Positions 1 through 32,000 of a stretch of DNA of 32,000 nucleotides are shown here, piece after piece. Each line of letters begins with the position of its first letter. Within the stretch, counting starts at the first letter, position 1. The stretch is from positions 10,218 to 42,217 of the forward strand of contig CAZYLT010000021.1 of assembly GCA_964648855.1 (NCBI GenBank), written 5' to 3'. Made by a program: the position numbers and the translations under genes. A model generated the notes under the pieces. It worked only from the letters and a program-made list of their open reading frames with translations, searched no databases and was not told the origin of the DNA. Source of the stretch: an uncultured archaeon (GTDB lineage: Archaea; Asgardarchaeota; Thorarchaeia; Thorarchaeales; Thorarchaeaceae).

Positions 1-1022
1 TTCTTTTTCATGATTACTACTTGGGGTATTTGGATTCCTATCGTGGGTGGGAGGCAGATATGCTCTATCCGCCCGAATATGGAAGTCACTATGAGCGAAT
101 CAAGTGGAGATTCAAGTGTACACTTATGAATAATGAAACACATCTAGCACGATATTTTTATGAAGAAGGCGACGTTTCGAGAGAGGCAATTCTCGCCCGA
201 TTAGAGAATGAGCAGGTATTCGGCTTTCACGGACATGGGCATGAGGAATGGTATAATGGACGTTTATATACAAGACTCTTAACCTCAACAAGCTCGTTAA
301 TGCCTTTTCACGTTTCTGCAAAAGATTTATCCTGCATGGATCTAGCTTTTCTGGCTGCATGTATGACATCTGCAACATCTGCAAATGGGTATCCGGTCTA
401 TAAGAATATGGCACAGGGTTTTCTGGATGGAGGGGCAAAATGTGTAGTTGGCTTCAACAGAGAAATCTATCACGGAAATACTATCAATTTCAAAAACTAC
501 TTTTTTGATAAAGCAGTTGACAACAGTTACAGCTTCTATTCGTGTTTTGTATACGCCGAAACAAAAGTGCCAGATATTGCCGATGCTTCAGAAATATTCA
601 AGAAATCCGGCGTATCCTGGAGCAACCTACATTTGCAGGATAATGACGGCGGTGATTCAGATTGGCATAAATACCTTGGATCTGGGCCCGGAAGTCCTGA
701 AACTCATTGGTATAACAATTGGGAATCTCTCTGGGGAGAATGGGATTCTGTTGACCACTTCCGTTTCGAGGTTACAGGAGGCGTCTATAAAATCAGGATA
801 TGGGCAAAGCCTCTTTATCAAGTAGATATGGATATCGAGATCAGGGTTTATGATAGTAATCATCAACTAATAACTCCGGTGAATTCAAGAGGAATTGGAG
901 GAGAGGAAGAATGGAACACAGCTAATGGATATGGCGTCTACTATTTCGAAGTTATTAAAATAGGAACTTATAACGACCCTCACGCTGGGGCGTACCAATG
1001 GAAAGTTGATATAACTTCCTAA
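1..1022 (+). CDS. 5'-truncated protein with a caspase/CHAT/gingipain-like (His-Cys) domain followed by a PPC-like beta-sandwich domain; probably secreted
   Basis: The frame is open to the window edge. Motifs VFGFHGHG and LAFLAACMTS plus 'GFLDGGAKCVVGF' are typical of the caspase-hemoglobinase fold. The C-terminal DHFRF...DIEIRVYD...GVYYFEV resembles PPC domains. Confidence 0.55.
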   Translation, partial: LFHDYYLGYLDSYRGWEADMLYPPEYGSHYERIKWRFKCTLMNNETHLARYFYEEGDVSREAILARLENEQVFGFHGHGHEEWYNGRLYTRLLTSTSSLMPFHVSAKDLSCMDLAFLAACMTSATSANGYPVYKNMAQGFLDGGAKCVVGFNREIYHGNTINFKNYFFDKAVDNSYSFYSCFVYAETKVPDIADASEIFKKSGVSWSNLHLQDNDGGDSDWHKYLGSGPGSPETHWYNNWESLWGEWDSVDHFRFEVTGGVYKIRIWAKPLYQVDMDIEIRVYDSNHQLITPVNSRGIGGEEEWNTANGYGVYYFEVIKIGTYNDPHAGAYQWKVDITS

Positions 1023-1036
1023 TGGATTCTACCCTC

Positions 1037-1071
1037 ACGGGTCCAATTATAGAAAATTATAATTGACCCGT
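1037..1071. terminator. Inverted repeat just after the stop codon (possible terminator or protein-binding site)
   Basis: ACGGGTC(C)AATTATA-gaaaat-TATAATTGACCCGT forms a 14-bp stem with one bulge. Confidence 0.45.
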
Positions 1072-1601
1072 ATCCTTCCCAACTGATGTCAATTTCCTTC
1101 TAATGATTTCCGGCTAGCGAGTAAATAATATGCGACACCAAATATTTGTCCTTTCATCCACTGACAATTTCAAGCACTCTGCTATTTCAATTTCATTTGA
1201 TTCATGTATCGCCATGTGTATACACAAATCGTTGCTCCAAGGGGATTCAACGTCATTATGATGTAAACAAAAAGCACAGAATCATTCCGAAATAACCTAT
1301 CTATAGGTCAACCTCTGAGCTCAATTCCTTTCGAGTTGATATCAAAGGGGGATGCTGTCCATTGAATGCATTGTTCCTCTCATTTTAGCAAATCACAACC
1401 TATGTTTTACTGAACCCTCAACTCTCTTTATCACCTCATTCTTCTTCATGTAATTCACTCTCCGTTTGTAAACAACGTTCCCCCTTCTTTTCTTCATATA
1501 TTGCCCACTGTAAAGATAATCTATCTGCTAGTTTTGGGAGGACTGGCCACCCCGAAACATGATCCAGCCTTCCACCCCGGTCTGCCACCAGAGCCGCCTT
1601 T

Positions 1602-1615
1602 GCAATATCCTTAAA
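1602..1615 (+). promoter_or_regulatory. BRE/TATA-like motif GCAATATCCTTAAA, copy 1, ~30 bp upstream of the tRNA 5'-half copy
   Basis: The exact 14-mer recurs at 1881-1894. Spacing to 1645 fits an archaeal tRNA promoter. Confidence 0.5.
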
Positions 1616-1644
1616 TTTCCCCAGCGTTCTGCCGCTCGTGAACT

Positions 1645-1680
1645 GCGGCCGTAGTCTAGTTTTATGATAGAAGCCTTCCA
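1645..1680 (+). pseudogene. tRNA-Gly(TCC) 5' half, ending at position 37
   Basis: GCGGCCGTAGTCTAGTTTTATGATAGAAGCCTTCCA versus the intact gene GCGGCCGTTGTCTAGGGGCTAGGATTCCACCCTTCCG; non-tRNA sequence follows. Confidence 0.85.
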
Positions 1681-1880
1681 CTGAATTGTCCGTCATAGCG
1701 GGGTCTGGGCCCTGACTCAAGCATGACAGAACCCTTCCACTGATACGTCCCTTCTTTCACCTGAAGTTGTCGCAAAGAAGATGCCACCCTTCCACTAATA
1801 TGTCGCATTGGAATATCGATTGAGGACTGTTCAATCTATGATCCAGGCCTTCCACCGATATACCCAGAGAGTTCACTCTA

Positions 1881-1894
1881 GCAATATCCTTAAA
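1881..1894 (+). promoter_or_regulatory. BRE/TATA-like motif GCAATATCCTTAAA, copy 2
   Basis: Identical to 1602-1615. Both copies follow a repeat variant reading CCTTCCA-CC rather than CCTTCCA-CT. Confidence 0.45.
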
Positions 1895-1992
1895 ACAAGT
1901 GTTCAGACACCCTTGACTCCAGAGGGACAATCGGGATTTGGGTCGAATCGATATGATCCAACCCTTCCACTGATCGTCCTTTCTAGACTCCC

Positions 1993-2067
1993 GCGGCCGT
2001 TGTCTAGGGGCTAGGATTCCACCCTTCCGAGGTGGTAGCCCGGGTTCGATTCCCGGCGGCCGCACCA
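1993..2067 (+). tRNA. tRNA-Gly(TCC), intronless, CCA encoded
   Basis: Acceptor stem GCGGCCG/CGGCCGC; D stem GTCT/GGAT; anticodon arm CCACC-CTTCCGA-GGTGG; T arm CCGGG-TTCGATT-CCCGG; ACCA end. Confidence 0.97.
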
Positions 2068-2084
2068 CAATCCTCTTTCTTCGG

Positions 2085-2187
2085 ATGAAATTAGTAGGGG
2101 AGTGAACCCCGATTTCGGACTTCTGTGTTCTGCCCTTCTCTTGCCCAGTGTCGCCACCAACTCTAGGAGCCACCCTAGAGAAAGCAA
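2085..2187. repeat. Conserved non-coding arm downstream of the tRNA 3' end, copy 1 (candidate element end or TnpB omega-RNA scaffold on the - strand)
   Basis: Colinear blocks ATGAAAT..GAGTGA..ACTT..GTGTTC..CCCTT..AGTGTCGCCA..CTC..AAGCAA are shared with 12011-12108. Hairpin CTCTAGG-agccac-CCTAGAG at 2161-2180. Confidence 0.65.
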
Positions 2188-2202
2188 GAGCTTCGGCCAC
2201 GA

Positions 2203-3879
2203 TCATTGAGACACGGTCCCTCCTGTAGCCCGAGCTTCTTTCTCCTGCTTCAACCCAGCCGCATCGTTACCGGAAGCAGAGAGAGTTTCCACAGCTCTTC
2301 CCACGGCGCTATCATCATCGCCATCCCCGCCTTCGTCACCAAAGTCGAGGATACTCAACTGAGTGGGGCGAACCACCGCGGACTTGCTCTGGCCTGATGC
2401 CTGACCATTCTGAGCAAGTTCGGACTTCTGCTTAGCGGAACGTGTCCGTCTCACAGCCTTCGGGGCTGAACCCAACCTCCGCTCGGGAGTGGCCCACCGC
2501 CCTAGTCCGTTCTCATTCGTAAGTGACGGAATGAGCGTAATCAATCGACGCGCGATATTCAGGGAACCGTTTCGGTCGGCATTGGTGCGGAACCCGCAGG
2601 TGTGACAGATAAACAGAGATTGCTTTGGTCGAACACCTCGATGCCCGCACTTCCAGCAAGTGATGGAGGTCCAGTTCTCAGGGACCGCATGAAACCGACT
2701 CCTCTTCCCCTCAGTCGGCCACCCGCGCTGTTCGAGCCCGTGCTTGAGCGTGCGCGTCACCCGCCCAAAGCTCCAGCGATGCACCATCCCTCTGAATTTC
2801 CTTCCCTTGTAGTTCCCCTTTCGAGCAGTATTGCGGATGCCCTTGACCCGGCCAATGGCAACGTACACCGTCCATTTCTCCGAGAGCTCCTCAATATAGG
2901 AGATGAGCCTGCTGACGGTTAGCCTGTCGTACTCCTTGGAGACCTGTTCCCGCTTGGAGCGAAGGCCTCTGAGTCTCGCAGCTATGTTATCATGCCGCTC
3001 CTGGTCCGCCTTACAGACTTCAAGTTCCCGCTGCAGGTCGGCGAACCGGTCATCATACTCCTTCATGAGCCTGACTTTATGCTCCTGCACAAAGTACCGG
3101 GTCTCCGAGACTTTGGATGGCGTCACCAGCGTTGTACACACTGCACGGTTGATCCCTAGGTCTATCCCGAGCACCGCCGGAGGAAGGTCCGACTCAGCCT
3201 CGACCTCTGGCAATCGCACAGCAACAGCCGCCCACCACTTCCCGTTCTTATCCGTGAACACCTGCACAGACTTCTCATCTCCTCTGTCCAGCTGCTCAAG
3301 GTGGAAGGGTGAGGTCTTCAGCGGCACCGTCAGCCTATCATGCACGCGCCGTCCCTCAGGAACCGAGTCCAGCGAGTCCCTTAGCTCAAGCCACCAGGTT
3401 GCCACAGTGCTCTTATGGCGGACCAGCTCAGCCCGATACGGTATGAAGATCCGCCTCGGAATCCGCTGGCTCCGATTCACCTCACTGGGCCGTGATGCCT
3501 TCCGCCACCGCTTCTTCCTCAATGCCAGATAGCTCTCGTAATTCGCAACAGCCACCTTTCGGCACTCACTCAGCTCATTAGCCGATATTCTCGGAAACTG
3601 CTCCTTCAGGTCATGCTCTACCTCAGGACGTTCTTCTTGCCCCTTGGTCACCTTCAGGGCCGTCATGGTCATGGCATGTAGCCTGTTCTCGTCGATCCGG
3701 TCCTTGTTCTTCCCACGCAGCAACTCATCCTCGTTCTGCTCGATGATTCCAAAAAATGCACGAATGACTCTGGTGTCCCTCCCAACCATCTGACGCAGGC
3801 GCTTACGTGCCCTATCGGTCATCATCTCCCAGTTCAGGGGGATCTTGACCGTTATCACAGGTTCTTGGGACTTTGCCAT
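2203..3879 (-). CDS. tnpB: TnpB-like RNA-guided RuvC endonuclease with a rearranged catalytic site and a long C-terminal tail
   Basis: RuvC-I VLGIDLGINR; RuvC-II region YVAIGRVKGIR; VPENWTS; Zn ribbon CWKC...CHTC; RuvC-III NADRNGSLNIA. Probable start is MAKSQ at 3879 (the ORF track starts at 3897). Confidence 0.9.
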   Translation of the reverse strand: MAKSQEPVITVKIPLNWEMMTDRARKRLRQMVGRDTRVIRAFFGIIEQNEDELLRGKNKDRIDENRLHAMTMTALKVTKGQEERPEVEHDLKEQFPRISANELSECRKVAVANYESYLALRKKRWRKASRPSEVNRSQRIPRRIFIPYRAELVRHKSTVATWWLELRDSLDSVPEGRRVHDRLTVPLKTSPFHLEQLDRGDEKSVQVFTDKNGKWWAAVAVRLPEVEAESDLPPAVLGIDLGINRAVCTTLVTPSKVSETRYFVQEHKVRLMKEYDDRFADLQRELEVCKADQERHDNIAARLRGLRSKREQVSKEYDRLTVSRLISYIEELSEKWTVYVAIGRVKGIRNTARKGNYKGRKFRGMVHRWSFGRVTRTLKHGLEQRGWPTEGKRSRFHAVPENWTSITCWKCGHRGVRPKQSLFICHTCGFRTNADRNGSLNIARRLITLIPSLTNENGLGRWATPERRLGSAPKAVRRTRSAKQKSELAQNGQASGQSKSAVVRPTQLSILDFGDEGGDGDDDSAVGRAVETLSASGNDAAGLKQEKEARATGGTVSQ

Positions 3880-3891
3880 ATCACTCGCCAC

Positions 3892-4004
3892 ATCCATTTA
3901 AAGTTCTGACATATCCAGTCAGTGGAGTTCACTCAACTCCTTATGCGTCAGAGGCTGTTTTGAACTCCTACAAATTGTATGTATGAATCCATTTAAAGTT
4001 ATGA
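3892..4004 (-). promoter_or_regulatory. Duplicated TATA-containing motif ATCCATTTAAAGTT(C/A)TGA (3892-3909, 3987-4004) flanking two hairpins
   Basis: Exact 14-bp direct repeat 95 bp apart, reading TTTAAAT on the - strand. Hairpins CTGAC/GTCAG (3906-3922) and GGAGTT/AACTCC (3924-3940). Confidence 0.55.
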
Positions 4005-4134
4005 AGCAATTTTAGCAAATTAATATTTGAATAATATTAGAACGCCTTTAACAGTGAAATATTCAACTAGACAACCTTAAGTAGTCGTTTGATATACTAA
4101 CAAGAATCACAGTAGTTTTTGACGTTAGAGGGCA

Positions 4135-7100
4135 GTGATTGACGTGTCTGGAACGAGGGGGCCGAGGAGCCGACCCCTACCTAAACATCCAAACCGGGTG
4201 CAGGTGGAGGCGATGCTGACAGGGCTGTCCACGCACGTCTACCTGCAGGGTACCCTCAAGAACACCGTCACAGCCCACTACCATGAGAGCTCCCGGTCAA
4301 TCCTCAAGCGGGGAAAGGAGGCGTACTACATCTCCAAGGCCGTGGGGAACCCTGACTTCTCCCATGTTACAGCTACCGAGAACAACATCCGGAAGAACGG
4401 GCTGGACCTGCTGGAGGAGAACGCCGCAGCCTACGGGTGCACCGAGACCAAGCGGGCAAGAAAGTGGTACGAGGAGGTGGGCCCGCTTAACCAGCGACTG
4501 AATGCCGGGGGTGCGGCTCTGAGGGAGTGCGCGGTGCTGGACTATCCCATGGGGCAAGGAAGACAGTTGATTGCTGAAGATGGGAGCGAGACCGGCTACG
4601 GATACCACGGTGACTCTAGGGCGCCGGCCTACAACCTCATCCACAAGACACTCCCTGAACTTGACTTTGTGGACTCCGTGCGATATCACATCCAGGTTCT
4701 CAATACGGACTGCTACATCTTCGAAGTTCCGGTGAGGGACACCAGGCGATACAGCAACCTGTTCCTGCTGCGAGCTCGGAAGTATCTAGACAACATCTAC
4801 ACCGAACACAAGTACGGAGAGAAGGGGTTCCGGAAGGGAACGTTGCGAATCCTGCGTGAGTTGCGTAACGACATCCGCAGACACTACAACACCCGAAGCG
4901 AAGACAGCCCAACGGTAAGCTCCAGCATCACGTATCATCAACCGACGTTCTCCATGCAGTTCTTTCGAGATGCGGTAGCGGAGGCCAAGAGGGCGGGAGT
5001 GGATCCACTGGCTACGGGCGAACTTGAACGCATCCTGAGACCCGGCACCAACATCATTCCGGATGCAAAGGGAAAACTCCGCCCCTGTCTGCGAACGGAG
5101 GATGTTGAGCACATCTGGAAGATGGCAACCGACCGAGGGAGGAAGATAGGCTCTATAGTTCATGGTCATATCACAGACCTGTTCGACAGCTTCAGGAGTG
5201 CAGGGGACGCCATCCGCAATGATGACCGAGATAGAATCAACCGGGATACAGTCAGAATAGTAGCGGAACTACCCCTGGAAACAAAGCTGGGGAAGGGTAG
5301 GGCTGATCTTACAGTCTTTCGGCGAGAGGTCGCGCCGCAGCGGCTCAAGACCTTCTATCGCCCCCAGATGGTGGTGGAGATCAAGACCCGTTCAGCCTTC
5401 GACTTTTCTTTGGGTTATGATATCAGACCTTCCGAGTCCAGAGCCAGATACGGCAAGCCTCCTCGTGTGGTCCCAGAGTTTGAGGTCGAGCCTCGTCCGC
5501 TCACCAAGAAGGAATGGGAGGCGGTAGTGGATGAGTTTCCAAGGCAACAGACTCAGCAGCAGCTCAAGGCATATGCGGATGCTCTCTCGGAGAGCTTTGC
5601 TTCGGTCTCTGGAACTGAGGATTGCGCTCCCGTGATCAAGGCAACGCTGCTTATTGACCCCTCCACCAGCAACCCTGAGAGCCGCAAGACAATCAGAGCC
5701 CTCATACTCCATGCCCTTGACACCATCCAGACAGAAGGTAAGATTGAGGAACGAATGGTCTTCAAGGTGGACAAGCAGCCAGCTGACACAGAGATGGTTC
5801 TTGTCGTCCATAAACAGAACTACTCGCAAGATAATATAGGTGAAGTTGTTCCACCCGAGTGGCGGCCTGCATATGACCCACTCTTTGGTTCAGGGTCGCG
5901 CAAGATGAGATTCATCCTCCACCTATCGGCGGCTTCTATAGGCTCATCAGGAAAGTCAGCCGCCAGAATCTCTGGCTATCATCATGGTATGCGTCTACTT
6001 TATGAAATTGTTCACAATAAGCCTCAGACTGATCTCGTGTGGTTCGACCTAGCTGATGATTTTCAATATGGACCGCTTGCCGAGGTACGACTGCGACTGA
6101 GAACACCCGATGAGGAGCATGACTCACCTGAAGAATTGTACGGACTGTTTGAGAGAATCAGATTCGAGGGGCTATTCTCTGAGATTCAGCGATATCTGTA
6201 TGAGGATGGTTTCCTTCCAGACATTCGGCACCATCTTGGTGAACCCAGAGACTCAGATCGCATAATCATTGTGAGCGGATGGGATCGGATACGAGAGTCC
6301 ACGCCAGCTCCATATCGGAAGAGACTGAATATGCTATTGGGCCATATCCTTCGCCAAATTCCAGATATTGAGAAGACAACCATCCTGTGGTTTGACCTTC
6401 CTGTCAGATATGAACGTGTGTCATCAGCCTATAGAATGCGTTGTTTCTTACCCTTCTATGATAACTCTCTCCTGAGGGGTGAGGTTACAGAGATGATGTG
6501 GAATCTCCCTTGTCCTCCTCCGGATGTCTTGGACCCGGATGAGTGGTACTTGCCCGTCATTCCAAAGACTCCCATGTTTGACGATATAAGAACAATAATC
6601 AAGCAGAAGGCTGACGGTTTCGAGGTCTCACTTGCTCATGTTCCACCCCTAGCCAATTGGGCAGACAAGTTTCGCACGGAGGACTTCAGCAATAAGGGAC
6701 CTCCACCCGTTTCAATTGATAAGGCAGTTCCTCGATTGCAGATAAGGAACAAAATCAAGGGGTTGGCTCTCTCCCTTCTCCCATGGCTGGCAGAGCTTCA
6801 TCCTGGGCAGATCGTGTCACTTGAAAACGATACAAAGCGGGCAGGAGAATTCGTTCGGTCCTATGTATCCAGTCAGCTACCCAGCTTGGATGATATGGGG
6901 GTTGTATCAGAGCACAAGGCAAGAACCACCCCACAATCAAACGAACTAGACCAAATCAGATTTAGAACATGTGTTCCAAGAACAGGCAAATCATTCCAGC
7001 AAATGACTGCCGGAAAAATCAACACTCACCGCTTGTACCGTAGTGAGGAGGAAACCAGAACCAAACGACGTCCATCTCACCCTATTGTTACATCGCTATC

Positions 7101-15022: not shown

Positions 15023-15401
15023 GTTTTGTAGCTGGAATGGTTGAGCATAAATGCATCTTGGTCATTGAGAGGCTGAATGTGTTCGCAGAGAGCCAAGATA
15101 TTCTCATCTATTCACGCGTCCTGTTTCCACCACTGACCTCATTTCATCGAAAGGTCTTGATCCAAAACGTCTTCCTCTGTCTCTTGAAATAGCGATCTCC
15201 GCAACAAGCCAGATTGGCATCGACCAAATGTAAATTAGACTCTGTAACTCGATGAATTAGGCAATAGTTCTACACACATTGAGACAAGATTGGGAAATAG
15301 ATGATGAACTAATTTTGGGCAGATTTATGAGGGATAACTATAATCACTATACAGGGAAATGTCACGTCTGAATCAACACTATCCCAATCTATTTTCTGCT
15401 G

Positions 15402-16643
15402 ATGACACAGGTGAGACCGAGTTTGGTGGAGCATAACAAAAAACCCGAATCTGATGAAATCATAGACCATGTGTCATATGAGCCTATCTCAGTTCGCGAG
15501 ATTCTCGCTAAGATGAAGACTTACTCCGAACTCATGCTTGACCTTGCTTATTCATCTATCTTGTTTTCAAATCTAGAGCTTACAAAGTGGGTCATGGAAT
15601 TAGAGGAAGAGGTAGATCAGCTAGGCTATCAGCTTCTAATGTCACTCTCTCTCTCAATTCGCGACAAAGATGATGCTGAACTCGCCGTAGGCCTATTTCG
15701 TGTGGCCGGATCAACAAACAAGGTTTCCGACGCGGCAGCGGACATAGCTAGATTGGCTCGGAAAACCGGACAGGTGAATCCACTCATTCAAGATATGTTC
15801 AGATATGTGGAAGAACATCTCAGAGAGATAGAATTTGTTGAAGAATCAACTTTGATCGGCTCTAGCATAGGAAACCTATGGGATGAATACGACATCAATG
15901 TCGACACAATCGCAGTCCGAAGAAACGGAAAATGGACTGTAGACCCTAATCGCGATTGGGTCTTCAAGGAAGGAGATGTCGCATTTGTGAGAGGGTCACC
16001 AAGAGAAGTAACAGAGATTCTTCATATGACATCAGGAAAGGGGCATGGGGTTCCCGAGAGCGAAACTCAAGAGCCTGAGGACTGCCTAGAACGCCTTCTA
16101 CTAGATATGAAAGAAACCTCAGAGTTCATGGTATCTTTGGCTTTTGCGGCCGTGAAATATCGTGACTCTGAATTGGCAAAAGAGGTTGGGGAATTAGAAG
16201 AAAGAGTTGACAGACAATGCGATGCCGCCATAAGAGAAATCCTTGCGAGAGAAAGCGAAGTCGTTAATCGAAGGCTAGATTTGATTCGGCTGGTGATAGC
16301 GAGCGAGCAGATTGCTGATGCTGCTTGGGAAATGGCTGCTGTTCAACTGAGTGGCCTAAAAACACATCCTATTATCGCTTCAATAGCTGATGAAGCTGAG
16401 GAGATTGTAAGTCGCGTTATAATACAACCTGAGTCGAGTTTGGCAGGCCGAACACTCCGAGAATTGGCGTTGGATGATAACTATGGAATCTATGTATTGA
16501 CGGTGCGGCGTGAGGGTCACTGGTTCCATCGCCCACCGGCCGATTTCACCCTTCGAGAGGGTGATGTGTTGGTCTTTGACGGCTATAAGGAGGGACTGGA
16601 AGACATCAGAAATCTTGCAGACCCTAGCAACGCACAAGAATAG
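15402..16643 (+). CDS. Tandem (PhoU-like + TrkA-C) x2 regulatory protein
   Basis: Two repeats MK..SE.M..LA...ELEE.VD...DAA, each followed by a TrkA-C motif (SSLAGRTLREL...VRREG...LREGDVL). Confidence 0.8.
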   Translation: MTQVRPSLVEHNKKPESDEIIDHVSYEPISVREILAKMKTYSELMLDLAYSSILFSNLELTKWVMELEEEVDQLGYQLLMSLSLSIRDKDDAELAVGLFRVAGSTNKVSDAAADIARLARKTGQVNPLIQDMFRYVEEHLREIEFVEESTLIGSSIGNLWDEYDINVDTIAVRRNGKWTVDPNRDWVFKEGDVAFVRGSPREVTEILHMTSGKGHGVPESETQEPEDCLERLLLDMKETSEFMVSLAFAAVKYRDSELAKEVGELEERVDRQCDAAIREILARESEVVNRRLDLIRLVIASEQIADAAWEMAAVQLSGLKTHPIIASIADEAEEIVSRVIIQPESSLAGRTLRELALDDNYGIYVLTVRREGHWFHRPPADFTLREGDVLVFDGYKEGLEDIRNLADPSNAQE

Positions 16644-16752
16644 ATTTCTTCCAAGTTCCAACCACCTATAAGTTTCATTGTTATTGATTCCGCCGGTGGT
16701 GATCGCTTACTCAGATTCAGCTATGCCTAAATGCCAAGTTGATTTTCCGATT

Positions 16753-17961
16753 TCAAACTATAAGCAATAAGGCAAACAGCAATGACACCGAGGTCAAACC
16801 ATCGGCAATAGCCGACCCCACAGGTATTACAAAGTTGTCAGGATCCAACCCTCGATTATAGGTAAATATGGTCAAGAAGATTGAAATGAAAATCATGGCA
16901 CTAACAGAGAGAATATTCGTGATGAACAAGCGTCCCATGAACGGCAGTAATATGCTAAACTGAAATATGCCAAAGAGGGTTGCAGATATTATTCCATAGA
17001 TAAAAAACATGGTAAGAGATGCACCCCATGCGGAACCAATCTCTCCAAATTGGTGGGTGAATGATTTTAGCTTTGCGTCGATGATACCCAAATTCAGCTT
17101 TGTGGTTGATGTGGATCCGATGATTGAACCCACATCCCCTACAGTGTCGATGATTGCCGGGTAGACCACATAGATATGAGGAACATCGGCCACGACTTGG
17201 CTAATTCGATTAAGTGCGGAGCCCGCAATATTCACGAAGATTCCTATTATGAGAAGCACACTTAGAAACTCCATAACGGTTCTTCTTAGCAAATCTTGGT
17301 TGCGATTATCCCAAGTGATTTTCAGGGTCATCGCAAGGAATATCACTGCAATAATAATGACGGCGCTCATGGGAATGGATGATGTTGAGAGGGCAATAAT
17401 TCCCACATAGATAATTGTCACAAAAATATCAGCCACAGTTGATATGACAGGATAAGTAACTACATCAGGGTCAAGCCCTCGCTGCAATGAAAAGAATGAA
17501 ACGAGGATAGTTATTGGCGAGATAACTATGAATGAAACGGCTATGGTAGTGAGCATCACAAAAAACATGGCCATAATCTCGTATATGTTCAAACCAACAA
17601 GAAATACGCCAAAGCCACAGGCATATGCCCACATCATTAGCGCAGATATCATAGAAACTGATGCCATAGTGCTAATCAGTCCATAGAACATTTCCGTATT
17701 TCCAGTCAATGTGGGCTTCACTGTTCCCAGATGCAAGGCTGTAGAAAGCCGTCCGCTGAAGACTCCTCCAAGAGAGCCTCTAACAGTAAGGATTGTGGGA
17801 TAAAGCAATAACCCCCAAGTGACGCTTGTGATTATGGACGTAGAAGCTGCGAGCAATAGACCCGCAACCAGTCCTCCTAGGTTGAAAGCGAGCGACATGA
17901 TGGACCTGCCATAGAATTGTCCCGCCTTCCTCACATTTGTCGGAATCCGTATCATTTCCAT
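16753..17961 (-). CDS. MgtE/SLC41-type divalent cation transporter, duplicated membrane domain
   Basis: SGRLSTALHLG, GLDPDVVTYPVISTVAD and GLDPDNFVIP...IAD. Probable start 17961 after GGAAGGTG. Confidence 0.85.
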   Translation of the reverse strand: MEMIRIPTNVRKAGQFYGRSIMSLAFNLGGLVAGLLLAASTSIITSVTWGLLLYPTILTVRGSLGGVFSGRLSTALHLGTVKPTLTGNTEMFYGLISTMASVSMISALMMWAYACGFGVFLVGLNIYEIMAMFFVMLTTIAVSFIVISPITILVSFFSLQRGLDPDVVTYPVISTVADIFVTIIYVGIIALSTSSIPMSAVIIIAVIFLAMTLKITWDNRNQDLLRRTVMEFLSVLLIIGIFVNIAGSALNRISQVVADVPHIYVVYPAIIDTVGDVGSIIGSTSTTKLNLGIIDAKLKSFTHQFGEIGSAWGASLTMFFIYGIISATLFGIFQFSILLPFMGRLFITNILSVSAMIFISIFLTIFTYNRGLDPDNFVIPVGSAIADGLTSVSLLFALLLIV

Positions 17962-18364
17962 CACCTTCCTCCAAGGGGGTTTCACCTCTGAAAATATACA
18001 CCTGTGCCAAGTTGTTCGTTACAGGGGAATTAATGCTCGATTGATATTGTGTATCAATAGATTTGCGACAGCTGTGATGATATAGTAGTTTTGCAGACAT
18101 CACAACTGCAATCTCAAGAAGCTGGCACTGGTCCTGCGATTTCATGTAGACGTTACTCACAATCCTCGATGCAATAAAATAAGGCTTTCTTTCCAAGTTA
18201 TCTTATGTCATCCTCTTGATACAGTCACTTCACGCATGAATCCTATCTTGAGGACTAGGAGTTCCACAATCAACTGCCCCTCCGTTGTACAAACGACCGT
18301 ACAAATTCGCTTGAGAGTTCTCATGTCTTAAATTAAATCCTATATGTGGTGGCGAGGATAAACA

Positions 18365-19172
18365 TTGCTCTCTAAATGGATTATGAATAATCGCGTATGT
18401 CATCCTTCCTATGCGTTATCATGGCTAATTGCCCTTGCTATGATTTTGGCTTTCAATGAAATAGTCCCCATAGATATTCCATTCTTTCTGCACTGTATTA
18501 TTCCTTTAGGCCCCTTACTGTTGGCACTGATTGTGAGCCGGGTTACTGATAATCCGGAGGAGCTCTGAGATTTACTGAATGGGTATCCAAGTGGCGGGTC
18601 CCCCTCTTTTGATTGCTTTAGATGTTCTGCCTGTTTGAGGTCTGTATTTCTTCTCAGGAGCACTCAATATGGCCTTACGTCAGGCATGGTCGAGCCTTTC
18701 ATTTTTTGGTAACATTATGTACACGCCCTACCTGACTTTCCTTGGTGCTTGGCTCTTCTGGGTCATCACTTTCGGGATCGGTGAAGAAGCCGCGTGAAGA
18801 GGGTTTCTTTTACACAATCTCCGGAATAAGTACACCCCACTGCTTTCCAGTTTCATCGTAGGGGTGATTTGGACTGGGTGACATCTTCCGATGTTGTTCT
18901 ATCATGAGAATGTCATTTCGATGGGCATCATGGGGATAACATTCTGGATGATTGGACTACTCTTAGGTTCAATCCTTTTGACATGGCTATACAACACTAC
19001 CAGAAGCAGTATTCTCAAGACTGCAATATTGCATGGAACGTTCAATCTCTTTGCAGGCGCGGCTGGCGAAGAGTCAAGGATGATTTCGGGAATAGTCAGC
19101 ATTCTTGTGATTTTTTGGGCACTTCTCTTATTGACGATTAGGAAAAAGGAAGTCATATTTCATCCGAGATGA
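18365..19172 (+). pseudogene. CPBP (Abi/CAAX type II) intramembrane metalloprotease pseudogene
   Basis: GIGEEAA*RGFLL...GVIWTG*HLP...AILHGTFN, with stops at 18795-18797 and 18879-18881 and frameshifts upstream. Confidence 0.85.
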
Positions 19173-19434
19173 CCAAAGCACTAGATTCGCGATTATGGAA
19201 AGCAGTCTATGTTGGATTTTTTCATCTATGGTCTGCTTCTATCATTCACTCATAGAAGAAGAGCGTGAGTTAGAGAGATTAGAATGAAAATGTATTGATA
19301 GTCAGAATACGAGTGTTATGCGAAGATGCATGTCCTCAACTCTTATTTCTAATCCACATATTCGGTTGATTAACCATCCCGCAATGACAATTCATCATGG
19401 GTTATAGGAGCCAATATTACCATGATAGGATCAC

Positions 19435-20055
19435 CTAGGTCTGGCTCTCATCAAGAATTACAACATCGGTATTGCTGAAAAGGCTAAGATTCACGTCTTC
19501 AATCGAATTTCTGCTAATATCAATTGTCTGCAAATGTGGGCAATTCCTTAGAGGAGAAAGATCCACACTTCTCAGCTGATTAGAGCTGAGGTTAATCTCT
19601 GTCAATTCTCGACAACGTTGCAAAGGACTGAGATCAATTTCCTCTAACAGGTTGCCCTTTAGATACAGTCCTTTCAGCTCGAAACAATACCTGAGCGGCT
19701 CAAGGTCGATTGCATGTATCCTGTTCCTATTGAGTGATAGCGCAACCAGATGCCTACAAAAACTCAGTGGGGTTAGATCTATGGACTCTAGTTCATTGCT
19801 GTACAAATGCAAGTATTGGAGGGCCTCACAGGATGCTAGGGGTCTAATATCGATTTCACGTATCTTATTGGACCCCAATCTTAGCCTGCGCAGTCTAGTG
19901 ACTGAATTAAGAGGATTAAGGTCAATTACATCAATAGATTCTCCTGCAAGATTTATCTCTTCCAGATTCTTTGAAATATTTGTTTCATGGGTTTCTCCGT
20001 CAATTTCATATTTCAGGAGAATACTGTTGCTTTCAGCATCTCTCATTGCATTCAA
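19435..20055 (-). CDS. Leucine-rich repeat protein (22-aa repeats)
   Basis: About 7 repeats of LxxLxLxxNxIxxIDLxPLxxC. Confidence 0.9.
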   Translation of the reverse strand: MNAMRDAESNSILLKYEIDGETHETNISKNLEEINLAGESIDVIDLNPLNSVTRLRRLRLGSNKIREIDIRPLASCEALQYLHLYSNELESIDLTPLSFCRHLVALSLNRNRIHAIDLEPLRYCFELKGLYLKGNLLEEIDLSPLQRCRELTEINLSSNQLRSVDLSPLRNCPHLQTIDISRNSIEDVNLSLFSNTDVVILDESQT

Positions 20056-20217
20056 CGTCTTCTCAGAATCAGATGCAATAGCAATACATGATGTTTACGG
20101 AAATTCCCGTTTTGTCCCTCAAGCCTTTTTAATAGGCTCATAGTTTTAGCATATACGGTCCCACATTTCCTAGTAGTTCTACACTGTTTTAGGTGGGCTA
20201 CCAACCAGGTGCATTTG

Positions 20218-21201
20218 ATGGTTCATGCAATTGAGGTCGAAAACCTTACCAAGAAATTCGGCGATTTTGTGGCGGTTGACAATATATCATTCAATGTCGA
20301 ACAAGGGGAGATTTTTGGATTCTTAGGTCCCAACGGTGCAGGGAAGACGACCACCACGCGCATGCTCACTGGCATATCTACTCCAACAGCGGGAACCGCG
20401 AGAATCATGGGTCACGACATCCGGAACCAGGCTTTCCAAGCGAAGGAATTGATGGGGGTAGTGACGGACTTATCAAATGTATATAATGAGTTGAGCGCGT
20501 GGGATAATCTGATTTTCACGGCAAAGCTCTATGGTATTCCACGAGGTCAAAGAGGGGAAAGGGCAGAAGAGCTCCTTGAGATGTTTGGGCTCTCGGACGT
20601 TAAGAATCAGGATGTAGCTGAGTTCTCTGGCGGAATGAAACGTCGTCTAACAATTGCAATGGCACTCATCAATGAAGCAAAGGTGCTATTTCTCGATGAA
20701 CCCACCGCAGCTTTGGATGTTCAGAGTGTAAGAACCATACGGAATCTGATTTATCAACTGAACGAGGAAGGAACGACAATATTTCTCACAACACATCATA
20801 TGGCAGAGGCAAGTGAACTCTGTGACCGAATAGCCATCATAAACCAGGGAGAAATTGGTATAATCGACAGTCCCGAACGACTGAAGCAGACAATAGAGAG
20901 AACGCATTCAATCGAAGTGACACTGACCGAATCCAGTCGGGAAATCATACAGGGTCTGGAAAGGTTAAACTCGGTTCGAAATGCTAAGAAACACGGTGAT
21001 AAGTTACGTCTCTACACTGATACCCCAACCGATACCATATCGGATGTCTTCCAATTTTCTCAGGAGCGAAAGATCGGGATTCTCAGCATTAACACCTTGA
21101 GTCCAAGTTTGGAAGACGTGTTTCTAGAATTGACTGGTGAGAAGATTGTGGAACGACCGAAGAAGGGTGGGGCTGGAAAACAGAAAGGGAAAATGAGGTA
21201 A
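20218..21201 (+). CDS. ABC-2 (DrrA/NodI-like) ATP-binding protein
   Basis: GPNGAGKTT, FSGGMKRR, LFLDEPT, TTH, C-terminal PSLEDVFL. Confidence 0.93.
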   Translation: MVHAIEVENLTKKFGDFVAVDNISFNVEQGEIFGFLGPNGAGKTTTTRMLTGISTPTAGTARIMGHDIRNQAFQAKELMGVVTDLSNVYNELSAWDNLIFTAKLYGIPRGQRGERAEELLEMFGLSDVKNQDVAEFSGGMKRRLTIAMALINEAKVLFLDEPTAALDVQSVRTIRNLIYQLNEEGTTIFLTTHHMAEASELCDRIAIINQGEIGIIDSPERLKQTIERTHSIEVTLTESSREIIQGLERLNSVRNAKKHGDKLRLYTDTPTDTISDVFQFSQERKIGILSINTLSPSLEDVFLELTGEKIVERPKKGGAGKQKGKMR

Positions 21202-21205
21202 GAAG

Positions 21206-21976
21206 ATGAGCTCACGTGACAAAATACACATAAGAATGGGAAAGGAGCTATCCCGTGCTTGGGCAATTGCATGGAAAGACATACGCGCCTATTACGCATC
21301 GCCCCCCACGTTGATGTTTGGAATTCTGTTTCCTTTTGCTCTCTTCTTTACCTTTACAATCGGAAGAAATCTTCCAGTAGACCGGATGTTACCAATCCTT
21401 TTTGCTCAGACAATCTTTTGGGCGTCTTCTACAGTGGGCCCAGTTGTCATTCCCCTTGAACGTCGCATGAAGACATTCGATAGATATCTTAGCGCACCAA
21501 TGTCACTCATGTCTGTTATTCTGGGTAAATCGATGGCTGGCTTCATCTACGGTGCAGTTGTTTCAGTAGTACCCTTGATTACAGGCTTCTTTTTGTTTGG
21601 ATTTTCATTAGTGGCAATAATTCCCTTCTTTTTGGGAATTGTGCTCTCATGTGTTGCGTTTGCAGCTATGGGCATTATGTTCGCGTCTGTTCCTACCGAG
21701 TCGGTTGGCAATATCATGATGCCCATGAACTTCATACGAATTCCACTTCTCTTCATCAGTGGTATCTTCATTCCTATCACTGACCTTCCCCCAATTGGGC
21801 AGGCGATTTCATTGCTCTCTCCTTTGACACATACCCTGATTCTAATTCGGCAAGGTATGGGCAATGAAACATTCTTGTTTCCTACGGAGATCAGTGTGCT
21901 GGTTCTTGTATTAACCAGCATTGTCTTCCTCTATATCAGCAAGCAATTTCATGAAATAAACAAGAAACGTGAGTAG
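21206..21976 (+). CDS. ABC-2 type permease
   Basis: Six hydrophobic segments; ERRMKTFDRYLSAP, FISGIFIP, LSPLTH. Confidence 0.9.
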   Translation: MSSRDKIHIRMGKELSRAWAIAWKDIRAYYASPPTLMFGILFPFALFFTFTIGRNLPVDRMLPILFAQTIFWASSTVGPVVIPLERRMKTFDRYLSAPMSLMSVILGKSMAGFIYGAVVSVVPLITGFFLFGFSLVAIIPFFLGIVLSCVAFAAMGIMFASVPTESVGNIMMPMNFIRIPLLFISGIFIPITDLPPIGQAISLLSPLTHTLILIRQGMGNETFLFPTEISVLVLVLTSIVFLYISKQFHEINKKRE

Positions 21977-22040
21977 GATTACAAATAGCACTTGACTGTA
22001 GGAGAGATGAAATCCACCTCTACCTTCGTTCAAAGCCTAT

Positions 22041-23456
22041 TCAATTACTACTACATCTCGCTCTGGACACATCAGTTTCTCTCTCAACTTTCCCTCGAAC
22101 CACTGAGGCAAACATGCCGATGAAACATAGAATTGAAAACACCATAAACAATAATTGAATGCTGTTGATGAGGTCTGGAATTACAGAAGGGGTGATTTGA
22201 ACAGATCCAATGACAATAGAGAAGATGACCGTTATAATCGCCATGCTCGTCATCTGCCCAATGACTCTCATTGTGGAAACCGTGGCACTAGCTACACCAT
22301 AGAACTCCTTTGACAAACTACTCATAACCGCATTAGTATTTGGTGATGAAAAGAATGCTAGGCTAAATCCAAGAAATACAAGATTGGCTGCCACTCTGAA
22401 AACAGTAGAATCACTACCTATCATGGATAGGATTGCGAGAGAAAGAGATGTCAGGCCCATACCCATAGATGCAACGATTCGCGGCTGAACTCTATCGGAA
22501 ATTCTTCCTGCAAGGGGAGAGAAAATAGCCATGAAGACAGGCTGACAGATAAGAACAAGTCCTGCCTCCTGAGGCTCTAAGCCCGTAACATACTGTAGAA
22601 AGAAACTCATTAGAAAGCCAACACCGAATGTGGCTGCATAATTCAGCAGAGCTGCAAGATTTGAGAATGAATATCTTCTATTTCTTCTGAATAGTGCGAC
22701 ATCTAACACTGGACTCTGCGCCCTCATCTCCCAATAAATGAAGATAATGAGTAAGGCAAACCCACCAAGAATAATGATACCCGTTTCATAGATATTGGAG
22801 AGGCCATACATGATGAGTGCCAGCATTCCGCCATAAAGAATAGCACCAACCACATCGAAGCTCTCCCCTTTAGCACCGGCCCATTCCTCCTTGAGCACAA
22901 TCGCCGCCACGACGATTGTTACTAGCCCAACTGGAATGTTTACGGCAAAGACGCTTCTCCAGCCAAAATTTCTGGTCAGCACACCTCCCATGGAAGGTCC
23001 TAGACTCAAGGCAACATATACTGCTGCGGCATTTATGCCAATCATCTTTCCCTTCTGATCAGGGGGAAATACTGAAACAAGCATCGCAATCCCAGTAGCA
23101 TAAATCATGCTCGCCCCAATGCCTTGAAGCACTCGAAAGGCAATCAACTGGTATATTGAATCAATTATGGCACACAGTCCTGAAGCAGCTGTATAGATGA
23201 CCGCCCCGCTAATGAACACTAAGCGTCTGCCTTTGATATCTGCCAGTCTGCCAAATGGAACAAGAAACATGGCGGCTGCAAACAGGTAGGAAGCTGCTAC
23301 CCAGCTCAGCAGTATGGCATCAGCTGCAAACTCCGTGCTAATGGATGGCAATGCGATATTGATTGATGAGGACATAAAGGGTGTTAGAAATGAAGCCAGT
23401 ACGGATACAACCAAAACCGCCGTTTGAGTCCTATTCATAAAACGGGTCTCCAGCAA
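22041..23456 (-). CDS. MFS drug:H+ antiporter (DHA2-like, ~14 TMS)
   Basis: GRLADIKGRR motif A, FRVLQGIG, GWRSVFAVNIPVG. Confidence 0.92.
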   Translation of the reverse strand: MLETRFMNRTQTAVLVVSVLASFLTPFMSSSINIALPSISTEFAADAILLSWVAASYLFAAAMFLVPFGRLADIKGRRLVFISGAVIYTAASGLCAIIDSIYQLIAFRVLQGIGASMIYATGIAMLVSVFPPDQKGKMIGINAAAVYVALSLGPSMGGVLTRNFGWRSVFAVNIPVGLVTIVVAAIVLKEEWAGAKGESFDVVGAILYGGMLALIMYGLSNIYETGIIILGGFALLIIFIYWEMRAQSPVLDVALFRRNRRYSFSNLAALLNYAATFGVGFLMSFFLQYVTGLEPQEAGLVLICQPVFMAIFSPLAGRISDRVQPRIVASMGMGLTSLSLAILSMIGSDSTVFRVAANLVFLGFSLAFFSSPNTNAVMSSLSKEFYGVASATVSTMRVIGQMTSMAIITVIFSIVIGSVQITPSVIPDLINSIQLLFMVFSILCFIGMFASVVRGKVERETDVSRARCSSN

Positions 23457-23596
23457 GCATATCTGTCTAGCGCTTATTTGTTCCTTAAGAGTATAGCTTG
23501 ATAATGATGCTCTTGTAATAGGGAACGAAATCCAGTATCCTCACAGCGCTGGCTTAGCCTGACGCAGTGGGGTCCAACAGGAAGAAAATTGACCGG

Positions 23597-24265
23597 CTAG
23601 TCAAGCAGCTCTTCCCAATCCATCACAACCCTGGTTGCGCCTCTATTCAGATAATCTTCAGTAGAGAAGGCTCTTGGTCGGTAGAATCCCACTCTCTCGG
23701 GAATATCAAAATCTCTATACACACGGAAGTAATCTGGATGGTCATCAATGACTCTAAAGATGTCATACTCTTCTGATATTCTTGACATCACTCGACGTCG
23801 TGCATCAACCAAATCAAAGCCGACAAGTCGTTCCATGGACTCCTGGTATTCCTCAAGAGTAACCAAAATCCGCTCGGTTCCTCTTATGGGATTGTCGAAT
23901 CTCATCAACTGATCCTTTAGTTCATCACTCGCTGGGTCTAGAAGATCGCTGACATAGACGATCTGGTATTCGTCTTTCCAAGATTTCAGCACATCCGATG
24001 CGGAAGGTATCTCTTCCGCTTTACCAAGAAACTTGCATTCTTCCTTACACAGAAGTAAATCCCAATACTCGTTTACGAGGTCATCAATGCGTTTTCTTTG
24101 CTTTTTGGACCCATATCTCTCTATCATTCGAACTGGTTCCAATGAAATTGCATCCTCTAGAATGACATCGCGACCTAGAAGATCCTGCCAGACCTCTCTT
24201 GTTCTCTCTCGCATATCCAACAAAGTGTCTTCGACATCTACTACAATTGCTTTCTCGTCTGTCAT
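23597..24265 (-). CDS. HAD-superfamily-like protein
   Basis: IVVDVEDTLLD (variant motif I), IVYVS, VIDDHP. Confidence 0.65.
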   Translation of the reverse strand: MTDEKAIVVDVEDTLLDMRERTREVWQDLLGRDVILEDAISLEPVRMIERYGSKKQRKRIDDLVNEYWDLLLCKEECKFLGKAEEIPSASDVLKSWKDEYQIVYVSDLLDPASDELKDQLMRFDNPIRGTERILVTLEEYQESMERLVGFDLVDARRRVMSRISEEYDIFRVIDDHPDYFRVYRDFDIPERVGFYRPRAFSTEDYLNRGATRVVMDWEELLD

Positions 24266-24441
24266 GATTTTCTGGCCTCTATTATAGACTCATGGGTCTA
24301 GGGATTAATGAAATATCCGGAATGGTGTTTTATTTCTGTCGAATGCCCCATTACATCCCCTCTCAGCCTCAGAAAAGAGTGTTCCTCTCTTAGAATAAGC
24401 CAAAATGAGGGAATTCCTCCAGATTCTGTACACAACTCTGA

Positions 24442-24747
24442 CTATATTGTCGCTTTCTGTATTCCATAGAGTACAGACATCCCTGCAACGAACGAGATGC
24501 CTGATAGCAGTATGATGTCACCAAGATACATTGGTACCTGTCCTAAAAACGCCGCCAACGAACCGAACCATGAAACGATGGTGATAATCAGCATAAGCCC
24601 AAAAGTAATGGAGGCATATCCATACATTCTGCTTTTCTTAACAAAATCTTGGTCCTCTCTGAAACCTAAAATAAAGAAAATTAGGGCTATGAGATATCCA
24701 AGCGCCAAAACACCTGGCATAGATATTGTCATCATCACATCCTGCAA
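24442..24747 (-). CDS. Small 3-TM membrane protein
   Basis: Three hydrophobic segments; GGAG upstream of the start. Confidence 0.65.
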   Translation of the reverse strand: MQDVMMTISMPGVLALGYLIALIFFILGFREDQDFVKKSRMYGYASITFGLMLIITIVSWFGSLAAFLGQVPMYLGDIILLSGISFVAGMSVLYGIQKATI

Positions 24748-24859
24748 TTATGACTCCTCTCCTATGATTTGCATCTCTGGTCATTTAAGGATTGGCTCAG
24801 AAGTATGGAACTTGAGTTTTCCAAAAAGGAGAGCTTACAATCAAGACTCGGCCAGAATA

Positions 24860-25393
24860 TCATACTCTTGTCAAGTACTCTGGAGGGACATATTTCGTTA
24901 GAAAAACCTCATTATCCGAGAGAAAGAAATCATATCCATCTTCCTGCATGCCTTTTGCATCTATTTCAAGTACAATGGGCTTGCCATGTCTTCTTCCCAC
25001 CGATTTGGCACTCTCAAGATCTTTTGAGAGGTGCACGTGATGGCGACCTTTGCTCTCTAAGCCGTGTTTCATAATGGAAGTCATATTCCTTTGTGCGGTT
25101 CCATGATAGAGGCTGTCCGGTGGAGTTACCCTTTCGAAGTCTATATTTACGTCCACCGAATGCCCTTGATTTGCTCGAATCCGTGAGTATGTTTCATCTT
25201 CGAATGAGTATCTCCCCTTTTCGTCCTCTTCGACTATTTCTACTAATTCTGGCAGGGAGATTTTCAGTCTATCTAATATGCTCCCAGTCCCAATCCAGCC
25301 GCCATCTTTGTCAATCTCTATTTCCCCTTCTTTGGGAACATGTCTCAACAAATATGCCAGATGTCGACTGATACGTTCCTTATTTGAGTGCAT
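24860..25393 (-). CDS. kptA: RNA 2'-phosphotransferase (Tpt1/KptA)
   Basis: LLRH, KGRY, IRANQGHS, LYHGT, RHHVHLS. Confidence 0.95.
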   Translation of the reverse strand: MHSNKERISRHLAYLLRHVPKEGEIEIDKDGGWIGTGSILDRLKISLPELVEIVEEDEKGRYSFEDETYSRIRANQGHSVDVNIDFERVTPPDSLYHGTAQRNMTSIMKHGLESKGRHHVHLSKDLESAKSVGRRHGKPIVLEIDAKGMQEDGYDFFLSDNEVFLTKYVPPEYLTRV

Positions 25394-25484
25394 AGTTAAA
25401 GTACTCGTGGTGGCCTAAATCATCATTTCCGTCGCGCAACGAAGATTCACCTAAAATCTACAAGCTTCTGTCTATCAGTTGAAT

Positions 25485-25904
25485 TCATCCCGTTTTTCCA
25501 ATAAAAGTCATAGAAACACGTCGCGACCGAGGGCCATCTCCCTCAACAAATAGAACTCTTTGCCACGTTCCCATTGAGAGGCTTCCAGAGTTTATCGGAA
25601 TGGTTTCGGATGGGCTCACTATGCTGGTCATGATATGCGAGTGAGCATTGCTGTCAATCCTATCGTGCTTATACCCTGCCCCTGGGGGAACAATTTCCTT
25701 GAGTTGTGACTCAATATCTTGCAGGAGACCGCTCTCCGCCTCGTTGATTACAATACCTGCAGTCGTATGCACACTGAATGCTAGAATAATCCCCTCTTGG
25801 CATCTCTTTTCAGAAACCCAGCCTTGGATACTTGACGTGATATCAGTGACTTCAATCGCTTGGTTGGTCTTGACTCGTATCTCACCGTGAATGATTTCTG
25901 ACAT
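25485..25904 (-). CDS. yjbQ: YjbQ/UPF0047 family protein
   Basis: HTTAGIVINE, NAHSHI, GTWQRVLFVEGDGPR; probable start MSEII at 25904. Confidence 0.92.
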   Translation of the reverse strand: MSEIIHGEIRVKTNQAIEVTDITSSIQGWVSEKRCQEGIILAFSVHTTAGIVINEAESGLLQDIESQLKEIVPPGAGYKHDRIDSNAHSHIMTSIVSPSETIPINSGSLSMGTWQRVLFVEGDGPRSRRVSMTFIGKTG

Positions 25905-26163
25905 AATTTCACCCGTCTTATGGTTCAATGAATATGAATCTTTGATAACTAACTTTCGGATTCTGAAAGATTTCTCCATCTATTTACCAACTATTGGTTT
26001 GTCAAGATACCAGGATTGCTGAAATGCGAATGAAATTGCCTCTCTGTCTCAAAATCGGCGAGTTCAGTATCACAAGCCTTTTTTGATAATCTCCTGACGC
26101 AAGAATCGGGAGCGCGAGAAGAAATTCTCCAGACAGAACTTCGACCAAATGTGAGGCGTCTCA

Positions 26164-28170
26164 ATGGAAACACTTCGACACAATGGCATCCTCGTACTAC
26201 GACCCGATGATGAACCAAAACTATCAGTCTATATCAAAGGAGAAGAAGTGCCGCTAGATAAGAACCAGGGAGAAATGGCAGTCGCATGGGTAAAGAAGCT
26301 CGGAACAAAATATGTTGAAGATCCGACATTCATTGAGAATTTCCTAGATGACTTCAGTCAGGCTCTGGGATATAATCCAATTCTTAGTCTAGATAGTATT
26401 GATTTCTCTCCTGTTATCAAGTATGTTGAGTCGGAGCGTGAACGAAAAGATAACATGACCAAGGAGGAGAAAAAAGCGGCGCGCGAGGCTAGAAAGGCCA
26501 AACGTGAGGAATTGAAGGAGAAATATGGGTATGCAGAAGTTGATGGCGAGAAGATGGAGCTCAGTACATATCAGACTGAGCCGTCGAGCATATTCATGGG
26601 CCGGGGTGAACATCCACTTAGAGGACGTTGGAAGGAGGGCGCAACTGAGGCTGACATAACACTGAATCTTGACCCCGATGCACCTAGGCCAGAGGGGGAT
26701 TGGGGTGAGATTGTATGGAAGCCTGATTGTCTCTGGATTGCCAAATGGACAGACGAACTAACTGGCAAAAACAAGTACATCTGGCTTCATGACAGTACTC
26801 CTATCAAGCAAGAGCGCGAGGAGGCAAAGTTCGATGAAGCACTTGCGCTTGAAAAGAGAATTGATGAAATACGGGAACACATCGCAAAGGGACTCCACTC
26901 TGAAGATCCCAAGCGTAGAGAAGTAGCTGCGGCTTGCTATCTCATTGATAACCTGAGCCTGAGAGTTGGCGACGAGAAAGATGCAGATGAGGCAGATACC
27001 GTTGGTGCTACTACTCTGCGTGCCGAACATGTGACCTTCAAAAAAGACTCGATTGTGTTTGATTTCTTGGGGAAGGACAGTGTTCCTTGGCATAAGGAAC
27101 TAGTCTTGGAACCTGATGTCTATGATGTGTTCAGAGAGCTCTATGATAATGCCGTTGACAGGATTGAGTCATACAAGGCTCGTAAGGGGAAGACGAGCAA
27201 GGCGGACCCAAAGAAATTGGCACAGATATTTCCCAACATCGGAAGCAGCCATGTGAATCGTTTCCTTAGTGAAGTCATGGACAACCTTAGCGCGAAGATG
27301 TTTAGGACATACCATGCTACAGTCACATTCAGAGATGAAATAAAGGATGCAAAGGTCAAGAAGAAGGATCCAGATTTCATCAAAAAAGAAGCAGTAGAAC
27401 GAGCAAATCTTGAAGTCGCCCGAATAATGAACCACACAAAACAGGAAACGAAAGGTTGGCCAAAGAGGGAAACGCGCTTCAAGGAACGGGTTAAGAAGGC
27501 AGAAAAGAGAATTCAGAAGGCCCTGAAGGCAGTAAAGGACAAAGAAGAGCGACTGAAGAAACGTAGAAAAACTGAGAGAGCGCGGATAAAGAAAAAGAAC
27601 AAGCTGATTGAAAAGCAGAAAGGCGTGGTTGACCGGCGCTGGGAGAAAGTAAAGGAGTACCGCACAAAACGGGATAGCGCGAAGGAAACGTGGGATCGCG
27701 CTCGTGAAGAGAAACGAAAGATACGTGAGAGCAGACGCAAATCAAAACGTACTAAGAAAGAACGGTTAGAAGAAGCACAAGAGAAAATCGACCGGACAAG
27801 AGAATGGTGGGAAAAAGCAAAACAACGCGTTGCTGATGCCTACGAACGATATGAGAAAAGCAAGGCTATTCTTGAGAAACGGAAGAAATCGCTTGAAGAA
27901 ATGAAGAAGACTGCAGAGGAACGAATAGAGCGAAGAAAAGAGATTGTCCAGAATGCGAAGGAACGAGTGAAGAAGGCAGAATTGGCTAAACAGAAGATAG
28001 AAGTTGATTGGGCGTTGGCCAAGTCCAGTCGTGTCTGGAATCTGAATACGTCTTTGAAGTCGTATATTCACCCGAAAATAGTCTACAAGTGGTGTAAGAA
28101 GGTTGATTATGACTGGAGAAAGGTCTATTCCAAAGCTCTGGAGAGAAAATTCGACTGGGTAGAAGACTGA
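26164..28170 (+). CDS. DNA topoisomerase IB (eukaryote-like) with an extended coiled-coil linker
   Basis: FMGRGEHPLRGRWK; catalytic pentad LRVGDEK, FLGKD, KMFRTY, MNH, TSLKSYIHP. Confidence 0.95.
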   Translation: METLRHNGILVLRPDDEPKLSVYIKGEEVPLDKNQGEMAVAWVKKLGTKYVEDPTFIENFLDDFSQALGYNPILSLDSIDFSPVIKYVESERERKDNMTKEEKKAAREARKAKREELKEKYGYAEVDGEKMELSTYQTEPSSIFMGRGEHPLRGRWKEGATEADITLNLDPDAPRPEGDWGEIVWKPDCLWIAKWTDELTGKNKYIWLHDSTPIKQEREEAKFDEALALEKRIDEIREHIAKGLHSEDPKRREVAAACYLIDNLSLRVGDEKDADEADTVGATTLRAEHVTFKKDSIVFDFLGKDSVPWHKELVLEPDVYDVFRELYDNAVDRIESYKARKGKTSKADPKKLAQIFPNIGSSHVNRFLSEVMDNLSAKMFRTYHATVTFRDEIKDAKVKKKDPDFIKKEAVERANLEVARIMNHTKQETKGWPKRETRFKERVKKAEKRIQKALKAVKDKEERLKKRRKTERARIKKKNKLIEKQKGVVDRRWEKVKEYRTKRDSAKETWDRAREEKRKIRESRRKSKRTKKERLEEAQEKIDRTREWWEKAKQRVADAYERYEKSKAILEKRKKSLEEMKKTAEERIERRKEIVQNAKERVKKAELAKQKIEVDWALAKSSRVWNLNTSLKSYIHPKIVYKWCKKVDYDWRKVYSKALERKFDWVED

Positions 28171-28590
28171 TCAGACATTTCTTTTCAATATTCTCTCCTT
28201 TATTCTTGCTTCTATCTCGTCCCTGGTTTCACGAAACTTTGTTAGCATTTCGAAATGGGTTCCTTGGTATGCTGCTGGATCTTCAAGCGACCAGTGTAAC
28301 ATCTGCTTTGCTCCTGGGAAATGAGGGCATTGCTGTTTTGCATTGTCGCAGACTGTAATTACCAAATCGAATTCTTTGTCAGTGAACCTGTTCACCTTCT
28401 TTGGATGCAACCCCTCAACAGGAACGTCAATCTCTTGAAGAACTTCAATTGCATAGGGGTTCACCTCAGCAGCTATGTCGGTGCCCGCGCTATGAACCTC
28501 AAAATCGTTATCGCCTAATTTTCTCAGGATTGCCTCCGCCATCTGACTTCGTGCAGAATTTCCCGTACAGAGAAACAATACTCGCCGCAT
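28171..28590 (-). CDS. arsC: Arsenate reductase / LMW-PTP family
   Basis: FLCTGNSARSQMAE, SAGT, ITVCD...CP, HWSLEDP; probable start 28590. Confidence 0.9.
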   Translation of the reverse strand: MRRVLFLCTGNSARSQMAEAILRKLGDNDFEVHSAGTDIAAEVNPYAIEVLQEIDVPVEGLHPKKVNRFTDKEFDLVITVCDNAKQQCPHFPGAKQMLHWSLEDPAAYQGTHFEMLTKFRETRDEIEARIKERILKRNV

Positions 28591-28800
28591 TTGTTTGTCC
28601 TCGTTACAAGATTGATAAATCGTGCCCATATGAAGCATGACATACGTCCCCTAGGATAGTAGAAATGCATTTTATCATAACAAGATGGTAATCACAGGAA
28701 TCAAAAGTCGTGTTTGTTCAAAGCAGCTCAACCCATGCCTCTACCGATGCACCCATTTTATAACAGGATTTCCTCAATTTAGTTAAGGCTGGTGACCTAA

Positions 28801-29436
28801 ATGCATGAGAATCTAAAGGGTGAGGTCCTGAAAATATCAAAGGCAATGCTTGAACGGGGTATGGTGATAGGCTCCTCTGGCAATGTGAGTATGAGAATAG
28901 AGGACCATGTAGTTGTCACACCTAGTTCGGTTCCGTATTCCGAGATGGAGAGAAAGGATATCATAGTTATCGATTTGGAAGGCGGGGTAATCGACGGGCA
29001 CCTCCCTCCAAGTACTGAAACATCCACTCACCTTGAAATCTACAAGAATAGAACGGATGCAAAAGCCATCGTTCATACGCATAGCGTATATGCCACTGCC
29101 TTAGCAACACTTCGCAAACCTCTTCCCGTAATCTCTGATGAAATTGCCCCCTACCTTGGCGGAGAAATTAGAGTGAGTGAATATGCTATGGCTGGAACAA
29201 GCTATTTGGCCAAGAATGTAGTAAAGGCTTTAGAAGGGCGAAGCGCTGTATTGTTGGCGAGCCATGGTGCCCTCTGCATTGGTAAGAATCTCAAAGAAGC
29301 CTTTAGTAACGCTGTACTATTGGAGCGAGCGTGTCAAGTATATTCCATTGCTCTCGGAGCAGGGGATCCACATCTCTTGCCACCAGATGTAGCAGAAGAG
29401 GAAGCAGAGATTTGGAAACAATCACACTCGGATTGA
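28801..29436 (+). CDS. Class II aldolase/adducin family (L-fuculose-phosphate aldolase-like)
   Basis: GSSGNVS, TPS, PSTE...H, IVHTHS, LLASHG. Confidence 0.9.
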   Translation: MHENLKGEVLKISKAMLERGMVIGSSGNVSMRIEDHVVVTPSSVPYSEMERKDIIVIDLEGGVIDGHLPPSTETSTHLEIYKNRTDAKAIVHTHSVYATALATLRKPLPVISDEIAPYLGGEIRVSEYAMAGTSYLAKNVVKALEGRSAVLLASHGALCIGKNLKEAFSNAVLLERACQVYSIALGAGDPHLLPPDVAEEEAEIWKQSHSD

Positions 29437-29814
29437 TGGAGTGGGAACTTGCCCTTCCTTCTCTGACCTAGTGTACAATTACTTGAACATGCTGTACAAA
29501 ACGTAGGGTAATATTGCTACCATCCACTGATGGTAGCTGATGACATTATGCAAACTATGAAACGACTCTCAGTAGGACTATGACTGCAGCAGTAATTGTG
29601 GTGGGTGGATCTGCCGTCATCACCCTCTTTTTGCCAGATGGTCAACCAACTCCGGCTAACGGGCCTAGTGGCAGTTTTGTCATGCGAGCTGCTGAGTATC
29701 TGAATACGAAATGTGACCATGTTGAGTTTTATTGGATGTGCAACTCAACGTTTCTGAATGTGAATATGCACAGCTTTATGAAACCCAATTCAATATAGTT
29801 TATTGAGAGAATAT

Positions 29815-30021
29815 ATGTTGTCTGTAGCAAAAATTATCGAACTCGTTGGTTCCTCAGAAGAAAGTTTTGAAGATGCAGTTGAAAATGCACTGAACACAGC
29901 ATCAGAGTCAATTAGAAACATTCACGGGCTAGATGTCCTTGATTGGACCTGTGATGTTGAAGACGGTAAAATAGTGAAATACCGCGCGAATGTGAAAATC
30001 GCATTCCGTTATGAGGAATAG
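29815..30021 (+). CDS. Dodecin family flavin-binding protein
   Basis: SVAKIIELVGSSEESFEDAV...YRANVKIAF. Confidence 0.9.
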   Translation: MLSVAKIIELVGSSEESFEDAVENALNTASESIRNIHGLDVLDWTCDVEDGKIVKYRANVKIAFRYEE

Positions 30022-30030
30022 AACTGATTA

Positions 30031-30068
30031 GGGGACCTCCAACGGTCCTCGGCACTTCTCTTTTTTTG
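30031..30068 (+). terminator. Hairpin plus T-tract after the dodecin gene
   Basis: GGGGACC-tccaac-GGTCCTC followed by CTTCTC and a T8 run. Confidence 0.55.
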
Positions 30069-30102
30069 GCATATACTGTTGAATCTTCGTAGTATCTAAT
30101 CC

Positions 30103-30312
30103 CTAAATGAAATTTAGGAAGTAGAGCATCAAGATATGGTCCTTGATATCTTGGTTCTCTTCTGTTTCGAGGAGTTCACGCATGTAGTCTTTTGAAACAT
30201 GAGGGTCAACCTCGATACATTTCTGAAGATTGTATTCCGCTACCTCGAAATTCCCTCTTGTGAACGCTCTTCTGGTTTCTTTTAGTAAAGTTTTGATTTT
30301 GTCGCTGTCCAT
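30103..30312 (-). CDS. Small helical/TPR-like protein
   Basis: AFTRGNFEVAEYNLQKCIEVDP resembles one TPR. Confidence 0.55.
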   Translation of the reverse strand: MDSDKIKTLLKETRRAFTRGNFEVAEYNLQKCIEVDPHVSKDYMRELLETEENQDIKDHILMLYFLNFI

Positions 30313-30357
30313 TTTCTTTTTCTCAACTCTTGTGTTCTGAAAACTGTCCTTTAGCAG

Positions 30358-30918
30358 TCACCTTGTCCCCCTCGAGAATCGATCCTCTATCCATTCCATC
30401 ACATCTTCCTCTCTCGACGAAACAGGCATTGCATCCATATCTGGGTTTTGTTTTCGTTGTTCTTCCATATGCTTTGACAACTCTCTCAATTGAAGAATAT
30501 ATCCATTCTCGACCACGAGCTCTAAAAGGGTCCTGAATGCATGCGGGCGCTGAAACCCCATATGAACATACATGTTGTCAATGAAATCTCGTGCCAGAAT
30601 CAACAATCCAGTGAAGGGCACCTCTAAATCTATGCCTTCGTAATGGTATCTAAACGAAGATTCTCCACCATCCTTTGCTTTTATACCATTGATTATGGGT
30701 GCAGCGTCCGAATGTACGTCCATGGCATGGAGACTCAGACGATTCTCTTTGCACTCGTAGTACATTACAAAACCTCTCCAACCGGCTGTATGGGGTGATT
30801 TGGGTTCCAGACCAAGATTTTGTGGACTCAAAACCCCCTTCCCGCTAACACCAACCAAATCATATTCTTCGCCATCATAGTTGATGTAGTCTGGAATCTG
30901 ACCTGTTAGTTTAATCAC
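30358..30918 (-). CDS. Hypothetical protein
   Basis: 186-aa ORF with normal composition; no family recognised with confidence. Confidence 0.65.
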   Translation of the reverse strand: MIKLTGQIPDYINYDGEEYDLVGVSGKGVLSPQNLGLEPKSPHTAGWRGFVMYYECKENRLSLHAMDVHSDAAPIINGIKAKDGGESSFRYHYEGIDLEVPFTGLLILARDFIDNMYVHMGFQRPHAFRTLLELVVENGYILQLRELSKHMEEQRKQNPDMDAMPVSSREEDVMEWIEDRFSRGTR

Positions 30919-31156
30919 AGTTCTGACAAATTGACGAAGATGCCCGAGTCACCGTTGGAAGGGCACGAATCTCCTCAATGTACTCAATCGCTTCAGATTC
31001 AGTGATGACCATTGTAGATGGTCCCACATGAGTCTCATAGTCCCATACACTCAAGGAATAGGAATCGATGTAGAAGAAAAAGCCAGCAACAATGGCATTG
31101 GCTAGTAATAGTCCAGTGAGTGTCATACCTTTTCTTTGCATGGAACTGGCGAACAC
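30911..31156 (-). pseudogene. Possible N-terminal fragment of an FtsX-like ABC permease
   Basis: RKGMTLTGLLLANAIVAGFFFYIDS resembles the first TM of such permeases; the ORF ends after 81 aa. Confidence 0.35.
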
Positions 31157-31481
31157 AGGGAACTCTTCCGAAAATAGCCCTATTAATCCATCCCATCATA
31201 GCATCCAGAAAGAGGCGTAATGGTTCAAAAGAAGATCGTCTTTTCCTCCAGATATCGTCAAGAGGATGATGAATGCTGCAACTCATAATGAATCTGACTA
31301 TTCTTGCCAAATCCGCAAATGCGGCAGGAAAAAGCCATTTCAAAATTGATGCATGAAATACCTGATTTCCAAAAAGAACTCCGTGAGGGATGTCGATGGA
31401 TTCCTTTGATTATGTGAGAATCTCGAAGAGAAGAGAAAGACAAAAAACCCTATGCTTGACCAATTCCTACTGGGCATTATC

Positions 31482-31955
31482 ATGATGGAAGTTGATGAAT
31501 CGACCGTTTATCGTGACCTGCAGAAGCACCTTGATAGCATGCCTGTAGGTTTTCCAGCAACTGAATCTGGAGTAGAAATTCGAATTCTCAAGCGGTTATT
31601 CACTCCACAGGAAGCCGTGATTGCTGCCAATCTGAAATTCTCATGGTCCCCATCTGAAACAATTGGTCAGATTCATCAACGATTAGAGCCTACTGGCATC
31701 TCCAAGGATGAATTGAAAGATTCTCTTGATACTATGGCTAGTAAAGGGCTGATATTCCGGAAAAAGGGAGAACGTTCTACATACTATGGTAATGTTCAGT
31801 GGGTAATAGGCATCTATGAATTCCAAGTGAATAAAATGACAGCTGAACTCTACTCTGATATTGTGGACTACAATATTGAAGCATTTGGAAGAGAGTTATT
31901 CTATTCCCCTCTACCTCAGCTGCGAGTTATTCCTGTTGGAAAGAGTCTAGAGTGA
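31482..31955 (+). pseudogene. N-terminal part of a 4Fe-4S dicluster-domain protein, truncated before the Cys motifs
   Basis: VYRDLQKHLDSMPVGFPATESGVEIRILKRLFTPQEA...GIYEFQ...RVIPV is the typical N-terminus of this family; a stop occurs before any Cys cluster. Confidence 0.6.
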
Positions 31956-32000
31956 TGCACTACCCCCTCGTTTTCTAGTTAAATTGTCCAATAGAAGTGT

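What the first reader, a model, noticed from the sequence alone, without database searches (positions are those of the whole stretch)
1559..2030. CRISPR-like ~58-bp periodic array whose repeat is half tRNA and half foreign
The repeats read ATGATCCA-GCCTTCCA-CCCCGGTC, ATGATAGAAGCCTTCCA-CTGAATTGTC, ATGACAGAACCCTTCCA-CTGATACGTC, AAGATGCCACCCTTCCA-CTAATATGTC, ATGATCCAGGCCTTCCA-CCGATATACC and ATGATCCAACCCTTCCA-CTGATCGTC. The left 17 nt correspond to tRNA-Gly positions ~21-37 (intact gene AGGATTCCACCCTTCCG), and the right ~10 nt are a constant non-tRNA motif. Short spacers of ~30 nt are unique. Core spacings are 59, 55, 60, 60 plus two roughly double-length units (106, 115). The live tRNA's 5' portion itself occupies a spacer slot. 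The repeats are probably too degenerate for standard CRISPR finders.
Basis: seen in the sequence. Interest (0 to 1): 0.88.

Follow-up and report, generated by a model that had tools for sequence, protein, structure and literature searches.

The report
tRNA-targeting TnpB multi-guide array
In an Asgard archaeon, a mobile element keeps a small library of 17-base guides that most likely steer its RNA-guided DNA cutter (TnpB) to other versions of a glycine tRNA gene while sparing the recoded copy it carries, which makes it a CRISPR-like array built from transposon ends.

Summary
Host: Thorarchaeota. Downstream lie a TnpB and a giant Cas1-fold protein (a known aCas1-TnpB pair). On the TnpB strand each unit is an ~11-nt constant motif plus a 17-nt guide. 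The motif is the one that ends the omegaRNA in other copies of this element family, where the adjacent 17 nt often match a tRNA. It pairs with, and covaries with, the omegaRNA body beyond the tRNA. The 17-mers copy tRNA-Gly(TCC) alleles of other genomes and never match the linked tRNA. They match the displaced tRNA fragment downstream in 8 of 11 loci. Guide plus motif are 99% conserved in a relative, linkers 67%. The ~30-nt 'spacers' are hairpin arms and promoters, not foreign DNA. Best reading: a split omegaRNA with a multi-guide array driving tRNA-allele replacement (about 0.7). Nothing was shown at RNA or enzyme level. Earlier scan notes saw such arrays (read as DNA sites) and single tRNA guides on other DNA.

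The parts
1559..1583 (-). Variant unit u0 (16-nt tRNA-Gly segment + different tail); probably belongs to an older, outer element; same 25 nt at C21:1855 and 6013 bound 4.2- and 5.8-kb cargo blocks
   Evidence: pairing with the old omega remnant inconclusive
1602..1615 (+). Orphaned tRNA promoter (BRE-TATA)
   Evidence: same motif lies upstream of tRNA-Gly in array and non-array loci, most often 40-45 nt from the tRNA start
1645..1659 (+). 5' piece (positions 1-15) of the displaced tRNA-Gly; the break lies 22 nt from the predicted TAM
1664..1691 (-). Unit u1: omega-terminal motif (1681-1691) + 17-nt anti-tRNA-Gly guide (1664-1680)
1723..1750 (-). Unit u2: guide whose anticodon-stem bases pair 5/5 with the displaced 3' tRNA fragment at 11924
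1778..1805 (-). Unit u3: guide closest to the resident tRNA; G37 of the resident removes an otherwise 11-nt seed match
   Evidence: sequence
1838..1879 (-). Unit u4 (promoter-proximal): guide identical to the tRNA-Gly allele of genome G030; extended stretch (1866-1879) complementary to the omega loop
1881..1894 (+). Active promoter of the resident tRNA (BRE-TATA)
1926..1980 (-). Unit u5 with its complementary arm; long hairpin, more stable on the minus strand
1993..2067 (+). Intact, recoded tRNA-Gly(TCC); stem differs from the displaced allele; G37 unique among the Thorarchaeota alleles seen
2098..2330 (-). omegaRNA body (left end approximate); anti-repeat strand at 2105-2125; lacks its own terminal motif in cis
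2203..3897 (-). TnpB, 564 aa, rearranged RuvC (D in GIDLG, E in PENWTS, D in NADRN)
4135..8751 (+). aCas1 giant protein, 1538 aa; N-terminal Cas1 catalytic fold; E82, E104, H170, D180 invariant in 53 homologues
8872..11924 (+). Cargo: Mre11-like and Rad50-like genes
11924..11970 (+). Displaced 3' part (positions 29-76) of an earlier tRNA-Gly allele
12025..12095 (-). omegaRNA remnant of the older, outer element

Best explanation
The array is a guide library of a tRNA-targeting aCas1-TnpB mobile element. In ordinary copies of this family the omegaRNA ends in a hairpin plus an ~11-nt motif followed by one guide, often a tRNA piece. In the tRNA-Gly lineage a replacement tRNA gene sits inside that terminal hairpin and splits the RNA. 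The scaffold with its anti-repeat strand stays beside tnpB; motif+guide units lie in tandem beyond the tRNA on the same strand. A read-through transcript (or processed units in trans) pairs one unit with the scaffold. TnpB is then aimed at positions 21-37 of tRNA-Gly(TCC) alleles followed by AG, cuts about 21-22 nt away, and repair favours the element, whose recoded tRNA is resistant. Shown from sequence: motif identity, target match, self-avoidance, conservation, linkage, covariation. Inferred: transcription, processing, cleavage, aCas1 as integrase, and that units begin as element-end/tRNA junctions at 37|38.
For: (1) A PWM built only from array units finds the motif at omega ends of non-Gly copies (median 4.2 bits vs -0.5 shuffled, p=1e-7; absent in cis at Gly copies, p=7e-5). 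(2) At those ends the adjacent 17 nt match a tRNA at >=13/17 in 17/33 cases (control 3/33, shuffles 5%), and the next target base is A in 7/10, as in tRNA-Gly. (3) Ordinary omega ends fold as one hairpin; in Gly loci the 5' strand pairs with unit motifs, cognate -6.9 vs permuted -5.5 kcal/mol, with up to 9-10 bp and three sequence states. (4) 17-mers have the position profile of real alleles: 6/43 exact and 26/43 within 1 mismatch, above column shuffles (p=0.02, 0.006). (5) None is within 1 mismatch of the linked tRNA (p about 0.05); a seed of >=10 nt occurs in 1/19 loci vs 4.2-6.2 expected (p=0.03, 0.002). (6) A unit pairs with the displaced allele's stem in 8/11 loci (p=0.004-0.007 with wobble). 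(7) Window vs L131: 17-mers 50/51, motifs 33/33, linkers 61/91, while the neighbouring coding block is 84% identical. (8) Arrays go with the omega end: 15 both, 5 array only, 3 omega only (two of these have variant units), 32 neither. (9) tRNA-Gly(TCC) has 19 stem variants in 62 loci; Gly(CCC) 1 in 10; Gly(GCC) 6 in 17. (10) About half of the orphan tRNA 5' pieces end 21-24 nt from position 38; a rearranged TnpB cuts at 21-22 (PMC10530073). (11) Unit hairpins fold better on the TnpB strand.
Against: No expression or activity data, and no separate minus-strand promoter was found. The loci are related, so all p-values are too optimistic. The displaced-allele match rests on about five independent events and is not significant with Watson-Crick pairs only against two of three controls (p about 0.09). 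Covariation is mostly between clades; within clades p=0.02 and 0.18. In the window most units pair with the scaffold by only 4-8 bp. Guides are buried in hairpins and would need processing. L132 has the same TnpB and tRNA without an array. Displaced 3' pieces begin at positions 29-33, which is not a TnpB cut position and needs a second step (a 6-bp target duplication or selection against re-cutting).
Confidence: 0.7

Rival explanations
1. Units act as DNA, as aCas1 binding or recombination sites (attC-like hairpins) for gain and loss of cargo cassettes at the tRNA; no RNA guide is made.
For: Imperfect palindromes with a strand bias, as in attC; identical u0-type sites bound 4.2- and 5.8-kb cargo blocks; stacked cassettes each end in unit+promoter+tRNA 5' piece (L141); DNA sites would also be conserved.
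Against: Units stay intact and internal and are not found as hybrids at junctions; a DNA site would not need to avoid the resident allele or covary with the omega strand; no tyrosine recombinase found in the 94.6% complete genome.
Confidence: 0.15
2. Units are inert scars: each is the junction left when the element end inserted after A37 of an earlier tRNA allele, later trimmed.
For: The format is exactly target+element end; post-promoter units sit about where positions 21-37 of a former tRNA would lie (BRE to unit 64-71 nt); the overlap of unit and 3' fragment (positions 32-37) looks like a 6-bp duplication. This probably is how units originate.
Against: 83/84 identity of 17-mer+motif against 67% in linkers shows purifying selection; sharp 17-nt length; u2 also exists in L131, whose displaced allele is different, so it predates this insertion.
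Confidence: 0.08
3. Units yield antisense or guide RNAs that act on tRNA or transcription (silencing competing tRNA-Gly alleles or binding without cutting), not on DNA breakage.
For: The minus-strand 17-mer is antisense to the anticodon arm and sits in ~60-nt hairpins; self-avoidance would also be expected.
Against: The motif is the TnpB omega terminus, RuvC residues are intact in all Gly-linked TnpBs, and broken tRNA genes accumulate at the locus.
Confidence: 0.07

Closest known systems
aCas1-associated TnpB of Asgard archaea (Cas1H-Asgard-1/-2; Altae-Tran et al. 2023, PMC10691335, citing Makarova et al. 2020)
   Same: Giant Cas1-fold protein next to TnpB, Asgard host, conserved GTTCACTCA-type motif downstream of tnpB, multi-copy.
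   Different: The paper's main text does not mention tRNA and suggests the 'hypervariable region' next to the motif could be the guide. Here that region is the 3' strand of the terminal hairpin, the guide lies further out, and in this lineage it is a separate multi-unit array.
Type V-K CAST truncated repeat-spacer (att-targeting) units (Hsieh & Peters, bioRxiv 10.1101/2021.02.06.429022)
   Same: About 13-nt repeat end + 17-nt spacer against a tRNA gene, downstream of the effector, no conserved sequence around the unit.
   Different: Here the effector has intact RuvC residues, there is no Tn7 machinery and no ordinary CRISPR array, there are several guides for alleles of one tRNA, and the element supplies a resistant tRNA.
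IS200/IS605 TnpB homing and retention (Meers et al., bioRxiv 10.1101/2023.03.14.532601)
   Same: Guide derived from the element's flank cuts the vacant site and biases inheritance.
   Different: One cis guide and a Y1 TnpA there; here a split RNA, a stored guide library and a Cas1-fold protein.
TnpB-to-Cas12 transitions and omegaRNA arrays (PMC10691335)
   Same: Array downstream of the effector, proposed to arise by duplication of omegaRNA segments.
   Different: Repeats here are degenerate ~11-mers, guides are self-type tRNA targets, and the array is separated from the scaffold by the tRNA gene.
Casposons (Beguin et al. 2016, PMC5137440; Krupovic et al. 2016, PMC4779613; seen as search results only)
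   Same: Cas1-family integrase; integration at tRNA genes and tandem integration (own knowledge).
   Different: No family B polymerase among the element's ORFs, no terminal inverted repeats seen, units are not identical target duplications.

Membership tests
aCas1-TnpB element (Cas1H-Asgard) | Large protein with Cas1 fold adjacent to TnpB | tested here: met
   VIA Z 12.7, rmsd 3.7, 178 aligned; the 12 best rows are Cas1 or casposase entries (one untitled), next fold Z 6.4; Foldseek top 15 Cas1, E>=0.003
aCas1-TnpB element (Cas1H-Asgard) | Asgard host and GTTCACTCA-type motif downstream of tnpB | tested here: met
   Homologues named Thorarchaeota; motif at 2099-2107 minus strand
OMEGA TnpB | RuvC catalytic triad | tested here: met
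   Rearranged D/E/D in all 17 Gly-linked rows
OMEGA TnpB | Single omegaRNA with guide directly after the scaffold end in cis | tested here: not met
   Met in non-Gly copies; at Gly copies the terminal motif is absent or degenerate in cis and lies in the array
OMEGA TnpB | RNA-guided, TAM-dependent DNA cleavage | not testable with these tools
   needs biochemistry
Canonical CRISPR array | Near-identical repeats of about 23-47 bp | tested here: not met
   28-nt copies are 68-82% identical; the constant part is about 11 nt
Canonical CRISPR array | Unique foreign spacers between repeats | tested here: not met
   Linkers have no outside hits, are orthologous and are hairpin arms
Canonical CRISPR array | Polarised addition of units by a Cas1 integrase | tested here: inconclusive
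   Distal units shared and tRNA-proximal ones variable among window, L131, G031, G001; only four arrays; enzyme not tested
Type V-K CAST homing units | Short repeat end + 17-nt tRNA spacer downstream of effector | tested here: met
Type V-K CAST homing units | Nuclease-dead Cas12k with TnsB/TnsC/TniQ | tested here: not met
   Triad intact; no such Pfam families among the ORFs scanned in and around the element
Integron attC array | Imperfect palindromes folding on one strand | tested here: met
   (modest, not every unit)
Integron attC array | IntI tyrosine recombinase | tested here: inconclusive
   PF00589 not found in the 94.6% complete genome
Integron attC array | One site per gene cassette, used as crossover point | tested here: not met
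   u1-u5 flank no genes and are not at junctions; only the u0 type bounds cargo
Casposon | Family B DNA polymerase and terminal inverted repeats | tested here: not met
   No PolB hit in element ORFs; right junction flanks not conserved

The most novel reading that the evidence does not exclude
An independent, living origin of a CRISPR-like system: the Cas1-fold protein writes new guide units by inserting the element end next to the TAM in each new tRNA allele, so the array is an adaptive memory of alleles met, read by a TnpB whose omegaRNA has split into tracrRNA-like and crRNA-like halves, and the resulting drive has diversified an essential tRNA across a whole archaeal family.
Probability: 0.3. 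Interest if true: 0.95.

Novelty: new variant of a known kind. Interest (0 to 1): 0.84.

Why it matters
Type V CRISPR arrays are thought to have arisen by duplication of omegaRNA segments, and Cas1 from a transposon integrase, but natural intermediates with both are scarce. This locus has a Cas1-fold protein, a TnpB with intact catalytic residues, and an array made of the element's own end motif plus targets, so both ideas can be tested in one system. It gives a first concrete target, TAM and guide format for the uncharacterised Asgard aCas1-TnpB elements. It also suggests a natural cut-and-replace drive on an essential tRNA that would explain the unusual diversity of tRNA-Gly(TCC), and a naturally multiplexed compact nuclease.

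Tried and rejected
Linkers as foreign spacers: no hit in the genome, about 300 fetched loci or IMG/VR. Decayed tandem tRNA duplication: linkers align to tRNA 1-20 no better than shuffles (12.1 vs 12.5), with two exceptions. CRISPR-style duplication of the resident target: predicts units like the resident allele, the opposite of what is seen. C/D-box or TIGR reading: the ATGAT start is simply tRNA positions 21-25 and varies as the alleles do; no Nop-domain hit nearby. Split (trans-spliced) tRNA: an intact gene is present and the stems differ. ORF 1757-2206 as a split integrase or shufflon: it reads through structured RNA and its C-terminal half is not conserved in G031. Alifold of the whole omega alignment was uninformative because of gaps; single-sequence folds were used. 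Pairing of u0 with the old omega remnant was inconclusive. Two family pattern searches were mis-spaced and wasted. ESM Atlas gave no usable hit. No RNA holder listed. aCas1 not found in viral contigs with this query. Makarova 2020 could not be read. The TnpB tree is a quick tree only; Gly-linked TnpBs fall in at least three groups. Read joints come from contigs with unknown intervening letters and are weak support.

Full report
OBSERVATION. The motif is confined to this locus in the 3.1-Mb genome and far exceeds shuffles. The two long units contain a tRNA promoter each, and the first also an orphan tRNA piece, positions 1-15. The 1559 unit is a separate class that recurs 5.8 and 9.9 kb upstream.

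CONTEXT. The host is a Thorarchaeota archaeon. Right of the tRNA lie a TnpB on the minus strand and a divergent 1538-aa gene. Its first 250 residues fold like the Cas1 catalytic domain (pLDDT 87; Z 12.7). An earlier scan note pointed me to this known aCas1-TnpB pair, which I confirmed by structure and in PMC10691335. The pair occurs four times in this genome, and aCas1 homologues occur in 53 of 86 family genomes. After Mre11/Rad50-like cargo comes the 3' part of another tRNA-Gly allele and an older omegaRNA remnant. The layout is nested: an inner element (about 1660-11923) with array, promoter, whole tRNA, TnpB, aCas1 and cargo sits inside a broken earlier tRNA.

THE ARRAY TRAVELS WITH THE ELEMENT. 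Similar arrays lie upstream of tRNA-Gly(TCC) in about 20 loci. Of 55 loci with enough sequence, 15 have array and omega end, 5 array only, 3 omega only (two of which carry variant units) and 32 neither. G031 (another genus) and L131 carry the block at 78% and 84% identity with different unit numbers. L132 has the same tRNA and TnpB as L131 but no array. Contigs from the same mats show variants that skip or replace units (weak).

THE 17-MER IS THE VARIABLE PART. It covers tRNA positions 21-37. Its position-by-position alphabet mirrors that of 29 real alleles; 6 of 43 distinct 17-mers equal an allele of another genome and 26 are within one mismatch, more than column shuffles give. Window u4 equals the G030 allele. 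No unit is within one mismatch of its linked tRNA, and long seed matches to it are depleted. In the window the resident has G37, which destroys an otherwise 11-nt seed match to u3. Where a displaced 3' fragment is visible, a unit pairs with its anticodon stem in 8 of 11 loci, and the resident's stem never does fully. In the window this is u2. The anticodon stem of Gly(TCC) is far more diverse than that of Gly(CCC) or Gly(GCC) (control sets small and found with a TCC query).

THE CONSTANT MOTIF IS THE omegaRNA END. At aCas1-TnpB copies elsewhere, a motif of consensus (A/C)TGACCTRTTT lies mostly 46-54 nt from a fixed scaffold anchor in 29 of 38 ends, and a PWM built only from array units detects it. 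On the TnpB strand these ends fold as one terminal hairpin, then the motif, then flank. The 17-nt flank matches a tRNA in about half of the cases, with A as the usual next base. Some flanks extend into a longer tRNA piece (true insertion flanks), others stop at 17 nt. At Gly copies the motif is missing or degenerate in cis, the tRNA gene sits there instead, and the free 5' strand of the hairpin is complementary to the unit motifs. The pairing changes together across lineages (GTTTC/GAAAC in ordinary ends, GTCC/GGAC, GTCGAA/TTCGA, and a further state in G006). The promoter-proximal unit adds about 10 bp with the hairpin loop. Most of the signal is between clades.

THE LINKERS. They are not foreign. 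The ~15 nt before each 17-mer are its imperfect complement, cognate better than permuted even within loci, and the minus strand folds better. Between window and L131, guide+motif are 83/84 identical and linkers 61/91, so the units are under selection.

MECHANISM. Most likely (0.7): a transcript from tnpB runs through the scaffold, the antisense tRNA and the array; one unit pairs with the scaffold and is trimmed to a mature guide, the others folding away as hairpins (inferred). TnpB cuts susceptible alleles; about half of the orphan 5' tRNA pieces end 21-24 nt from position 38, where a rearranged TnpB cuts. Repair or aCas1 integration installs the element with its resistant tRNA, the logic shown for IS605 TnpB retention extended to many alleles. 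Units probably arise as element-end/tRNA junctions at 37|38: displaced 3' pieces start at 29-33, overlapping the unit by about 6 bp, and post-promoter units stand about where a former tRNA's positions 21-37 would. Whether aCas1 makes them is untested. Rivals are DNA recombination sites (0.15), inert scars (0.08) and RNA-level silencing (0.07).

COMPARISON AND NOVELTY. The element is a member of the aCas1-TnpB group. It works like the truncated repeat-spacer units of V-K CASTs and like a TnpB-to-Cas12 intermediate, but it is not a CAST, a canonical CRISPR, an integron or a casposon by the tests listed. I found no paper describing tRNA targeting or this array (the library lacks many journals and Makarova 2020 was not readable). 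Earlier scan notes on other DNA saw such arrays and read them as DNA sites, and saw single tRNA guides with a spare tRNA. Linking the two through the omega-terminal motif is this report's own result.

VERDICT. Real feature; new variant of a known kind; interest 0.84. All support is comparative and from related genomes; no expression or activity was shown.

Noticed in passing
G000:C28 about 9880-10172 (outside the window): A second aCas1-TnpB copy has one cis 17-nt flank matching the tRNA-His T-arm at 14/17, with the intact His gene about 150 nt away differing at three positions; same guide-plus-resistant-tRNA logic.
   Followed up: partly
L072-L075, L083, L265, L273, L274, L276, L278, L287, L288, L291, L296, L298: Omega ends of other copies are flanked by pieces of tRNA-Asp, Tyr, Arg, Leu, Thr and His, on either strand; the family appears to target tRNA genes generally.
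   Followed up: partly
window 8872-11924: Mre11-like and Rad50-like genes are cargo inside the element, also in L134; they could aid repair of self-made breaks.
   Followed up: no
window 1757-2206 (-): 149-aa ORF overlapping the TnpB stop (ATGA), also open in G031 (185 aa); probably read-through of structured RNA.
   Followed up: partly
G000:C21:1855-11776: Two cargo blocks (prolyl oligopeptidase + FG-GAP; nucleotidyltransferase + NosD-like) bounded by identical 25-nt u0-type sites, two of them sharing a 260-bp left flank.
   Followed up: partly
whole genome: No PF00589 tyrosine recombinase found although tRNA-split islands are present.
   Followed up: partly
window 26164-28170: Eukaryote-type topoisomerase IB gene.
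   Followed up: no
L022, L024, L028, L103, L186 just 3' of the tRNA: A degenerate cis copy of the terminal motif with one inserted base; possibly an inactivated self-targeting end.
   Followed up: no
L008, L010: tRNA-Gly(TCC) genes with an insertion in the D-loop, possibly a non-canonical intron near the predicted cut site.
   Followed up: no

What the first reader, a model, noticed from the sequence alone, without database searches (positions are those of the whole stretch)
2560..3170. TnpB has the Fanzor-like rearranged RuvC site (Gly at the canonical Glu, alternative Glu downstream)
Using ORF-track numbering, D246 (GIDLG) and D441 (NADRN) are intact. The canonical RuvC-II Glu is Gly349 (VAIGRV), and Glu407 appears in VPENWTS where typical TnpB has V(D/N)PxxTS. 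This arrangement is established for Fanzors and their closest TnpB relatives, so the protein is probably active rather than dead. Its presence in a likely Asgard archaeon bears on Fanzor origins, although convergence is possible.
Basis: partly seen in the sequence, partly recalled or inferred. Interest (0 to 1): 0.75.

Follow-up and report, generated by a model that had tools for sequence, protein, structure and literature searches.

The report
Asgard TnpB with shifted catalytic glutamate
This Thorarchaeota TnpB (an RNA-guided DNA cutter) does carry the known "moved glutamate" version of its active site and is most likely active, but this variant and this Asgard gene family are already catalogued, and nothing tested here ties it specifically to eukaryotic Fanzors.

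Summary
The ORF at 2203-3897 (-) has D246, G349, E407, D441 and a CCCC zinc finger at the stated codons. A family profile places G349 on the catalytic Glu of AsCas12f (IQMEDL) and E407 on the Pro of its IDPQYTS motif.

Among 74 relatives, 67 are Gly+Glu and 7 are Glu+Pro/Ala, with no mixed state and one change on the tree. All 120 closest cluster representatives keep D/G/E/D. E407 sits 34 residues before the RuvC-III Asp, the same spacing as Glu467 to Asp501 in mimivirus Fanzor2.

Four co-linear orthologues give dN/dS of 0.09-0.16. A roughly 390-nt RNA with strong covariation overlaps the gene's 3' end. The enzyme is therefore very probably active, not TldR-like.

The host is a Thorarchaeota MAG. 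The gene is half of a two-gene module with a giant protein whose N-terminus folds as Cas1. Its 3' end (variable stretch, then GTTCACTC) matches the aCas1-TnpB loci of Altae-Tran et al. 2023.

The Fanzor-origin reading is not supported. The closest solved relatives are Cas12f; Fanzor2 is no closer than ISDra2 TnpB. The rearrangement is reported in several TnpB clades. A phylogeny with Fanzors could not be run. The same stretch was also noted in an overlapping window of this scan.

The parts
2203..3897 (-). tnpB coding sequence (564 aa as an open frame). The likely true start is ATG 3877-3879 (residue 7 of the frame).
   Evidence: Pfam PF07282 at 2.3e-11, above its cut-off. NCBIfam guided_TnpB at 7.8e-25 but 88 bits, below the 100-bit cut-off. 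AF2 model pLDDT 84. Fold match to Cas12f/TnpB at Z 15-18. Homologues begin at residue 7.
3160..3162 (-). RuvC-I Asp246 (GIDLG), at the end of beta-1 (strand 240-247).
   Evidence: Present in 120/120 close clusters.
2851..2853 (-). Gly349, at the position of the canonical RuvC-II Glu, at the end of beta-4 (strand 343-350).
   Evidence: Aligned to the Glu of AsCas12f 'IQMEDL'.
2677..2679 (-). Glu407, the alternative catalytic Glu. It is the first residue after beta-5 (strand 402-406), 7 residues before the zinc finger and 34 before Asp441.
   Evidence: Invariant in alignment A1 and in 120/120 clusters. Covaries with Gly349. Same 34-residue spacing as Glu467 to Asp501 of ApmFanzor2 (PMC11832414). 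The VIA alignment ends at 458/518, an offset of 60 that also maps 407 to 467 and 441 to 501.
2596..2658 (-). CxxC...CxxC zinc finger (C414, C417, C431, C434).
2575..2577 (-). RuvC-III Asp441 in NADRN (the NADxN type of 'derived' TnpBs).
   Evidence: PMC10691335 for the NADXN class.
2123..2509 (-). OmegaRNA-like structured RNA scaffold. It overlaps the last ~100 codons of tnpB (the tail that AF2 predicts as disordered) and about 80 nt beyond the stop codon.
   Evidence: The 9-copy alignment A6 gives 103 pairs, 53 with changes on both sides, 92% of cells paired against 37-47% when partners are slid, and 0/500 shuffles as high. Synonymous divergence drops from ~0.6 to 0.2-0.3 in the last ~120 codons. 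tnpB-less copies elsewhere in the genome keep 84-86% of the pairs.
2100..2122 (-). The scaffold's last conserved bases (...GAAGT, ending at 2119), then an unconstrained 11-nt stretch (2108-2118), then the conserved GTTCACTC motif (2100-2107).
   Evidence: This matches the 'hypervariable region flanked by a conserved T and GTTCACTCA' reported for aCas1-TnpB loci (PMC10691335).
1993..2067 (+). Intact tRNA-Gly(TCC), convergent with tnpB, 32 nt beyond the GTTCACTC motif.
   Evidence: The same arrangement is seen in the orthologous loci L014 and L015; in L013 a second tnpB lies in between.
3898..4134 (.). Divergent intergenic region shared with the giant gene. It is conserved among paralogous modules and holds an inverted copy of the motif (GTTCACTC on + at 3927-3934) and two TTTAAA boxes.
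4135..8751 (+). Giant partner gene (1538 aa), Cas1-like at its N-terminus (about residues 6-235), with a PD-(D/E)xK-like D..E.K motif near residues 391-417.
   Evidence: Paralogues of 1690-1829 aa lie divergently next to each of the three other full tnpB copies. The family is found almost only in Thorarchaeota and has no Pfam hit. The AF2 model of residues 1-360 has pLDDT 86. The top 36 PDB entries are all Cas1 or casposase at Z 9.1-13.2, then the list drops to 6.5.
8761..8804 (+). Displaced, diverged 3' half of a tRNA-Gly(TCC), from the anticodon loop onward, 9 nt after the giant gene's stop codon. It marks the far edge of the integrated module.
Evidence: Read directly from the sequence.

Best explanation
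The gene encodes a catalytically competent TnpB-type RNA-guided DNA endonuclease whose RuvC site is the known 'RuvC-II rearranged' form. The Glu normally at the end of beta-4 is Gly349. Its role is taken by Glu407 at the end of the neighbouring strand beta-5, which with Asp246 and Asp441 forms the metal-binding triad. The enzyme is expected to bind a ~390-nt omegaRNA transcribed from the 3' end of its own gene (window 2509-2123, minus strand) and to cut DNA matching the guide that follows the scaffold. It is one half of a Thorarchaeota two-gene mobile module (giant Cas1-like protein plus TnpB) that here lies between an intact tRNA-Gly and a displaced tRNA-Gly 3' half. Shown: residue positions, covariation, conservation, purifying selection, fold, RNA covariation, the module and its Cas1-like partner. 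Inferred: the three-dimensional closeness of E407 to the two Asp, nuclease activity, which bases form the guide, and the biological role (most likely retention or homing of the module at tRNA-Gly).
For: Residues and codons are as stated. G349 aligns to the catalytic Glu of AsCas12f and E407 to its motif Pro. Covariation is complete: 63 DGED against 7 DE(P/A)D with no mixed state, and the tree needs one change (SH-aLRT 95). D/G/E/D and CCCC are 100% conserved in 120 clusters down to 53% identity. dN/dS is 0.09-0.16 among four co-linear orthologues. The AF2 model (pLDDT 84) places G349 in strand 343-350 and E407 just after strand 402-406, the adjacent parallel strands of an RNase H fold. The full-length fold matches Cas12f/TnpB/Fanzor2 at Z 15-18. 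The E407-D441 spacing of 34 equals Glu467-Asp501 in ApmFanzor2, where E467A abolishes cleavage (PMC10530073, PMC11832414). TvTnpB, which has the same rearrangement, cleaves DNA in vitro (PMC10530073). The omegaRNA-like scaffold shows strong covariation. The module is repeated four times in the genome.
Against: No coordinates were available, so the E407-D246-D441 distances were not measured. No expression or cleavage data exist for this family. The NCBIfam TnpB model scores below its cut-off (88 against 100 bits). The 11-nt stretch after the scaffold is short for a TnpB guide and evolves at about the neutral rate among orthologues, so what is targeted is unknown. The RNA structure was predicted from the same alignment on which its pairs were counted.
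Confidence: 0.8

Rival explanations
1. The protein is a nuclease-dead, TldR-like RNA-guided DNA binder. Loss of the canonical Glu inactivated it, and E407 is conserved for another reason.
For: The canonical RuvC-II Glu is absent. The orthologues are co-linear rather than recently transposed. Altae-Tran et al. report many exapted, inactivated TnpBs.
Against: Both Asp, E407 and the zinc finger are invariant in 120 clusters. Gly349 and Glu407 switch together with Glu349 and Pro/Ala407. The same arrangement is experimentally active in ApmFanzor2 and TvTnpB. The protein has no C-terminal truncation or loss of RuvC-III such as that paper describes for some inactivated TnpBs.
Confidence: 0.07
2. The family is a direct Asgard relative or ancestor of eukaryotic Fanzors. 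On this reading the rearranged site was inherited by eukaryotes from the archaeal partner at eukaryogenesis.
For: It has the same Gly/Glu arrangement and the same 34-residue Glu-Asp spacing as Fanzor2. The host is an Asgard archaeon. The window's protein lies in a deep, apparently single-origin Gly/Glu clade. Jiang et al. speculate that some TnpBs were inherited from the archaeal partner.
Against: The family profile finds Cas12f at 4e-35 and some 45 Cas12/TnpB chains, but Fanzor1 only at E 0.098, and neither ApmFanzor2 nor SpuFanzor1 at E <= 1. The structural Z to Fanzor2 (15.3) is no higher than to ISDra2 TnpB (15.4) and lower than to Cas12f (17.8). The family is largely confined to two GTDB families of the phylum and was not found in 26 others sampled. 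Its partner is a Cas1-like protein, not a transposase type reported with Fanzors. The rearrangement is reported in multiple TnpB clades.
Confidence: 0.08
3. The Gly/Glu arrangement of this family arose independently of the Fanzor/TnpB2 lineage, by convergence on a RuvX-like placement of the Glu.
For: Altae-Tran et al. count altered RuvC-II motifs in two major clades and eight large branches, some nearly archaea-only. Jiang et al. find the substitution 'across multiple clades'. The nearest solved relatives have the canonical site.
Against: Within the ~74 sampled relatives a single switch suffices, and the Gly/Glu clade is deep, reaching down to ~23% identity. It could therefore be the same large clade as RIIr-5/TnpB2.
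Confidence: 0.45

Closest known systems
aCas1-associated TnpBs of Asgard archaea (groups Cas1H-Asgard-1/-2; Altae-Tran et al. 2023, PMC10691335)
   Same: The host is an Asgard archaeon. tnpB lies next to a Cas1-like gene. Downstream of tnpB a variable stretch follows a conserved T and is followed by GTTCACTC(A).
   Different: I could not see the paper's tree or supplement, so assignment to group 1 or 2, and whether the paper marks these groups as RuvC-II rearranged, are unverified. Here the partner is a 1538-aa protein in which only the first ~235 residues are Cas1-like.
RuvC-II-rearranged TnpBs: 'TnpB2' (e.g. Thermoplasma volcanium TvTnpB, alternative Glu323; Jiang et al. 2023) and the RIIr clades, e.g. 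RIIr-5 with Glu replaced by Gly (Altae-Tran et al. 2023)
   Same: Gly sits at the canonical Glu. A conserved alternative Glu lies ~50 residues downstream, just before the zinc finger. The two Asp are intact.
   Different: TvTnpB sits in an IS605 element with a TnpA. This one has no TnpA and pairs with a Cas1-like protein. It is larger (558-564 aa) and has a ~90-residue disordered tail that overlaps its RNA. Clade membership was not tested.
Fanzor2 of Acanthamoeba polyphaga mimivirus (PDB 9b0l; triad Asp324/Glu467/Asp501)
   Same: The Glu is shifted in the same way and the Glu-Asp spacing is identical (34). The whole-protein fold match has Z 15.3 over 378 residues.
   Different: That protein comes from a eukaryotic virus, in an IS607-like context, and has an N-terminal extension with an NLS. 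Sequence similarity is too low to appear in a profile search at E <= 1.
Cas12f (AsCas12f 8j12/7wju, OsCas12f 9nzs) and ISDra2 TnpB (8h1j/8exa)
   Same: These are the best sequence-profile and fold matches (E 4e-35; Z 16.5-17.8 and 15.4). They share the domain order, zinc finger and NADxN-type RuvC-III.
   Different: They have the canonical Glu in beta-4 and Pro where this protein has Glu407. Cas12f works with CRISPR arrays.

Membership tests
TnpB / Cas12 superfamily (RuvC RNA-guided nucleases) | Split RuvC domain with RuvC-I Asp and RuvC-III Asp, and a zinc finger between RuvC-II and RuvC-III | tested here: met
   D246, D441 and C414/C417/C431/C434 are present. PF07282 scores above its cut-off.
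TnpB / Cas12 superfamily (RuvC RNA-guided nucleases) | Canonical RuvC-II Glu at the end of beta-4 | tested here: not met
   Gly349 aligns to the Glu of AsCas12f IQMEDL. It is replaced functionally by Glu407, which defines the rearranged subclass.
TnpB / Cas12 superfamily (RuvC RNA-guided nucleases) | Overall WED-REC-RuvC fold | tested here: met
   The AF2 model has pLDDT 84. VIA Z is 17.8 (OsCas12f, 372 aligned residues, rmsd 5.5) and 15.4 (ISDra2 TnpB).
TnpB / Cas12 superfamily (RuvC RNA-guided nucleases) | Curated NCBIfam model guided_TnpB (NF040570) scoring above its cut-off | tested here: not met
   The score is 88 bits against a cut-off of 100, with E 7.8e-25. This makes it a divergent member.
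TnpB / Cas12 superfamily (RuvC RNA-guided nucleases) | Guide RNA (omegaRNA) encoded at and overlapping the 3' end of the gene | tested here: met
   There is a covarying ~390-nt structure: 53 of 103 pairs are compensatory, 92% of cells are paired against ~42% when slid. Synonymous divergence is depressed in the last ~120 codons. Transcription was not tested.
RuvC-II-rearranged TnpB (TnpB2 / RIIr) | An inert residue (Gly/Pro) at the canonical Glu, plus a conserved alternative Glu ~45-50 residues downstream | tested here: met
   G349 and E407 are 58 residues apart. They are invariant in 120 clusters and covary with the canonical state.
RuvC-II-rearranged TnpB (TnpB2 / RIIr) | The alternative Glu lies in the active site next to the two Asp | tested here: inconclusive
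   The secondary structure puts E407 right after beta-5, next to beta-4. The alignment offset to ApmFanzor2 is consistent with E407 = Glu467. No coordinates were available to measure distances.
RuvC-II-rearranged TnpB (TnpB2 / RIIr) | Branches inside the published TnpB2 or RIIr-5 clade | not testable with these tools
   No reference TnpB2, RIIr or Fanzor sequences could be brought into a tree.
Fanzor | Encoded in a eukaryote or a eukaryotic virus | tested here: not met
   The host is a Thorarchaeota MAG.
Fanzor | Rearranged RuvC-II site | tested here: met
Fanzor | Closer to Fanzors than to other TnpB/Cas12 proteins | tested here: inconclusive
   Among solved structures, Fanzor2 scores Z 15.3 against Cas12f 17.8, and Fanzor1 has profile E 0.098 against Cas12f 4e-35. 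No phylogeny was possible.
aCas1-associated Asgard TnpB (Cas1H-Asgard) | Adjacent Asgard-type Cas1 homologue | tested here: met
   The neighbour's N-terminal 235 residues fold as the Cas1 catalytic domain (Z 13.2 to 3god, 186 aligned; the top 36 entries are all Cas1 or casposase). It is paired with tnpB in 4 of 4 full copies. The sequence-level tests were negative (Pfam, hhalign probability <1%).
aCas1-associated Asgard TnpB (Cas1H-Asgard) | A variable stretch after a conserved T, followed by GTTCACTCA, downstream of tnpB | tested here: met
   The pattern ...GAAGT + 11-17 nt + GTTCACTC(A) is present in 9 or more copies.
IS200/IS605 or IS607 transposon | Y1 TnpA or serine recombinase next to tnpB | tested here: not met
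   Pfam scans of the neighbours returned no transposase family. The partner is the Cas1-like giant gene.
TldR (nuclease-dead TnpB-like repressors) | Loss of catalytic residues | tested here: not met
   D246, E407 and D441 are all invariant and the protein is full length.

The most novel reading that the evidence does not exclude
The Thorarchaeota Gly/Glu TnpB family belongs to the same lineage as the prokaryotic ancestors of Fanzors. On this reading the shifted-Glu nuclease entered eukaryotes from the Asgard partner rather than from bacteria or viruses.
Probability: 0.07. Interest if true: 0.85.

Novelty: new member of a known kind. Interest (0 to 1): 0.35.

Why it matters
The finding gives a secure functional call: this is an active-type, not dead, RNA-guided nuclease from an abundant Asgard-specific TnpB family. 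The family was found in 47 of 76 sampled genomes of the host's GTDB family, often in several diverged copies. That makes the aCas1-TnpB module a reasonable candidate for biochemical study, with clear mutants to make (E407A, and a G349E/E407P swap). It also shows that the Gly/Glu state behaves as a strict two-residue switch across a deep clade. It does not by itself inform Fanzor origins. Enzymes with this rearrangement were reported to lack collateral ssDNA cleavage (PMC10530073), which is a testable prediction for this family.

Tried and rejected
1. Measuring E407-D246-D441 distances was not possible, because the structure tool returns no coordinates.

2. A phylogeny with Fanzor and TnpB2 was not possible. 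No tool returns those sequences as usable ids. The search for related loci with alignment A1 failed for lack of a conserved stretch. Cluster look-ups of ten distant relatives gave no organism names.

3. Sequence-level tests of the giant neighbour as Cas1 were negative or not significant: Pfam at E <= 10, NCBIfam, PDB sequence and profile searches, the protein atlas, and hhalign against the genome's own Cas1 (probability < 1%). The best-scoring hhalign stretch does cover the invariant N119, H170 and D180, opposite conserved Cas1 columns. Only the fold search settled it.

4. I first read the loci as chromosomally syntenic and therefore immobile. I rejected this because homology to the orthologous loci stops 100-470 nt past the tnpB stop codon. 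Only the module plus its tRNA is shared.

5. I considered the 22-nt variable segment between GTTCACTC and GTTTTGAAC in the tnpB-giant gene intergenic region as a guide. I dropped it because it diverges gradually among orthologues like neutral DNA.

6. I took the left end of the element to be near 4012. That was wrong, because the giant gene belongs to the module.

7. Tandem Repeats Finder saw no array in 1000-2300, although GTGGAAGG-N5-ATCAT units about 58 nt apart are visible by eye.

8. The two canonical Cas1 genes of the genome lie on other contigs and are not linked to any tnpB copy.
Full report
**The sequence**

The finding lies inside one ORF, window 2203-3897 on the minus strand, 564 aa. 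D246, G349, E407 and D441 are encoded at 3160-3162, 2851-2853, 2677-2679 and 2575-2577.

The protein matches Pfam Cas12f1-like_TNB above its cut-off. It matches NCBIfam guided_TnpB at E 7.8e-25, but at 88 bits it falls below that model's 100-bit cut-off. It is therefore a divergent TnpB.

**Is Gly349 at the canonical Glu, and Glu407 the substitute?**

Pairwise alignments to solved proteins were unreliable in this region, so I used a profile of 53 family members (A1). Against AsCas12f, the family's "vaiGklkgIR" aligns to "iqmEDLtnIR" and "vkEswTSktC" aligns to "IDPQYTSQRC". This places G349 on the RuvC-II Glu and E407 on the Pro of the usual (D/N)PxxTS motif.

Evidence from relatives:
- A full-library search found 1010 relatives at E <= 0.001.
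- Among the 78 long ones, 63 are D-G-E-D and 7 are D-E-(P/A)-D. No complete sequence has both Glu or neither.
- On a maximum-likelihood tree of 74 of them, the two states need a single change. The seven canonical proteins form one side of a branch, with SH-aLRT 95.
- In the 120 closest 90%-identity clusters (53-91% identical), D246, G349, E407, D441 and the four zinc-finger Cys are all 100% conserved.

**Structure**

An AF2 model built from A1 has pLDDT 84 and is confident for residues 8-475.
- G349 lies in strand 343-350 (beta-4).
- E407 is the first residue after strand 402-406 (beta-5).
- D246 ends strand 240-247 (beta-1).
- D441 starts helix 440-455.

In an RNase H fold, beta-1, beta-4 and beta-5 are neighbouring parallel strands whose C-terminal ends form the active site. 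A Glu at the end of beta-5 can therefore replace one at the end of beta-4. This is the RuvX-like geometry described for RIIr TnpBs (PMC10691335).

I could not obtain coordinates, so this step rests on topology. Two further observations support it. E407 to D441 is 34 residues, the same as Glu467 to Asp501 in the cryo-EM triad of mimivirus Fanzor2 (PMC11832414). The structural alignment to that chain ends at model 458 and chain 518, an offset of 60 that also maps 407 to 467 and 441 to 501.

**Is the protein under selection, and does it have its RNA?**

Orthologues at 91, 88 and 73% identity occur in three other MAGs, one of them labelled Candidatus Thorarchaeota. Pairwise dN/dS is 0.09-0.16.

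Synonymous divergence falls from about 0.6 to 0.2-0.3 in the last ~120 codons while non-synonymous divergence rises. This region is the tail that AF2 calls disordered, residues 477-564. Both observations suggest a constraint at the nucleotide level.

Nine copies of this region were aligned: four orthologues, three paralogues and two tnpB-less fragments (A6). They fold into a common structure of 103 pairs, 53 of which show changes on both sides. 92% of cells are paired, against 37-47% when partners are slid. None of 500 shuffles reaches the observed values. The two fragments whose reading frame is broken still keep 84-86% of the pairs.

I read this as the omegaRNA scaffold, window 2509-2123 on the minus strand. 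It ends in ...GAACACAGAAGT, followed by 11 unconstrained bases and then GTTCACTC at 2107-2100.

**Context**

That 3' anatomy is what Altae-Tran et al. describe for aCas1-associated TnpBs of Asgard archaea: a hypervariable stretch after a conserved T, followed by GTTCACTCA. I tested the partner gene.
- The divergent 1538-aa ORF (4135-8751) has intact paralogues of 1690-1829 aa placed divergently beside each of the three other full-length tnpB copies in this genome.
- Its family is almost entirely Thorarchaeota and carries no Pfam domain.
- Sequence and profile comparisons to Cas1 were not significant.
- An AF2 model of residues 1-360 (pLDDT 86) matches Cas1. The Foldseek top 12 are all Cas1. 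The VIA top 36 entries are all Cas1 or casposase at Z 9.1-13.2, aligned to the Cas1 catalytic helical domain, and the next entry scores 6.5.

So this tnpB is the nuclease half of an aCas1-TnpB module. In the window the module lies between an intact tRNA-Gly(TCC) at 1993-2067 and a diverged tRNA-Gly 3' half at 8761-8804. It is G+C-rich, 0.54-0.56 against ~0.42 for the rest of the window.

Homology to the orthologous loci ends shortly beyond the tRNA. What is shared is the module with its tRNA, not the chromosomal neighbourhood.

In the host's phylum the family was found in 47 of 76 sampled genomes of the host's GTDB family and in 16 of 28 of a second family. It was scarce in two further families (2 of 19 and 1 of 5) and was not found in the 26 others sampled. 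Genomes that carry it usually have several diverged copies.

**Relation to Fanzors**

The arrangement is the one established for Fanzors and TnpB2, and enzymes with it are active. E467A kills ApmFanzor2, and TvTnpB cleaves DNA in a TAM-dependent way.

Nothing here links the family to Fanzors in particular:
- The family profile finds Cas12f at 4e-35 and dozens of Cas12/TnpB chains. It finds Guillardia Fanzor1 only at E 0.098 and neither ApmFanzor2 nor SpuFanzor1 at E <= 1.
- Fold scores are 16.5-17.8 for Cas12f, 15.4 for ISDra2 TnpB and 15.3 for Fanzor2.
- Both census papers report the substitution in several TnpB clades, some nearly archaea-only.

The window's protein does sit in a deep Gly/Glu clade with one apparent origin. 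That clade may or may not be the published TnpB2/RIIr-5 clade. I could not bring reference sequences into a tree, so that question stays open.

**Verdict**

The Asgard assignment is correct. The evolutionary significance is unproven and, on the indirect evidence, unlikely to be special. The catalytic variant is known and the family has been catalogued, so this is a new member of a known kind. The unusual features of the locus (Cas1-like partner, tRNA-Gly target, tnpB-less RNA copies) lie outside this finding and are noted separately.

Noticed in passing
window 1540-1990 (read on the minus strand): Six units of GTGGAAGG-N5-(G)ATCAT lie about 55-116 nt apart. Each copies the anticodon-loop and 5' anticodon-stem part of the neighbouring tRNA-Gly in antisense, with a different 5-nt stem, and each is preceded by ..AGT like the end of the omegaRNA scaffold. 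One unit (near 1650-1682) extends to a whole diverged tRNA 5' half. They could be leftovers of successive integrations at tRNA-Gly, or extra guides as earlier notes propose. TRF did not call them.
   Followed up: partly
G000 contigs C1:273105, C2:182, C6:106390, C11:27007, C52:4611 (loci L007, L010): These are tnpB-less copies of only the last ~430 nt of the unit: the omegaRNA-like scaffold, a variable stretch and GTTCACTC. They start where the disordered tail of TnpB begins. In the two examined (L007, L010) the reading frames are broken but 84-86% of the RNA pairs are kept. They are possibly stand-alone guide RNA genes used in trans, or decayed copies.
   Followed up: partly
L013:4898-7009: In one orthologous MAG a second, different TnpB (open frame 703 aa) sits between the first tnpB's GTTCACTC motif and the tRNA-Gly, without a giant gene of its own. 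This suggests that the spot is an insertion target.
   Followed up: no
window 3898-4134: The intergenic region between tnpB and the giant gene is conserved among paralogous modules. It contains GGAGTTCA-CTC-N22-GTTT-TGAACTCC, whose ends can pair, and two copies of ATCCATTTAAAGTT. These look like TATA boxes for divergent, possibly leaderless, transcription.
   Followed up: partly
window 8872-11924: This is an SbcD/Mre11-like phosphoesterase (Metallophos) followed by an SbcC/Rad50-like SMC-type ATPase, directly after the displaced tRNA half.
   Followed up: no
window 26164-28170: A full-length eukaryotic-type DNA topoisomerase IB (Pfam Topoisom_I_N, Topoisom_I and Topo_C_assoc; E 1.7e-58 for the catalytic core) is encoded in this Asgard genome.
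   Followed up: no
window 2000-6000: tnpB and the 5' half of the giant gene have G+C of 0.54-0.56, against ~0.42 for the rest of the window.
   Followed up: no
window 4135-8751, residues ~388-418 of the product: Behind the Cas1-like domain the giant protein family has an invariant G..D...(23)...E.K pattern (GRxDL...VLEIKT), which looks like a PD-(D/E)xK nuclease motif. The remaining ~1100 residues have no recognisable domain.
   Followed up: no
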